Shown one piece after another: positions 1 through 64,000 of a stretch of 64,000 nt of DNA. Under the pieces are notes generated by a model that was not told where the DNA came from, did not search any database, and was given only the letters and a program-made list of their open reading frames with translations. How positions within the stretch are numbered: position 1 is the stretch's first letter; every line of letters begins with the position of its first letter. The translations under genes were made by a program, and so were the position numbers. Source of the DNA: Candidatus Nomurabacteria bacterium (GTDB taxonomy: Bacteria > Patescibacteriota > Patescibacteriia > HK-STAS-PATE-3); NCBI GenBank assembly GCA_023898465.1, contig CP060223.1:352001-416000 (forward strand), read 5' to 3'.

Positions 1-187
1 GATCATGATTTACTCGAGTCGGGACAGCGTTGTAAAACCGCATAGTGCTGAATTTATTTATGCGGCCTTGCCAAGCAAGCAAAAGCGTCTTTATTGGGTA
101 CATGACTCCTATCATTCGCCACTTCGCTCAAATGACAAAAGTGAAGTATTTCGACTACTGACAGATTTCGTGCGTTCATTACACTAG
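1..187 (+). CDS. C-terminal fragment of a protein running in from upstream; possibly an alpha/beta-hydrolase fold
   Basis: The frame is open from the window edge and stops at 187. Only 60 aa are visible (…HDSYHSPL…), with no diagnostic motif. Confidence 0.3.
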   Translation, partial: IMIYSSRDSVVKPHSAEFIYAALPSKQKRLYWVHDSYHSPLRSNDKSEVFRLLTDFVRSLH

Positions 188-271
188 TCTTTTCCTCAGG
201 GGCAAGCTGTGATAGGATTCCTTAAGATAGCCCATTGTATCCTTAGTTTTTCTGCCCTTGCCAGCGTTTTT

Positions 272-345
272 GCGGGTATAGTACAGGGGCAGTATGCGAC
301 CTTCCCAAGGTTGAGACACGGGTTCGAATCCCGTTACCCGCTCCA
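272..345 (+). tRNA. tRNA-Gly (anticodon CCC)
   Basis: The 74-nt cloverleaf was folded by hand. Acceptor GCGGGTA pairs with TACCCGC. D-stem is GTAC/GTAT. Anticodon stem CGACC/GGTTG flanks loop TTCCCAA, giving anticodon CCC. T-arm is ACGGG-TTCGAAT-CCCGT. Discriminator T is followed by an encoded CCA. The overlapping 64-aa minus-strand ORF 179..373 is an artefact of translating this tRNA sequence. Confidence 0.85.
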
Positions 346-375
346 AGATTATTCTCATTGTAGATATCCTCACAT

Positions 376-1926
376 ATGTTACGACGAAGTATTACCTCAC
401 TCCTAGTTGCCGCAATGCTTTTTTCGCTAGTACCTGGCTTAGGTCTAGCCCAAGAGCAGAATGAAGATATGATTCGCTTGCAGCTTGATCAGGCAACGGT
501 TGAGCGGGGCTATACACTACACACCCCGTCAGACGAGCTTATCATGGGAATTTTTCCAGGTGTGGTACATCGTCCAGCTCGGGTCACTATGCGCAAAGGC
601 TTGGCAGAAGATGCTATGGAGGCGCCCGAGGGCATGCATCGCGTGAGTGAAATTTATGAGTTTGACATTTTAACTGACCCCATCCAGATTTTTGGCCGAG
701 ATGTTATTTTGGCACTTAAGTATCACTCTGATACTAATCATAAGCGCCGAGCATTTTTCTGGGACGGTAATCGCACTCGCTGGATTCCACTGAGTTCTTA
801 TGATGTGCCAGATCAGCAGCGAGTCCGTGCTTTTACGCATCTTCCGTATTCTAAAATCGCAATTTTTGAAGAAGGCGGCGTCCAAGAGGGTATAGCGAGC
901 TGGTATCGTGATAGTCAGCACCCACTTACCGCATCCTCAAATGACTATGCCCTAGGCACAAAGGTGAGGGTGACAAACATTGATAATGGTACTTCAGTCG
1001 ATGTAACCATTCGTTCACGCGGGCCCTATGTTGATGGTCGAATTATTGACTTAACCTACGATGCCTTTGATGTGATCGCCAATCCAGGGATTGGTGTTAT
1101 TCATGTGCGCGTTGAAGCGGTTGACAGTATTGCTGAGGAGCAAGGGCAAGAGCCGAGCAGCTCTGCACCTGCTATTAGCGCCAGCTCTGCCATTGTGTTT
1201 GATCCGGTAAATAATCGAGTTATCTACGAGAAGGATCAACGACAGCAGTCAATTGCAAGCATTACAAAGCTTATGACTGTCATGGTATATCTTGAGTGGC
1301 ACCGTGATCACTCCGGCGTACCCTTTGATCAGTTAAACCTTACCTACAGTGCGAGCGATAATGTTGGCTCAGGAGAAAGCTCGATTGATATGAGCTCGGG
1401 CGATGTCATTGCCGCGGACGAAGCAATGAAGGCCGTATTAATTGCTTCTGCTAATAATGTGACGAAAACTCTGGCACGCTCAACTGGTATGTCGACGAGC
1501 GAATTCGCTGCACGTATGAATGACGCTGCTCGACGCCTCGGTATGTCAAACACGCACTTTGTTGAACCAACTGGCATTGACGCAGGTAACGTCTCTACAC
1601 CGGCCGACGTTGTAAAATTGGTAAATTATATTCTCAACCGTAATGGCGTCCGATTAATGACCGTAAGTGCCTCGGATGCTATTAGTGCAAACACTGGTAC
1701 TAACCACGAAAGAATAATTACGCTTCATAGTACTAACCATATCCTCGGCAGTGGTCTACCAATTTTTGGTGGAAAAACCGGCTATCTAGGAACTGGACAC
1801 GCCTCTTTTGCTCTAAAGTTTGTTGATGGAGCAAAGCAACGTGTAGTGGTTATCTTAGGTTCAGAAAACGGAAATACGCGCAATGATGACATGTTGCGCT
1901 TAGGTCGTTGGGCAATGGAGCAATAA
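376..1926 (+). CDS. Secreted bifunctional wall enzyme: RlpA-like double-psi beta-barrel domain fused to a serine-type D-Ala-D-Ala carboxypeptidase (PBP5/S11-like)
   Basis: N-terminal signal/TM helix. The DPBB signature is IASWYRD…GTKVRVTNIDNGTSVDVTIRSRGPYVDGRIIDLTYDAF. Downstream are the SxxK motif (SITK), SxN (SAN) and KTG (KTGY) of a PBP-type DD-peptidase. Confidence 0.75.
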   Translation: MLRRSITSLLVAAMLFSLVPGLGLAQEQNEDMIRLQLDQATVERGYTLHTPSDELIMGIFPGVVHRPARVTMRKGLAEDAMEAPEGMHRVSEIYEFDILTDPIQIFGRDVILALKYHSDTNHKRRAFFWDGNRTRWIPLSSYDVPDQQRVRAFTHLPYSKIAIFEEGGVQEGIASWYRDSQHPLTASSNDYALGTKVRVTNIDNGTSVDVTIRSRGPYVDGRIIDLTYDAFDVIANPGIGVIHVRVEAVDSIAEEQGQEPSSSAPAISASSAIVFDPVNNRVIYEKDQRQQSIASITKLMTVMVYLEWHRDHSGVPFDQLNLTYSASDNVGSGESSIDMSSGDVIAADEAMKAVLIASANNVTKTLARSTGMSTSEFAARMNDAARRLGMSNTHFVEPTGIDAGNVSTPADVVKLVNYILNRNGVRLMTVSASDAISANTGTNHERIITLHSTNHILGSGLPIFGGKTGYLGTGHASFALKFVDGAKQRVVVILGSENGNTRNDDMLRLGRWAMEQ

Positions 1927-1993
1927 TAGCGCTGGACGCAAAGCTCTTCTTGGTTTACCCTAGAGAGGGAGGGGACCGGTAAGAGGGGGATTC

Positions 1994-2674
1994 ATGATTC
2001 GTTTCGAAAACGTTACAAAAATATATCCCAATGGTGGTGTAGGTATCCAGGATGTAAATTTACACATCGAGCCTGGTGAATTTGTTTCTATTGTAGGTCA
2101 ATCAGGATCAGGTAAGTCAACCATCACTAAACTTATTATTGCCGAGCTTCGCCCAACGAAAGGCAAAGTGGTTATTGGTGGTTGGGATATTACGAAAATT
2201 AGTCAATCAGAAATTCCTCTGCTTCGTCGTCAAATCGGAGTTGTTTTCCAGGATTTTAAATTACTTCCCAAACGTACATTATTTGAAAATGTTGCTTTTG
2301 CTTTAGAAGTGTCTGGTGCAAGTAGGAAGAATATTGACACCATCGTCCCTCAAGTATTTAAAATTGTTGGATTAGAGCAAAAGATGGACCGCTACCCACA
2401 TCAAGTATCAGGTGGAGAGCAGCAGCGTACTGTTATTGCTCGTTCACTTGTGCATCGTCCGAAGATATTGGTTGCTGACGAGCCAACGGGAAATCTTGAT
2501 TCAATTAACGCTCAGGAAATTATCAGCCTACTGAAGAAGATTAATGAGTTTGGGACAACTGTGCTGCTAGTGACTCACAATAGAGAAATCGTAAACACTT
2601 TACGTAAACGCGTTATTACTATTGACCAAGGCCATATGGTGATGGACCAGAAGGCCGGGAAGTATCTCCTGTAA
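1994..2674 (+). CDS. ftsE: Cell-division ABC ATPase FtsE
   Basis: Walker A GQSGSGKST, ABC signature VSGGEQQR, Walker B ILVADEPTGNLD. RBS AAGAGGGGGA upstream. Immediately followed by ftsX. Confidence 0.9.
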   Translation: MIRFENVTKIYPNGGVGIQDVNLHIEPGEFVSIVGQSGSGKSTITKLIIAELRPTKGKVVIGGWDITKISQSEIPLLRRQIGVVFQDFKLLPKRTLFENVAFALEVSGASRKNIDTIVPQVFKIVGLEQKMDRYPHQVSGGEQQRTVIARSLVHRPKILVADEPTGNLDSINAQEIISLLKKINEFGTTVLLVTHNREIVNTLRKRVITIDQGHMVMDQKAGKYLL

Positions 2675-2676
2675 GT

Positions 2677-3600
2677 ATGTCATCCGCAACCCTCTCAAGA
2701 GTATTTAAGTTCGCATTTCAAAATTTTTACCGAAATGCCTGGTTATCAGTGGTGACTATTGTCATACTTTCCTTGACTCTTTTCATGATCAGCACTCTGG
2801 TGACCGCGCAAGCATTGGGAAATCAAGCGATTAATTCCGTGCTGAGCAAAGTCGATGTTTCGATATTCTTTACCGCAAATACAAGCACCCAGCAGGTAGA
2901 GTCATTAGCTGATCAATTGCGAAATCGTCCAGAGGTGGATTCGCTTGAGGTAATTAGTGCTGATGATGCTCTGGAAAAGTTTCGAGAAGAAAACTCGGAT
3001 GATCCGGTTATCCAGGAATCAATTGAAGAGCTAGGCTTAAATCCATTAGGGCCGGTCTTGGTTTTACAGGCAAAAGATTTAGAGGATTATCCGACTATAC
3101 TTGAATTCTTTGATACCGAAAGTGTTGCCCCGCTCATTCAGGACAAAGACAGGGATTTTGCAAGTAAGCAATTAGTTATCGAGCGACTTACTGCAATTGT
3201 AAAAAATCTCCGCGAAGTTGGTTTTATTGTTGTAGCAATTTTTATCCTTATTGCCTTTTTGGTCATCTTTAACACCATCCGTATTACTATTTATACGCAC
3301 CGTGAGGAAATCGGCATCATGAAACTGGTTGGTGCTTCAAACAATTTTGTTCGCGTACCTTTCCTTATTGAAAGTGTGCTGTACGCTATCATTGCGACGA
3401 TTGTTACTGCCTTGCTTTTCTATCCTGCGGTAGTTAGTTCAACCCCGGCAATTAATAATTTCTTTACAGGGTACGATTTCTCCTTCCTTGGGTATTTCCA
3501 GGCCGAATTTTGGAAAGTAGTCTTACTGCAGCTCGGTACAGCCATCCTTTTGAGCATATTCAGTGCGGCAGTGGCTGTAGGCCGTTATTTGAAGGTTTGA
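2677..3600 (+). CDS. ftsX: Cell-division permease-like protein FtsX
   Basis: Lies 2 nt after the ftsE stop. Has an N-terminal TM helix, a periplasmic domain and three C-terminal TM helices, which is the FtsX topology. Confidence 0.8.
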   Translation: MSSATLSRVFKFAFQNFYRNAWLSVVTIVILSLTLFMISTLVTAQALGNQAINSVLSKVDVSIFFTANTSTQQVESLADQLRNRPEVDSLEVISADDALEKFREENSDDPVIQESIEELGLNPLGPVLVLQAKDLEDYPTILEFFDTESVAPLIQDKDRDFASKQLVIERLTAIVKNLREVGFIVVAIFILIAFLVIFNTIRITIYTHREEIGIMKLVGASNNFVRVPFLIESVLYAIIATIVTALLFYPAVVSSTPAINNFFTGYDFSFLGYFQAEFWKVVLLQLGTAILLSIFSAAVAVGRYLKV

Positions 3601-3603
3601 GGG

Positions 3604-3632
3604 TTGACGAAAAGGGAAAAGCGGGGTATAGT
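3604..3632 (+). promoter_or_regulatory. Sigma70-type promoter for tRNA-Gln (TTGACG-17 nt-TATAGT)
   Basis: The -35 TTGACG is at 3604-3609, the spacer is 17 nt, and the -10 TATAGT is at 3627-3632. This is about 55 nt upstream of the tRNA. Confidence 0.5.
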
Positions 3633-3686
3633 GCCTCGTCGGTTTCTGTAAAAAACCATATATTACTTGCCTAGGCATACAGACGG

Positions 3687-3760
3687 TGGGGAGTCGTCTA
3701 ATGGTAGGACACTGCCCTTTGGAGGCAGGTACGATGGTTCGAATCCATCCTCCCCAGCCA
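3687..3760 (+). tRNA. tRNA-Gln (anticodon UUG)
   Basis: The 74-nt cloverleaf was folded by hand. Acceptor TGGGGAG pairs with CTCCCCA (U1-A72). D-stem is GTCT/GGAC. Anticodon stem CTGCC/GGCAG flanks loop CTTTGGA, giving anticodon TTG. T-arm is GATGG-TTCGAAT-CCATC. Discriminator G is followed by an encoded CCA. Overall similar to the E. coli tRNA-Gln layout. Confidence 0.85.
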
Positions 3761-3831
3761 GGAAAAGGTAATCCGTATGATGCGCGATAAAATACGCATC
3801 GTCATTTCCAGATAACTCATCAAAGGACATC

Positions 3832-4746
3832 ATGGAAATCCTTGAATTCCGAAACCTAAAGTGGATCTACATCGAGCAGACATCTTATAAAGATGTTGAA
3901 TACCTCGAGGAGCATTATCGTTTCCACCCGCTCGACCTAAAAGACTGTATTGGTGTTACACAGCGTCCGAAGATTGATATCTACGACGACTATCTCTTTT
4001 TAGTATTTCATTTCCCACAATACGATCGGGAGCAGCGTCGGATTCGCGTCCAGGAATTAAACGTCTTTTTAGGTCCGGACTATTTGATTACGCTTACCAA
4101 TCAGCCAAACCCAGGTTTGAGCGAGTATTTCCAGGAATATAAGCAGAAAATTGAAGCAAACCCTAAGCCAAATCGATTGCAGAATTCATCGGCTTACTTG
4201 CTCTACAAAGTGCTGGATTTACTTTTTAGCGCTTCTCAGCCGGTCATTGATATTATTGGTGAACGACTCTCAGTGGCTGAAGAAGAAGTTTTTAGTGAGA
4301 GTAAGCGAAGTGCCACAATGGATCTCTCTATTGTCCGTAGAAATATTTTAACTTATCAACGTCTACTCGAGCCGCAGCTGCATGTTATCGATAAAATGGT
4401 GCAGCTAAAAAAGAAGTTTATTCCTGATGAGTTGTCCGTGTATTTTGATGACATTCATGACGGTTTAGAGCGCACCTGGAGCGTTTTGCATAATTACAAA
4501 GATACGGTAGAAGGATTAGATCGCACAAATGAGACTTTAATTTCGCAGCGTTTAAATGAGATTATTCGAACGCTGACGGTTATTTCCGTTGTGACTATCA
4601 TCCCAGGTCTGATAATTAATTTTTATGGCATGAACATTAGCTTGCCATTTGCCGATCGACCGAATGCCTTTTTTCTCATCTCGGGTTTCCTGTTGCTCAT
4701 CATGATTGTCACATACTACATTTTGAAGCGTCGTCGCCTTACGTAG
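3832..4746 (+). CDS. corA: CorA-family Mg2+/Co2+ transporter
   Basis: Two C-terminal TM helices with the YGMN signature (NFYGMNISLP). The long cytoplasmic N-domain is typical of CorA. Confidence 0.8.
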   Translation: MEILEFRNLKWIYIEQTSYKDVEYLEEHYRFHPLDLKDCIGVTQRPKIDIYDDYLFLVFHFPQYDREQRRIRVQELNVFLGPDYLITLTNQPNPGLSEYFQEYKQKIEANPKPNRLQNSSAYLLYKVLDLLFSASQPVIDIIGERLSVAEEEVFSESKRSATMDLSIVRRNILTYQRLLEPQLHVIDKMVQLKKKFIPDELSVYFDDIHDGLERTWSVLHNYKDTVEGLDRTNETLISQRLNEIIRTLTVISVVTIIPGLIINFYGMNISLPFADRPNAFFLISGFLLLIMIVTYYILKRRRLT

Positions 4747-4764
4747 TATTTAGTGAATGAGATT

Positions 4765-4784
4765 GGCCCGAAAGGGCCTTTTTT
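4765..4784 (+). terminator. Rho-independent terminator after corA
   Basis: Stem GGCCCGAAAGGGCC followed by TTTTTT, 19 nt after the stop. Confidence 0.6.
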
Positions 4785-4798
4785 GGTATACTTAGCTC

Positions 4799-6271
4799 AT
4801 GCAGATGACAAAAAAGGGCACCAGTTTAATTGTTGCAGGAGGGCTGGTAGCCTCTTTAGCCATTGCGCTTGTTTTGTTAGGTGCAGAGAATGAGCCTGTC
4901 TCTGGCTCGAGTGTGGGACGAGTGAGTCCCGTAAACACGCCCCAGTCAGTTGTCCTGGGACAAGAAACATTTGCCCAGAGCGCGAAGCCTTTACGGAGCA
5001 TACATTCGCATATAGTTTTGCAGGGTGACGTAGTTGATATGCCGGAGCTGGCAAAAACCGGTGCTGGCTGGTTTATGCTCTCGGGCGATCAAGCAATTGT
5101 TTGGGGTGAAATAGAAACGAGTGCTGGACAATTTCGCTGGGATGCCCTCGATGAAATAGTTGCACAGGCGCGACAAAACGGATTTCACCTAGTACTTACT
5201 ATTGCGCCGTATGCTGGTTGGGATTACGAGGCTTGCCATAGTAGCGATGAGGCCGACTTCACAACAGAGCTTCCTGAGGCATACGCTGAGCCATGTGATG
5301 TTGGCGCTTTCAGCTTCTTTGTCGACAGTCTTATTGAGCGTTACGCAGCAGATTCTTCTCAAACAGACTTACAACACATTGCCTTCTATCTTCCTAATAA
5401 GCTGACTCGTTTCTCTACGGAGTTTCATTATGCCGGCGATGCTCAGCCTTGGAATGCATTACAAAAGCTCATTCAGAATGCAGCGCAGAATCATGCAAAT
5501 GTGTTCGCTTGGGATGATTCATGGTACATACTGCCCGAAGTATCTCCAGTGTTAAATAATGAAGTTGACGCATTTAGTTCAGGTGTAGTAACGACAATCG
5601 CACGATTATTCACTGAGGGGGCTAGTAAAATTGTTATCCCTGAGCAAAATGAACAAGAGGGTCAAGCACTTCGCTCGGCTGTTCGCACTTTTATTCAAAG
5701 TGCTGATCAATTTACCAAGGTACAAAAGATTTCAGATAGCATCATTATTTTTTCTCTACCAAATAAGCTTGAACGCTGGATCGCTTGGGGAGGGGAAACG
5801 GAGCAGCAAACACTCCAAAGTTTTTTACAAGGCCAGGTACGTGTGAGCGCGGCAAATGGGACGGAAAGAATAATGAACGCAGAACAGGTGCAATTGTCAG
5901 CTAGTCCAGTTATTATTGCGCCCTTACAACAGGTAGATATCGCAAGCGAGCAATCAGACGCAAAGGTAAAAATTGAACACCTTAGCCTGGCCGCTTTAGA
6001 GCAGGGCAAGCCGAGTCAAGCAAGAACAGTTTTTTCTCTCAATGAAGATATTGTCCTAGTGGTTCGCATGCAGTCAGACATTTCAGAAAGTGTAACCGCT
6101 ACTTTTTCACTAGCCCAGCAGGATGGCGGTATTCTCGTGCCAAATTCACAGATACAGTTGATTAACGGTGAAATTGGCGTACCTAAACCCAGCGCATTAG
6201 GAAAATACATTCTGACTCTGCAGGTGAGTCAGCAGGAGGTGTACCACTTAAACTTTGAAATAGTGGAATAG
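4799..6271 (+). CDS. Hypothetical membrane-anchored exported protein; the N-terminal region resembles a TIM-barrel glycoside-hydrolase fold
   Basis: N-terminal TM helix. WGEIETSAGQFRWDALDEIVAQARQNGFHLVLTI resembles the first beta/alpha units of GH5/GH42-type hydrolases. No firm family assignment is possible. Confidence 0.45.
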   Translation: MQMTKKGTSLIVAGGLVASLAIALVLLGAENEPVSGSSVGRVSPVNTPQSVVLGQETFAQSAKPLRSIHSHIVLQGDVVDMPELAKTGAGWFMLSGDQAIVWGEIETSAGQFRWDALDEIVAQARQNGFHLVLTIAPYAGWDYEACHSSDEADFTTELPEAYAEPCDVGAFSFFVDSLIERYAADSSQTDLQHIAFYLPNKLTRFSTEFHYAGDAQPWNALQKLIQNAAQNHANVFAWDDSWYILPEVSPVLNNEVDAFSSGVVTTIARLFTEGASKIVIPEQNEQEGQALRSAVRTFIQSADQFTKVQKISDSIIIFSLPNKLERWIAWGGETEQQTLQSFLQGQVRVSAANGTERIMNAEQVQLSASPVIIAPLQQVDIASEQSDAKVKIEHLSLAALEQGKPSQARTVFSLNEDIVLVVRMQSDISESVTATFSLAQQDGGILVPNSQIQLINGEIGVPKPSALGKYILTLQVSQQEVYHLNFEIVE

Positions 6272-6272
6272 T

Positions 6273-7130
6273 ATGGTACGTGCGCCGAATTTTTCTCCAG
6301 GCCAGCCCGGGTATAAAGTGCCCGGCTACCAAGCCCAACAAAATGGTAATACTGATCACGAGCATAGTCGCTCACACTTGATTGGCCTTTTACGGGTGAA
6401 GAATTTTGTTTTTATTCTCATCATAGCATCGGCGCTATTGTGGTTTTTTGATGTGATGCTGCACCTAGGCGAGTCAGTAACTATTTGGTGGGTACTTATT
6501 GCCTCGCTAGTTGTGCAAGCACTTGGTATTTTTCTTTTTGGCGCAATTATTCGACGACCGACTGTTCTCGCCTTTGGTCTACTTTCCCTACTCGTGAGTT
6601 ATTTCTTTCTCCCTTATGTCTATCTCTCATCTTGGTTAGGTTATGTGGGAGAGTTTTTTATCCTTGGACTTGGGTTGCTAGTAGTAGCTAAGACGGACAC
6701 TTTACCTAGAAATACTGACCACGTTTTTCTTCGCTTCTGTTTTAACTTGGCTATGTACGTCATCCTTTTCTTAATTTTCTGGAATATTACCGCATTGATG
6801 TCGTCATCAATTTATCGCATACATGAAAAAGATACAGAGGCATTAAGTAAAGAAATAAGCCAGCAGTTAGCCGGAGGAGAGCGAGTCGTGGATGTGAGCT
6901 CCGGGGTGAATTTAAGCGGACGATTTTTCTTCGCTGACTTCGGCGCGAGCCAGGGGATAGAGGTGTATGACAAGAGTGGATCCTCTTACAAGCTTCCTGA
7001 TGCGAGGACTGCCTGCGTGCGTCCATACGCGTATTTACCATCCTTACAGGAAAACACTAACTGGCTCTGTCGGGTCTTAAGCACCCATTGGATTTTCTTT
7101 TACGATTACCACACAAGCTTTGGACAGTGA
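6273..7130 (+). CDS. Hypothetical polytopic membrane protein
   Basis: Starts 2 nt after the preceding stop. Has about 5 predicted TM helices followed by a soluble C-domain of roughly 120 aa. No recognised motif. Confidence 0.45.
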   Translation: MVRAPNFSPGQPGYKVPGYQAQQNGNTDHEHSRSHLIGLLRVKNFVFILIIASALLWFFDVMLHLGESVTIWWVLIASLVVQALGIFLFGAIIRRPTVLAFGLLSLLVSYFFLPYVYLSSWLGYVGEFFILGLGLLVVAKTDTLPRNTDHVFLRFCFNLAMYVILFLIFWNITALMSSSIYRIHEKDTEALSKEISQQLAGGERVVDVSSGVNLSGRFFFADFGASQGIEVYDKSGSSYKLPDARTACVRPYAYLPSLQENTNWLCRVLSTHWIFFYDYHTSFGQ

Positions 7131-7425
7131 GTTAAGAAAAACAGTTGCCAAGCGCCTTGCCACGATTGAGGATCCCGAGCTCCATGTGGATATCGTAAGT
7201 CTGGGGCTGATTTATAACATCCACATAGTTAATAAGATATGCGTAGTGAGCATGTCTTTAACCTATCCCGGTTGTCCATTAGGGCCATACTTTGAAGAAA
7301 AAGTAAGAAGTGTGTTGCATGGTTTAGAAGGTTTTACCGAAGCAAAAGCGTCTATTATTTTTCAGCCTACTTGGAAGCCGGGCATGATGGATCCTCGCTT
7401 AAGAAATGCATATCAGAGAGCCTAA
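7120..7425 (+). CDS. DUF59 / MIP18-SufT-like Fe-S assembly protein
   Basis: TTG start. ELHVDIVSLGLIYNIHIV…LTYPGCPLGPYF matches the DUF59 fold (metal-sulfur cluster biosynthesis family). Confidence 0.55.
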   Translation: MDSELRKTVAKRLATIEDPELHVDIVSLGLIYNIHIVNKICVVSMSLTYPGCPLGPYFEEKVRSVLHGLEGFTEAKASIIFQPTWKPGMMDPRLRNAYQRA

Positions 7426-7447
7426 AATGTGATATACTGCATACTAT

Positions 7448-8323
7448 ATGGTACATAAGCAAAGAAACTCACAAGCCTGGAAAGTGTTAGAAAAAGCAAA
7501 AAGAGGTCATTATGCTGTAGGAGCTTTTAATGTTTCCACGCTCCCTGCCTTAAAAGGGATACTGAACGCCGCAGCAAAACTTCACTCACCAGTTATTATT
7601 GAGGCCTCTGGGGGTGAGACAAAGTTTTTTGGAACAGCCTTATTAGCTGCGGTTATCGCGCAATTTCGTAGAGAGTATCAAATACCGATTATCTTAAACC
7701 TTGATCATTCGAAGAAATATGAATTAGCCTTAGAGGGAATTACGGCCGGCTACGATCTTATTCATTTTGATGGTTCAGAACTTGATCCAGAGGTGAACGC
7801 TGGAATCTTAAAGAAAGTGGTAACAAAGGCTCACGCGAAGGGCTTGCTTGTTGAGGGAGAACGCGAACATATTGGTGGGAGCTCAAAAGTGCATAAAGGC
7901 CAGCGCCATGTGATAGATCCAGAGAATTTAACTGACCCTAAAATAGCTCACGACTTTGTGTCAAAAACAGGTATCGACACTTTAGCTATTTCAGTTGGTG
8001 AAGCGCATGGTTTGTATCAGGGCGCTAAGCATATTGATGTACAAAGGATTCGCGCTATTCGTAAAGCAGTTCCGTGTTTCCTTTCCTTACACGGTGGCTC
8101 GGGAATACCAGGGCCCAAGATCCGCCAAGCAGTGAAAGCAGGAGTAAACAAGATAAATGTAAATTCTGAACTGCGTTTTGCTTTCACTGACGCGCTCAGT
8201 AAGGAGTTGGCAAAAAAGTCCGCCTCTATTGTGCCTTATGATTATTTGCCACCAGCCATGAATGCGGTACAGCGTGTAGTTGAGAAAAAAATTGAACTCT
8301 TTGGGAGTAAGGGAAAGGCCTAG
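7448..8323 (+). CDS. fba: Class II fructose/tagatose-bisphosphate aldolase
   Basis: AVGAFNV…LNLDHS…HFDGSEL…SLHGGSG is the class II (zinc) aldolase pattern. Confidence 0.85.
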   Translation: MVHKQRNSQAWKVLEKAKRGHYAVGAFNVSTLPALKGILNAAAKLHSPVIIEASGGETKFFGTALLAAVIAQFRREYQIPIILNLDHSKKYELALEGITAGYDLIHFDGSELDPEVNAGILKKVVTKAHAKGLLVEGEREHIGGSSKVHKGQRHVIDPENLTDPKIAHDFVSKTGIDTLAISVGEAHGLYQGAKHIDVQRIRAIRKAVPCFLSLHGGSGIPGPKIRQAVKAGVNKINVNSELRFAFTDALSKELAKKSASIVPYDYLPPAMNAVQRVVEKKIELFGSKGKA

Positions 8324-8324
8324 T

Positions 8325-9320
8325 ATGTCTACCCGGAACCTGGATATCATTACCATAGGCTCAGGTACCCGAGATGTCTTTTTAAAGAGTGCTCGTTTTA
8401 AAGTGGTTCGAGATGATCGTTTTAGTACCGGGGAGGCGGAGTGCATGGCGCTTGGTACCAAAATTGATATTCCAGATATCACCTTTGAAACCGGCGGTGG
8501 AGCAACAAACTCAGCAGTTTCGTTTGCACGTTTTGGCTATCACACTGGTATTATTACTCGAATTGGAAAAAGCGACTCGCATAGTCAAGACGTCCTCAAT
8601 ACTCTAAAAAGGGAAGGCGTAGACACTTCTACCATTATTCGTGACGCGAAGCATCAAACTGGTTATTCTACCTTACTACTTACGAGCGCTGGTGAGCGCA
8701 CAATTCTTGCACATCGCGGAGCCTCTGCTCATTTCACAACTTCTGATATTCCATGGTCAAAATTGCAAAGCAAGTGGTTATATATTACTTCCTTAGCGGG
8801 GAACATGTCCCTTTTGGGCCGGCTTCTTAACCATGCAAACAAAAAGGGCATAAAGGTAGCCTGCAATCCAGGTACGAGTGAGTTAAGTCATCCCGCCAAG
8901 AAACTTTTTCCACTCCTCCGCAAACTTGATATATTCTTCCTCAATGACCTAGAGGCAGCAGCTCTCACCGGCATGCCCCATACCGATGAGGTTGGAATGC
9001 TAAAAAAACTCGGCCGAGCTTTACCGGGTATCGTGGTGATTACAGCCGGCAAGGACGGGTCTTTCTCTTGCGATAATGAGTACCGCTTCCATTCTACTAA
9101 TCGACCTATTCGTGTTTTAGACACTACAGGTGCAGGGGATGCCTTTGGGGCCGGCTTTGTGGCCGCCTATATGAAGCGCGAGGACATTCCTTATGCCCTA
9201 AAAGTAGGCACCCTGAATGCAGAGTCGGTTATTCAGCATATAGGAGCAAAACCAGGATTATTACGCCGTTTTCCATCGGTCGAAAAAATTAGGGTTGACA
9301 AGTATCGCTTCCCAAATTAA
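8325..9320 (+). CDS. PfkB-family sugar or sugar-phosphate kinase
   Basis: The start is reset to the ATG at 8325 (RBS GGGAAAGG, 1 nt after the fba stop). Has the N-terminal GG motif and the C-terminal PfkB signature DTTGAGDAFGAGFVAA. Confidence 0.8.
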   Translation: MSTRNLDIITIGSGTRDVFLKSARFKVVRDDRFSTGEAECMALGTKIDIPDITFETGGGATNSAVSFARFGYHTGIITRIGKSDSHSQDVLNTLKREGVDTSTIIRDAKHQTGYSTLLLTSAGERTILAHRGASAHFTTSDIPWSKLQSKWLYITSLAGNMSLLGRLLNHANKKGIKVACNPGTSELSHPAKKLFPLLRKLDIFFLNDLEAAALTGMPHTDEVGMLKKLGRALPGIVVITAGKDGSFSCDNEYRFHSTNRPIRVLDTTGAGDAFGAGFVAAYMKREDIPYALKVGTLNAESVIQHIGAKPGLLRRFPSVEKIRVDKYRFPN

Positions 9321-9367
9321 GCTCCGACCGCTAGCTAGTATTCTACTTAGATTCTTGGTATTGCGTT

Positions 9368-10894
9368 ATGGCTGTTTCTGAAAAAATGAAGCGTGAGATT
9401 CGGACGTACCGATTTCTCGAAATACTCCCAGGTGCATTCATTTGGCTTACTTTTGCTGTAACGCTTGTGGCAATCTTTTGGAAGCCGCTCTGGGCGATAG
9501 TTTTCATTATTGTCTTTGACGTCTTATGGCTGGTTCGTATTACCTATGTGCTGACATACATTATTTTAGCGTACACTCGTTACCGCCGGGCAAATAAAAT
9601 TGATTGGTTAGCGCAATGTCAACAGCCAAGATTACTCGGACGCTTCCATCAACTGAAGCATGTAGTTGTCGTGCCTAGCTTCCGAGATGAATTTCATATT
9701 ATCGATACGAGCTTACGATATCTTGTTGAATCAAGTGTGCCTCGCGAGCAAATTTTTGTTGTGCTTGCTCTAGAGGAGCGTGATGGCGAACGCGCGCATG
9801 AACTCGGTCGCCAATTAAGCGAAAAATACGGCCATCAATTTGGTCAGTGGTTGGTTACCTATCATCCAGCTGATTTGGCAGGAGAAATGCCAGGCAAGGG
9901 GTCAAATATCTCCTGGGCTGGTCATAGGATGAAGGAGCGAATTGATGAGCTTGGTTGGAATTACGATGACATTATCGTTACTTCGCTTGATGTTGATTCT
10001 TGTGTGCACCGCGAATACCTGGCCTGCTTGAGCTATGAGTTTATGACGCAAGCCTATCCGCATCGTAATAGTTATCAGCCCATTCCAGTTTTCCAAAATA
10101 ACACTTGGGACGCCCCAGCCTTCACTCGTGTGGTGGCCAGCTCAACTACCTTTTGGTTGCTTTCCGAGACTATACGCAACGACCGCATGTTTACTTTTTC
10201 GTCACACAGCATGAGCTTCCGGGCTTTGGTGGACGTAGGATTTTGGCAGAATGACATTGTCACGGAAGACTCTCGCATCTTTTTGCAGTGTTTAGTCAAT
10301 TACGATGGCGATTATGAAGTTGTGCCAATCTACCTTCCAGTTTCCATGGATACTGTGCAGGGGAGGACTTTTTGGCAAAGTGTGGTTAATCAATATAAGC
10401 AAATTCGTCGTTGGGCCTATGGCACTGAAAATCTTCCGTTTATGATTTGGAATTTTCGTGACATGCCAACAATGTCATTGCGCAAAAAGCTGCGCTATAT
10501 TTGGAATCAGCTGGAAGGGGAGTATTCATGGGCCACGGCCCCTATACTCATTTTTGTGCTAGGTTATGCGCCGCTTTGGGTTGCCCCAGAGGCTGTGCGG
10601 ACAACCGCGCTTTTTCAATCAGCCCCTTTTGTATTACAAACCATTCTCACTCTTTCTCTGACTGGTTTGTTTGTGAGTGCGGCAATTACTTGGATGATAT
10701 TGCCTCCACGGCCACGTAAAGTAAAGCAGTGGCGCAAACTTGCCATGATATTCCAATGGGTAGTGTTTCCGATCACCACTATCGCATTTGGCTCTATTCC
10801 GGCTATAGAGGCGCAAACTCGCTTAATGCTGGGCAAATATCTGGGTTTTTGGACAACTGAGAAGGTGAGGAGCGAGGAATCAAGTAAAGAGTAA
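9368..10894 (+). CDS. Membrane-embedded processive family-2 glycosyltransferase (cellulose/chitin-synthase-like)
   Basis: N- and C-terminal TM bundles. Central GT-A domain with DxD (SLDVDS) and the processive QxxRW motif (QYKQIRRWAYG). Confidence 0.7.
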   Translation: MAVSEKMKREIRTYRFLEILPGAFIWLTFAVTLVAIFWKPLWAIVFIIVFDVLWLVRITYVLTYIILAYTRYRRANKIDWLAQCQQPRLLGRFHQLKHVVVVPSFRDEFHIIDTSLRYLVESSVPREQIFVVLALEERDGERAHELGRQLSEKYGHQFGQWLVTYHPADLAGEMPGKGSNISWAGHRMKERIDELGWNYDDIIVTSLDVDSCVHREYLACLSYEFMTQAYPHRNSYQPIPVFQNNTWDAPAFTRVVASSTTFWLLSETIRNDRMFTFSSHSMSFRALVDVGFWQNDIVTEDSRIFLQCLVNYDGDYEVVPIYLPVSMDTVQGRTFWQSVVNQYKQIRRWAYGTENLPFMIWNFRDMPTMSLRKKLRYIWNQLEGEYSWATAPILIFVLGYAPLWVAPEAVRTTALFQSAPFVLQTILTLSLTGLFVSAAITWMILPPRPRKVKQWRKLAMIFQWVVFPITTIAFGSIPAIEAQTRLMLGKYLGFWTTEKVRSEESSKE

Positions 10895-10931
10895 ATAGAC
10901 TGCGGATAGTTGTCTATAACGAGAACTCTTT

Positions 10932-11297
10932 TTATTTCCGCAAAATCTTTTCCAAAGCTTTTCCTTTTGCTAGTTCATCCACCAATTTATCCAAATAGCG
11001 AATCTCTTGCATGAGGGGTTCCTTGATATTTTCCACCCTAATGCCACAAATTACCCCAGTAATAGCTTTCCGGGCAGGGTTTAGCTTAGGAGCCTTTGTA
11101 TAAAAGCTTGTTAGATCACTCTGTTGTTTTAGCTGTGTTTCAAGTTGTTTTTTTGAATATCCTGTTAACCACTGAATGGCCGTATCAAGCTCTGCTTTTG
11201 TACGCCCTTTCTTTTCCACTTTTGCAACATAGAGGGGATAGATGCTCGAAAAGGGCATGCTGTAGATTCGTGCTAGTTTTGTTTTAGATTGCTTCAT
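10932..11297 (-). CDS. DUF2200-family small protein
   Basis: [34 protein letters not shown] matches the conserved DUF2200 N-terminus. Confidence 0.5.
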
Positions 11298-11313
11298 AGC
11301 TGAGATGGCGATA

Positions 11314-12252
11314 TTATTTTCCTAATTCCGTATGCGCAAGATTAGGATATCCACGTAACAATGACTCAGAGCTTTGTGGTGTTTTCCCAGCTAGTTGCAA
11401 ACCCTTCAGTTGGAGCACACCTGAACCACACTGCACATAGAGTGTGTGGTCCTGTAAAAAGGTTGCACCAGCTTTAGTTTGATCAGCCAGCAGTGCAACT
11501 TGTACATCTAAGAGTTTCATTTGCTGTGCATTCCAGGTAGTCCAGATGCCTGGCCAAGGATGCAAGGCTTGAAACTGATGATAAATTTGCTCAGCACTTT
11601 TTGTCCAATCAATTTTTCCATCTTCGCGCGTAAGAATTTGCGTGAGAGAAACTCCCTCATTTGTCTGCGGTGTAGGCTGTATTTCATCTGCCAGGTAGGG
11701 GAGGAGTGAATTTTGCAATAACTCAGCACCTTTTTTTGCTAAACGTTCATGGAGCTGTTCTCGTAAAATGCCCCCCGGAATTACATAGCTTTCTTGCTGA
11801 AGAATTGGGCCAGTATCGAGACCTTTATCCAGCAGCATAATACTTACCCCGGTTTCTTTTTCGCCATTTAATAGAGCTCCTGCCACAGGACTTGCTCCGC
11901 GATACTTCGGGAGCATCGACGGATGTACGTTCACAAAACCCTTTGGCGGGATATTAAGCACTGCCTCAGGAATAAGCTTGCCATAAGAAGCGACAATCGC
12001 TACGTCAGGCTTTGTTTCTTGTAGCCAATGTGCAAAAACTTCATCCAACTTCTTTGGTTGCATGATAGGTAATCCTAGCCGCTTTGCTAATACGGCAACA
12101 GGATTTGGTGTGAGGGTCTGGGCTCGACCTACGGGTTTGTCTGGCTGGGTGACAACGGCGATAATACGAAGCGCACCCCACTTTGCCAGAGGCTCAAGTG
12201 TCTGAGCTCCGAATTCACCTGAACCTAAAAAGACGACGGACGGCGTTTCCAT
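11314..12252 (-). CDS. fmt: Methionyl-tRNA formyltransferase
   Basis: [11 protein letters not shown]-terminus and [14 protein letters not shown] formyltransferase motif. Lies downstream of def. Confidence 0.9.
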
Positions 12253-12731
12253 TTTTTGAGATCAAATGTTCCGTGAGTAATTCCCTTTGCTCTATCAATA
12301 AAAAGGCCGCCATTCAGATGGTCAACTTCGTGCTGAAAAATTCGTGCTAATAAGCCTTCAGCTTGCATTGTGTAACTTTCACCTTTTTCATCGTAGCCTT
12401 TGACGGTGAGCGATCTATGTCGTGGTACTGGGCCAAAAATTCCTTTAACCGAGAGACAGCCCTCTTCAACAGTTTCCTTGCGAAGCGATTTTTTCTGAAT
12501 AACAGGATTCATCATAACTATTGGCCCGTCTTTTGTTTCCACGATAATAATACGAAGATTTACGCCAACCTGAGGGGCGGCGATACCGATGCCATTCTCA
12601 GCATACATCGTTTCTAACATATCCTTGACCAGCTTACGAAAGGTGCCGGCCCGAATATCATCAAGCGTGACCGCCTTTGAGGGCTGTCGAATGCTTTCTT
12701 CATTGTACTGTGTGACGTGGAGATGGGCCAT
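12225..12731 (-). CDS. def: Peptide deformylase
   Basis: Motifs GIGIAAPQVG, EGCLSV and HEVDHLNG. Overlaps fmt by 28 nt. Confidence 0.9.
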   Translation of the reverse strand: MAHLHVTQYNEESIRQPSKAVTLDDIRAGTFRKLVKDMLETMYAENGIGIAAPQVGVNLRIIIVETKDGPIVMMNPVIQKKSLRKETVEEGCLSVKGIFGPVPRHRSLTVKGYDEKGESYTMQAEGLLARIFQHEVDHLNGGLFIDRAKGITHGTFDLKKWKRRPSSF

Positions 12732-12767
12732 ATGACTGCGCCAGTATACTCAAAATATGAGGAAAAA

Positions 12768-14609
12768 TCAAGTTGTGCTGGCAGATGGATCAAGGTCAAT
12801 CATCCATTCAGGTGGAAGCGATTGAAGTATTTTAGCTCGTTGTTCAGCCGTGCATTCTGGATCTAACTTAAGTAAAATTTGGACTAACTTTTTGTCTCCA
12901 TATACCCGGACTTGCGCTGGTAAGATTTCTTGTATAATCGTTGTATTATTTTTTTTCAGCACTGCTAAAATTGAAGCTTCAAGTTTATCAACTATCTCAT
13001 TTACTTGAAGTTGGTAACTAAGTTTAAGCAATCGGATACTCGGTGGAAAGTGAAATCGTTGTCTCTCCTTTAATTCATTTTTTAAAAAGCTTTGAATGGC
13101 AGTTGAGGAGAGGTGCTCAAGAATATATTGCTCTGTGTCGTAGCTTTGCACAATAAGTTTTTCAATAGCAGATTGCGCAAACTGTAGTGACCGAATGTGT
13201 TGATACACGGTTTCGGTAACATTCCAGCTCGATTGGGTGAGTTCACTCTCTAAGGAAAGTAGTACGGCTAGTTTAATTGGAGGAAGAGCTAAACGAAATA
13301 ATTTTTCCGTACCAATGAGAATATCAGCCTTTGCGAGATCTTCTTTTGTATATGCGCTTGATTTATCGATCGTTAGTATGTGCGCATCAGGGAAAAGTGC
13401 TCGTAAAGCTTTTGCGTTTCCCTCAATACCATAACCACTTGGTTTTATTTCTACACTTCGACATTGAGGGCACTGTAGGGGAATGTTTTGCGTGCGATTA
13501 CAATAAGGACAAAAAAGTCCACGCTCTTGGAGTTTGAGTGGAGTTGCGCATTGCTGACAGCTTGGACGCCAACCGCATTCTCGACAATTGAGACTGTGAT
13601 AACTACCACGTCGGTTTCGGAAGATAATTACTTTTTCCTTTTTAGCTAAGCATTCTTGTATAGCCTGCGTGCTTACTAAGGTGAGTATGCCCCCTGGTCC
13701 CTCACGTTGCTCATTTTTCATGGATGAAATTTGCGTAGTTGTCTGAGAGCCCCAACGCTCACTCCGGTGCCAGGAGCCGCTATATTTTTTTAGCATCTGC
13801 AAGGCGTCTAGACTGGGAATCCGACCCGTAAAAATGAGTCCGCTTCCATGTATTTTTGCTAGCTGTATAGCAAGATTTCGTGCATGGATATGCGGTTGGC
13901 GGTCGGTCTGCTTATACATATCTTCAAACTCATCAGTCAGAACAATACTTTGCAGGTCGGTAAACGGCTCATAAAGCGCACTTAGCGTGCCTAAGACAAG
14001 GAGATTGCCCTGGCGTATCCGTTCACGCGCTTGCCATTGCTCACTGCGGCTGAGCGAGCCGTGTAGGATAAGTGCTTGAAGCGGGAGAACTGCGTCGCTT
14101 TCTGCATAGTGCTCGAGACTTTGGATATCCGGAAAAAGGATAAGGATGCTCTGTCGGTCACGCTTCTTCAACAAGGCATTGAGATATTCCTCGTGAGCGC
14201 GAGGGAAATCATATTGAAAAAAAGTAAAAGAGAATTTCCCACTCTTTTTAACTTGCGCAGGTGTAGCGGAGAGTTTTTGTTCTTTTTTAGTGGGGGAGAG
14301 GAAGGCAGAGCGAAGCGCTAAGCCGACGGAGCTATGGTATTCTTTTGCTGCCCATTCAAGCAATGCTATTTGTTCAGACGTGAAAGCACCGGCCTGAAAA
14401 ACTTCCAGTATCGGCTGTATCGCTCGTGCAGGAACATCACTTTGCGACTTCATTTTTTTCACAATGCCAAAGACCTTCCTACGACGAAATGAAATCCGGA
14501 CTATTTGTCCAGGCTCGCAATGCATCCCCTCAGGTAAGGCGTAATCAAAAAAGCTAAGTTCTCTGGGGAGAGCCAGGGCGGGATAAACCTCGGCAAACTG
14601 TTTTTTCAT
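12768..14609 (-). CDS. priA: Primosomal protein N' (PriA) homologue with degenerate ATPase motifs
   Basis: PriA N-terminal 3'-end-binding region is present. The LHGSLSRSE…QGNLLVLGTLSALYEP…GSGLIFTGRIPSLDAL arrangement fits PriA. The four-CxxC zinc ribbon is present (CRECG…CQQC…CPYC…CPQC). Walker A and DExH appear degenerate (see findings). Confidence 0.7.
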   Translation of the reverse strand: MKKQFAEVYPALALPRELSFFDYALPEGMHCEPGQIVRISFRRRKVFGIVKKMKSQSDVPARAIQPILEVFQAGAFTSEQIALLEWAAKEYHSSVGLALRSAFLSPTKKEQKLSATPAQVKKSGKFSFTFFQYDFPRAHEEYLNALLKKRDRQSILILFPDIQSLEHYAESDAVLPLQALILHGSLSRSEQWQARERIRQGNLLVLGTLSALYEPFTDLQSIVLTDEFEDMYKQTDRQPHIHARNLAIQLAKIHGSGLIFTGRIPSLDALQMLKKYSGSWHRSERWGSQTTTQISSMKNEQREGPGGILTLVSTQAIQECLAKKEKVIIFRNRRGSYHSLNCRECGWRPSCQQCATPLKLQERGLFCPYCNRTQNIPLQCPQCRSVEIKPSGYGIEGNAKALRALFPDAHILTIDKSSAYTKEDLAKADILIGTEKLFRLALPPIKLAVLLSLESELTQSSWNVTETVYQHIRSLQFAQSAIEKLIVQSYDTEQYILEHLSSTAIQSFLKNELKERQRFHFPPSIRLLKLSYQLQVNEIVDKLEASILAVLKKNNTTIIQEILPAQVRVYGDKKLVQILLKLDPECTAEQRAKILQSLPPEWMIDLDPSASTT

Positions 14610-14612
14610 ACC

Positions 14613-15407
14613 CTAATGCGTTTCAAGAATACAGGTGCAATATCCAACCCCAAAAGGATACTCATAGGCCAAAATACGCCCGAAAAAATGTTTGCGATAT
14701 AAGACTCCGAGCAATAAAGAAAGCGGACCGAGTCCAAGCATTTTTGCTTCCTCCGCTTCTTCATTGCTGATGTGGAGAATTGCTTTTTCATCTCCCTGGA
14801 GTAATGCTTCCATGATTCGGGCATCAAGCGCAGAGGCCTTTGGTGTATACCCAGCCGGTGAGTTTTTCCCACGCTTATATGAAAGGTTTGCGCTGGCAAG
14901 CACGGCAACTCTTTCATTTGTCGCAAATATTTCTTCGCGAAGCATTTTACCAAATTCATACTGTGCTCGATTGTTTGTATTTGCCACCATTAAGGAAACG
15001 AGTCGAGCATTTGGTAGGTGTGGCATTGTTTGCATAGCGCTCAGTACAGTAGCGTAGTCAAGCTGCTGACCGCTTTGTAGCAGGAGAGGGAAGCGATGAT
15101 CCTCCGCTCGTTCTTTTAAGCGATGACTAAAAGCAATACTGCCAGGTACTTCTAACTGAGCGCTAAAGTCGCTAAATTCCTTTAAATCACCTTTAAGCGT
15201 TTCACCTACAGTGATTTCCCAAGCGGCAGGGATAGCGCCCTCGTGGGGGCTAAGGATAACCAATAGGTCTGGCTTGGCAGCATAAAGCTGCTGCGCCAAG
15301 GTATGATAAGCCTGGCGAGTTTTTTGCAGTTGATCGCTTGACCCAGGATTTGGCTCTTGGCTTAGCTGTGGAGGATGTGGGGCGATTGCCGCGAATACCA
15401 GCGACAT
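14613..15407 (-). CDS. LigB/Memo-like (class III extradiol dioxygenase fold) protein
   Basis: The N-terminal AIAPHPP…LVILSPHEG pattern resembles the DODA/LigB/MEMO1 family. Weak assignment. Confidence 0.35.
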   Translation of the reverse strand: MSLVFAAIAPHPPQLSQEPNPGSSDQLQKTRQAYHTLAQQLYAAKPDLLVILSPHEGAIPAAWEITVGETLKGDLKEFSDFSAQLEVPGSIAFSHRLKERAEDHRFPLLLQSGQQLDYATVLSAMQTMPHLPNARLVSLMVANTNNRAQYEFGKMLREEIFATNERVAVLASANLSYKRGKNSPAGYTPKASALDARIMEALLQGDEKAILHISNEEAEEAKMLGLGPLSLLLGVLYRKHFFGRILAYEYPFGVGYCTCILETH

Positions 15408-15413
15408 GCGTGC

Positions 15414-16883
15414 TTATTCTTCAACTTCAAAGGTGATCTTTTCGCCTGTTGGGTGAATATCTAGGGCGCGATCAGTAGTCCAAATGAGATTACTCCATTT
15501 CAAACCCAGTTGGTCAAAAACGCCAGGACTTGGGATACCGCGTTTCACACCGTCGGTGATTAAGTAGACACCGTCGGCTCCAGGGGAGGTGACGATTTCA
15601 CCATCCTTGAATTTTACCGGATCACCAATTGGGTATTGCTCAAGCTCTGCACGACTGACCGTAGTCCATCGCTGATACTTGAAGCGTGACCGTAGAATTT
15701 CCTTTGAGTAAATAGGATGACGAAGTCCATTTTCTACATAGACAATGCCGCCACTTTCGCGTTCCTGAAAAAGTACGCCAATCGGGTGAACGCTGTCCAC
15801 CTTAATCTCATCGCCATCAGGATAGATGGAGAGATCATCGTAGCTAACATGAATCAGCTCTTCAGGATTAAATCCGAGCTGACGGAAAACCTCTCGTGAA
15901 CGAATTGGGCGCTTTTTGCCATCTGCTAAGAGGTAGACGCCACCGTCAGGGGATTGGAGAAGGCTGAATTCAGGATATTTAATTGGTGTTGCGATTGGAT
16001 ACGCCTCGAGGACGAGTGGGTCTACATCAATAACTTTTTCTGGGTCATAGGAGCTATAGAAGGCTGAGCGAGAATGGAAAGGATGCCGCTTGCCATCTTT
16101 GATTAACCAAATACCGGCCTCACCGCGAGCTCGGAGGAGTGCCCCATCAAAATAGCGGACACTAAACCACTCTTGCCAAATCTTGGCAAAGAGAGAGTTG
16201 CCACCCCATCGTGGATCTCCGCCACCATAGGCGCCTACGTAAGGGTTGTAGGTGTAGAGGGCGGCAGTTGCCTCATTATCAGGAGTGATTTCAATACCAT
16301 CAACTGTGGTTTTGGGAATGCCAACGCCCCAACCAGAAACAGTATAGCCGCGTGACTGCATATCAGCTAGATAGCCATTTTGAATGCGATTACCCGCAGA
16401 ATCAACCTGGGTGCCAAATCCGAAATAGGCTGGATCGCAGTCTCCAGGACAGCCATAGCCCAGCGCCCGGTCAATAAGTTCCTGTGATGCAGTTTTTCGG
16501 GCTCGGACAAGTCCTGATTCTTTTTCAATCAAAACTAGGTAAAACTGTGGACTTAGTCGATATTTTGCTGCAGCCTCGGCAATAAGTCCGGCAGCTGATT
16601 TACGCTCGCCCTGCGCGTTATAACCGCTCACATCTTTTAGTGCGCCGCCGAGAGTGTTTAAGAAACGCTGAATTCGCCCTTCATTCATTGACTGCCAGTT
16701 GAAGAGGTCAGTGTTATTCAGCAGGTTATTTTTGTTAAAACTAAACGCTAAACCAGCCTGGGGAAGGCTGATGGTGAGTATGGTCCCTATGACTGCGAGA
16801 AACAGCGTAATTTTTCGCAGATACGGGTTTGAAGTGTTCCGCATGGTAGATAGAAGTATACTGGTTTTTCTGCTATAGTGCAA
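15414..16883 (-). CDS. Secreted or membrane-anchored protein with an N-terminal lysozyme/transglycosylase-like region and four C-terminal repeats of about 55 aa
   Basis: N-terminal TM/signal sequence. Has an 'EKES' motif reminiscent of SLT-type hydrolases. Repeats of the form G-x-Y/W-L-I-x-D-G-x-K/R-R/H-P-I-x-S-x-x-V/A-F are present, e.g. GIWLIKDGKRHPFHS, GVYLLADGKKRPIRS, GIVYVENGLRHPIYS, GVYLITDGVKRGIPS. Confidence 0.55.
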   Translation of the reverse strand: MHYSRKTSILLSTMRNTSNPYLRKITLFLAVIGTILTISLPQAGLAFSFNKNNLLNNTDLFNWQSMNEGRIQRFLNTLGGALKDVSGYNAQGERKSAAGLIAEAAAKYRLSPQFYLVLIEKESGLVRARKTASQELIDRALGYGCPGDCDPAYFGFGTQVDSAGNRIQNGYLADMQSRGYTVSGWGVGIPKTTVDGIEITPDNEATAALYTYNPYVGAYGGGDPRWGGNSLFAKIWQEWFSVRYFDGALLRARGEAGIWLIKDGKRHPFHSRSAFYSSYDPEKVIDVDPLVLEAYPIATPIKYPEFSLLQSPDGGVYLLADGKKRPIRSREVFRQLGFNPEELIHVSYDDLSIYPDGDEIKVDSVHPIGVLFQERESGGIVYVENGLRHPIYSKEILRSRFKYQRWTTVSRAELEQYPIGDPVKFKDGEIVTSPGADGVYLITDGVKRGIPSPGVFDQLGLKWSNLIWTTDRALDIHPTGEKITFEVEE

Positions 16884-17015
16884 GCGATGAGTGGCTTGCT
16901 AAAAATCAATTCTCAAGCAGTAAAACGTGCATGAAATGAGTAAGTTTGTTACTCAATACATCGTTTTGTCTACTCATCTGTTACGGATTAAGATGATGTT
17001 TCAATTGCAAAACCT

Positions 17016-17744
17016 ATGTTAAAGCTTTTTGGTGTACGTATTGATTCTCTGACAAAGGATGAACTGCGAAACAAGTTATTTGCGTTTCGTCAGAGCAGGG
17101 GACACATGATTGCCACGGTGAATCCGGAAATGTTGATGGAGGCTCGAGAAAATAAGGATTTGCAAAAAGCACTCGAGCAAGCTGATCTTCGTTTACCAGA
17201 CGGATTTGGCGTTATGCTGGCGGCAAAGTATCGTGGTCAGGCTTTAGCAGATCGACATCCAGGAATTGATATTATGAGCACCCTATTAGCACAGGCGGCC
17301 AAACAACAGGAGCGGGTGTATCTCTTTGGTGCTAAGTCAGGTGTGGCAGAAAAAGCAGCTGCTCGTCTGGTAAAAAAACATCCAGGCCTACAGATTGTCG
17401 GAGCAGAAAGTGGATTTCGTTTTTGGGGTATTCGCTTATCTGATCGTGAAATGCGTGATCGCATCAAACGCGCAAAACCAGACTTACTCTTCGTAGCGCT
17501 TGGTATCCCTAAGCAGGAGCTATGGCTAGCAAAAAATCTGCCACACCTTTCATCAGTGAAAATCGCTGTAGGCGTCGGTGGCGCTTTTGACGTTTTTGCC
17601 GGAAACGTACGTCGAGCACCTAGTTTCCTGCGAGTTATTGGCTTAGAATGGTTTTGGCGCCTCCTTGTACAACCATGGCGCTGGCAGCGAATTATCACTG
17701 CTACCTATCGTTTCTCACTGGCTGTAATTCGCGCGAAAGAATGA
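17016..17744 (+). CDS. WecB/TagA/CpsF-family (GT26) glycosyltransferase
   Basis: VNPEMLMEA…DGFGVMLAAK…FVALGIPKQELW is the GT26 pattern. Confidence 0.8.
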   Translation: MLKLFGVRIDSLTKDELRNKLFAFRQSRGHMIATVNPEMLMEARENKDLQKALEQADLRLPDGFGVMLAAKYRGQALADRHPGIDIMSTLLAQAAKQQERVYLFGAKSGVAEKAAARLVKKHPGLQIVGAESGFRFWGIRLSDREMRDRIKRAKPDLLFVALGIPKQELWLAKNLPHLSSVKIAVGVGGAFDVFAGNVRRAPSFLRVIGLEWFWRLLVQPWRWQRIITATYRFSLAVIRAKE

Positions 17745-18892
17745 AATTACCCAGCACCACATTTTCACAGTTAAGTATTTTACTCGGAGCAATACTGGGC
17801 GTGGGCATGTTTGGTTTGCCTTATTTGACAGCCCGAGCGGGTTGGACAAGTCTTTTACTTTGGTTTTTGGTAGCCGGGTTTGTTTTACTTATTGTTGGAT
17901 TTTGCTATATCCGCATTTTGCATAATAGTCAGGGCCAACACCGGCTACCCGGTTATGTTGAACAGCACTTAGGGCATCGTTGGAAACAGGCAGCAATTTT
18001 CACCACCACGATGAGTATTTGGGGCGCCTTGCTCGTATACGCTATCCTAGGCGGACAATTCTTGCATGATTTATTTGCGGATAGTGTGGGAGGTAGTTCG
18101 CTATTCTACCTCTTAGTTTTTTATGTGAGTGCGGCGGCTCTCCTTTATGTACAAGCAAAAACAATTGCTCGTGTGGAAATTTTATTGCTTTGTTTCTTCC
18201 TTGTGCTTCTGGCGATGTTATTTATCACAGGATCACGAACTGTGCAGTTTGATTTTTCTTCTTGGGATATTCGATACTTTATTCTGCCTTACGGCGCAGT
18301 ACTTTTTTCACTCTGGGGCATTGATGTGGTACCCGATGCAGCTGAGTTAGGGGAGAGGAGTGAAAAGCATATGCGTAAAACGTATTTTATTGCCCTAGCG
18401 AGCGCTGTGCTTATTTATTGCTTGTTTGTTTATGCAATACTTTCAATGAGTGGCATGGCGAGTAGTCGAGACGCACTTAGTGGCTTGGTTGGATTATTGC
18501 CACAAAAAGTTTTATTGTTCGGCTATATAATTGGTTTCATTGCCACCTTTACCTCTTTCATTAGTTTGGGAATGAATCTGCACAAGACTTTTCAATTTGA
18601 TTATGGTCAATCTAAGCACCTCGCGCTTTTTTCTACTTTAGCTTTCCCATTGGCCGTAGCTCTAGCTGGAGTTAGTGATTACTTAAATGTCATGGGTATT
18701 GTTGGATCGCTGGCAGTTGGTGCCGAGGCAATTATTATCCTGCACATGTATGATCGTTTTTCCCATGGCAGAGCACATCTCTATCGGCAGCGCGACTGGC
18801 TTACTTTTCTCACTCGTCCGCTCATGCTACTCTTGGGATTCGGAGTTATCTTAGGCATTCTTACCCCATTTTTATTGAAGTATTATGGCTGA
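17741..18892 (+). CDS. APC-superfamily amino-acid permease-like membrane protein
   Basis: The ATG at 17741 overlaps the upstream stop (ATGA). Has about 11 TM helices. The N-terminus resembles Trp/Tyr (HAAAP) permeases. Confidence 0.45.
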   Translation: MKLPSTTFSQLSILLGAILGVGMFGLPYLTARAGWTSLLLWFLVAGFVLLIVGFCYIRILHNSQGQHRLPGYVEQHLGHRWKQAAIFTTTMSIWGALLVYAILGGQFLHDLFADSVGGSSLFYLLVFYVSAAALLYVQAKTIARVEILLLCFFLVLLAMLFITGSRTVQFDFSSWDIRYFILPYGAVLFSLWGIDVVPDAAELGERSEKHMRKTYFIALASAVLIYCLFVYAILSMSGMASSRDALSGLVGLLPQKVLLFGYIIGFIATFTSFISLGMNLHKTFQFDYGQSKHLALFSTLAFPLAVALAGVSDYLNVMGIVGSLAVGAEAIIILHMYDRFSHGRAHLYRQRDWLTFLTRPLMLLLGFGVILGILTPFLLKYYG

Positions 18893-20321
18893 TTTGACGG
18901 CACCTCGAGTCCGATTTGCCCCTTCGCCAACTGGTGAGCTGCACCTCGGTGGATTACGGACCGCATATTATGATTGGTTACTTGCTCGCAAGTATGGCGG
19001 TACATTTGTTTTACGTATCGAGGACACGGATAGGACACGCTATGTAGAGGGAGCAGAAGAGCGCTTGTTAGCAACTCTCCAACAATTAGGCTTGCAGCCA
19101 GACGAGGGTCCGGGCCTGGGTGGTGAGTATGGACCATATCGTCAATCTGAGCGGCTAAGCATCTATCATGAGGCGATACAAGAGTTGATTGAGAAGAAGC
19201 AGGCATATTATTGTACTTGTACACCGGAGCGATTAGAAAAAATGCGTGCTGAGCAAAGCGCAAACAAGCAAGCTCCAGGCTATGATCGACATTGTCGTGA
19301 TCGTTATAATGAAAAACCAACTGAGCCGCATGTAGTACGTTTTCGCATGCCGGATAATGAAAAAATCACGGTAAATGATTTCTTACGGGGTAACTTAAAC
19401 GTTGCTACTAGCACGCTGGATGATTTTGTTATTCTCAAGGCTGACGGGTTTCCCACCTATCACAGCGCAGTGGTCATCGATGATCATGCTATGCAGATTA
19501 CGCACGTTTTGAGGGGCGAGGAATGGTTACCATCATTACCAAAGCACGTTTTGCTTTATCAGGCCTTTGGATGGGAAGCGCCGGTTTTTGTCCACCTCCC
19601 GCTCATCTTAGGTAAAGACAAGAAAAAGCTTTCGAAACGCCATGGCGCGCATTCAGTAGAAAAATTTTTGCAAGACGGTGTATTGTCTGAGCCTTTGTTA
19701 AACGCGATTGCTTTGCTGGGATGGCACGCCTCTGATGATCAAGAAAAATATACCCGCCAGGAATTATTAGCAAAGTTTTCACTAGAAGGATTGCAAAAAT
19801 CTTCAGCAGTTTTTGATCCGGAAAAATTAGCCTGGCTCAATGCGCAGTATATCAAAACAATGGATATAAAAGACTTGAGCGTGCTTGCCCGGCCTTATAT
19901 TTCTGATGTGATCGCTCCGCAATATCTTGAGCGATTAGATGAGGCGCTGCCACTCGTAATTGAACGAATTACACAGCTGAGTGAATTACCTGAGCGGCTG
20001 AGCTTTTTACAGAACGAGTTACACTATGATCAGGAAATCGTTCCCTTCAAAACACAGAGTAGGGAAGAGGCGCATGCCGCGCTTCAGCAAGATATGGATT
20101 GGCTGATGGCGTACAATGGTGAATGGGGTACGCAAGCTTTAGAAAAATTCTTCCATGAGCAAGTAGAAACTCTGGGTAAAAAAGTGGGAGAATATTTTTG
20201 GCCCTTGCGTGTCGCCTTGAGCGGCAAGAAAGCCTCACCTGGGACATTTGAGCTGCTGCATTTCTTCGGTAGGGAAGAGGCGCAAAAGCGCATTCAACAA
20301 GCATTGCAAGCGCTTCAATAA
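18885..20321 (+). CDS. gltX: Glutamyl-tRNA synthetase
   Basis: HIGH-like PSPTGELHLGG and KMSKS-like KLSKRHG, with the class I GluRS architecture. Confidence 0.9.
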   Translation: MADLTAPRVRFAPSPTGELHLGGLRTAYYDWLLARKYGGTFVLRIEDTDRTRYVEGAEERLLATLQQLGLQPDEGPGLGGEYGPYRQSERLSIYHEAIQELIEKKQAYYCTCTPERLEKMRAEQSANKQAPGYDRHCRDRYNEKPTEPHVVRFRMPDNEKITVNDFLRGNLNVATSTLDDFVILKADGFPTYHSAVVIDDHAMQITHVLRGEEWLPSLPKHVLLYQAFGWEAPVFVHLPLILGKDKKKLSKRHGAHSVEKFLQDGVLSEPLLNAIALLGWHASDDQEKYTRQELLAKFSLEGLQKSSAVFDPEKLAWLNAQYIKTMDIKDLSVLARPYISDVIAPQYLERLDEALPLVIERITQLSELPERLSFLQNELHYDQEIVPFKTQSREEAHAALQQDMDWLMAYNGEWGTQALEKFFHEQVETLGKKVGEYFWPLRVALSGKKASPGTFELLHFFGREEAQKRIQQALQALQ

Positions 20322-20332
20322 TAGTTAGTCGC

Positions 20333-20392
20333 AGGCGAGGAGTTTATCCTCGCCGAATCCAAACGCCCAAGATAAATTCTTGGGCTACGCGT
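20333..20392. repeat. Left copy of an inverted repeat pair (about 58 bp) containing two internal hairpins
   Basis: 53 of the first 55 nt are identical to the reverse complement of 22770..22824. It contains hairpins CGAGGA-gttta-TCCTCG and CCCAAGA-taaat-TCTTGGG. Begins 12 nt after the gltX stop. Confidence 0.6.
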
Positions 20393-20526
20393 GAATGAGT
20401 ATCTTCAGCAATAAATGCATTCACACAAGCGTAACAAGAGTAAGACTTGTGCGATATACAGTATGTTAACGGTTTTTTGTGAGGACTAGCCAAAAACTTT
20501 ATCTCGTGCTATAGTATATAGGCAAT

Positions 20527-21852
20527 ATGGGGGCAAAAAAGCTCAACCAAAAAGCAAAATATCTACGCATTAGTATATGCACCCTCCTGGTCGCAATAAT
20601 CGCGGCTGGCGGCTTTTTGTCATTCTCATGGCAGCAATTAGCTGGTATTGCGAAAGCTCAAGACGTTAGTATTCCAGATGAAACAACAACCGAGCTCATT
20701 AATCTCAATAGTGATATTGAAAATAAGCGCGATGAAATTAATGACTTAGAAAAGAAGAGTCAAGCCTACCAGCAAAATATTAACAAGAAACTCCAGCAAT
20801 CGCAGTCAATTGAAACGCAGCTTTCCACTTTAGAGGATCAAATCGCTCAGACGGAAACCGATCTCGAAAAAACCAATCTAGAGGTTGAGAAGTATGGATT
20901 AGAAATACAGCAAGTAGAGGGATCAATAGCCAAGCGAAATGAAGAAATAGATGCGGCAAAAGATCGAATCGGTGAGTTTATTCGAGTCATGCATCGCAAT
21001 GATAGTCGCACATATTTAGAAATTTCTTTACTACATGATAACTTCTCGAGTTATTTCATGCAGGAACGGGCGGTAAAGGATATTGAAAATGAAACCAAGA
21101 AGGCGCTTGATCAGCTGCATGTGTTAAAACAGGGTCTAGAGGATGATCTAGATACCTTAACTGACAAAAAGCGTGAACTCGATGAGGCAAAAACACGTTT
21201 GGAAAGTACTAAAGATGCGCATGCACAGGAGTTAGAATACCAACAGTTGCTTTTGACTCAGGTGCAAGGGGAGTCAGGTGAATTACAATCATTGCTTGAT
21301 GAGGTCCAACAGCAGGTTAATCAGGCCACTTCCGAAGTTTCTGTACTTGAGAATCGTTTCCGCGACCGTCTCTCTGAGGAAAATATCGATTTAGATACTT
21401 TACTGCAGGCTCAAAATGACTTTATTTGGCCAGTAAATCCAACTCGAGGCATTAGTGCTTATTTCCATGATCCTAGCTATCCTTATCGCGGCTATTTTGA
21501 GCATAACGCTATTGATGTCCCGACGCCTCAAGGCACTCAAGTTCGGGCTTCCGCCGATGGTATAGTAAGTATTGCTCGTGACACAAATTGGACCACCGAC
21601 AGCAGGGGACGACGAATTCCAGCCTATAACTATGTTTCCATCATTCACGGTGGCGGTATTTCAACGGTCTATGGCCACTTAAGTGCGGTATATGTGTCGC
21701 CAGAGCAATTTGTCCGCAAAGGAGAGGTGATAGGATTAAGTGGGGCAACGCCTGGCACGGCTGGTGCTGGACTCTTTACGACCGGACCACACTTGCACTT
21801 AGAGTTTCGACTTAACGGTATTCCAGTTAATCCTTTGAACTACTTGCCGTAG
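20527..21852 (+). CDS. EnvC-like coiled-coil protein with a C-terminal M23/LytM peptidase domain that retains catalytic residues
   Basis: Signal/TM sequence. About 270 aa are heptad-rich and predicted coiled coil. The M23 motifs HNAIDV…D…YGH…GPHLHLEF are present. Confidence 0.8.
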   Translation: MGAKKLNQKAKYLRISICTLLVAIIAAGGFLSFSWQQLAGIAKAQDVSIPDETTTELINLNSDIENKRDEINDLEKKSQAYQQNINKKLQQSQSIETQLSTLEDQIAQTETDLEKTNLEVEKYGLEIQQVEGSIAKRNEEIDAAKDRIGEFIRVMHRNDSRTYLEISLLHDNFSSYFMQERAVKDIENETKKALDQLHVLKQGLEDDLDTLTDKKRELDEAKTRLESTKDAHAQELEYQQLLLTQVQGESGELQSLLDEVQQQVNQATSEVSVLENRFRDRLSEENIDLDTLLQAQNDFIWPVNPTRGISAYFHDPSYPYRGYFEHNAIDVPTPQGTQVRASADGIVSIARDTNWTTDSRGRRIPAYNYVSIIHGGGISTVYGHLSAVYVSPEQFVRKGEVIGLSGATPGTAGAGLFTTGPHLHLEFRLNGIPVNPLNYLP

Positions 21853-21882
21853 CATTCTTGTGTGAATGTTGTCGAATTGCCG

Positions 21883-21908
21883 CAGGCCTTTACCGGGCCT
21901 GTTTTGTT
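21883..21908 (+). terminator. Rho-independent terminator after the M23 peptidase gene
   Basis: CAGGCC-tttaccg-GGCCTG followed by TTTTGTT. Confidence 0.55.
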
Positions 21909-22014
21909 AGGTACTATGTTCATACTGCAACATAGGGAGAGGAGGGCTTCCCATTGTTGGCGTAAGCTACTCCTGCATATTGACAAAGGACTGTAGAGCA
22001 TTGGAGGGTTAACC

Positions 22015-22668
22015 ATGCGTTGGAAGAGCATGTCTTACCTGGCCTTCTTGATGGCCTTCATCGTCAGTCTCGGTACGTGGACGGGCGCTCAGGCAGCTGA
22101 GGAAGAGGTCTGTGATCCTCAGCCGGTGATCATGTGCACTTCGGCCTACTATGACTTCATGAGGCTCCTCACGGACGGTAACTGCTCGACTGTGGTGACC
22201 GAAGGGGAGAGCTCCTGGACCTTCAATTCGTGGCCACTGCTGTACTGCACGCAAGTGCCGGCAACGCTCAACTACGATGACTACTTCAGCACCGTGTCGA
22301 GTACGATCGAGCTGCGCGACGAGCATCCTTCGTTGAGCTTGATGAGTGACGGCGAGTGCTTCGAGGTCTACGCGGCGTGTCAGGGAGGTGCCTACGGCGT
22401 CACGGTGATGTATACGCACGCTGATGGATCGATGAGCTACGTCGGACAGCCGGGTGATTGCCCAGTCCAGATCAGTGGCGCCATTGCACTCAAGTTCGAC
22501 GGCGAGGCGCGCGAGCTCTACGTCGACGAGGGTTTTCGGACTCAAGTCTATCGAGTCGATGACCCACTTGGCTCACAGCACGCTCGAACCCTTCTACCGG
22601 ACCAGGCCGATACCCAAAGCGATAGGGTAGCGACCGACCAGTTCGCTGAAGTGGTATCCACGCGCTAG
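22015..22668 (+). CDS. Small secreted cysteine-rich protein encoded by a compositionally foreign (about 60% GC) gene
   Basis: RBS GGAGG 7 nt upstream of the ATG. Signal peptide MRWKSMSYLAFLMAFIVSLGTWTGAQA. Eight Cys in the mature part. Third codon positions are strongly G/C-biased, and spot GC is about 60% against about 43% background. No recognisable family. Confidence 0.55.
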   Translation: MRWKSMSYLAFLMAFIVSLGTWTGAQAAEEEVCDPQPVIMCTSAYYDFMRLLTDGNCSTVVTEGESSWTFNSWPLLYCTQVPATLNYDDYFSTVSSTIELRDEHPSLSLMSDGECFEVYAACQGGAYGVTVMYTHADGSMSYVGQPGDCPVQISGAIALKFDGEARELYVDEGFRTQVYRVDDPLGSQHARTLLPDQADTQSDRVATDQFAEVVSTR

Positions 22669-22673
22669 TTCCC

Positions 22674-22731
22674 AGCTCGGAGCAAGTTACTTACTTAGGT
22701 GAGTAGCAGCTCCGAGCTTTCTTTCTTTAAA
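22674..22731 (+). terminator. Hairpin plus T-rich tract after the GC-rich gene
   Basis: Perfect 10-bp stem AGCTCGGAGC…GCTCCGAGCT with a 25-nt loop, followed by TTTCTTTCTTTAAA. Confidence 0.4.
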
Positions 22732-22766
22732 GAAGCTATTACAAGCGAGAAGTATAATGCATCTAC

Positions 22767-22824
22767 GCTACCCAAGAATTTATCTTGGGCGTTTAGATTC
22801 GGCGAGGATAAATTCCTCGCCTGC
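22767..22824. repeat. Right copy of the inverted repeat pair
   Basis: It is the reverse complement of 20333..20392 with two substitutions and a small terminal indel. Lies 158 nt beyond the ftsQ stop. Confidence 0.6.
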
Positions 22825-22981
22825 TCTTAGAGGGGAGCATAACCTGTGTAACTAATATAGTGTCGCACAATATATCTTCTACGTCGCTATAACCATATAA
22901 TGCAATAAAAGGCCTATTCCTAGCATCTAGGCAGATAGTGCGAAATTAGCCTCTATTTTGCTCTCTACGGCGTCTTTTACC

Positions 22982-24022
22982 CTATTTTAGGTATACACGC
23001 TCTCCAAATCTCACATCAATATATCGTAAGCTTTCTGGATGTACGCTCGGGTCTTGCAAAGTTCGCTGTAGTTTATTGATCTGCGCTTCAATATCATCTT
23101 TGAGGACATATACTTGCCAGCCAGCTTCGGTGACGATATGAAATTCAGGTGTAAAATATAGCAGCTGTTGTATATCACATGTAGACTCAGGCAGATCCTC
23201 GCTTTCATTTGTATTCGCAGCTAGATTTGTATTCGTTGTTTTATTTGTGTTACTTATGACATCTGAGTCATCCTCTACAGGTATATTTGCCTCAGAAGGA
23301 GTATTCACGCAATCAAGTTGAGGTATAAGTACTTTTTGCATAGAAAAGTCACTCGGAAAGCTATCAGTAAATTTTTGTATCCCGTGTAAGATGTTTGCAT
23401 CTATTTTTTGACTCCCCACATCAACACTCAACTCATTCTCATCTTCAATACGCAATAAGTTAAGCTCCTCATCATTATTTTGTATTTCTGAAATGATAAA
23501 GCCATTTTCATCCATGAAATATTTTTTTTCGCGTGACTGCCAAATATATTTTGCTGATTTTGCTTGGATGCTGATAGTGAGTGTATTTGGGAAGTCTTTT
23601 TGGATGGAGATATTTTCTACTCCTAAGATGTTGGCTATCGCCTGTTCAAGATGGTCGCCAAACCATAAGGGTCGTAAAATAAAATAGTTTTGGTTGGGTA
23701 TGACAAGTAGTGTTCGTTTACTTAACAACACATCTACTTGCGTGGCAATTTGCTGCTCCAATTGAGTAGTGCTATCGATGAGCTCGATGTGTATTGATGA
23801 GATGCGGAACATTGGCGAGTTCATAATAACGTACCAGAGCAACCCAAATACAAGCACTTGGAGAATAAGAAGTGTGCGGTTCCGCCAACGAGATTGGAGA
23901 CGGGTTTGTTCGCTTGGAAAAAGTGGATTACTACGATGCGAATAATGCACCTCGCTCGTAGCAGGCTTCGGGAGTGTTCGTCGTTTCCGACGTGAAAATA
24001 TACGAGAAAGGAATCGCCGCAT
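22982..24022 (-). CDS. FtsQ/DivIB-like cell-division protein
   Basis: Basic N-terminal tail, one TM helix, then a POTRA-like region (ISSIHIELIDSTTQLEQQIATQV…). The C-terminal domain is Asn/Thr-rich. It is the last gene of the greA-lysS-serS-alr operon. Confidence 0.55.
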   Translation of the reverse strand: MRRFLSRIFSRRKRRTLPKPATSEVHYSHRSNPLFPSEQTRLQSRWRNRTLLILQVLVFGLLWYVIMNSPMFRISSIHIELIDSTTQLEQQIATQVDVLLSKRTLLVIPNQNYFILRPLWFGDHLEQAIANILGVENISIQKDFPNTLTISIQAKSAKYIWQSREKKYFMDENGFIISEIQNNDEELNLLRIEDENELSVDVGSQKIDANILHGIQKFTDSFPSDFSMQKVLIPQLDCVNTPSEANIPVEDDSDVISNTNKTTNTNLAANTNESEDLPESTCDIQQLLYFTPEFHIVTEAGWQVYVLKDDIEAQINKLQRTLQDPSVHPESLRYIDVRFGERVYLK

Positions 24023-24032
24023 AACTTCCCTA

Positions 24033-25154
24033 TTATTTCACAATGTGTCGCGGGAGCAAAGGATGGATGTGGGTAATTACTTCATAGTTAATAGTGCCCA
24101 TATCTTTGGCAATATCCTGTGCGCTTAGTTCCTCTCTCCCCTGCCGGCCGATAATAACCACTTCGTCTCCAGCTTTTGCTTGAGGAATTAGTTCACAATT
24201 TACCACACTGAGATTCATGGATAGGCGGCCTAAAAACTTTGCTACTTTCCCTCGCAGCAGTACCTGACCATTATTAGAGAGTGATCGTTGCAGGCCCTCA
24301 AAATACCCGATAGGAAGTACAGCCACTCGCATTTTTTTCTTCACTCGATAGGTGCGATCATATCCGATTGTCGTGCTAGGCGGCAGTGTTTTAATTGCGA
24401 GCACTCGAGTTTTCCAACTTAGCACTGGACGAAGTTTGAGGTCTTGTATTTTTTTTAGCTCCGGGGCTGGCCACAAACCATACATGCCTAAACCTACTCG
24501 CAGCATGTCATAGCGCATCTTAGGATACTTCAGTACCGCGGCGGTGCAGCTAATATGACGAATAGCTTTTTTATCAAGTACTACCTGTAACTCTTCAACA
24601 CATTCCTGGAAACGCTTGTTTTGCTGAAGTGTAAAAGACTTGTTATTACTTTCTGATTGCGCAAAATGAGAAAACACGCCATTCATTTTTAGCGCTGGTT
24701 TTGCTAGCAGTAGTTTTTTTAGTTTTGCGAGCTCGTTTGGCAGGAAGCCGATCCGGCTCGTGCCAACATCAAGCTTAAGATGAAGAGAGAGGCGTTTTTG
24801 TAAGCTTGTAGGTAGGGCGCGTATCTCTTGGAGTTGGGCAAACGAGTGCAATACAAGGGAGATATTATTTTGCACCGCAGCACTCGCGCTCTGAGTATCC
24901 CAGTAGCTTAAAACAACAATTGGTTTGCGTATGCCCAGAGCTCGTAACTCTAGCGCTTCGTCAAGATTCGCCGTACCAAATACGTCCACGTTGTTTTGAA
25001 GTATCTTTACTACCTCAGGTGTTCCTAGTCCGTAGGCGTTTGATTTTACCACTGCCATAAGCTTCGCATTTCCGCTGATACGTCGAAAAGCCTTGGCATT
25101 ATGTACAAGCGCCGATTTACTCAGCTCAATCCAAGTAAATTCTGTTTTAGGCAC
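24033..25154 (-). CDS. alr: Alanine racemase
   Basis: The PLP-lysine motif AVVKSNAYGLG and a TIM-barrel plus C-terminal beta domain. Confidence 0.85.
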   Translation of the reverse strand: MPKTEFTWIELSKSALVHNAKAFRRISGNAKLMAVVKSNAYGLGTPEVVKILQNNVDVFGTANLDEALELRALGIRKPIVVLSYWDTQSASAAVQNNISLVLHSFAQLQEIRALPTSLQKRLSLHLKLDVGTSRIGFLPNELAKLKKLLLAKPALKMNGVFSHFAQSESNNKSFTLQQNKRFQECVEELQVVLDKKAIRHISCTAAVLKYPKMRYDMLRVGLGMYGLWPAPELKKIQDLKLRPVLSWKTRVLAIKTLPPSTTIGYDRTYRVKKKMRVAVLPIGYFEGLQRSLSNNGQVLLRGKVAKFLGRLSMNLSVVNCELIPQAKAGDEVVIIGRQGREELSAQDIAKDMGTINYEVITHIHPLLPRHIVK

Positions 25155-26442
25155 GGGGGCGAAGTTCTTTTAGGCCAACAATTTTCTGCAGAGCCTTAGG
25201 TATCTTTACGCTGCCGTCTTTCTGCTGATGATTTTCCAGGAGTGCAATCAGGATGCGCGGTGAAGCGATGACAGTATTGTTTAGTGTGTACACAAATTGT
25301 CGCTCGCTCCCCTCTCCTTCGCCTTTCGTTTTGATGTTTAATCGGCGGGCTTGCCAGTCGCTGAGGTTTGAGCTGGAGTGCGTTTCTCCATACCCTTGTC
25401 GGCCCGGCATCCATGTTTCAATATCAACCATGCGGCGTTTACCAGCCCCCATATCCCCCGTCGAAGTTTCAATGAGTTGATATGGTAAGTCGAGATGCTC
25501 TAACATTTTTTGAGAAATATCCAGCATGGTAGTAAACCATTTTTCTGCTTCAGCAGCCTCAGGTTTACATAGCACGACTTGCTCAACTTTTACGAATTCT
25601 CTCACACGATAAAGTCCCTTTGTGTCTTTACCATAGCTGCCAATTTCTTCGCGATAACATTGACTAATACCGCAGAGGAGTTTTGGCAATTGCACTTCTG
25701 GAATAGTTTCATTTGCGTAGTACGAAAGTAGTGCAGGCTCAGAAGTGCCGGCTAAATATAGCGCCTCGCGATCATCCGCTGGAGTTTCACTGCCTGGACT
25801 TTGTAGTGAAAAGATTTCATTTTTCCCAAAAGGAAAATGACCACTTCCGTAAAGCGCAAAACCCTTAATAGCAGTTGGAGGTGTCATTAAGGTAAAGCCA
25901 GCTTTTTGCATTTCCTGCAAGCCCAGTAAAAGAATTGCCTGTTGTAAAAGCACAGCTTCGTTTTTTAAATAGTATCCACGGAAGCCGGCTACTTGAGCGC
26001 CTTTCTCTAGATCGAGAATATCCAGAGCAAGGCCGAGGCTAATATGATCCTTTGCTTCAAAGGAAAATGTCTTTGGTGTGCCGACTTGCTTGATCACCTT
26101 ATTGCTACTTGCGTCGGGGCCAATCGGAGCTCCTTCCCAAGGTATGTTTGGCATGCGCCAAAGCATTTCATCACGCTCGAGAGTTAACTCTTTTAATTTT
26201 GCTTCCAAGTCCTGCAGCCTTTGCTTAAGCTCCTTTGCCTGAGTGATCTGGGCAGGATCAGATTGTTTGCCTTGCTTAGCCAGTGCATTTCTCTCTGCTC
26301 GTACAGTTTCTGTTTCGCTGAGCAGTGCGCGATACTCTTTGTCGACTTGAAGAAAGCGATCAAAGTCAATTGATACCCCCTTGTTTTTTATGGCCTCGCG
26401 TACAATGTCCTGATTAGCCAAAATGAAAGAAGTATCAAGCAT
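25147..26442 (-). CDS. serS: Seryl-tRNA synthetase
   Basis: N-terminal coiled-coil arm and class II motifs (…FRGYYL…, GSGHFPF). Confidence 0.9.
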
Positions 26443-27943
26443 GATCGTTGCTCCGTAAGCTTGGAAAAAGTATACATTCTCGCAGACTGTTTGCGTTGGT
26501 AAGTATGGCAGTTAATCGATCAATACCAATGCCGATACCAGCGGCTGGTGGCATGCCATACATAAGCGCCTGCACATATTCCTCATCATGTGGTTGTGCC
26601 TCATCATCCCCTGCTTCACGCATGCGCTGTTGCTCAAGGAATCGGTCGCGCTGATCAATTGGATCATTTAACTCGCTGAATCCATTTGCTAACTCAGTTG
26701 AGGCAACTACCAATTGGAAACGTTCAACATAGCGCTTATCATCCGGCTTTGCTTTTGCGAGCGGAGAAAGCTCAATTGGATGATCAATGATAAAGATGGG
26801 ATTGATGCATTCAGGACGAACGAATTTCTTAAAAATGCTATCAATTATTTTTCCTCGTCCATCTGACGCTGCTACCTCGACGCCGCGGCGTTCAGCTTCA
26901 TGGGCTAAGGCATCCCGCTCTGGGAAGCGCTCAATATCCAGCTTAGCGTATTTGCGCACTGCATCACGGAAAGTCATTTGAGGGATTTCTTTTGGCCAAG
27001 TAATATGCTTATCGCCAAAAGCAAGCGTGTCACCCAGTTCAGTTGCTTTCAAAATGTTTGTGAAGAGCTCCTGGGTCATCTTCATTAAGGCTTGGTAATC
27101 CGCGTAGGCTATATAAAATTCCACCTGAGTAAATTCAGGGCTGTGGTCACGATCAATTCCCTCATTACGGAAGCAGCGACCGATTTCGTATACTCGCTCA
27201 TAGCCACCGACCAGCAGACGTTTTAAATAAAGCTCAGGCGCAATGCGTAAGAACAGATCCTGATTAAGTGTATCGTGATGAGTAATAAAAGGCTTAGCGC
27301 TGGCTCCTCCAGCCTGTCCTTGGAGAATTGGTGTTTCTACCTCTAGGAATTGTTGACCATCCAAAAAGCTTCGAATCGCGCTTATAATTTTTGCCCGCGT
27401 GCGAAATCTATTTTGAACCTCGGGGTTAGTTAAGAGATCAAGCTCTCGATGCCGAAGTCTTGTTTCAGCTTCACTTAAACCTTTGCGCTTATCAGGCAGT
27501 GGGTAAAGACTCTTACTCAGTATCTGATATTCCTCAACCTGAATAGTTTTTTCTCCTCGTCGCGTAGTACCCAGAGTGCCAGTCAGGCTGACAAAATCAC
27601 CCAGGTCTACCAGGCTGGTCCACTTTTCAAAAGCGTCATCCCCCACCTTATCTTTTGCGAGCGAGAGTTGTATTTTTCCACTCTCATCTTCAATATCACC
27701 AAAGCAGAGCGTGCCATGCAGTCTAATAGCTCGCAGTCGTCCATAAAGTGTTACTTTTGTTTCCGCGGTAACAAGTGCATCAAAATCAGAAAGTAGCTCT
27801 CCTACTCTATGCGTTCTGGAATTTTGTGCTCGAGCTGGATACGCGAAAAGCCCTTGGCTCTCCAGAGTGGCCCGTTTTTCCTTCCTGAAACGATGCTGGT
27901 CAAGTTCTTGTGTTGGCATACCAAATCGCCTGGAGTGTATCAC
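26435..27943 (-). CDS. lysS: Lysyl-tRNA synthetase, class II
   Basis: OB-fold anticodon-binding N-domain and class II core (…FRNEGID…, GIGIDR). Confidence 0.9.
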
Positions 27944-27977
27944 GCCAGGCAGTGCTTCGGCAATGGTGAGCGTGATA

Positions 27978-28442
27978 TTATTCGATTTCCAGAATAGTAA
28001 CCTCGGTAGTGCCCTTTGGTACTACAATAGTTACCTTATCCTTAGTCTTGCGGCCTAGGAAAGCCTGACCAAGAGGAGATTCATGGGAAATTTTACCCTC
28101 AACTGGATCAGCCTCATTTGAGCCCACAATCGTGTAGATGTGCTTGTTGCCATCTGAATGCTGCACAGTGATAGTTGAGCCAATTGAAACGATGTCCCCG
28201 CCTTTGGTTTGAGCGATGACCTTTGCTTGTTTGAGAATCATTTCAAGTTCATTGATGCGACCCTCAATAAAAGCCTGTTCGTTTTTAGCCTCGGTATATT
28301 CTGCGTTCTCTGATAAATCACCAAGCTCTTTTGCTTCTTGGATGCGATTTGCCACCTCTTTGCGGCGAACATTTTTCAGCTGCTCAAGTTCATCCTGGAT
28401 TTTTTTTAATCCTGTAGGAGTGAGGAATTTTTCTTGTGTCAT
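27978..28442 (-). CDS. greA: Transcription elongation factor GreA
   Basis: N-terminal coiled coil with acidic tip and a C-terminal FKBP-like domain, with characteristic length. Confidence 0.9.
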
Positions 28443-28531
28443 ATACTATCTTACGGGAAAAAGTCGAAACAGAAGTTCGGATTGCGGCGATGCCAAAGGC
28501 ATGAAGCCATCCGTTTTAATTGACTGCGGAT

Positions 28532-28560
28532 ATACTACTTGAACACTCCTGCTATGTCAA
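28532..28560 (-). promoter_or_regulatory. Sigma70-type promoter for the greA-lysS-serS-alr-ftsQ operon (TTGACA-17-TAGTAT on the minus strand)
   Basis: Reverse-complement reading gives TTGACAtagcaggagtgttcaagTAGTAT, with a 17-nt spacer and TAGTAT as the -10. This is about 90 nt upstream of the greA start. Confidence 0.45.
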
Positions 28561-28564
28561 TAGT

Positions 28565-30502
28565 CTACTGCGAAGCCTCAATATTAGCGAAATATTCCTC
28601 ATATCCAGCTTGGGCAACCGGCAGAGCGGCTGCATGACCTTCGCCGCCCTTTTCCACCATTACCGTGATGACGATCTCAGGATTTTCATATGGGGCAAAT
28701 GAGGTAAACCAAGCGTGTGTTGCATTGGTAGTTGAGGAGAACTGAGCAGTACCGGTCTTAGCAGCAATTGCAACCGGCATACTATTGAGACGTACTGCGC
28801 TACCACTAGTAACGACAAGACGCATTCCCTCTCTGACAGCTTTTAGAGATGAGGCGCTTACTACATTTTGCCGCAGCACCTCAGGGTTAATGTGAGAGAG
28901 AAGATTACCTTCCGCGTCCAGCCAATCCATGGCAATCTGGGGTCGATAAAGCGTGCCGCCATTTGCAATTGCCGCAGTCGCGTTTGCAATTTGCAGTGGC
29001 GTGACAAGCACATCACCCTGACCAATGGCATAGTGATAGGTGTCGCCAATATACCATGGTTCATCCTTCACCTCTTCTTTCCATTCCGGGGTTGGTAAAA
29101 ATCCATCAGCTTCATTTGGCAGATCAATCCCAAGTCTTTGGTCGAAACCAAAGCGTTTGGTGTACTCATTGAGTCGGTCGATTCCTAAGCCGTCAATATC
29201 GCCATCACCACCACCAATGGTGTAAAAATAGGTATTCACTGAGTCGGCAATCGCCTTTGCTAAGTTTGTTGGACCGTGACCACCAGCTTTCCAGTCTGGG
29301 AAATACCATTTATCAATACGAATGCCACCAGAGCTTTGAATAATCGTTTGCGGTGTAACTATTCCCTCCTCTAAGGCTGCTGCTGCAATAACTGGCTTAA
29401 TAGTTGAGCCAGATGGGTACTCGCCCGAGATTGCGCGATTAAGTAGAGGTGTTTTAGGGTCGTTAATAAGTTGGCTATAGGCGTCAACGCTTATCCCCTG
29501 ACTAAAGGCATTAGCGTCAAAGCCAGGCGAGCTCACCATTGCGAGTACGTTTCCCGTGCGCGGATCCAAAGCTACTGCCGCACCGCCACTGGCGTTATTT
29601 TTATCGACACTTTCATTTAGGGCGTCTTGCAGTCGATTTTGCAAACCAATATCAATTGATGTACGAAGTGTTTTTCCGGGACTTGGGTCTTGGCTGGCTA
29701 TTAAACGCTTCTCGCGATTGAGATGATCCCGTTCAACTTGTCGATAGCCATGACGACCACGCAGTTCATCCTCGTAGTATTTTTCTAGACCGGTTTTCCC
29801 TGTGTAGTCGAGTCGACTATAGCTGGGATCCTCCTCCAGTTCCTGATCGCTAATTTTACCTACATAGCCGAGTATGTGCGAGGTGGAATTCGCATGATCG
29901 TATTCTCTGGCTGCTATAGTTTCAACCTCAATACCTGGATAAAGATAGTCTTCAGTGATAAGTTGAGCAGCTTGGGTATATGGCACACGTTCAGCAATTT
30001 CAATCGGCAGTCTGCTATAGAGCGTTTCATCGGTTAATTTCGAGCTAATATCCTCAAAAGGTATTTCCAGCATCTTCCCAATATGTGCAAGGAGCGCATT
30101 GCGCTCATCTTCTTTTTCAGGCAGATCAATTGGAATCATCACCACACTAAAGCTCGGCACGTTTTTTACAAGCTGTTCGCCATTACGATCCAAAATAAGT
30201 CCTCGCATAGCTGGTATACGCTCAGTGCGGATGCGATTGTTTTCCGCCTGATCAAGACGCTCGGCACCTTGAACTACCTGGAGACTAAAAGTGCGGATGG
30301 TCAGCAGAGAAATAAGCACCCCGACAAAAAGGAAAAGTATACGAAAATATCTTTGGGTCACCGAGTTCGGCACTCCAGATTCCTGACCACCTTGAATTAC
30401 CTCATCCACTGAAAAAGCGTTTGGTGAGGAACGGTTTACTCGACCGTATACGCGGGACGGTCCGACTGAGTCAATGAAAGGGTTGCTACGTAGTGAAGGC
30501 AT
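28565..30502 (-). CDS. mrdA: Penicillin-binding protein 2 (elongasome transpeptidase)
   Basis: N-terminal TM helix, dimerisation domain, and transpeptidase motifs SxxK (STIKP), SxN and KTGTA. Lies downstream of mreBCD. Confidence 0.85.
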   Translation of the reverse strand: MPSLRSNPFIDSVGPSRVYGRVNRSSPNAFSVDEVIQGGQESGVPNSVTQRYFRILFLFVGVLISLLTIRTFSLQVVQGAERLDQAENNRIRTERIPAMRGLILDRNGEQLVKNVPSFSVVMIPIDLPEKEDERNALLAHIGKMLEIPFEDISSKLTDETLYSRLPIEIAERVPYTQAAQLITEDYLYPGIEVETIAAREYDHANSTSHILGYVGKISDQELEEDPSYSRLDYTGKTGLEKYYEDELRGRHGYRQVERDHLNREKRLIASQDPSPGKTLRTSIDIGLQNRLQDALNESVDKNNASGGAAVALDPRTGNVLAMVSSPGFDANAFSQGISVDAYSQLINDPKTPLLNRAISGEYPSGSTIKPVIAAAALEEGIVTPQTIIQSSGGIRIDKWYFPDWKAGGHGPTNLAKAIADSVNTYFYTIGGGDGDIDGLGIDRLNEYTKRFGFDQRLGIDLPNEADGFLPTPEWKEEVKDEPWYIGDTYHYAIGQGDVLVTPLQIANATAAIANGGTLYRPQIAMDWLDAEGNLLSHINPEVLRQNVVSASSLKAVREGMRLVVTSGSAVRLNSMPVAIAAKTGTAQFSSTTNATHAWFTSFAPYENPEIVITVMVEKGGEGHAAALPVAQAGYEEYFANIEASQ

Positions 30503-31031
30503 GTGTACCAGTTAAGGGGTTACGTGCTTGCATACGATCTGGCCAAAGCATTTGGATAAAGCGATAACTGACCAGGGCGAAAAATACATTTTCCGCGATA
30601 CCAAGCAGCAAATATGACCACGCGGAAGGTGCAAAAACATCAGTTACATTGCTTTGGGTTAATAAACTGTAGCTGAAAAAGACCCCATAGGTCAAAAGTA
30701 TATAAGCAATACTACCAATAAGCGTGCAAGTCAGCACCAGTAGCCAGATTCGGTGAGTTCGCCAGGAGTTGGTGAGCAAAAAGCTCATAGTGCAACTAGC
30801 TGGAATAATAATGATATATTGAGCAGGAAAGGCGCTATAAAAATAGACGCTGAGCATCCAGCCGGTGATTAGGGCAACCGAGAGCGAGTGTCGAACTGAT
30901 ACGGTGAGTAATACTAAAGGAAAAACAAGCCAGAGTTGCAGTGGGTGTAGCCAGCTGGGTAGATAAGGTTGTGCGCTTAAGGAAAAAACGACCAACCCAA
31001 GCGCAATTATGACTATGAGACTATTCTTCAT
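30486..31031 (-). CDS. mreD: Rod-shape protein MreD (assigned by position)
   Basis: 181-aa polytopic membrane protein between mreC and PBP2, overlapping both. Confidence 0.5.
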   Translation of the reverse strand: MKNSLIVIIALGLVVFSLSAQPYLPSWLHPLQLWLVFPLVLLTVSVRHSLSVALITGWMLSVYFYSAFPAQYIIIIPASCTMSFLLTNSWRTHRIWLLVLTCTLIGSIAYILLTYGVFFSYSLLTQSNVTDVFAPSAWSYLLLGIAENVFFALVSYRFIQMLWPDRMQARNPLTGTHAFTT

Positions 31032-31845
31032 CTGTGCTTGGTCCTTGGACTACTGATACTAATTGTAGCCGATCAAGTGAAACTGGGTAGCGTATGCTGG
31101 CACTTTGAAATAGATTCGTGGCAGTTGAGCTGACATCGCCAACCGTACCAATCAGTAATCCACGAGGGACTCCGGCTTCTAGTCCAGCGGTTACGATGCT
31201 TTGTCCAAACTCGATTGGTTCATCTTGCGGCACAGTGGTAAGCCGAAGTGCGAGTCCCCTTTCACCGATTACAATTCCAGGAGAGTTAAACTCATTCTGT
31301 ACTTCTACTGATATTTTACTGCGTCGGTCAGTCACCAAGAGGACTTGAGCAGTGTTACTTGTTGTAGAAGAAACACGACCGATCACAATGCCGTCCTCCA
31401 CTACAACAACTTGACCAACAAATACACCGGAAGATTGCCCACGGTTAATAATAATAATTTGTGCACTAGGGTCTAAACTGCGACCAATAACGCGCGTGAC
31501 CTGGAAACGTAGGTTTTTAGTGCTTAGTAACTGTGATTGTTCATTTGCGCTGGCTTGGTCACGGAGCAAAGAACGCAGCTCTGCATTTTCTACCAACAAG
31601 GAATTCCGCTCTTCTTCGAGCTGGGCCACCTGGAACTGGAGGTCCCCTGTTACGCCTTTTGGTTGGAACCAGGATTGAATACCAGCCGCCATAGAGGCGC
31701 TTGCTTCTTGAATCGGATTAATAATAGCCGAGGTTAAAGATCGAAAAGGTTTACCAAAACCAAAAGCATCAAGCACTACCAAAAGAAGAATAGCTACCAG
31801 AAAAAGTAGCGTAAAACTTCTGGCTGAGAGACGACGCTGTGACAT
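31021..31845 (-). CDS. mreC: Rod-shape protein MreC
   Basis: N-terminal TM helix, coiled coil, and beta-rich C-domain (…GLLIGTV…). Lies 2 nt after mreB. Confidence 0.75.
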   Translation of the reverse strand: MSQRRLSARSFTLLFLVAILLLVVLDAFGFGKPFRSLTSAIINPIQEASASMAAGIQSWFQPKGVTGDLQFQVAQLEEERNSLLVENAELRSLLRDQASANEQSQLLSTKNLRFQVTRVIGRSLDPSAQIIIINRGQSSGVFVGQVVVVEDGIVIGRVSSTTSNTAQVLLVTDRRSKISVEVQNEFNSPGIVIGERGLALRLTTVPQDEPIEFGQSIVTAGLEAGVPRGLLIGTVGDVSSTATNLFQSASIRYPVSLDRLQLVSVVQGPSTDEE

Positions 31846-31846
31846 A

Positions 31847-32905
31847 CTACTTAATTAAGACGTTTTCGTCTTGGGTTGAGAGCACGAGTACTTTACGTAG
31901 CGCATCAAGATCTTCCAAAACTATACCGGTCCCACGTACTACCGTAGTAAGTGGGTCATCGGCAATATGAACTGGAATGCGTGCCTCTCGTTGAATTGAT
32001 TGATCTAAGCCTCGGAGTAAGGCGCCGCCACCAGAGAGGATAATACCTCGCTCGTAAATATCAGCTACTAACTCAGGCGGAGTACTTTCAATCGTAGTTT
32101 TAATTGCATCGATAATCATACGCACAGAGCGTTGAGTAGCTTCTAAAATATGTTGACTACTTACAGTGACCTCGCGAGGTAATCCACTAATCAAGTCGCG
32201 TCCCCGCATTTTTGTTTCTCGCTCTTCCACCTTCTCATTTGCTGCGCCAATGGCAATTTTAATATCCTCAGCAGTTCGTTCACCGAGAAGCAGATTAAAA
32301 TGATCGCGGGCGTAATTAATGATGTTCTCATTTAGTTCGTCGCCGGCTATACGCAGAGATTTCCAAGCCACCACACCACCTAGCGCAATGACTGCAATCT
32401 CCGTAGTTCCACCGCCAATATCGACGACCATATTTCCCGAAGGGTCTTGTATAGGCAGTCGTGATCCAATCGCTGCCGCCATTGGTTCTTCAATAAGATA
32501 CACTTCACGTGCGCCAGCTGAGAGAGTGGCGTCTTCAACTGCTTTACGCTCCACTTCTGTTACACCGAGCGGAATGCCAATAACTACGCGTGGGCGCGGT
32601 AAAAGCCCAGAGTTTTCTCGGTGCACTTTTTGGATAAAGTGCTTTAACATTTTTTCAGTAACTTCGAAGTCGGAAATTACACCGTCAACCAGAGGCCGAG
32701 TAGCTACAATGTGCCCAGGTGTTTTTCCTACCATTTTACGCGCCTCATCACCTACAGCAAGAATTTGATCGGTGCGGGTGTTGATGGCAACTACCGAAGG
32801 TTCGTTGATGACAATTCCCTTGTCTCGTACGTACACAAGCGTATTTGAGGTGCCGAGATCGATTCCCATGTCGCGGGAAAAACGACCAAAGATTCTATTG
32901 AGCAT
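31847..32905 (-). CDS. mreB: Actin-like rod-shape protein MreB
   Basis: MGIDLGTSNTLVYV…DIGGGTTEIAVI…ILSGGGALLRGLD are the MreB/actin-fold phosphate and adenosine motifs. Confidence 0.9.
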   Translation of the reverse strand: MLNRIFGRFSRDMGIDLGTSNTLVYVRDKGIVINEPSVVAINTRTDQILAVGDEARKMVGKTPGHIVATRPLVDGVISDFEVTEKMLKHFIQKVHRENSGLLPRPRVVIGIPLGVTEVERKAVEDATLSAGAREVYLIEEPMAAAIGSRLPIQDPSGNMVVDIGGGTTEIAVIALGGVVAWKSLRIAGDELNENIINYARDHFNLLLGERTAEDIKIAIGAANEKVEERETKMRGRDLISGLPREVTVSSQHILEATQRSVRMIIDAIKTTIESTPPELVADIYERGIILSGGGALLRGLDQSIQREARIPVHIADDPLTTVVRGTGIVLEDLDALRKVLVLSTQDENVLIK

Positions 32906-32907
32906 GC

Positions 32908-34191
32908 TTATCCTTTCTCCCCACTCAAGGTGTGCAAGATGTCCTGTGGCGAGAGAAGTTGACTGTCTTTCTCATCACGTTTTTTTACCTCGACCTTGTC
33001 ACCTGTCTTTGCTGAAACGAGTAATCGATATGGTATCCCCAGCAGATCCGAATCATTTAACTTCTCGCCGGCCGATGCATTGCGGTCATCATAGAGGACA
33101 GTTTTACCTGCATTGAGAAGTAAGGTAATGAGGGTTTCCGTTGCAGAGTTAATCTCTGGTGTATTGCCTAATTGCACAACGTGGAAGTCAAAAGGTGCTA
33201 CGGACAAGGGCCAGCGAATACCTTTTTCATCATTGTGTACTTCAACAATGGTCCCAATTAAACGCGAAACGCCAATACCATAGGAAGCCATGATAATAGG
33301 CATCTTTTTACCTTCCTCATTCACGAAATGAGCTCCGATGCCATCGCTGTATTTTGTGCCAAGCTTGAAAATATTACCTACCTCAATAGCTCGGCTAATC
33401 TGGATGCGATCCTCTGGATTATTTGGACAAGGATTACCCTCTTTTACCTTTGCGATTTCTTTATTTTGCGCAAAAGTACAATTAGGGCAGTAAAATATAT
33501 GATCTTCACCTGCTTCGGTGAGCACCTGGAACTCGTGTGAGTATTCTTTAGTAAAGTCACCGCCGGATGCTTCAACAATTTTTGCATCCAGGCCACATCG
33601 GGTAAACACATTGAGATAAGCAGTTTTCACTCTCTCATAGTATGCATTCATATCATCTTCACTGGTATGCAAGCTATAGAGATCCTTCATGCTAAATTCC
33701 CTGCCACGATTCAAACCAGACTTTGGTCGAGCTTCGTGACGAAACTTTGTTTGAATCTGATACAGCGCAACAGGTAAATCCTTATATGATTTTACAAATT
33801 GCCGAGCGAGTTCAGCAATGACTTCCTCGTGTGTTACACCTAGGCCTACGTGCTTTTCAGAATGATCGAGGAACTGATACATGACAGGTTTCAGTCCTTC
33901 CCATCGACCAGTTTTATCCCACAGCTCTTTTGGTTGAAGGGCCGGCATGAGCACTTCTTGTCCATCAACCGCATTCATCTCTTCTCGGATGATGGTTTCA
34001 ATCTTCCGAAGCACACGCAAACCAAGCGGAAGATAGCTATATGCTCCAGCCATGTGCTTGCGAATAAAAGCTCCCTGCTCTAGCAAGCGGGCATTAATAC
34101 TTTCCTCGCCTCTTGGCGCTTCACGTAATGTGGTGCCAAAGAGTTGAGACTGTCGAACAAGGTTAGGAACCGAAGCTTTGGAAGAAATCAC
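32908..34191 (-). CDS. proS: Prolyl-tRNA synthetase, short form without an editing insertion
   Basis: Class II core with a ProRS N-terminus (…AGAYSYLPLGLRVLRKIE…). At 427 aa it has no INS domain. Confidence 0.85.
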   Translation of the reverse strand: MISSKASVPNLVRQSQLFGTTLREAPRGEESINARLLEQGAFIRKHMAGAYSYLPLGLRVLRKIETIIREEMNAVDGQEVLMPALQPKELWDKTGRWEGLKPVMYQFLDHSEKHVGLGVTHEEVIAELARQFVKSYKDLPVALYQIQTKFRHEARPKSGLNRGREFSMKDLYSLHTSEDDMNAYYERVKTAYLNVFTRCGLDAKIVEASGGDFTKEYSHEFQVLTEAGEDHIFYCPNCTFAQNKEIAKVKEGNPCPNNPEDRIQISRAIEVGNIFKLGTKYSDGIGAHFVNEEGKKMPIIMASYGIGVSRLIGTIVEVHNDEKGIRWPLSVAPFDFHVVQLGNTPEINSATETLITLLLNAGKTVLYDDRNASAGEKLNDSDLLGIPYRLLVSAKTGDKVEVKKRDEKDSQLLSPQDILHTLSGEKG

Positions 34192-35281
34192 GGACGCGAT
34201 CTCCGATGTTAAAACGATTAATGTCTTGAATGCTAATAACTAGAATAAAAAGAATGAGGGCATAAAAACCTATCGTATGCACTAGACCCTCAACTTTTGG
34301 ACTGACTGCTTTGCCACGCACTTTTTCGAGAAGAACAAAGAAAACTCTTCCACCGTCTAAAGCTGGAATTGGAAGAATATTCATCACTGCTAAGCTAAGC
34401 GATAGCACCGCAGTGAACTGAAGGACATAGACGAAACCAAGTTTAGCTACCTGCCCAGTCACAACAGCGATACCAATCGGGCCTGCCACGTCAGGTGAAA
34501 CCATTCCCTGAGTAAATAGGAGCTTAAAGAGCTCAAAAAGCGATACGATAATTAGCCAGAGCAGCTGTAGCGTATACCAAGGACCCAACCAAAGTGCTTG
34601 ATACCATGGGTAGCGTACGAGACCGGTTTCGGCGGCCGCTACACCAATCTTCGGCGTCGTATCACCCTCGGCGATCTCAGGAGTTACCGTGAGTGTTTTA
34701 CTTTCATTTTCATGCGAATACTGCAGTTCGAGCGCTTCAATAGGTTCTTGTGAGGTGGCGGCCTGGAGATCGCTCACCGTGCGTATTTCCTGACCGTTAA
34801 TTTTTTCAATAACGTCATTCACAGCTAAGCCAGCTTTTTCGGCTGGTGATCCTTCGACTACCGTCACAATCTGTAGCTTATGATCAGAAACCTGACCACC
34901 TGATGCGAGCTGGTCTTGATCTAAAGCGGATGGAATACCAATCCCAAAGGCTATACTGAGTAATACCGCCGCAGTAATTACGTTCATGAGTACGCCCGCC
35001 GAGAGGATGACGACGCGTTTCCAAGGTGCTTGGGCTACGAAGCTATCAGGATCGACATTTTCGCCAGACTCCCCTTTTAAGCGTACGAAGCCACCAAATG
35101 GTATCCAGTTAATCGAATAAATAGTATCGCCACGTCGGATTCCGGCAATGCGAGGCGGGAAACCAAAACCAAATTCCTCAACCTTTACACCTAGTTTACG
35201 AGCAGCGCTGAAGTGTCCAAATTCATGAACAAAGACGACTACACTAAATACGACGATAAATACGATGAGGGTAAGTAACAT
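34163..35281 (-). CDS. rseP: RIP zinc metalloprotease RseP (site-2 protease)
   Basis: HEFGHF in TM1, a PDZ domain, and a C-terminal LDGG region. Confidence 0.8.
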   Translation of the reverse strand: MLLTLIVFIVVFSVVVFVHEFGHFSAARKLGVKVEEFGFGFPPRIAGIRRGDTIYSINWIPFGGFVRLKGESGENVDPDSFVAQAPWKRVVILSAGVLMNVITAAVLLSIAFGIGIPSALDQDQLASGGQVSDHKLQIVTVVEGSPAEKAGLAVNDVIEKINGQEIRTVSDLQAATSQEPIEALELQYSHENESKTLTVTPEIAEGDTTPKIGVAAAETGLVRYPWYQALWLGPWYTLQLLWLIIVSLFELFKLLFTQGMVSPDVAGPIGIAVVTGQVAKLGFVYVLQFTAVLSLSLAVMNILPIPALDGGRVFFVLLEKVRGKAVSPKVEGLVHTIGFYALILFILVISIQDINRFNIGDRVRDFFQSFGS

Positions 35282-35284
35282 AGC

Positions 35285-35830
35285 TTATACAGTCATTATT
35301 TCTTCTTCTTTTGCTTTGGCTAAGTCGCGTAATTGCGTGTGAAATTTTTGCAGTGATTCTTGCAGCTCTTTTTCCTGCCGTTCAACAATGTCTTCTGAGA
35401 GTGAACCCTCTTTTCCTTGATCACGCCAAGTTCGCAATACTTCTTCGCGGGTTTTTTTCATTGCCACCTTTGCCTCTTCTTCAAACTGCACCACAACTTT
35501 CAACAGCTCTTTACGACGCTCTTCAGTTAATTCAGGTAATGGTAAGCGAATAGTTGTGCCATCGAGGCTAGGTTGTAGCCCAAGCGGTGAAGCCTTAATG
35601 GCCTTTTCAATTTCCTGGACCATTGAAGCATCCCAGGGTTGGATGACTATTAAACGAGGCTCAGGCGCGGAAATATTTGCCAATTGCTGCAGAGGCATAT
35701 TTGAACCGTAAGCTTCAACTTTTAGATTTTCCACTAGGGCCGGATTTGCTCGGCCGGTTCGCAATGTTGCTAATTGCGATTTATAGAAATCAAGTGCTTT
35801 TTGAAATTTTTCTGTATAGGTGTCGGACAT
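35285..35830 (-). CDS. frr: Ribosome recycling factor
   Basis: Full-length RRF pattern (…LRTGRANPALVENLKVEAYG…). Confidence 0.9.
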   Translation of the reverse strand: MSDTYTEKFQKALDFYKSQLATLRTGRANPALVENLKVEAYGSNMPLQQLANISAPEPRLIVIQPWDASMVQEIEKAIKASPLGLQPSLDGTTIRLPLPELTEERRKELLKVVVQFEEEAKVAMKKTREEVLRTWRDQGKEGSLSEDIVERQEKELQESLQKFHTQLRDLAKAKEEEIMTV

Positions 35831-35831
35831 A

Positions 35832-36899
35832 TTATTTCTCTACAAAAAGTGTACCAATAAAGTGTTGATCTGGACGTTGAGGATGAATCGCATATACCGT
35901 GACAAGTCGACTGGTGGGAATAGTAACTACTTCCCAAGTAGCTCCGGCGTCTTTGCTGATATGCAATTTATTTTCTGTTGTGAAGAAAATATTATTTGAG
36001 TTGCGCGGGTCAACATGCACAGTACGTATCACCAGTGTGTTATTAGGCACCAAAGTTTGCATTGCCTCCCAATTACTACCAAGGTCATTTGAACGAAGCA
36101 GGCCATAGTTGGTAGCGATATATATGCGTGATGCTTGTTGTGTGTCGAATGCTAATGCGTTTACCACATTTGCACCGTTAAATTGCATTAGGTTTTCTTG
36201 CAAAGGAGTCCAGGTTAATCCTGCATCGCCGGAACGTTGTAGATACTTCTTATCCACAATAGCCATGAGTATTGTTGCATCATTTGGATGCATGTAGAGC
36301 TGATTAACTGCGCTTTGGAAAATGTGAAGCACGTGCCAGGTCTGACCACGATCGAGACTTTCAAGAATCACTCCACCCGTGTTGCTGGCGTAGATGTGAT
36401 CGGCATTATTTGGTTCAATAACAATGCTGGTAATAACAAGCTGCTCACGTGATTCTGTATACACGCGATCCCAGGTAATTCCACCGTCAAAGCTTTTTTC
36501 AATATGAGGTCCGTAGCCAGCATAGAGGACTTCCGGCTCCTCCGGGTCGATTGCTAAGGCAATAACGTTACCATCTTGGCGTCCAGTTACCTGCCAGCGC
36601 TCGCCTGCATCTTCAGTTCGATAAAGACCGTTTCCACGGGTGCCATAGTAAATGGTGTCTGGGTCAGATGGGTGAAAGACAAATATGCCGCCATTCGCTT
36701 TCTCAATGGTGACCAGCTTTTTATCAACCGTGCCGATGATGGCTTTTTGCTCCCAAGTTTGACCCTGATCATCGCTACGAAAAGCTCCACCGTCTGCTTG
36801 TTTTGAGGGTCCAAAAATTGTGCAACTCTGTCCAGTGAGTGCAATAATGGAAAGTAATCCAATAGAGAGAAGTGTGGTGCGTAGTAGAGATTTAGACAT
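35832..36899 (-). CDS. Secreted BNR/Asp-box repeat beta-propeller protein (Ycf48/sortilin-like)
   Basis: The start is reset to the ATG after the holB stop. Signal peptide. Seven S-x-D-x-G-x-T/N-W repeats are present (SDDQGQTW, TEDAGERW, SFDGGITW, SLDRGQTW, SGDAGLTW, SNDLGSNW, SKDAGATW). Confidence 0.7.
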   Translation of the reverse strand: MSKSLLRTTLLSIGLLSIIALTGQSCTIFGPSKQADGGAFRSDDQGQTWEQKAIIGTVDKKLVTIEKANGGIFVFHPSDPDTIYYGTRGNGLYRTEDAGERWQVTGRQDGNVIALAIDPEEPEVLYAGYGPHIEKSFDGGITWDRVYTESREQLVITSIVIEPNNADHIYASNTGGVILESLDRGQTWHVLHIFQSAVNQLYMHPNDATILMAIVDKKYLQRSGDAGLTWTPLQENLMQFNGANVVNALAFDTQQASRIYIATNYGLLRSNDLGSNWEAMQTLVPNNTLVIRTVHVDPRNSNNIFFTTENKLHISKDAGATWEVVTIPTSRLVTVYAIHPQRPDQHFIGTLFVEK

Positions 36900-37863
36900 A
36901 GGTGAGAAGTAAATCCTCGAGTAAAAGTGCTGCTTGAGTGTTTTGTCGTAATAGTTTTTGACCCTGAAGCGCTTTGCGCACATGTTTCACTCGATGTGCC
37001 TGAAGTTTTTGTCCAGTCTGGTCTTTTTGAAAGAGTCGATTTTTTTCGTCGAGTACGAGATAGTGGAGAAATCGTGCAGCAATCTCTTGCTTTTCAGAGA
37101 ATTCTTTCACGCCCTTGAAAAGAGTCGTAACAAATTGGTGTTTTTCATGAAGCGACTGAGTGCGTAGTTGGCGAATATTCTCGAGCAGTTGTTCAGCTGC
37201 ATCTAGTGCCTCACTGTCATTTACCCAGTCGGTAAGTAGTCCAGGACGACCTTCTGCTAAAGCGACAATATCACGCGTGCGCTTCTTCTCAGAGAAATGT
37301 TCAAGTAAATGTTCTTCAAGTTGAGCATCTTTACTTCCCTGCAAAGGAATTTGCTGACAGCGAGATCGAAGCGTGCTAAGGAGGAGCTGTGGGTGTGAGC
37401 TAGTGCAGAGAAAAAGTGTTTTTGGCGGCGCATCCTCAAATGCCTTGAGTAATGCATTCATAGCCGATTCAGAAAGTGCATCTATATCACTCATGAGTAC
37501 AACACGGTGTTTTGCTCGTAAGGGACTTTGTTGTGCTGCTTGCACTATTTTTCGTACATCTTCAACACCTGAAAACTCAGCAGCAGAAAATCCAACAAAG
37601 TCAGTGTGGGAACTTAATTCTGTTGAGCTTACGATTGGCCATGGTAGCGTAGCCTCCATATCGTTAAGGATATGATGGGCAAAGATTTGAGCTAGCGTGG
37701 TTTTGCCTACTTGAGCGGGTCCGGTAAAAAGGTAGGCGTGATGTAAGGAGCCTGACTGCTGGACATTTTGCAAATACTGACAAACCTGCTCGTTCCCTAT
37801 AAAGTGCGGGAATGACCAGTTGGCGTTTTTTTGCGCCCGCTTAGGAGTTTTTTTCTTCATCAA
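36892..37863 (-). CDS. holB: DNA polymerase III delta' subunit
   Basis: AAA+ clamp-loader Walker A GPAQVGKTT and SRC-like SRCQ motif. Confidence 0.75.
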   Translation of the reverse strand: MMKKKTPKRAQKNANWSFPHFIGNEQVCQYLQNVQQSGSLHHAYLFTGPAQVGKTTLAQIFAHHILNDMEATLPWPIVSSTELSSHTDFVGFSAAEFSGVEDVRKIVQAAQQSPLRAKHRVVLMSDIDALSESAMNALLKAFEDAPPKTLFLCTSSHPQLLLSTLRSRCQQIPLQGSKDAQLEEHLLEHFSEKKRTRDIVALAEGRPGLLTDWVNDSEALDAAEQLLENIRQLRTQSLHEKHQFVTTLFKGVKEFSEKQEIAARFLHYLVLDEKNRLFQKDQTGQKLQAHRVKHVRKALQGQKLLRQNTQAALLLEDLLLTYV

Positions 37864-37902
37864 AGCGAATCGACTCTACCATATCAGGGGCTTTTTCGCA
37901 AG

Positions 37903-39087
37903 CTACATTTGCTCAATTAGGTCTCGTATTTGTTGACCTGTTTTTTGCCAGCTAAAGCCTTTTACTTGTTGGAACCCCTTTTCACGCAATTGTTCGCGCA
38001 GCTCGCTTGAACCATTCACATCCTTTAGTGCCTGGGCGATGCTCTCTGGTGTATCATCTCTCAAATAGTAAGCTGCATTGCCAGCCACTTCAGGCAAAGA
38101 CGCAAATTTTGAGCATATCACTGGCACGCCGAGCGCCATGGCCTCTAAAACCGGTAATCCAAAGCCTTCGTATTTACTTGGGAAAAGGAGCATGCGGGCT
38201 CCAGCCATAATTTGCGGAACTTCCTCGTGTACTCGCTCAAGTAAAAAGATTTGTTTCCGCGTTTCTTCATCAAGTGCAGCCCAGGCTTCGTCAAAGCCCG
38301 TACCCGGCTTGCCAATCAAGACAAGATGCTGATCTTTGTTTTCTTTTTGAAATTGTGCAAAACCGCGCAAAAGTCCATCTATGTTTTTTTTCTTTTCCCA
38401 ACGCCCAATAAAAAATACATATGATTCAGGAAGCGCATATGTGTGACGCGTTTGCGCAATCTCTTCTTCTGAATAAGTCTTTGCGTAATCAGGGTGTAAG
38501 CCATTATGAATAACCCGAATGCGCTCTTTAGGAAAAGGAAAAAAGTGGCAAATTTCATCGCGGGAGAAATTCGAAACGGTCAGGATCTCGCCTCCATGTT
38601 GTAACGCCATGCGGACACTAAAGCGGTGATAATCTAGCTCGTTGTTTCCGTAGCGTCCTAGTGAGAAAAGTCGCACAAAAAAACTAAAGAGGTAGCGCAA
38701 TACTCCTCTTTTTGGCCCAATGGGATGCTGCGCATAAAGTTCTGGAAAGCGTTCAAATCCCACGTCATGAATAGTCGTGATAAGTTTTTTGGGATGGATA
38801 AACGGAATTGTATGAGCAGGTACAAAAAGTATCTCAGGTTTATTCCAAAACATTTCCCAAGATAGCCGGAAGAGATTCCAAAGAAATTTTGGCGGCCATT
38901 TTAGCACTCGTATCTCAGCTTTTTCAGCCAGATAGTGCATATCAGCAACTAGGGGCTCCTTCACATACAGTACGTAGCTATTTTTTGTATCTTGCTCAAG
39001 TAACTCCTTGATAACAAAAAACGAGTACCATTCTGTGCCGGTACGGTGGAGCGTATTGGCGCGAGATGCATCAATACCGATTCGCAT
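37903..39087 (-). CDS. GT4-family glycosyltransferase
   Basis: C-terminal EX7E-type motif EGFGLPVLEAMALGVPVICS. Confidence 0.8.
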   Translation of the reverse strand: MRIGIDASRANTLHRTGTEWYSFFVIKELLEQDTKNSYVLYVKEPLVADMHYLAEKAEIRVLKWPPKFLWNLFRLSWEMFWNKPEILFVPAHTIPFIHPKKLITTIHDVGFERFPELYAQHPIGPKRGVLRYLFSFFVRLFSLGRYGNNELDYHRFSVRMALQHGGEILTVSNFSRDEICHFFPFPKERIRVIHNGLHPDYAKTYSEEEIAQTRHTYALPESYVFFIGRWEKKKNIDGLLRGFAQFQKENKDQHLVLIGKPGTGFDEAWAALDEETRKQIFLLERVHEEVPQIMAGARMLLFPSKYEGFGLPVLEAMALGVPVICSKFASLPEVAGNAAYYLRDDTPESIAQALKDVNGSSELREQLREKGFQQVKGFSWQKTGQQIRDLIEQM

Positions 39088-40101
39088 TTACTTTGTCATT
39101 AAAATGCTGCGCTTGTAGGATTCGAGGTTTTCTAGAGCAACTCCGGTGCCGCGAGCAACACAGAGACGGGTATCATCAGCCACATAGGCTGGCACACCGG
39201 TAGCTTGAGACATGAGTCGATCAATGTTGCGTAGCTGTGAGGATCCGCCACTAAGTACCATGCCTTTATCAATGACGTCGGCAGAGAGCTCAGGAGGAGT
39301 TTCCTGGAGCACTGATTTGACTGCTTGGATAATCCCAGCCAGCTCATCTTGAATTGCCTCAGTCACATCGTCAGACAGCACGGTAATGGTTTTTGGTAGA
39401 CCGCTAATAATATCGCGTCCGCGAACTTCTAGAGCCAATTTCTCATCCATTGGTAAAGCAGACCCGATCATTATTTTGACTTGCTCGGCTGTTTGCTCGC
39501 CAATTGCTAGGCCATATTTTTTGCGTATGTATTCCTGAATTGCGGCATCTAATTTGTTTCCTCCAATGCGCACTGAGGTATTTGCCACAATACCACCCAG
39601 GGAAATGACAGCAATTTCTGAGGTACCACCGCCAATATCGATAATCATGTGCCCAGAGGCAGATCCGATCGGGATATTTGCACCAATAGCCGCTGCAATA
39701 GGCTCTTTGATAATATACGCGGCCTTTGCTCCAGCGGCTAAGGTTGCGTCGACCACAGCTCTTCGTTCAGTTGAGGTAATGCCGGCCGGTACAGCAATCA
39801 TAACTTCAGGGCGGAAAAAGCGGACACCGCCAGAAGCTTTATTAATAAAATACCGCAGCATTGCTTCAGTCGTGCGATAGTCGGCAATTACTCCATCGCG
39901 AAGTGGTCGATATGCCACAATAGTGTCAGGGGTTCTTCCTAACATTTCCTTTGCTTCATCACCCACTGCGAGCACCTTCTTGTCCATCAATGAGACTGCC
40001 ACCACAGACGGTTCATTAATCACAATACCACGCCCGGGCACATGGACGAGCGTTGACGTGGTACCAAGATCAATCCCCAATCGTTTCAAGAAAAAAGCCA
40101 T
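39088..40101 (-). CDS. Second MreB-family actin-like protein (paralogue)
   Basis: LGIDLGTTSTLVHV…DIGGGTSEIAVISLGG…VLSGGSSQLRNID. It abuts the GT4 gene with no spacer. Confidence 0.85.
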   Translation of the reverse strand: MAFFLKRLGIDLGTTSTLVHVPGRGIVINEPSVVAVSLMDKKVLAVGDEAKEMLGRTPDTIVAYRPLRDGVIADYRTTEAMLRYFINKASGGVRFFRPEVMIAVPAGITSTERRAVVDATLAAGAKAAYIIKEPIAAAIGANIPIGSASGHMIIDIGGGTSEIAVISLGGIVANTSVRIGGNKLDAAIQEYIRKKYGLAIGEQTAEQVKIMIGSALPMDEKLALEVRGRDIISGLPKTITVLSDDVTEAIQDELAGIIQAVKSVLQETPPELSADVIDKGMVLSGGSSQLRNIDRLMSQATGVPAYVADDTRLCVARGTGVALENLESYKRSILMTK

Positions 40102-40102
40102 G

Positions 40103-42043
40103 CTATTTCTCCAGGATGAAGGTCAGGTCGTGTGATAATGGACCGCTTAAATATACGCCATCGTTTTCACTTTGCAGATACTCGAGTGGTGTAATGGTGT
40201 GCGACTTATATCCAGGGTGGATACGTATTTCTAAGCTATGTGGCTCTGTGCCTGGCTGCTTCTGCACATCAAGCTGATAGTCACCCTTCTTTAGAGTATC
40301 TGTAATAGCTTTTGGTAGACGATATTGGATGTGTAAGTCCCCTTCTTCAAGTGGCTCAATCGAAGTGAAGCCTTGAATAACTGTTTTGCCTAAGTCTTCG
40401 TCAAGAGTGGGTTCAGTTGCTTTACCATTCTGAATTTTATCGTTGGTCAGGAAACCCTCTGCACTAATGAGCTCACTGCCAAGCGGGACGTAGATGCGAG
40501 TGTAGGTTCTATAGCGGGTAGACTTCCAGGTAATTGTCCCCTCGTTGCGGTAGTGCACGTTAAGCGTAGCAATAGCCTCACCATCAACCATTTCAACTGA
40601 GTAGCTAATAGTTCTCTTTACTCCCGGGTCACTCTTAAGCGAAGCCATGTTTGCATCAACAACATACAGGTAGTCATCTTCTGTTTCCTTTACTTCTCCA
40701 CCCCAGTTTTCGTCCTGAATAATCGCCTGCAGTTCAGGATCCTTGAGATAGAGCAGAATTTGCTTTTCCTCAACATTTTCTAGGAAGGTTGACCAAAGTC
40801 TATTCCAATCCGATTGAGGGAGCGCTAAAAGACGATCCATGAGGATTTGTGACATCTCGCCGATGATTTCTTTACGTGCTAATTCGTCTATACCTTGTTG
40901 ATAATATCCCTGTTCAACTTGGTACTGTAATGTGTCAACGAAGTTGTCACGTGTAAATTCGATATTTTGAACAGTTATACTGCCGGTTAGTTCGATCAAT
41001 GACTCAATAAAACTTGGAGTAACCGCGATTACTCCATCAAAGGATTTTACTGGACCGCGTTCTTGCTCATAAAACCAGAGGGCTTGCTCAGCAGCTCGTG
41101 GAAAATGTGGTGACCAGTTAGAGTCTCGTAAAAACCATTGCGTACTTCGTAAATATTTTTGCAGCGGCTCGGGTGGGTCAATATCCAGGAACTTTTCAGC
41201 TGGAACGTCGAGATTATAAATGTTATCTGTGGTAAAAGTCTCAATTTCGCCAGCATCAACCTTTAAGACGCCATAGGTGCCGATAAATCCACCGGTTGGA
41301 CGGAGTTCAGTATTATTCTGCAGCAAGAATAAGTAGGTTTGCTTATCAGGATAGCCGGCTAAAACTGGAATAGTGCGCGCTAGAGATGAAAACTGAGCCA
41401 CCGCGCTCTGCACCAAAGGAAGCTTTTCGCTAATGGGGTCAATTGCGCTTTGTAGTGGGCCAACTAAGCCCGTCTTCGGCACCTTGTTAAACTCCTCCAC
41501 TGATTGCGTAATTTTGGTTTCAGCATCACGTAGGACAGGATCAGCGTCATGTAGTTTACCTAAAAGCACTCGCTTATCTTGCGGTGTTAAACTCTTTAAG
41601 CTTAATTGCCCAGAAGCGTTTTGAAATGGAACAATCGTAGTATTCGCAAAATCTGCAATTTCATGAATTGCTTGACTGCTGGTGATTGCGGCTTGAATCA
41701 GATGATCGGCTGCTGTGTATTGACGTGCAGCATATGGCAAAACGCGAAGCCAGGCTAGCCCTCGCAGAGCGCTATCCGCTTCTTCAAACTTTCCAATCGC
41801 ATCGTTTAAGGAAATCGTGGCAGCAGAAAAATCCTGTGCCTCAAAATGTTCCTGGGCATTGAGAAGCGCGTTTTGACCGTCCTTGGCAGCTCGAGCAACC
41901 TTCACAGCAGATGGATACGAGAAAGCACCTAGAATAGCGATGATGATGATAAGACTGCCTAAAACAATCCCGAGGACCTTAGGCCACCGTCTCTTTTGCT
42001 TACCCTTCTTATGTAGATTTATAGATGTTGCGCGTTCTGGCAC
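40103..42043 (-). CDS. Hypothetical 646-aa membrane-anchored protein (DUF4012-like, tentative)
   Basis: One N-terminal TM helix and a large extracytoplasmic domain. The assignment rests on the motif NNTELRPTGGFIG, recalled from DUF4012 proteins and not verified here. Confidence 0.45.
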   Translation of the reverse strand: MPERATSINLHKKGKQKRRWPKVLGIVLGSLIIIIAILGAFSYPSAVKVARAAKDGQNALLNAQEHFEAQDFSAATISLNDAIGKFEEADSALRGLAWLRVLPYAARQYTAADHLIQAAITSSQAIHEIADFANTTIVPFQNASGQLSLKSLTPQDKRVLLGKLHDADPVLRDAETKITQSVEEFNKVPKTGLVGPLQSAIDPISEKLPLVQSAVAQFSSLARTIPVLAGYPDKQTYLFLLQNNTELRPTGGFIGTYGVLKVDAGEIETFTTDNIYNLDVPAEKFLDIDPPEPLQKYLRSTQWFLRDSNWSPHFPRAAEQALWFYEQERGPVKSFDGVIAVTPSFIESLIELTGSITVQNIEFTRDNFVDTLQYQVEQGYYQQGIDELARKEIIGEMSQILMDRLLALPQSDWNRLWSTFLENVEEKQILLYLKDPELQAIIQDENWGGEVKETEDDYLYVVDANMASLKSDPGVKRTISYSVEMVDGEAIATLNVHYRNEGTITWKSTRYRTYTRIYVPLGSELISAEGFLTNDKIQNGKATEPTLDEDLGKTVIQGFTSIEPLEEGDLHIQYRLPKAITDTLKKGDYQLDVQKQPGTEPHSLEIRIHPGYKSHTITPLEYLQSENDGVYLSGPLSHDLTFILEK

Positions 42044-42092
42044 GTTGCACTTTCAACTAGGCAATGGAGCTTCAAATTCTACTGAAAAATGC

Positions 42093-42923
42093 TTACTCCG
42101 TCAAGCCTGGAATAGGATGTGAGGATGGCGTGTTTTGCCGAAAATATTTGGCAAAGTAGCGAATACCGGAATGAATGTGAATTCGGGTGGCTGCAGTAAA
42201 TATGCCACTAAGGCCCGGACTCTCAGCAGATAAACGACGATGATAATGCACTAAGGCTGCTTCTGGATAATAGTAGACCGCATAGCCTGCCGCCCAAAAG
42301 CGTCTGCACCAATCCACATCTTCAAAATAAAGGAAGTATCGCTCATCCATTTCACCAATCTGCTCATAGGCTGACCGTCGTACGAGCATACAGGCACCTA
42401 ATACCCAGTCCACTGGCTGCGTGTGCGTCTTTTCGGTATCACGCATGATGTAGTGGCGAAGTGCCTTTTTTGCCCAAGGCAAATTACCCAAAGGTGTACG
42501 GCGATAGAGAGGAATCATCATGCCAGGAAATCGATACATTGATTCCTGGACAGTTCCATCAGGATTGGTAAGTTTTGGAGCGAGTAAAGCAATTTGCGGA
42601 TTTTTTTTCATGAAATCGAGCATCTTCTCGATCATGTTTTCAAAAATGGCAATGTCAGGATTGATGATAAGGAAAAACTGACCTTGCGCGGCTCGCATAC
42701 CCACATTATTTCCAGATGCTAAGCCCCTGTTTTCATTAAGTTGAATACCTTTGACGTCTGGAAAACGCTCCTGCAGCATTTCCATTGTGCCGTCATTGGA
42801 ATTATTATCTACGACGATAACTTCATATGAACAGCGCAAATGAGATTGTTCAATACCACGCAAGCAGGTTTTTACTAAACCGCGCGATTTATAATTTACG
42901 ATAATTATTGATAGTTCAACCAT
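42093..42923 (-). CDS. GT2-family glycosyltransferase
   Basis: SIIIVNYKS…VVDNNSNDGT GT-A N-terminus and a DxD motif. Confidence 0.8.
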   Translation of the reverse strand: MVELSIIIVNYKSRGLVKTCLRGIEQSHLRCSYEVIVVDNNSNDGTMEMLQERFPDVKGIQLNENRGLASGNNVGMRAAQGQFFLIINPDIAIFENMIEKMLDFMKKNPQIALLAPKLTNPDGTVQESMYRFPGMMIPLYRRTPLGNLPWAKKALRHYIMRDTEKTHTQPVDWVLGACMLVRRSAYEQIGEMDERYFLYFEDVDWCRRFWAAGYAVYYYPEAALVHYHRRLSAESPGLSGIFTAATRIHIHSGIRYFAKYFRQNTPSSHPIPGLTE

Positions 42924-42924
42924 A

Positions 42925-43947
42925 CTATTGAAACCATTTACGAAGTGATTGTTGGGAAACGCGAGCCTTATGCATGAGGGCTTTTTTCTTTTTCCGCATT
43001 AGGGGCATTAATTTGAGAGCAGCGATACTCTGCCGCAGAACTGAAGGCTGAAAGAAAAGCAGGTAAATAAACTTTTTCAGTTCATAGCTTAGTATCCAAG
43101 GAGCGCTAAGAAGAAAACTTGCGATACTTTCATTTTTTGCAAGCATGAGCAAATGATTTCGGTACGAGAGTGCGTTAATCACCTTTGCTCTATGTCGATG
43201 TTCAGCAACAACCTGTCGGGTGCTTTCACTATCACCTCGGGCACTTCGATGGTGATATGCCAGCGCCTGTGGTATGCACCATGCTTCCCAACCAAGTCGC
43301 TGTAAGCGCCAGGCCATATCCACATCTTCTTTGTAGGCAAAGAATTCCTCATCAAAGTACTCATCTTGGTAACGAACATCTTCTAGGGCCTGTCGTCGGT
43401 ATACTACTGCAGAGCCGCTTATGCCAAACACTGGGGTAGGAGCATCGAATTGACCTCGATCTCGCTGACCCTCCCCACGATCGACCACTCGCCGGCTACG
43501 CAGACCCTGTAAACCGACCGAATCAATCCTATCAGACATATCTACTTGCTTCAAATCCCCTTCCGCAAAGGCGAATCTTAGCGTTTTTCCGCCAATGCTG
43601 CCGCATTTGGGCTTGCTTTGTATGCCATGCATCAGAGTTTCCAGGAATGTAGATGTGGCGATGATATCCGGATTAAGCACAAGGACAAATGGTGAGCTGG
43701 AGAAATGAATACCTTGATTATGTGCTTTTGCGAAGCCCAGGTTTGTACGATTTTTTATTACCTGAATTTGTGGATAGTTTGCGCTAAGAATTGCAAGCGT
43801 GTCATCAGTAGAATTATTATCGATAATTAACACGCGGAAGTTTTGGTAGCTTTGTTTTTTTAGCGATTCCAAGCAATGCTGAATAAAAATTCCACTATTC
43901 CAGGTGACAATATGAATACTTAATTCTGGCGTTTCAGGATTCTGCAT
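42925..43947 (-). CDS. GT2-family glycosyltransferase
   Basis: SIHIVTWNSG…LIIDNNSTDDT. Start is uncertain: the internal ATG at 43947 is preferred to the TTG at 44004. Confidence 0.7.
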   Translation of the reverse strand: MQNPETPELSIHIVTWNSGIFIQHCLESLKKQSYQNFRVLIIDNNSTDDTLAILSANYPQIQVIKNRTNLGFAKAHNQGIHFSSSPFVLVLNPDIIATSTFLETLMHGIQSKPKCGSIGGKTLRFAFAEGDLKQVDMSDRIDSVGLQGLRSRRVVDRGEGQRDRGQFDAPTPVFGISGSAVVYRRQALEDVRYQDEYFDEEFFAYKEDVDMAWRLQRLGWEAWCIPQALAYHHRSARGDSESTRQVVAEHRHRAKVINALSYRNHLLMLAKNESIASFLLSAPWILSYELKKFIYLLFFQPSVLRQSIAALKLMPLMRKKKKALMHKARVSQQSLRKWFQ

Positions 43948-45505
43948 GAGTATTTGGAACAAGCGTGAAAATGAGAGCGCACATGAGTATCGCGCTAATA
44001 CCAAGCGGATGGTTTAAATATGGTGTAAAGGCGTGAGCAGCGAGTAAGGAAAGTAATGCGCTGAGCGTACCAAGTTTAATAATCAGTTCATATTGGTTTT
44101 GTACCTTCCACTGAAATCCTTTCCGAAAGACACTTCCCAAAAAGATGAGATAGATAAGTAAGCCAATACCTCCTAGTTTTACTAAAAGGTCTAAGTAGCC
44201 CCACTCATACACATAGACCGCTACAGTTTCTACCTCGTCGGTCCCGGCTACCAGTGAACGATATCGAACAAGTGTTCCAAAGCCGGATCCAATAAGAGGC
44301 GCCTCTTTTATTTTTTCAACAACATTGGGCAGTAATTGTAAACGGTTCGATGCGGCAAGCTCGGTGTTAGGTTGAAAAAGTGATTGCAGGCGTCCCACGC
44401 TGGCATCCCAAGCACCCGGCACAATTGCTAAAGCTCCTAGCATAACAACAAGCACAGTCAGCGAGGTAAGGAAAAGGCGTAACTTGAATTGCTTTGGTAA
44501 TATGGCAAAAAGAAAAAGTATTCCGACAGCTAACCCAAACCAAAAGCTACGTGAGAATCCGATAAACAGTGCTGCGCCAAGTAAAAAGAGGCTAAGTACA
44601 CCGATGTATCGCGAGCTGCTCCACTTACTTGTCTGTAAGAGAAAAAGCAGGGCTGGAAAAAGTAGTAATAAAATGTAGAGATGGCTTATTACAAAAACCC
44701 GGAAAATTCTTCCACTAAAGTATGATATTTCAGCCATGCCGGTATCTCTTGCCCAGCGATAGACACTTGGACGATCTTGAGTTATCTCACTGCGGTCAAG
44801 TTGAATTTTTGAAGCATCGAGCTTTGTAGTCTGGCCAAGTCGGGCTGGCTCACCACTATCCTCATCCAACTTTGCCAGTTGTCCTGAATCAACCTGGGTG
44901 GCACTTACAAAATTTGGACGATAATAGACCGTGGCAAAAAGTGTGCTTAAGAAGAAGGTAAAAACTATTAGGGCCAAGGTTGCGGCAGCGCCCCAGTAAG
45001 CAAGACTACGCAGCTGCCCTATATTTCGTATACTCTGGAACAACGGGAAAACAAAAAGAAAATAAATATAGCCATTGAGGTCAAAAAACCATATCTCGTG
45101 CGGATTTTTTGCATAGCCCAGCATAGCTGCGAGGAGGATCCAGAGCGCCAAGCTGAGTAATGGCCAGCGAAATTGGCTTTGCCATACCGTTATTCTTTTT
45201 TCACGTATGACTTGCCAAAGAAAGACGAGACCGAGAATGCCGAAAATGGCGTAGCGAATGGGAATAGCCTGACCAAAAGCGACAATAGAAAAAATGTAAC
45301 CCTTGCCGCCAATAATAAGTTCGCTCAGAGCTATATAAATTCCATACTCCGGTGCTCGAAAGCTAAGGTAAATGGTACACGCAACAATGAGGAAAAAAAG
45401 CGTGGTATTTATCCAAGGGTAGAGAAAACCAAGATACGCTAATCCGTAAAGCGCTAAACACACACTAGAGAGCAAGGAAACTTTCTTCAGCACAGTATTA
45501 GTCAT
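43934..45505 (-). CDS. O-antigen ligase/polymerase (Wzy/WaaL-like) membrane protein
   Basis: About 12 TM helices with a large outward loop. Sits in a GT/Wzx cluster. Confidence 0.6.
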   Translation of the reverse strand: MTNTVLKKVSLLSSVCLALYGLAYLGFLYPWINTTLFFLIVACTIYLSFRAPEYGIYIALSELIIGGKGYIFSIVAFGQAIPIRYAIFGILGLVFLWQVIREKRITVWQSQFRWPLLSLALWILLAAMLGYAKNPHEIWFFDLNGYIYFLFVFPLFQSIRNIGQLRSLAYWGAAATLALIVFTFFLSTLFATVYYRPNFVSATQVDSGQLAKLDEDSGEPARLGQTTKLDASKIQLDRSEITQDRPSVYRWARDTGMAEISYFSGRIFRVFVISHLYILLLLFPALLFLLQTSKWSSSRYIGVLSLFLLGAALFIGFSRSFWFGLAVGILFLFAILPKQFKLRLFLTSLTVLVVMLGALAIVPGAWDASVGRLQSLFQPNTELAASNRLQLLPNVVEKIKEAPLIGSGFGTLVRYRSLVAGTDEVETVAVYVYEWGYLDLLVKLGGIGLLIYLIFLGSVFRKGFQWKVQNQYELIIKLGTLSALLSLLAAHAFTPYLNHPLGISAILMCALIFTLVPNTHAES

Positions 45506-46430
45506 GCGCGGTTGGAGTTTTAAGCTTTAGCATGCTAAGCGGAGCGGCCAGCGCGGCCAGAAAAAGACTAAGAGGTCGAGCGAGTCTAAGAACTATAGTA
45601 TCCCATCGTGAGCCATGTTTGGCAAAATAGATTTGCATGCTGTGAATAAAATAGCGCTGCTTGGTAATACTGAGCACTTGCCTGAAGCTCTCACCTCGAG
45701 CATGAAATACTTCTGCCTGTGAGGTATAAAAGACTTTAAGTCCGGCCTTTTTTACACGATAGCAATAATCAACTTCTTCAAACCATATAAAATAGTCCTC
45801 ATCAAGTAGGCCCACTTGTTCAATTGCATTTTTGTGTATAAGAAAAAATGCTCCTTTTACCTGATCCACTTCCCCATCCTGCGTATAATTCCAACTCGAT
45901 GCGTAGTACCTTTTCAAGGCAGGAAAACGAGGGAAAAATCGATGCAGTTTAAGCATGATGAGTAACTGATCGCTTAGCTGAGGAAAAGCTCGAATACTCT
46001 CTTGCGTTGTTCCATCTTCATTTACGAGACGGCATCCGAGCACGCCAATATTTTCTTCCTGTTCCAGCACTTGTTTTACCTTACTTAACGTATCTATTTT
46101 GACAATTGCATCTGGGTTAAGGAGTAGCATGTGGCCGGGTTTTGCAGCACGTATGCCTTGATTTACCGCCTTTGCAAAGCCTACATTTTTACTATTGGCA
46201 ATGAGAGTAATGTTTGGATACTTTTCTTTTAGCGACCTAAGCGAGCCATCTTGGGAGGCGTTATCGACAACGATAATATCTTCTGGATTTTGCCTGCTCT
46301 GCAAAAGCGCGGCTATGCATTGGAGTACTAACTCCCTCACATTCCAGCTCACAATTATTACGGTCATAGGTGTTTGAGACATTAGCGTACTGGGTGCAGA
46401 AGCCGATAAATCGTAAAGGAGATTTTCCAT
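45498..46430 (-). CDS. GT2-family glycosyltransferase
   Basis: MTVIIVSWNV…VVDNASQDGS. Start is uncertain, with alternative in-frame ATGs. Confidence 0.75.
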   Translation of the reverse strand: MENLLYDLSASAPSTLMSQTPMTVIIVSWNVRELVLQCIAALLQSRQNPEDIIVVDNASQDGSLRSLKEKYPNITLIANSKNVGFAKAVNQGIRAAKPGHMLLLNPDAIVKIDTLSKVKQVLEQEENIGVLGCRLVNEDGTTQESIRAFPQLSDQLLIMLKLHRFFPRFPALKRYYASSWNYTQDGEVDQVKGAFFLIHKNAIEQVGLLDEDYFIWFEEVDYCYRVKKAGLKVFYTSQAEVFHARGESFRQVLSITKQRYFIHSMQIYFAKHGSRWDTIVLRLARPLSLFLAALAAPLSMLKLKTPTAHD

Positions 46431-47107
46431 ACAAGACTCTTCAATGCGCCGCCTTTAGGGAGTTGATGCTTTTGAGACAGGTACGCCTTAGCCTCGGCCC
46501 GCAACTCACTACGAGTGCTAATTGCACTGCGCTGATGTGCTAAGGTCTGAAAGAGTTGAGGTGCTACAGCGACTCCCCTGCCTCCTTTTTCCACCACACT
46601 TAACCAGAGATCCCAGTCTTGGAAGCGCTTCAGGTGAGTATCAAAGCCCGGGAAATGTGCACGGCGGATGAGCGACATCGTGGAAATAAAGTTTAAGCGT
46701 TGTAGCCAGTAGTGGCTGAAATGTACTGCTGGCATTGGCCGCTCATCAAACACAAAGCTACCATAAGCAAAGGCGGCCTTAGTATTTTTTTGAAGTGCAG
46801 TGAGTAAGGTGTGAAGCGCATTCGGCGCTAACTTCACATCTGCATCGCAAAAGTAAAGATATGCACCTTTACTGAGTCGTGCTCCAGCGTTGCGAGCAGC
46901 TGGTGCGCCTTGAGCTTCCTGTTGAAGTACTTGGATATTTTCTTTAGCTAAATCCTGGGCAATATGCAAAGTATCTTGAGTTGCTCCGTCGCAGACAATA
47001 ATAATTTCTACATTAACACTTTGCTGCTCCTGAATACTTTGTACAGTAGTGCGTAGAGTCTCCGCATCATTTTGACACGGGATGATAACACTAATAAGCT
47101 CATTCAT
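46382..47107 (-). CDS. GT2-family glycosyltransferase
   Basis: ISVIIPCQNDAETL…CDADV DxD motif. The start is reset to the ATG 2 nt after the upstream stop. Confidence 0.75.
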   Translation of the reverse strand: MNELISVIIPCQNDAETLRTTVQSIQEQQSVNVEIIIVCDGATQDTLHIAQDLAKENIQVLQQEAQGAPAARNAGARLSKGAYLYFCDADVKLAPNALHTLLTALQKNTKAAFAYGSFVFDERPMPAVHFSHYWLQRLNFISTMSLIRRAHFPGFDTHLKRFQDWDLWLSVVEKGGRGVAVAPQLFQTLAHQRSAISTRSELRAEAKAYLSQKHQLPKGGALKSLVWKISFTIYRLLHPVR

Positions 47108-48224
47108 GAAGGAGCTCCTCCATTGTGCGCTTCCAGGTAAATTCAGTTTGCACACGAGTATAATGCTTCTCACCTAATTGTTGTGCCCAGGTTTGGTCAC
47201 CCATAAGCTCTTTTATGGCTCTAGCTAACTCCTCTGGATTTCCCGGATCAACTAGTAGTCCGCTTTGCGCGGGTAGCACAATATCCTCGGCTCCACTTTG
47301 CCTTGTGGCGATAACAGGTAGCCTATAACGAGCAGCTTCTAAGAGTACTATTCCGAAACTTTCTGCGTGTCCTCTCACTGGGCGACTAGGTAGTACAAAC
47401 ACATCAGCTTGCGCATACCATTTAGCTTTTTCTTCAGCATTGTCTGGTATTGCTCCGATGAAATGTACTTGCTCAAGTATGCCTAATGTATTGGCGAGTT
47501 GTTTGAGGGCGCCCATTTCGGGACCATCACCAACGACAATGTAGCGAACAGGTGCTTTTAGCAATGCTAAAGCGTGAAGCATGACATCAATCCCCTTCAT
47601 TGCTACTAGTCGACTTATTGTGAGGACGGTAAAACCTTCAGTTGATGTTCTCTGTGGTAATTCCGGAAAATCAGCAAAATCAATCCCAGGGTGTGCAATG
47701 CGAATTTTTTTCTGAAGCTTTGGGTCTGTACCAAAATGCTTTGCGGTCTGATTGCTGTTTGCATAAAGAGTGTCGGCAAAGCGTAAGGTCAACCGGTAAA
47801 AAAATGCATGCACTGGATTTTGTTGCGGCAACACAGCATCAATGCCGTGAGACATAATATCGTAGCGGATTCCTAAACAGAGACGCATGAGTGGCGCAAG
47901 GATAGCGTATTGCGCATAGTGGCCAAATAAAATGCGATGTATTTCAAAGCGACGTATATACCGTGGAAGTCGCCAAAGCATAGGAAGCCAGCTTGGCTTG
48001 CACCAAGACCAGGCAAAAAGCTTTTGACGAATTACCCGGTGTGGAATGTTGTCATCATTCGCGTCTACTTCTTTATCCGTCCAAATAATCAGCGAATCCT
48101 CTGGCCATCGTCTCGTTACCTCAGACCAAAAATGCTCTAAACCTCCAAGTTTAGGCGGAAAAAAAGCGGTAATGAGTAATGTTTTATTCTGCCGTTGCGC
48201 CATTTCTTCGTCGAATAATCCCAT
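47100..48224 (-). CDS. GT4-family glycosyltransferase
   Basis: Typical GT-B C-domain (…VLPSRPVRGHAESFGIVLLEAARYRLPVIAT…). Confidence 0.8.
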   Translation of the reverse strand: MGLFDEEMAQRQNKTLLITAFFPPKLGGLEHFWSEVTRRWPEDSLIIWTDKEVDANDDNIPHRVIRQKLFAWSWCKPSWLPMLWRLPRYIRRFEIHRILFGHYAQYAILAPLMRLCLGIRYDIMSHGIDAVLPQQNPVHAFFYRLTLRFADTLYANSNQTAKHFGTDPKLQKKIRIAHPGIDFADFPELPQRTSTEGFTVLTISRLVAMKGIDVMLHALALLKAPVRYIVVGDGPEMGALKQLANTLGILEQVHFIGAIPDNAEEKAKWYAQADVFVLPSRPVRGHAESFGIVLLEAARYRLPVIATRQSGAEDIVLPAQSGLLVDPGNPEELARAIKELMGDQTWAQQLGEKHYTRVQTEFTWKRTMEELLHE

Positions 48225-49653
48225 AAAGTGTTTGTATGTCTGTACGGGTTATCCCTCCAACTAGGAAGAAGGCAATGGCATAAATAATCGCGGCGATCGG
48301 TAGCAGGGCAAAGACAGACAAGCTAGAACCAAGCGCTAAAAGAATCCCTACCATAATCGCAGAAGCAATGAGGCTGCGAGCCCAACGTCCGAGGAGCCAA
48401 ACGATGCGATACTTCGCCACTTTCCATGACCAGATTGTGCTGAGCACAAAGAGTACTAATGCACTAAGGAGCGCTGCTGCACTTGCTCCAACATGCTGCC
48501 ATTGTGGGATAAGAATAACATTCGCCACGATGTTAACAATGGTTGTAATCATTATATTAATCGTGTGAATTTTCTGTTTATTACATGCTCCAAGCAAGGT
48601 TCCGGCAATGAGATTAATGAAAATAAATGGAAGGCTAAGGATGGAAACCTGCAAAGCTGAAATACTCTGGGCGTAGGTTGGCCAAAGATTTGGGTTGGTG
48701 ATCAGAGGACCAGCGAGGACAAAAACACCAGCCGCAATTGGTGTGCCAATACTGAGCATGAAAAAATATGATTGTTCAAGCAAGCGTCGCAGCTTATCCT
48801 GTGAGCTAAGATAAAGCTCACTGAAGGCCGGAAAGACACTATTAGAGATTGCTAAAGGTAAAAACTGAATAGCATACGTAAGCTTGTAGGCAACACTGTA
48901 CCATCCCACATGTGCGTCATCCGTCATCTGTTTAAGTAAGACAATATCAACGTAGGCATAGAGCTTCGTGAAGATGCCAGCCAGGAAAAACGGTGTTGCC
49001 CACTTAGCAAATTGCTTGATAACCGAAAGATCAATCCGAGGAGTAACTTTGAATTTCAGCGTCCTGACCATATGCCAAAGTGCATAGGAAAAGTTTGCCA
49101 AGGCGCCGAGCATCACGGCAATACCCAGGATAATCGGACTAGGGTTAATTACTAAGCCAACAATGCCGAAACCTAGCACAAAGACTTGGTGAATAATCGT
49201 TCCAGTGGCTTCGTAGCGGAAGTTTTGATACCCACGAAAAATGCCATACAGCGTAACGCTGAAGGATTCGATAACCATTGAGATTCCAGCCAGCCAAAGC
49301 ACTTCTTGGGTAAGAATATCGTATCCTAAAATGAGTGCGGTAACCCAAATTCCGGCATAGGCCAGCACCGCCAAGAAAATTTTAATCGCCAGTATGGTGG
49401 AAAGATAACTTTGCGTTTTCTCTTTTGCTCGAGCGACTTCACGAATAAGTACTGGGTTAAGTCCCAGATCAATACCAATGCTAAAGATCGTGACAAAAGA
49501 AATAGCAAAGACATAAATACCCGTATGCTCAGGTGAAAGTGTGCGAGAATAAAAAACAAAGTACCCAAATGAGAGCACTTTTTGTGCAATATACGCGGCC
49601 GTGAGATAGGTCGAGTTTCTAAGTACTTTTCCTGAACTTTCGGAAGGTGACAA
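48184..49653 (-). CDS. Wzx-like oligosaccharide flippase (MOP superfamily)
   Basis: About 14 TM helices, 489 aa, with a polysaccharide-biosynthesis-protein pattern. First gene of the glycan locus. Confidence 0.7.
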   Translation of the reverse strand: MSPSESSGKVLRNSTYLTAAYIAQKVLSFGYFVFYSRTLSPEHTGIYVFAISFVTIFSIGIDLGLNPVLIREVARAKEKTQSYLSTILAIKIFLAVLAYAGIWVTALILGYDILTQEVLWLAGISMVIESFSVTLYGIFRGYQNFRYEATGTIIHQVFVLGFGIVGLVINPSPIILGIAVMLGALANFSYALWHMVRTLKFKVTPRIDLSVIKQFAKWATPFFLAGIFTKLYAYVDIVLLKQMTDDAHVGWYSVAYKLTYAIQFLPLAISNSVFPAFSELYLSSQDKLRRLLEQSYFFMLSIGTPIAAGVFVLAGPLITNPNLWPTYAQSISALQVSILSLPFIFINLIAGTLLGACNKQKIHTINIMITTIVNIVANVILIPQWQHVGASAAALLSALVLFVLSTIWSWKVAKYRIVWLLGRWARSLIASAIMVGILLALGSSLSVFALLPIAAIIYAIAFFLVGGITRTDIQTLYGIIRRRNGATAE

Positions 49654-49699
49654 GTCGGAACCCTCTCACGAAATTATGATAAATCTGACGGAGTGCGAA

Positions 49700-50179
49700 C
49701 TAGCGCTTTTGCCACTGCGGTGCACGTCGAGCACGCTTCAGACCTGGCTTCTTACGCTCCTTCACGCGGGCGTCACGAGTAAGCCACCCAGCTTGTTTGA
49801 GAGCTTTACGATGCTCAGGGTCAGCCACGAGCAGGACGCGAGCAATGCCATGTCGAACTGCTTCAGCCTGACTGTGCTTACCACCACCCTGCACTTTTAC
49901 GGTGTAAGCAAAGCGCTCATCAGCTGCAACAAGATCAATCGGTGATTTCACGATGGTATGCAATTCCGGTTCTGGGAAGTACTCATTCAGTGGCTTTTCA
50001 TTCACTGTAATCTCCCCTACACCACCGGCTAAGCGGCGGACGCGAGCGACTGCGGTCTTACGTCGACCCACAGCATATAAGTAGTCTCGCTTCTTTGGTG
50101 CAGATTTTTTAGGTGCAACACCACGAGCTTTTCGTTCTCGGGCAACCTTTTGCTTTACCGTTGTCTTGCTTGTAGCCAT
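49700..50179 (-). CDS. rpsI: Ribosomal protein S9 (with N-terminal basic extension)
   Basis: …VGRRKTAVARV…GGGKHSQAEAVRHGIARVLL…. Confidence 0.9.
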   Translation of the reverse strand: MATSKTTVKQKVARERKARGVAPKKSAPKKRDYLYAVGRRKTAVARVRRLAGGVGEITVNEKPLNEYFPEPELHTIVKSPIDLVAADERFAYTVKVQGGGKHSQAEAVRHGIARVLLVADPEHRKALKQAGWLTRDARVKERKKPGLKRARRAPQWQKR

Positions 50180-50185
50180 AACTCG

Positions 50186-50560
50186 TTAAACTATATGAAG
50201 ATTCTTAAGTAGCTTTGCTTGAAGTCGATTCTTAGGCAGCATACGGCGGACCGCATCACGCAATACCTTTTCAGGAGATTTTGTAAATGCTTGACGCAGG
50301 GTTTGTTGCTTTAAATTACCAGTGTAGCCGGTATGCTTGTAGATTATCTTGTTATCCAGTTTATTCCCGCTAAAACTCACCTCGTTAAGGTTTTTTACAG
50401 TAACCTGAACAGGTGCAACCAGGTTTGGTTGATATGTTGCCTTATGCTTGCCTTGGAGATAGCGCGCGATTTCAGATGACATCCGTCCAAAGGTTTTGCC
50501 TTTAGCATCAAGCGTAATATGTTCGATTTGCATTTCCTTTGTCATACGCTTATTCAACAA
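50186..50560 (-). CDS. rplM: Ribosomal protein L13
   Basis: …DAKGKTFGRMSSEIARYLQGKHKATYQPN… The true start may be an internal ATG that avoids an 11-nt overlap with rplQ. Confidence 0.85.
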   Translation of the reverse strand: MLNKRMTKEMQIEHITLDAKGKTFGRMSSEIARYLQGKHKATYQPNLVAPVQVTVKNLNEVSFSGNKLDNKIIYKHTGYTGNLKQQTLRQAFTKSPEKVLRDAVRRMLPKNRLQAKLLKNLHIV

Positions 50561-50903
50561 ATTCTAAACTGACAATTGCAGCACCATCACCTTGGCGCTG
50601 ACCAAGTTTGATAATTCGAGTGTAGCCACCATTGCGCTTGGCAAAACGTGGGCCGACTTTGGTGAGTAGCTTATTCGCATTGCGTTCGTTACCAAGCAGA
50701 GAAATTAGGCGTCGGCGCTGTGCTAGGCTAGAAGTTTTACTGGCAGTAACCAGCTTTTCTACAAAGGGCTTAATATATTTTGCCCTTGCTTCTGTGGTCG
50801 TGATCCGCTCATGCAGAATAAAACTATTTGCCAAGGCCTTTTTCAAAGCTTCTCGGTTAGCCTTTGGGCGATTAAGTTTTTTTGTCGTTAATCGATGCCG
50901 CAT
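50550..50903 (-). CDS. rplQ: Ribosomal protein L17
   Basis: MRHRLTTKKLNRPKANREALKK… Overlaps rpoA by 4 nt. Confidence 0.9.
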   Translation of the reverse strand: MRHRLTTKKLNRPKANREALKKALANSFILHERITTTEARAKYIKPFVEKLVTASKTSSLAQRRRLISLLGNERNANKLLTKVGPRFAKRNGGYTRIIKLGQRQGDGAAIVSLEFVE

Positions 50904-50907
50904 GGAC

Positions 50908-51660
50908 TTATTTGCTTTCCTTAACCTCTTCTTCTGCTTCCTCAGCTACTTCTTCTTTTTCAGCTTCCTTCTCAGCGAGAGGTGCTTTTAACAAGTCAAA
51001 GTGAGCAAAGAGTACTTCGGCAGCATCACGGAAGGCTTGTTCAGGGTCAATAGTTCCATCAGTGGTAATATCCAGCTTCAACTTATCGAAGTTTGTCATT
51101 TGACCAACACGAACGTGCTCAGTTGAGAAGTTGACTGTGCGTACAGGTGTGTAAATAGCGTCGATAGCAATTTGACCGATTTCACGCTCTTCTTTTTCTC
51201 GTGTTTCAACTGGAATGTAGCCACGACCAGGAGCAACTCGTGCCTCTAGTTCAAATTCAGCATCTTTATCGGTTAAGGTGGCAATCACCTGTGAACCATT
51301 TACGATTTCTACCTGACTTGGAACAGTGAAATCTTTCGCTTTTACCACTTTGTCACCCTTTACCTTCAGGGTAATGGTCATTGGTTCGTCGCCTTGGAGC
51401 TTCAAGCGAACTGATTTGAGATTCAAAATAATGGTAACCACATCCTCTTTCACATTTGGAAGAGTGGTAAATTCATGATCAGCACCCTTAATTTTGACGT
51501 CTGTAATTGCAGCGCCAGGGAGTGAGCTTAAGAGCACGCGTCGCATAGCATTACCCAGAGTTGTACCGTAGCCTGGATAGCACGGGGTAACCGTGATGGT
51601 AGCGCTCTGAGCGTCTTTGCGCTCGACGTCGATGCTTGATGGAAGAGGAATGTTCTCCAT
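50908..51660 (-). CDS. rpoA: RNA polymerase alpha subunit, N-terminal domain only; an acidic tail replaces the alpha-CTD
   Basis: The alpha-NTD signature …TLGNAMRRVLLSSLPGAAIT… is present. At 250 aa the protein ends in EKEAEKEEVAEEAEEEVKESK. Confidence 0.85.
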   Translation of the reverse strand: MENIPLPSSIDVERKDAQSATITVTPCYPGYGTTLGNAMRRVLLSSLPGAAITDVKIKGADHEFTTLPNVKEDVVTIILNLKSVRLKLQGDEPMTITLKVKGDKVVKAKDFTVPSQVEIVNGSQVIATLTDKDAEFELEARVAPGRGYIPVETREKEEREIGQIAIDAIYTPVRTVNFSTEHVRVGQMTNFDKLKLDITTDGTIDPEQAFRDAAEVLFAHFDLLKAPLAEKEAEKEEVAEEAEEEVKESK

Positions 51661-51689
51661 AATCGTGTGAGGGTAAAAAACGGAACTAA

Positions 51690-52301
51690 TTATCGTGAAT
51701 AAAATTCGACGATCTGTGGCATTTCGATGCCAAGCTTCAAATCGTCCTCAGCCGGCAGTCGCTCTACACGGCCTTCAAGTTTATCTACATCTTGAGTAAG
51801 CCAAGATGGCAAAGTAGTATTTTTGGTAAGGAGTTTTTTCACATCCTGCCAATAGGCTGATTCTTTGCGGTTTTCATGTACGCTGATAAGGTCATTCACT
51901 TTTACTTCGTAGGAAGGAATAGTGAGTTTGCGACCGTTTACCAAGAAATGTCCGTGACTGATTAACTGACGAGCAGTGTCACGACTTGGCGCAAAACCAA
52001 GGCGGAAAACAACATTATCGAGACGGGTTTCTAAAAGCTGCAATAGAATTTCACCAGTATTACCTTGCTTGCGGATTGCTCGTTCGTAATATTTAACGAA
52101 TTGACGCTCTAAGAGACGATAAATCGCCTTTGCCTTTTGCTTCTCGCGTAGCTGAGTGCCGTAGGCTGAAACACGGCGATTCACACGTTGTCCGTGCATT
52201 CCTGGTGGATAATTTCGCTTTACCAGGATTTTTGACTTGATGCCGATATCTGCACCGGCTCGTCGAGATTGCTTTGCTTTAGGTGAGAGATTGCGTGCCA
52301 T
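51690..52301 (-). CDS. rpsD: Ribosomal protein S4
   Basis: Full-length S4 pattern with an S4 RNA-binding domain. Confidence 0.9.
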   Translation of the reverse strand: MARNLSPKAKQSRRAGADIGIKSKILVKRNYPPGMHGQRVNRRVSAYGTQLREKQKAKAIYRLLERQFVKYYERAIRKQGNTGEILLQLLETRLDNVVFRLGFAPSRDTARQLISHGHFLVNGRKLTIPSYEVKVNDLISVHENRKESAYWQDVKKLLTKNTTLPSWLTQDVDKLEGRVERLPAEDDLKLGIEMPQIVEFYSR

Positions 52302-52302
52302 A

Positions 52303-52773
52303 TTAGACTCTGCGTACTTTACGTGGACGACAGCCGTTATGTGGGGTTGGGGTGATGTCCTTGATGGAGTTGATGGTGAAACCTTGGGCGCTTAAGGCTC
52401 GGATAGCAGCCTCACGACCAGAACCAATACCCTTCACAAAAACGTCAAGCGTTTTTAAGCCGGTGTCGCGTACTTTTTCAGTAACATTTCGCACAATAAT
52501 TCCAGCTGCGTATGGGGTAGCCTTTTTCGGGCCCTTAAATCCAGCCATTCCGGATGATCCCCAGGCTAATGCGTTACCGCTTCCATCAGTCAAAGTGACA
52601 ATGGTGTTGTTATAGCTGGCTTGAATATGAGCTTGTCCATGTGTGACAAACTTCTTTTTCTTCTTTTTCTTACCTCGAGAAGATTTCACCGCTGGCGCAG
52701 CCGAAGTACTTGCTTCAGTGCTTTCAGCGACTTTTTCCTCTTTCTGTTCTGCTTGTGTTGCTTCTTCGCTCAT
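52303..52773 (-). CDS. rpsK: Ribosomal protein S11 (with an N-terminal acidic plus poly-Lys extension of about 40 aa)
   Basis: …GQAHIQASYNNTIVTLTD…GFKG…; K7 run near the N-terminus. Confidence 0.9.
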   Translation of the reverse strand: MSEEATQAEQKEEKVAESTEASTSAAPAVKSSRGKKKKKKKFVTHGQAHIQASYNNTIVTLTDGSGNALAWGSSGMAGFKGPKKATPYAAGIIVRNVTEKVRDTGLKTLDVFVKGIGSGREAAIRALSAQGFTINSIKDITPTPHNGCRPRKVRRV

Positions 52774-52776
52774 AGT

Positions 52777-53169
52777 TTATGTCTTTTCAGCTGCTGGTTT
52801 GCGACCTGAACCCATCGTACGTCGGACGTTACCGCGAACTGTACGTGAATTTGTCTTGGTTCGTTGCCCGTGGACTGGTAAGCCCTTTGAGTGGCGGGAT
52901 CCACGATACGCGCCAATATCCTTTAAACGCTTAATATTTGCGCTAATTTCACGACGAAGTTCACCTTCGACGCGGAATTCTTTTTCAATAAATTCGCGGA
53001 GTGTATTTGTCTGCTGCTCATCAAGGGCTTGCGTGCGCAAATCATTGCTAATTTTAGCCATTTCAAGAATTTTTTTGGCACGAGTCCGACCAATACCGTA
53101 AATGTAGGTCAGAGCAATTTCAATGCGTTTGTTGTTTGGGAGTGTTACTCCAGCGATACGAACAGCCAT
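52777..53169 (-). CDS. rpsM: Ribosomal protein S13
   Basis: [31 protein letters not shown]…. Confidence 0.9.
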
Positions 53170-53171
53170 AA

Positions 53172-53285
53172 TTATCCTTGACGTTGCTTATGTCGTGGGT
53201 TTTCACATATCACGACAAGTCGCTTCTTTCTACGAATTAAGCGACATTTTAAACACATTTTTTTTACTGATGGACGTACTTTCAT
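53172..53285 (-). CDS. rpmJ: Ribosomal protein L36 (absent from the ORF track; found by hand translation)
   Basis: The minus strand translates to [37 protein letters not shown], 37 aa with a CxxC…C…H zinc ribbon. The start shares one nt with the infA stop (TAATG) and the gene ends 2 nt before rpsM. Confidence 0.85.
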
Positions 53286-53536
53286 TAGTGTCGATAGGTA
53301 ATGCGACCCTTGGTTAAATCGTATGGCGTCATTTCAAGTGTCACCGAATCGCCTGGTACAATACGAATTTTGAACATTCGCATACGGCCAGACAGGTGGG
53401 CAAGCACTTCTTTGCCGTTTTCGAGCTCCACCCGAAACATTGCGTTTGGAAGTTGCTCGGTTACGGTGCCGATCAGCTCAATAAAACCCTTTTTATTTTC
53501 GCTGACATTGAGTTGTTTCTTTGGGTCTTTCGCCAA
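53285..53536 (-). CDS. infA: Translation initiation factor IF-1
   Basis: S1-like OB fold …[31 protein letters not shown]…. Confidence 0.9.
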
Positions 53537-53647
53537 AATAGAAAGTTGAACTAGGCGTTGTTATTGTGCACGCCTAACCCTGGTAAAAGCATCAGATCTA
53601 TTTCCAGATACGTCAGGGTCAATCACAAAGTCGTGCACACTGGCGCA

Positions 53648-53676
53648 ACTATAACGGATGTGGCTTTTCTCGTCAA
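53648..53676 (-). promoter_or_regulatory. Sigma70-type promoter of the infA-…-rpsI ribosomal operon (TTGACG-17-TATAGT on the minus strand)
   Basis: Reverse complement of CGTCAA at 53671-76 and ACTATA at 53648-53, with a 17-nt spacer. The hexamers match those of the tRNA-Gln promoter. Lies about 110 nt upstream of infA. Confidence 0.5.
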
Positions 53677-54003
53677 GAGTAAGCATGTTTTCTTACATAT
53701 TGAATATATTTGGCTAATATTAGCAAAAAGACAAAGACTCCTGCCCGGAACTCGATTCGAGCGCATCAATGAGTTCTCGCCTGTATGCAATGTCCCAGAC
53801 TTGTGGAGTACAGCGCCTCTCAACTCTGAAACTGGAAAAATATGACTTGTCGCGAGCTTTTGATGACAGTCCGAGCAGGAGCCTTTGCCCAAGTGCAACA
53901 ATACAAGGCTCTGCTGATGCAGCTACCTTGTAAAAAACACTCCTTGTGACAACGTGTACTCCCCTGCTTCCTTAAGCTAAGTGTACGCCGCTATCTTGTC
54001 ATG

Positions 54004-54408
54004 TCAAGCATTTTCCCGAACTTCCAGTTCGTCAAAGCCGGTTTCTTCGCTAAATACACGCTGGTACTCCACATCCTCAAATATGCCAATAACAATTTCG
54101 GCGGTAAATTTTACCTTACAACCATCGCGCAAGTGTCCACCTATGACATTTCCTTCCTTGTCGGATATAGACACATGAATGTGACACCCCTTTGATGAGA
54201 TTGTTCCGGTGCCGGAAACAATTTCAAATGGACCATCCCATTCTTTCACTGCTTGGTTGTTTGCCTCGGATCCCGCCATACGCAGGACAGCATTTTCTAG
54301 ACCACCTACGATGGAGAGTAAAACACCAGCCGAAACATTTTGCGTCCGCGCTTCAATCTCTTCTTTAAGGAGTTGTCCTGGCCGTAAACGAAAAGTAAGT
54401 TGTTTCAT
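54004..54408 (-). CDS. PPC-domain (DUF296) putative DNA-binding protein
   Basis: About 134 aa. The fold pattern …VLLSIVGGLENAVLRMAG…GPFEIVSGTGTIS…HIHVSISD…G.V.GGHL… is typical of PPC/DUF296. The start overlaps the Nudix stop (ATGA). Confidence 0.5.
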   Translation of the reverse strand: MKQLTFRLRPGQLLKEEIEARTQNVSAGVLLSIVGGLENAVLRMAGSEANNQAVKEWDGPFEIVSGTGTISSKGCHIHVSISDKEGNVIGGHLRDGCKVKFTAEIVIGIFEDVEYQRVFSEETGFDELEVRENA

Positions 54409-54839
54409 AGTACTTGAATTAACTCTATCACACCGCTAAGTAGATTACTTTCGCCGAGAGCATCGTCTCTATTAAACCAGCGTACCTCCGCCACTTTTTT
54501 GTCTTTGGCCACTGGCGTGCCTGATTCGAGGCGGCATTCATACGGGATAAGAATTACTTGCCAATCCACACCCTCATTTGTTCGCCACATTTTGGTTTGA
54601 ACAAGCGGAAGTAAACGAGTAATGCTTACTTCACAATCAATTTCTTCCTTTATTTCGCGATGAAGTGCTTGTTCAACTGTTTCATTTACTTCAATCTTTC
54701 CACCAGGAAATTCCCACTTGGCATCAGCCTCTGGAATAAGCTTATCAATTCGGCGTTGTAATAAAAGTTCACCGTTTTCGTTTGTAATGAGTCCGACAAC
54801 GATGATAATTTGCTTAACGTTATTTACGCTTGCATTCAT
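54405..54839 (-). CDS. NUDIX hydrolase
   Basis: The Nudix box GGKIEVNETVEQALHREIKEEID matches GX5EX7REUXEEXGU. The start overlaps the NADAR stop (ATGA). Confidence 0.75.
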   Translation of the reverse strand: MNASVNNVKQIIIVVGLITNENGELLLQRRIDKLIPEADAKWEFPGGKIEVNETVEQALHREIKEEIDCEVSITRLLPLVQTKMWRTNEGVDWQVILIPYECRLESGTPVAKDKKVAEVRWFNRDDALGESNLLSGVIELIQVL

Positions 54840-55306
54840 GTTAGTTCATTACGGATTTCCATCCAGATTTTACCAATCATATTCAGGCCTGTTTTTTGAG
54901 GTCCGTTACCCCAAAAATCATCGACAGGAGAGTTCTCAATAATTTCTTTATCACCTGTTTTCTTAAGAACCTCCATTACATCAGGATTTTGATTTACCTT
55001 AGCGCAAAAAATTTCCTTCATAATGCGCACTTTTTCAGAATGCCACTCCTTGTATATTTTTTCTTTATGTTTTTGTGCAAGTCGGTGAGCCATTTCCGGA
55101 CTTCGTGAAGCAAGTATTTCTTGTTTGACTTCAGGGTAGTCGCGAAATTTTTGCCATTGATATGCGTGCTCAGCAGTAGGAAAGCTTTGTCCCCATATGT
55201 CAATTCTATGGGCTGAAAAAGAATCGAAAACATGAAAGGCTGGAGTAAAAAAATATATTTCATCCCCGCTTTCCATATTTAGATCTTTACTTGAGCTTGG
55301 ATACAT
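54836..55306 (-). CDS. NADAR (YbiA/DUF1768) family protein
   Basis: It aligns by eye with E. coli YbiA: FPTAEHAYQWQKF matches WPTSEHYFQAQKF, SRSPEMAHRLAQ matches VSSPMVAARMGR, and DDFWGNGPQKTGLNMIGKIWMEIR matches DAYWGDGGHGKGKNRLGYLLMELR. Confidence 0.8.
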   Translation of the reverse strand: MYPSSSKDLNMESGDEIYFFTPAFHVFDSFSAHRIDIWGQSFPTAEHAYQWQKFRDYPEVKQEILASRSPEMAHRLAQKHKEKIYKEWHSEKVRIMKEIFCAKVNQNPDVMEVLKKTGDKEIIENSPVDDFWGNGPQKTGLNMIGKIWMEIRNELT

Positions 55307-55367
55307 ATACTAGAATACTATTTTATAAAACCGAACAGCTGAACTTTATTTCTAGTAGAGTTTGTAT

Positions 55368-58061
55368 TTATGCCCCGTGACACTTTTTATACTTTTTGCC
55401 TGAACCGCAAGGACAAAGGTCGTTACGACCCACTTTTGGTAAGGCGTTTGTGGTTTCTTGCGCGCTTGGTGCTTTTGCAGCCGGAGTATTTGGGTCTGAT
55501 GGTGAAAAAGCCGACTTAGCATCTTGTTGCACCTTAGCCGGCGCGGTCATAGTAAGTACTCGTCGCTGCATTGGAGTTGCTTGCGCAATATTCTGCGTCT
55601 GAGACATGCGGAAGAGGGTGAAAACTATGGAATTGTTTACTGAGTCAATGAGTTGCGTAAACATGCCATACGCCTCTTTTTTGTATTCCACTAGAGGATC
55701 GCGCTGTCCATAGCCACGCAAGCCAATTCCTTGGCGCAATCGGGTCATGTTGTCGAGGTGCTCAATCCAAAGCGTATCAATAGAGCGTAAAGCTACTCCT
55801 CGCTCTACTTGGCGCATCCTCTCAACGCTAATATGTTCCTCAATGCGGGCGTACTCTGTTTGCGCTAAATCAACTAAGTAGTGAATGATAGCTTGTCGCG
55901 CCGCTGCATCCGCAGCAGTATCCCCTGCTTGGGCACGTAATTCATCAAGCTTAATTCTTTTTTCAATGGCAATTGGAAACATGGAATCCACAATTTCGTA
56001 TATTTCTTCAATATCCCAGGCGTGCTCATCCTCAGAAGCGGTGTGAAAAGAAACTGCTTTAGTAATCTCTTCCTCAATCGATTTCAGTACGATTTCGCGT
56101 AATTTTTCCGGCTCAGCTGACAGGTATTCGTTTCGCTTGCGATAAATGACTTCGCGATGTTTATTCATCACGTCATCGTATTCAACTAAATGCTTACGAA
56201 TATCAAAATTATGACCTTCAACTTTTTTCTGCGCTTGCTCGATTGATCTGGAGATAAGCTTATTTTCGATTGGCATATCCTCAGGCAAGCCAAGACGTTC
56301 CATAATACTCTTCATGCGATCAGAGCCGAAGATGCGCATGAGATCATCATCCATGCAGACAAAAAATTGTGTCGAACCTGGATCGCCCTGACGCCCGGCT
56401 CGCCCGCGGAGCTGATTGTCAATCCGACGTGATTCGTGTCGCTCAGTGCCGATAACGTGCAGACCGCCAACTGAACGTACAAATTCAGCTTCCTGCTCTT
56501 GATAAGGCGCTCCACCGAGGATAATGTCGACGCCGCGACCTGCCATGTTTGTTGCAACGGTGACCGCACCTTTGCGGCCGGCTTGTGCTAAAATCGCCGC
56601 TTCTTTTTCGTGGTTTTTTGCGTTCAATACCTCGTGCGGAATCCCTTCGCGCTTGAGTAATTCACCTAAAATTTCATTCTTTTCAATCGATATAGTGCCG
56701 AGCAACACTGGTTGTCCCAGCTCATGACGGCGCTTTACTTCTCGCACGACGGAAAGAAACTTCCCTTTTTCGTTTTTATAAATACTGTCAGGCAGGTCAA
56801 CGCGGGCTAAGGGTTTATTTGTTGGAATAGTTACAACCTCGAGCTCGTATATTTTTGAAAACTCTTCCGCTTCAGTCATTGCTGTGCCAGTCATACCGCT
56901 TAACTTATCGTAAAGTCGGAAGAGGTTTTGGAAAGAAATGGTAGCGAGGGTTTCGCTTTCCTTCTTAATCTCCACTCGTTCTTTTGCTTCAATGGCCTGA
57001 TGCAAGCCCTCAGAATAACGGCGGCCAAACATTAAACGACCAGTAAATTCATCGACAATAACCACCTCACCATCTTTTACCACGTAATCTTTATCTCGTT
57101 GGAATAATGCGTGCGCTTTTAGAGCTTGTTCAACTCGATGAACTGTCTCAATTCCACCCGCCTCATACATATTTTCAATATGCAAAGCTTGTTCAATTTT
57201 AGCGATTCCTCCCTCGGTTAAGGTGGCGCTACGCATTTTCTCATCAACGTTATAGTCAGCTCCTTCGCTTAGGCGTTGGACTAAGTCAGCATAACGATAA
57301 TTTTCTTCACCAGAATCTTCAGCAGGGGCGGAAATGATAAGCGGAGTGCGAGCTTCGTCAATTAAGATGGAATCAACTTCGTCGACAATGGCGTAATGTA
57401 ATGCCCGCTGTACTTTCAACGAGGCATCCGGCACCATATTATCGCGCAGATAATCAAAGCCAAATTCATTATTAGTTCCATAAGTGATATCAGCTGCGTA
57501 CGCGTCTTTACGCTGAACTGGTCGCAAATTATTCCATTGCGGATCATCTGATTGAAACTCAGGGTCGTAAAGAAACGCAGCCTCGTGCTGAATAGAGGCC
57601 ACGCTGAGGCCTAGGGCGTGGTAAACCGGGCCCATCCACTGTGCATCACGTTTGGCGAGGTAGTCATTTACCGTAACCACATGTACGCCTTTACCGCTGA
57701 GAGCATTTAATGTTACCGGTAAAGTGGCAACTAGGGTTTTTCCTTCACCAGTTTTCATTTCAGCAATCATGCCCTTATGAAGGACCATGCCACCAATTAA
57801 CTGCACATCAAAATGGCGCATGCCAAGTTTTCGCTTGGCCGTTTCTCTGACTATCGCAAAAACCTCAACCAAAAACTTTTCCGCAGTAGGTGTTTCCTGC
57901 TCTCGGAGCTCGGATTGAATTTCTTGCACGCGCTGCAAAATAGCGGCATCGTCCATGCCTTGTATCTTCGCCTCTAGCGCCGAAATCTCGTCAACTGTCT
58001 TCTGCAGTGACTTCACGGTGCGGGCGTTTGCATCTCCAAACAATTTCGTCAAAACCGACAT
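55368..58061 (-). CDS. secA: Preprotein translocase ATPase SecA
   Basis: 897 aa with DEAD-like motor motifs, the preprotein-binding and HSD/HWD domains, and the C-terminal zinc-finger [14 protein letters not shown]. Confidence 0.95.
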
Positions 58062-58116
58062 AATCGTGCGAACCGTACTCTACCCCGCTGAGCAGGTTCT
58101 GTAAAGGTATTAGTTG

Positions 58117-58401
58117 TTAATGGCGCTTTCTCAATTGAGTTTCAAGCATATCTTGGACAATATCAATTGCCGCGTAGAAGTCCTCATGCTCAGTCTCTGC
58201 GTAGATATCTGGTCCAGAAACCTGCATTTGGGCTTTTACGGTGCAAATTTTGCCGTGACGATGATGAAAATTACGCTCGAAAGTAAGAGAAAGCTGCGTA
58301 ATATCCTTCGCATACTTTTCTAAACGCTGCATCTTATCTTCCGCATATTCACGCAGCGCGTCAGTTGTGTCGATATTTTGTCCGTGGATGATTATATTCA
58401 T
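58117..58401 (-). CDS. hpf: Ribosome hibernation-promoting factor (short HPF/RaiA)
   Basis: The start is reset to MNIIIHGQNIDTT…, 1 nt after the murB stop. Has the S30AE beta-alpha-beta-beta-beta-alpha pattern. Confidence 0.75.
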   Translation of the reverse strand: MNIIIHGQNIDTTDALREYAEDKMQRLEKYAKDITQLSLTFERNFHHRHGKICTVKAQMQVSGPDIYAETEHEDFYAAIDIVQDMLETQLRKRH

Positions 58402-58402
58402 A

Positions 58403-59299
58403 CTAGAATCCAATATACCGTATTTCCTCACGGAGTTGAACCCCATAAGAATCACGGATTTGCTGTTTAATGTAGCTAATGAGCATAACTATATGTTCGG
58501 CTTTTGCTTCTCCGGTGTTCACAATGAAATTTGCATGCTGGGTAGACACTTGAGCGCCTCCGATTTCCTTACCTTTTAGTCCGGCTTGATCAATGAGTCG
58601 ACCAGCTGACTGGCCAGGAGGATTGGTGAAAATACAGCCAGCCGAAGCGTTTTTTAGTGGTTGCACTTCCTTTTTTCGAAGCAAGTTTTCGTTTATTCGA
58701 CTGCGGATTGCCACCGGATCGTCACTTTGCAATGGAAACCAAGCTCGTAAAACCACACCGCCCTGTTGTTTAAATACGCTTGTACGGTAGGCAAAGGCGC
58801 ATTCTTCCGGGGTAAAAAGCTTTACCGTACCACCTGTATCAAGTCCCTCAACCTTACTACTCTTATTTCCCAGTCCATATTCCGAATTTCCGGCATTGCC
58901 AAATATCCCACCACCCACAGTACCCGGTATGCCGGCTAGGAATTCCATACCACTTAAGCCATGCTGCGCTGCGCTGTTCATAAGTAAACTGAGTGGAACG
59001 TCAGCCTCTGCTTCTAAAACACTATCCTCAAGTAAAGTAATTTGCTTTCCACCTGATCGAATAACCACCCCATCAAAACCCTGATCAGAAATAAGCACAT
59101 TTGCCCCAGAGCCTAGGACAATAAAAGGAAGTGCTAATTCCTGAACTGCACGTAATAAGGAAAGAAACTCTTGCGCGGTCTGTGGGTGATAAAACAACTT
59201 TGCGGGACCACCTACTTTAAAATACGTGTAGGGTGCTAATATCTCGTTCTCTTTCCCGTTTGGGAAGCGGCGTAATAGCTCTTGTAGCTTATCTTGCAT
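58403..59299 (-). CDS. murB: UDP-N-acetylenolpyruvoylglucosamine reductase
   Basis: FAD-binding N-domain (…YTYFKVGGPAKLF…GSGANVL…) with the MurB C-domain. Confidence 0.85.
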   Translation of the reverse strand: MQDKLQELLRRFPNGKENEILAPYTYFKVGGPAKLFYHPQTAQEFLSLLRAVQELALPFIVLGSGANVLISDQGFDGVVIRSGGKQITLLEDSVLEAEADVPLSLLMNSAAQHGLSGMEFLAGIPGTVGGGIFGNAGNSEYGLGNKSSKVEGLDTGGTVKLFTPEECAFAYRTSVFKQQGGVVLRAWFPLQSDDPVAIRSRINENLLRKKEVQPLKNASAGCIFTNPPGQSAGRLIDQAGLKGKEIGGAQVSTQHANFIVNTGEAKAEHIVMLISYIKQQIRDSYGVQLREEIRYIGF

Positions 59300-60656
59300 T
59301 GTCGTGTTGCTCCTTAGCTAAGATTTTTTGCATAAGGGCGTGCACTGAACCAGCACCCAAGCAAAGCACAACCGCATTACTTGAAATGTGAGTATGGAGT
59401 GACTTATCTAAGACCTCTTCAGTGTCACAAAGTTCTACATTTTTCTTTTTCTCCTGCAATTGAGCATACAAATCTTCCAAGGTAAAAACGTTTGCTTTAT
59501 TTTGTTCGCGACCAAGTACTTCGTAGGTGTGATATAAGAGTATCGTATCAGCTGGTACAAGTGCTTCAGTGAATGCTGAGCCAAAGGCGTTTAATCTTTG
59601 TTGTTGGTGCGGCTGAAATACCACGATGAGTTTTTTATCAGGAAATATCTGCTTGGCAGCTTGTAGTGTCGCGGCAATTTCCGTGGGATGATGGGCATAA
59701 TCGGAAATAAACTCAGTCCCAAAATACGTCCCTAAATGTTGGAAGCGTCGTTCTATGCCTTGTAAGCGAGAAAAGCCAAGCTCTATCGCTTCCTTTTTGA
59801 CTCCTAGGTGCTGTGCAACGGCAATAGCGCCCAGCGCGTTGCTTATCATATGCTCGCCAGGAAGCGGCACGTGAATAGTTCCGAATTCGGATGAGACAAG
59901 CGTACTACCATTTATGTCGTGTGAAATCTGTAGATCTTGCTTTGCGTTATTTAAGCTGAACCAATGCGCTCGATCACGAATATGCTGAGGTAGTTGCTGA
60001 ATGCCTGGATCGTCGGCATTTAAAAAGTATGTACCTTTCGTTTGTCCTAAAAACTGGGTGAAAGTATCAAGAACATCCTCAAAATGAGCATAGGTATCAA
60101 CGTGATCATGCTCAATATTTGTGACAACACTTATTTCTGGATGATAGTTAAGAAATGAACGATTAAACTCATCTGCTTCCAACACAAGATATTTTCCCTT
60201 TCCAGCCCGGAAATTGCCGCCCCAGTTTTTTACGCGACTGCCTACTACAACGATTGGATCAAGCTGAGCAGCCTCGAGTAGCATACCAAGAAAAGTAGTT
60301 GTGCTTGTTTTACCATGCGTTCCACTGACGGCAATTACCTGAAGCCCCTCACTCATTTGCGCTAAGGCCTCTGGATAGCTTAACACAGGGATATTTTTCC
60401 TTGCCGCTTCCTGACGTTCTGGATGTGTCACTGCTATTGCCGGACTATACAGCACAACTTCGCTTGCTTCCGGCAAATGCGATTCACCTATGCGCACCTC
60501 AATTTTTTCATCACGGAGTTGACGTATATTATCTGAGTCAGCTGCATCGCTGCCGCTCACGCTGATTCCCTCGCTGCGAAGCCAACGGGCAAGTGCGCTA
60601 ATACCTATGCCACCGATGCCTATGCAATGCACATGTTTTGCTTTGAGAAGCTTCAT
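59289..60656 (-). CDS. murC: UDP-N-acetylmuramate--L-alanine ligase
   Basis: HVHCIGIGGIGISALA N-terminus and the Mur-ligase P-loop GTHGKTSTT. Confidence 0.9.
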   Translation of the reverse strand: MKLLKAKHVHCIGIGGIGISALARWLRSEGISVSGSDAADSDNIRQLRDEKIEVRIGESHLPEASEVVLYSPAIAVTHPERQEAARKNIPVLSYPEALAQMSEGLQVIAVSGTHGKTSTTTFLGMLLEAAQLDPIVVVGSRVKNWGGNFRAGKGKYLVLEADEFNRSFLNYHPEISVVTNIEHDHVDTYAHFEDVLDTFTQFLGQTKGTYFLNADDPGIQQLPQHIRDRAHWFSLNNAKQDLQISHDINGSTLVSSEFGTIHVPLPGEHMISNALGAIAVAQHLGVKKEAIELGFSRLQGIERRFQHLGTYFGTEFISDYAHHPTEIAATLQAAKQIFPDKKLIVVFQPHQQQRLNAFGSAFTEALVPADTILLYHTYEVLGREQNKANVFTLEDLYAQLQEKKKNVELCDTEEVLDKSLHTHISSNAVVLCLGAGSVHALMQKILAKEQHDNAR

Positions 60657-61735
60657 TATTCTACCTTCCCAGTAATTCGTAAAATTTCCTGAGCAATTTT
60701 TTTTGTTGCATCTGGACGAGCAAGTTGCTGCATATGCATAGCTAACTCGCTTCGAACATCGGCATTACTCATGAGTTGCTCAACTTCAGCCAAGAGTCTG
60801 CTGGCCTGCAAGGATTGTTCAGGGAGGACTTTAATAGCGTCGTGTAATTTAAAATACTCAGCATTTCTCACTTGATGAGATCCTGGAATTGGCACGATGA
60901 TACTTGGTTTTCCTAGGAGTGACAACTCGGTTAAGGTTGATAATCCAGCACGACTGATGACAATGTCAGCTACAGCGTACGCATGAGGCATTTCAACCGT
61001 AAGAAACTCATAGGTGTGGTAGTTTGGATGCGGCACGCTAAATCCACCCTTCCCCTTACCGGTGAGATGGAGAATTTGAAAATGTTCAAGCAAGCGAAGT
61101 GAGGCTGAAGCGATAAGTTGGTTTAAACGCAGTGCACCAGTGCCGCCGCCCATAACTACAATAGTTGGTAAATTACTTCGCAGATTGAACAGCGACCGCG
61201 CTTCCTCAACGCTTCCTTTTAGTATCTCTTTTCGGTATGGATTTCCGGTTACGAGTGCTTTAGATGTTTCGAGTTGTTGTCGCGTCTCTTCAAAACCAAG
61301 TGTGAGTCGGCTGACGCTCGGCAGAACAAGTTTATTTGCTAAACCAAGGTCAATATCAAGCTGATGCGCAAGACTAGGGATGCGTAACATTCTACCCGCC
61401 CACATAACTGGCACACTTACAAAGCTACCCGTACCTACGATAATATCCGGCTTCAAATCTCTTAAACGTGCCAAGGACTGCATCGTACCGCCAGCAATTT
61501 TAAAGAGATCAAAAAAGTTATGGAATGAGAAGTATCTTCGGAGCTTTCCCGCATGAATACTGGTAAATTCAATTCCACTTTGCTCTACTAATTCTCGCTC
61601 AGGGCCATCATCAGTGCCGATAAAAGTGAAACGAATTTTAGGGTCTTGCGCTTGTAATTCTTCTGCAATTGCTAAGAGACTGGTTACTGAACCGCCTGTT
61701 CCCCCGCCTGTTAACACTACATGCAAGGACTTCAT
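60656..61735 (-). CDS. murG: Lipid II synthase MurG (GT28)
   Basis: TGGGTGGSV G-loop with a GT-B fold. Lies between ftsW and murC. Confidence 0.85.
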   Translation of the reverse strand: MKSLHVVLTGGGTGGSVTSLLAIAEELQAQDPKIRFTFIGTDDGPERELVEQSGIEFTSIHAGKLRRYFSFHNFFDLFKIAGGTMQSLARLRDLKPDIIVGTGSFVSVPVMWAGRMLRIPSLAHQLDIDLGLANKLVLPSVSRLTLGFEETRQQLETSKALVTGNPYRKEILKGSVEEARSLFNLRSNLPTIVVMGGGTGALRLNQLIASASLRLLEHFQILHLTGKGKGGFSVPHPNYHTYEFLTVEMPHAYAVADIVISRAGLSTLTELSLLGKPSIIVPIPGSHQVRNAEYFKLHDAIKVLPEQSLQASRLLAEVEQLMSNADVRSELAMHMQQLARPDATKKIAQEILRITGKVE

Positions 61736-62850
61736 AGTGATCGAAAAGATTTAACTTCTTTTTTTTGGCGACTAATGCTGAGCAGTATACCTGCGGCGGC
61801 TAAGTTGATAACTAAAGCAGTACCACCGTAGCTCACAAAAGGCAAAGGAATGCCAGTCAAAGGTAGGATTCCTGAAAGCGCACCGATATTTACAAAGGCC
61901 TGCAAACCAAGCCAGGCGGTAATACCTGCGGCGAGTAACCTACCAAAGTCGTCAGGGGCTTGTCGGGCAGTTTGAAAACCGCGGTAAATAAGGAAGGCAA
62001 ACACTGCGAGAAGTGCGACCACCATGAGGAAGCCAAGCTCTTCAGCAATAACGGCAAAAATCGAGTCACCAGCAGCCTCAGGAAGATAATTAAACTTTTG
62101 CCTAGAATGTCCAAGTCCAACACCAAAGATGCCACCTGTCCCAATAGCCAGAAGTGCTTGATTAATGTGATAGCCGATTCCCTGCGGATCAAGGGCTGGG
62201 TTAAGAAAAACAGTTAATCGAGCAGCCCGGTACGGTGCAATTTTGATAAAAATGGCAAAAAGCGAAACAGCTATGGCCGTGATCCAAGCAAAGTGCTTAG
62301 CCGGAGCGCCAGCTACAAAATAGACAATAACCGCAATAAGTCCAATGACGGTCATGGTTCCTAGGTCTGGCTGAGCCATAACGAGTAATGTGATAATTCC
62401 CAGGATAACCATAAATGGGACAAAGCTATATATCGGTTCTCGAAATCCTTCTCGTCGCTTTTCTAACCAAGAGGCTAGGTAAACTAAGAAGGCTAATTTA
62501 ACAAGCTCGGTAGGCTGAAACTGCACGCCTAAATTAATCCATCGACGAGCGCCGAGGTATTCTTCTCCAATTCCAGGAACAAAAACCATGATGAGAAAAA
62601 CTATACTGAGGAAAAGCAAAAGTACGGCAAACTTTTTCCATAAATGATAATCAAGCCGCTGAATAATAAAGAAACCAGCCAGGCCGAGGACGGCGCTGAT
62701 AATTTGCCGTCGAAGTAAGGCATTCGAATCACCATATTGCTGAAAAGAAATCACCGAGGAGGCTGAGGAAAGCATGATCAGACCAAAGAGAACTAAACCA
62801 ACAATGGTGATAAGTAATGCGTAGTCAGCTTGTCGTAATTGATGGCGCAT
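61732..62850 (-). CDS. ftsW: SEDS-family lipid II polymerase FtsW (dcw context)
   Basis: 10-TM SEDS pattern (…GQSRQKFNYLPEA…DFIFAVIAEELGF…). Flanked by murD and murG. Confidence 0.8.
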   Translation of the reverse strand: MRHQLRQADYALLITIVGLVLFGLIMLSSASSVISFQQYGDSNALLRRQIISAVLGLAGFFIIQRLDYHLWKKFAVLLLFLSIVFLIMVFVPGIGEEYLGARRWINLGVQFQPTELVKLAFLVYLASWLEKRREGFREPIYSFVPFMVILGIITLLVMAQPDLGTMTVIGLIAVIVYFVAGAPAKHFAWITAIAVSLFAIFIKIAPYRAARLTVFLNPALDPQGIGYHINQALLAIGTGGIFGVGLGHSRQKFNYLPEAAGDSIFAVIAEELGFLMVVALLAVFAFLIYRGFQTARQAPDDFGRLLAAGITAWLGLQAFVNIGALSGILPLTGIPLPFVSYGGTALVINLAAAGILLSISRQKKEVKSFRSL

Positions 62851-64000
62851 TAGTGCTTCTTTAGTAAGTGATGGACCGCTTTTCGAAAAGCATCGCCTCG
62901 GGCGTACGCATTAGTAAAGCTCGTGAAGCTGGCAGCAGCTGGAGAAAGTAAAACACTTCCCTTTTTTGTAAGAAGCTTGTTCGCAACATGCACTGCAGTG
63001 GGCATAGTATCAACCGGGCCATGCACTTTGGTGTAAGAAATATGTCGCAAACGCTCATGTAATTTTTCACTTGCTGGACCAGGCAAAAGTACTACATGGG
63101 CAATTTCCTGCTTAATTTTTTGCGCCAAAACGCTGAAATCTAGACCTTTATCACTTCCCCCGGCAATCAGCACCCTTGGTTTAGGAAATGCGTCTAAGGC
63201 TGCTAGTACAGCCTCTGGCGTTGTTGCTGTTGTATCGTTGATGTAGGTTATTCCCTTTACTTTTGCAATTACTTCTTGGCGGTTTTTTACTCCTTGGAAG
63301 CTGCGTAATCCTTTGCTGATTTTCGCACTCGGTACACGCAGTGCATCGGCAACCGCGATTGCCGCTAATGCATTCATTTGTGAGTGTTGACCGGGTAGTT
63401 GCAGATCATTGAGTTGAGCCAGTGTACGAGTCCCTGATCCGGGTGCTAGAAAAGCTTTTTGGCTCAAGCGGTAAATATTTTTTCCTTTTTTGGAGGCGCT
63501 GTACCATTGCACTGGTACCTTTGCCTTACGCAAAATTATTTTCAGCAGTTCATTATCTTGATTTGCAATAAGCACGTCACCCTTTTTCTGAAAAGCGGTC
63601 AGGAGTGATTTTGCCTGAATGTAGGCTTGCATGTTGGGATAATGATCTAGGTGATCCGGATAAATATTTGTGAAAACCGCCAGATGAGGACTCCACCCTA
63701 AATGAGCAACTGATTCCAACATCCAACTCGAGAGTTCAAGTACTACTGGATCATTTTCCTTAATCTTAAAAAGGAAATTTAACGGCGATACTCCAATATT
63801 TCCACCTAAAAAGACATTTGCATACTGTGTCTGCAGTAAAGTGGCAATTAAAGACGTGGTAGTTGATTTGCCGCGCGTTCCAGTAACGCCAATAGTGAGT
63901 TTTGATGGGCAATGCTGCACAAAAAAACTGATGTCGCTTTCTGTGGCAATGTTCTTTTTCCGTGCCGCTTGAAGAAAGGGTGAATCCTGCTGTACTACAG
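62850..64000 (-). CDS. murD: UDP-N-acetylmuramoylalanine--D-glutamate ligase; the N-terminus lies beyond the window edge
   Basis: Mur-ligase P-loop GVTGTRGKSTTTSL. The frame stays open to position 64000 (…QQDSPFLQAARKKNIATESDISFFVQ…). Confidence 0.85.
   Translation of the reverse strand, partial: VVQQDSPFLQAARKKNIATESDISFFVQHCPSKLTIGVTGTRGKSTTTSLIATLLQTQYANVFLGGNIGVSPLNFLFKIKENDPVVLELSSWMLESVAHLGWSPHLAVFTNIYPDHLDHYPNMQAYIQAKSLLTAFQKKGDVLIANQDNELLKIILRKAKVPVQWYSASKKGKNIYRLSQKAFLAPGSGTRTLAQLNDLQLPGQHSQMNALAAIAVADALRVPSAKISKGLRSFQGVKNRQEVIAKVKGITYINDTTATTPEAVLAALDAFPKPRVLIAGGSDKGLDFSVLAQKIKQEIAHVVLLPGPASEKLHERLRHISYTKVHGPVDTMPTAVHVANKLLTKKGSVLLSPAAASFTSFTNAYARGDAFRKAVHHLLKKH

Follow-up and report, generated by a model that had tools for sequence, protein, structure and literature searches.

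Background

The YbiA protein of Escherichia coli (COG3236, TIGR02464, PDB 2b3w) consists of the bare YbiA fold without extension and is encoded in the LexA-controlled dinG-ybiB operon. Members of the YbiA family of NADAR proteins are recognised by the catalytic residues E48, D130 and W133 together with a Glu in the last strand (PMC11125620). NADAR hydrolases with conserved catalytic residues also form the antitoxins of the DarT1-NADAR and YarT-YbiA toxin-antitoxin systems, the partner of YarT being of the YbiA type, and NADAR, Macro, SLOG and Nudix domains are combined in the NAD/ADP-ribose networks of phages (Iyer et al. 2022, PMC9503650). Nudix hydrolases of the MutT/NudG kind (PDB 5x1x, 1mut, 2rrk) are single domains of ~140 aa with a Nudix box and a NUDIX_4 signal. 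The stand-alone prokaryotic PPC/DUF296 proteins include VCA0587 (2p6y), 2hx0 and PH0802 (2dt4), and alpha-acetolactate decarboxylase is a more distant relative. Structures of PPC/DUF296 proteins have been solved since 2006, and we know of no function for them.

The locus described here encodes one protein of each kind. Its NADAR protein is likewise a bare YbiA fold with the same catalytic Glu, Asp and Trp and, like the partner of YarT, is of the YbiA type; it differs from E. coli YbiA in being encoded in the tail behind secA, in carrying a clade-specific MYPxSSxxLNKET motif, and in belonging to a host group without riboflavin synthesis (PMC4508563). In contrast to the toxin-antitoxin systems, no toxin gene adjoins the NADAR gene, which lies between secA and a Nudix gene in a housekeeping operon and is not of the BC4488 type. 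NADAR and Nudix occur together as in the phage networks, but without Macro, SLOG or ART domains and in a cellular housekeeping context. MutT and NudG provide the best matches of the Nudix protein, which falls below every equivalog cutoff and has Asp at the last Gly of the box. The PPC protein is closest to the stand-alone prokaryotic proteins and belongs to a CPR clade that is unusually conserved and syntenic with secA, whereas the closest non-CPR clade, in Clostridia, is found behind pyrF.

Results and Discussion

Organization of the locus

The three genes are located on the minus strand of the window, the whole 64,000-nucleotide stretch of DNA that was analysed, and all are already annotated in GenBank on a 1.08-Mb Candidatus Nomurabacteria contig. 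The features of the locus are as follows.

58117..58455, minus strand: hpf, encoding a ribosome hibernation factor, ahead of secA; TIGR00741 77.9 bits (cutoff 40.9), aligned from residue 19
55368..58061, minus strand: secA, the conserved upstream anchor; 897-aa ORF
55307..55367, minus strand: secA-NADAR spacer of 61 nt, without promoter-like or terminator-like match
54836..55306, minus strand: YbiA-family NADAR gene, 156 aa; GenBank USN53916.1, in which the start is Met11
54836..54839, minus strand: ATGA stop/start overlap of the NADAR and Nudix genes (...acATGAatg), read directly from the sequence
54405..54839, minus strand: gene for a MutT/NudG-like Nudix hydrolase, 144 aa; GenBank USN53915.1
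54405..54408, minus strand: ATGA stop/start overlap of the Nudix and PPC genes (...ctATGAaac), read directly from the sequence
54004..54408, minus strand: PPC/DUF296 protein gene, 134 aa; GenBank USN53914.1, named 'DNA-binding protein'
53537..54003, minus strand: non-coding PPC-infA gap of 467 nt, which bounds the unit on its downstream side and contains promoter-like sites

The sequence-only reading had described three minus-strand ORFs of the NADAR, NUDIX and PPC families chained by ATGA overlaps; the coordinates and both junctions were confirmed, and Pfam searches passed the thresholds of all three families. These gene calls, families and overlaps therefore stand, whereas the interpretation placed on them, a module for ADP-ribose processing, is not supported. 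The tight coupling had been taken to imply stoichiometric co-expression, and a compact module had been proposed. Dense packing is, however, usual in the window, where 39 of 56 same-strand adjacent ORF pairs overlap or are within 20 nt, and the trio is located within a co-directional minus-strand gene array of ~41 kb. Because tight packing is the norm, the 4-nt overlaps provide no special signal; they would bring about co-expression through genome compaction and hitch-hiking on an operon tail rather than denote a stoichiometric three-protein machine.

With moderate confidence, we regard the trio as the tail of a secA-led unit (hpf-secA-NADAR-Nudix-PPC) and as one lineage-specific permutation of a housecleaning island downstream of secA in CPR bacteria. 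A simple consensus scan of 53100-55700 returned no minus-strand promoter-like or terminator-like sites from secA to the end of PPC, a result that makes the spacer compatible with read-through from secA and suggests that the trio may be co-transcribed with it. The same scan found promoter-like matches at 54007-53980 (TTGACA-16-TACACT) and 53676-53648, and no terminator downstream of PPC. The PPC-infA gap has a predicted RNA fold with a z of -4.36; no Rfam match was obtained across 50-59 kb, even with E values as high as 1 allowed, and the ORFs inside the gap matched no family. At the upstream end, the true start of hpf is probably an internal Met near 58401, and the order hpf-secA was also found in L009, L015, L016, L023, L040, L042, L143, L226 and L231.

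Gene order in related genomes

Related loci were surveyed in scans of up to 80 loci each, with crude longest-ORF gene calls and loci chosen via conserved peptide patterns. SecA was encoded upstream of PPC, on the same strand and within ~4 kb, in 23 of 37 CPR PPC loci, and PPC immediately abutted secA in L009, L016, L019, L021, L027, L040 and L143. The families intervening between the two genes were HAD (5-6), Nudix (5) and glyoxalase (2), and further ASCH/DUF3850, Ham1, HIT, LMW phosphatase, GNAT and DUF1653. NADAR was downstream of secA in 7 of the 11 closest-homologue lineages (the window, L002, L226, L227, L230, L231 and L071), and its neighbours in the secA-linked lineages were Nudix, MazG-like, His_Phos_1, dCMP deaminase, ASCH and DUF1653 genes. 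Nudix genes accounted for 18/184 within 4 kb downstream of secA versus 6/160 elsewhere (31 loci; OR 2.8, p 0.034), and for 7/126 of the slots adjacent to NADAR, where they were the commonest neighbour, versus 7/369 of the others (odds ratio 3.0, p 0.055); with p 0.03-0.055 both enrichments are modest, and the loci sampled are not phylogenetically independent of one another. The overlapping NADAR-Nudix adjacency itself recurred in L227, L102, L113, L127, L131 and L134. The association of NADAR with Nudix is thus a loose one at the family level, which leaves room for some functional link. Orthology of the Nudix partners found beside NADAR or PPC elsewhere was rejected, their identity to the window Nudix being 19-47%.

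The complete trio did not recur. NADAR and PPC were found together in 0 of ~145 loci, with NADAR within 6 kb of 0/54 PPC genes and PPC at 0 of ~90 NADAR loci, so that the genes are unlinked in relatives, an outcome that the sequence-only reading had named as one that would weaken its case. The NADAR-PPC pairing was limited to the present genome, its only matches being the same-species contigs L001, L141 and L142. Given that the best SecA identity among the relatives sampled was 64% and that none was at the genus level, the trio could be conserved inside a narrow clade. The lack of linkage between NADAR and PPC and the recurring place of both behind secA argue for a shuffled secA-tail set, and in Patescibacteria the stretch behind secA appears to be a place where small enzymes of nucleotide sanitation dock repeatedly. 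Such an island would collect small, mostly independent hydrolases for the housecleaning or salvage of nucleotides and metabolites, a role to which the family names point.

Base composition distinguished the three genes. The GC content of the NADAR gene (0.374, z -2.5) was the lowest among 62 window genes, with values of 0.411 (z -1.3) for Nudix and 0.452 (z +0.1) for PPC, a pattern that fits an ancestral junction of secA and PPC into which NADAR, alone or together with Nudix, was inserted. The NADAR gene is thus probably a later insert. A search for flanking repeats or scars of mobile elements around the putative insertion yielded only chance-level matches of 14-17 nt. The exact NADAR protein was found elsewhere on a single 575-bp contig without gene context. 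A viral origin was rejected, the closest IMG/VR viral relatives being no more than 44% identical compared with 63% in cellular CPR.

The NADAR protein

The NADAR ORF matched PF08719 (E 2.4e-30, 106.4 bits, cutoff 35.1) and exceeded the curated cutoff of TIGR02464 (107.9 bits, cutoff 73.7), which places it in the YbiA family. The resemblance to E. coli YbiA claimed earlier was borne out, 2b3w being the best solved relative (E 4e-20, 31% identity over 138 residues). In the alignment, E46, H47, D129 and W132 match the catalytic E48, D130 and W133 of YbiA, and E124 corresponds to the YbiA-type Glu of the last strand, being neither Asp nor His. Residues E46, H47, E124, D129, W132 and G133 were invariant across 29 NADAR homologues; the loss of catalytic residues that would have counted against the sequence-only reading was therefore not observed. 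The N-terminal motif MYPxSSxxLNKET was conserved in 25+ homologues, which favours the longer 156-aa form over the GenBank start at Met11.

One alternative is that the protein has the canonical YbiA role of destroying reactive early intermediates of riboflavin biosynthesis as a damage-control N-glycosidase, with Nudix and PPC as bystanders, and both the TIGR02464 score and the kinship to YbiA speak for it. Riboflavin synthesis and ribK/ribF are, however, missing from all Parcubacterial genomes examined (PMC4508563), and no rib gene was present in the top neighbour families of ~90 NADAR loci. As Parcubacteria lack the pathway, the NADAR protein would not act on its intermediates, and we consider this role extremely improbable. 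For the same reason the curated name of TIGR02464 is doubtful for the clade, and 'riboflavin-intermediate N-glycosidase' is probably wrong for these proteins. Within the favoured secA-tail unit, the protein is predicted to be a YbiA-type ribosyl N-glycosidase whose target may be an aberrant N-ribosyl-5'-phosphate or an ADP-ribosyl-type adduct.

The Nudix protein

The Nudix ORF matched PF00293 (E 4.2e-21, 75.8 bits, cutoff 21.1) and also gave a NUDIX_4 signal. The box described earlier as canonical is present at residues 47-69 (GKIEVNETVEQALHREIKEEIDC) and fits GX5EX7REUXEEXGU except for G68D, its last Gly being replaced by Asp68. The top NCBIfam and PDB matches were MutT or (d)NTP pyrophosphohydrolases, each under its equivalog cutoff, with 63.7 bits for MutT TIGR00586 (below 97.9) and 45.7 bits for NudG NF007834 (below 156). 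MutT/NudG are thus the families that the protein most resembles, and membership is putative. Its closest non-self homologue among 5.8 billion proteins searched was 46% identical. By its similarity to MutT/NudG, the protein may hydrolyse non-canonical (d)NTPs, with (d)NMP and pyrophosphate as the products.

Hydrolysis of free ADP-ribose, also proposed earlier, fits the protein less well than a MutT/NudG-like activity. The score against NudE was 18.5 bits, with a cutoff of 169, so that it is not classed as an ADP-ribose pyrophosphatase. The marker of these enzymes, according to what Dunn et al. reportedly stated in 1999, is a Pro ~15-16 residues past the Nudix box. Residues 84-85 are Met-Trp, and the closest Pro is P78.

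The proposed role in ADP-ribose processing and defence

The sequence-only reading had joined the three proteins in a possible compact module for ADP-ribose processing or for DNA-ADP-ribosylation repair and immunity. In such a module, NADAR would strip guanine of ADP-ribose, on DNA or on RNA, or cleave a soluble ADP-ribose derivative, Nudix would degrade the released ADP-ribose and PPC would bind the nucleic acid, providing repair of, or immunity to, the action of a trans-encoded or foreign ADP-ribosyltransferase. The catalytic residues have been retained in the present protein. In vitro, guanosine-ADP-ribose is hydrolysed by every NADAR subtype assayed, K-12 YbiA among them (PMC11125620), and by a myxobacterial YbiA antitoxin (PMC11543638). 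The pairing with Nudix has parallels in the co-occurrence of NADAR and Nudix above expectation in DNA viruses (PMC9503650) and in the prominence of Nudix among the NADAR neighbours surveyed above (7/126 vs 7/369). The Nudix protein additionally matched the PADLOC candidate PDC-S07 (E 2.3e-24), an unvalidated model that may simply capture small Nudix proteins in general.

The remaining evidence runs the other way. The trio is flanked by secA and infA with no adjoining ADP-ribosyltransferase, and the PADLOC models for DarT/ART found no match among the 53 other window proteins or the trio, in agreement with the earlier remark that the window encodes no such enzyme. ART families were also absent among the NADAR-neighbour families surveyed. 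The NADAR protein is of the YbiA type and not of the DarT-linked BC4488 type; it matched the DNA-ADPr hydrolase 8bau at E 2e-4 only, and reached 89.2 bits against the anti-phage family NF053876 (DS32_2), for which the cutoff is 240. The Nudix protein is like MutT and unlike NudF or NudE (for the latter, 18.5/169 bits), and a MutT-like Nudix was found within ~4 kb of 0/59 viral NADAR loci. PPC never occurred with NADAR elsewhere and has no viral relatives. The context is one of core housekeeping with no defence island, a candidate rejected since PADLOC reported for the trio only PDC-S07 and a weak NADAR match. A module of this kind, whose genes are unlinked elsewhere and whose Nudix is MutT-like, is accordingly held to be quite unlikely.

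The PPC/DUF296 protein

The PPC ORF matched PF03479 (E 5.9e-28, 98 bits, cutoff 25), and this match together with the PPC beta-sandwich fold establishes membership of the PPC/DUF296 family. The fold is acetolactate-decarboxylase-like and features His, Glu and Arg residues that are invariant, and in most surveyed CPR loci SecA was less conserved than PPC. We regard PPC as a conserved resident of the locus, probably a trimer with a conserved H-x-H...H/Glu/Arg pocket.

The protein had been proposed as a nucleic-acid binder, and a DNA-binding regulator of the operon or of the downstream infA/ribosomal-protein cluster would be in keeping with the database name 'DNA-binding protein' and with the position of the gene directly upstream of the promoter-bearing 467-nt gap. 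That name stems, however, from the plant AHL proteins, in which the AT-hook binds DNA and the PPC domain provides trimerisation and protein contacts (PMC4209074). The present protein has neither a helix-turn-helix nor an AT-hook, its fold is enzyme-like, and the PPC-infA arrangement is not conserved, PPC instead following secA. In the literature searched, the relevant matches on prokaryotic DUF296/PPC function were plant AHL papers only, with no experimental basis for nucleic-acid binding by the PPC domain, and no PPC relatives were found in viral contigs. A regulatory role of this kind is thus very improbable.

A metabolic role was also considered. In ~10 Clostridia loci PPC lies directly behind a true pyrF (TIGR02127, 273 bits), an adjacency that links PPC to nucleotide metabolism. 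The three enzymes might then act in a serial catabolic or salvage route, in which Nudix would convert damaged or surplus NTP to NMP, NADAR would split the N-glycosidic bond of the 5'-phosphorylated ribosyl compound and so release ribose-5-phosphate and a base, PPC would carry out a further metal-dependent step, and the product would feed the non-oxidative pentose-phosphate pathway, on which Parcubacteria depend. The overlapping gene order would suit such a pathway, as would the position behind pyrF and the acetolactate-decarboxylase-like fold with its invariant residues. Consistent with it, Parcubacteria lack de novo nucleotide synthesis and keep the non-oxidative pentose-phosphate branch (PMC4508563), and the known YbiA substrates are N-ribosyl 5'-phosphates (cited in PMC11543638). 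Against it, the trio genes are not co-inherited and the partner Nudix genes are non-orthologous, and the route appears rather unlikely. To our knowledge, YbiA has no activity on ordinary NMPs. A related proposal, doubtful to about the same degree, is that CPR PPC/DUF296 is the conserved core of the secA-tail island and, rather than a DNA binder, a metal-dependent enzyme with an acetolactate-decarboxylase-like H-x-H...H site, whose substrate would be a damaged metabolite or one derived from nucleotides. In the present genome the trio would then work in series to recycle aberrant nucleotides to ribose-5-phosphate, in a host unable to make nucleotides or flavins.

Implications

To find an orphan module for the repair of DNA ADP-ribosylation in a CPR bacterium would have been notable, but the evidence says otherwise. 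The high conservation of PPC/DUF296, its synteny with secA and the availability of solved structures make it a good target for functional study. If true, a secA-tail housecleaning island in Patescibacteria would be previously undescribed, and a docking site for nucleotide sanitation behind secA would fit organisms that live wholly on salvaged nucleotides.

The NADAR-Nudix-PPC locus

The sequence-only reading had described three minus-strand frames chained by an ATGA stop/start overlap at both junctions. The coordinates proved exact, and Pfam searches confirmed all three families, each scoring far above its gathering score.

55306-54836, minus strand: NADAR ORF, 156 aa; PF08719, 106 bits; GenBank USN53916.1
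54839-54405, minus strand: Nudix ORF, 144 aa; PF00293, 76 bits, with a secondary NUDIX_4 signal; USN53915.1
54408-54004, minus strand: PPC ORF, 134 aa; PF03479, 98 bits; USN53914.1

The GenBank contig bearing the trio (1,082,586 bp) is from Candidatus Nomurabacteria bacterium of the CPR (Patescibacteria), and the genes sit in the co-directional array ...murB-hpf-secA-[trio]-infA-rpsM-rpsK-rpsD-rpoA... Tight coupling does not set the trio apart there: of the 56 pairs of adjacent same-strand ORFs in the window, 39 overlap or are separated by at most 20 nt. The families are all known and the genes already annotated; the arrangement is lineage-specific and constitutes no new system.

The surrounding minus-strand-only gene run extends for about 41 kb (22982-63920) with very short or negative spacers and includes mur/fts-type genes, hpf, secA, infA, ribosomal proteins, rpoA and glycosyltransferases. 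The usual secY-adk-map genes do not precede infA.

The NADAR protein is of the YbiA type

GenBank starts the NADAR at Met11, giving 146 aa. The ten codons ahead of that start (55277-55306) encode MYPSSSKDLN, and conservation of the N-terminal motif MYPxSSxxLNKET in more than 25 homologues supports the longer 156-aa frame; the annotated start is probably too short.

The protein scored 107.9 bits with TIGR02464, above the curated cutoff of 73.7; this model describes a YbiA-type "riboflavin intermediates N-glycosidase". The likeness to E. coli YbiA (PDB 2b3w) noted from the sequence was borne out (E 4e-20, 31% identity over 138 residues). The match to the DNA-guanine-ADP-ribose hydrolase NADAR 8bau was weak (E 2e-4). 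Residues E46, H47, D129 and W132 correspond to YbiA E48, H49, D130 and W133, and E124 is the last-strand glutamate that separates the YbiA family from the DarT-linked BC4488 family (PMC11125620). Loss of catalytic residues, which the sequence-only reading had set against itself, was not found, as E46, H47, E124, D129 and W132 were invariant in 29 homologues. A riboflavin role, as the name of the curated model implies, is extremely unlikely; the canonical YbiA substrate is unlikely for this protein because Nelson and Stegen found neither riboflavin synthesis nor ribK/ribF in any of the Parcubacterial genomes that they examined (PMC4508563). For CPR YbiA-type NADARs that name is probably wrong.

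On one CPR contig (L071:5001-6210), murB-secA-NADAR is followed 4 nt on by YhhQ (TIGR00697, 130 bits), a queuosine-precursor transporter. From this single instance, a role in 7-deazaguanine or queuosine salvage is conceivable for some CPR NADARs. On three soil metagenome contigs (L127:2095-2835, L131:5437-6144, L134:1135-1842) the next gene overlaps NADAR and encodes a 235-246-aa protein with an N-terminal ArsR-like winged helix and a C-terminal Nudix domain, the reverse of the NrtR order; a regulator that senses ADP-ribose or nucleotides is one possible role for this protein.

A divergent Nudix and a conserved PPC protein

The Nudix box (residues 47-69) was intact, the sole change being the final Gly to Asp. 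The best matches were all MutT/NudG-type (d)NTP pyrophosphohydrolases, yet below equivalog cutoffs, whereas ADP-ribose pyrophosphatase models barely registered (NudE, 18.5 bits versus 169), which does not support the earlier suggestion that the protein could hydrolyse free ADP-ribose. Identity to anything else in a set of 5.8 billion proteins did not exceed 46%.

In sharp contrast, the PPC protein was strongly conserved, with homologues 65-77% identical across Moranbacteria, Wildermuthbacteria, Uhrbacteria, Sungbacteria and other CPR groups. Identity to the window was higher for PPC than for SecA in 21 of 22 loci holding both genes, a comparison biased by retrieval through PPC motifs. Invariant residues include H76-x-H78...H92, E62, E104, R7, R43 and the GTGT loop. 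In acetolactate decarboxylase, an H-x-H...H triad coordinates zinc; the PPC sequence profile did not reach that family. The source of the "DNA-binding" label of PPC is the plant AHL proteins, in which DNA is bound by the AT-hook, whereas trimerisation is the part of the PPC domain (PMC4209074), and a DNA-binding regulator is a very unlikely reading of the window protein. No function for any prokaryotic PPC protein was found in the searchable literature, and for this structurally solved family the strong conservation and the synteny with secA are of value.

The closest non-CPR PPC clade, at 44-50% identity, comprised Clostridia MAGs (L044, L048-L053, L055, L057-L059), mostly with the overlapping order pyrF (TIGR02127, 273 bits)-PPC-aldose-1-epimerase-like protein; a different gene lies upstream of PPC in L049 and L058. 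This order hints at a link of PPC to nucleotide or sugar-phosphate metabolism. In two further MAGs (L042:6001-6545, L046:364-956) tblastn matched PPC in two pieces with about 100-200 nt between them, which suggests a frameshift, insertion or assembly error.

Gene order in relatives

Conservation of gene order was examined in 54 PPC-anchored loci from species-representative genomes, and in 80 listed metagenome loci plus ten context look-ups of the closest homologues for NADAR. No NADAR lay within 6 kb of PPC in the 54 loci, and no PPC lay near NADAR in the 80 loci or the ten contexts; thus the two genes are not linked in the surveyed relatives. These loci were found through conserved peptide patterns (at most 80 per scan), are phylogenetically non-independent and carry crude longest-ORF gene calls. 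The full set occurred only in same-species contigs (L001, L141, L142). The best SecA identity among surveyed loci was 64%, with no genus-level relative in the sample, and the trio may be conserved within a narrow clade.

Nudix was the commonest neighbour family of both anchors, in modest excess: 8/62 slots adjacent to PPC in CPR versus 18/342 other nearby genes (odds ratio 2.7, p 0.043), and 7/126 slots adjacent to NADAR versus 7/369 (odds ratio 3.0, p 0.055), counted with a MutT-derived HMM that divergent Nudix genes may escape. Judged by sequence identity to the window Nudix (19-25% in L226 and L227; at most 47% over the box region in other loci), these neighbours are not its orthologues.

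Several CPR-type PPC/secA genome records (L008, L013, L019, L022 and others) are titled 'Nanoarchaeota archaeon', 'uncultured Gammaproteobacteria bacterium' or 'Candidatus Saccharibacteria', and one NADAR homologue (P0006) is labelled Ignavibacterium; wrong taxonomic labels or contaminated bins are the probable cause.

The sequence-only reading had joined the three genes into an ADP-ribose processing or DNA-ADP-ribosylation repair and immunity module. In vitro, all NADARs that have been tested strip ADP-ribose from guanine (PMC11125620, PMC11543638), and NADAR and Nudix occur together in phages too (PMC9503650). However, no partner transferase was found among the trio or 53 other window proteins, and that reading had itself remarked on the lack of one; the NADAR falls outside the DarT-linked subtype and the Nudix outside the ADP-ribose-pyrophosphatase type, none of the other NADAR loci surveyed has a PPC, and the surroundings are not a defence island. 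Such a module is therefore quite unlikely. ADP-ribosyltransferases were also absent from the 25 most frequent families in 110 NADAR neighbours.

Among 53 window ORFs outside 50.9-58.5 kb, one protein matched the PADLOC model mad3 (E 2.6e-29) and another mad8 (E 2.3e-12), with weak LmuB, AriA and NsnB ATPase-type matches; these may be generic methyltransferase or ATPase similarities.

A variable island downstream of secA

SecA lay upstream of PPC on the same strand in 23 of 37 CPR loci. It abutted PPC directly in seven (L009, L016, L019, L021, L027, L040, L143), L143 having hpf-secA-PPC with a 1-nt overlap. Elsewhere the intervening genes encoded HAD phosphatases (5-6), Nudix (5) and glyoxalase (2) proteins, and further ASCH/DUF3850, Ham1/ITPase, HIT, LMW phosphatase, GNAT and DUF1653 families. 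NADAR likewise lay behind secA in 7 of the 11 closest-homologue lineages with long contigs, many metagenome contigs being too short for secA to show; these were the window and the six loci listed.

Gene order around NADAR in six loci (identity of NADAR to the window protein)
L002, 63%: murB-secA-...-Nudix-DUF1653-dCMP deaminase-NADAR-...-Nudix
L226, 59%: secA-His_Phos_1-NADAR-x-Nudix-secDF
L227, 58%: secA-x-NADAR-Nudix-MazG-like-hydrolase-Nudix
L230, 55%: secA-Nudix-NADAR-MazG-like-Nudix
L231, 53%: hpf-secA-x-NADAR-ASCH-...-secDF
L071, 53%: murB-secA-NADAR-YhhQ

In 31 secA-containing loci, picked for PPC or NADAR and not for Nudix, 18 of the 184 genes in the 4 kb behind secA were Nudix, compared with 6 of 160 elsewhere in these loci (odds ratio 2.8, p 0.034). 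The recurrent secA address of PPC and NADAR with varying small enzymes indicates that the window trio is one permutation of a variable island, and the only one seen with both genes. In some CPR genomes (L020:4174-8820, L022:5467-10408, and also L007 and L024), five or six distinct Nudix genes stand in tandem directly around PPC downstream of secA.

GC content was lowest of 62 window genes for NADAR (0.374, z -2.5), intermediate for Nudix (0.411, z -1.3) and typical for PPC (0.452, z +0.1). These values support a layered history of the trio; an ancestral junction of secA and PPC would have received NADAR, possibly with Nudix, by insertion. A search for flanking repeats that would mark such an event found none.

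Transcription and function

A consensus scan of the minus strand found no promoter- or terminator-like site from the secA stop to the end of PPC, and promoter-like matches just beyond it (54007-53980, 53676-53648). Such a pattern would fit read-through of the trio from secA and a separate transcription start for the infA/ribosomal-protein cluster.

The PPC-infA gap (53537-54003, minus strand, 467 nt) contains two sigma-70-like promoter matches, no family-matching ORF and no Rfam match. Its predicted fold (MFE -151 kcal/mol, z -4.36) was equalled by 0 of 100 shuffles, and the region could serve as a structured leader for the infA/ribosomal-protein operon or encode an uncharacterised ncRNA.

A serial salvage route from Nudix through NADAR to PPC, yielding ribose-5-phosphate, would be an appealing option where de novo nucleotide synthesis is lacking, and a hint comes from PPC directly behind bona fide pyrF in about ten Clostridia loci; but the genes are not co-inherited, which argues against an obligate pathway. 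This route is unlikely. Instead, the trio probably represents three independent small enzymes riding on a constitutive hpf-secA transcript. The Nudix would sanitise non-canonical (d)NTPs, NADAR would cleave the N-ribosyl bond of an aberrant ribosyl-5'-phosphate or ADP-ribosyl compound, and PPC would be a trimeric, probably metal-binding protein. The site behind secA in Patescibacteria is an apparent docking site for nucleotide-housecleaning genes.
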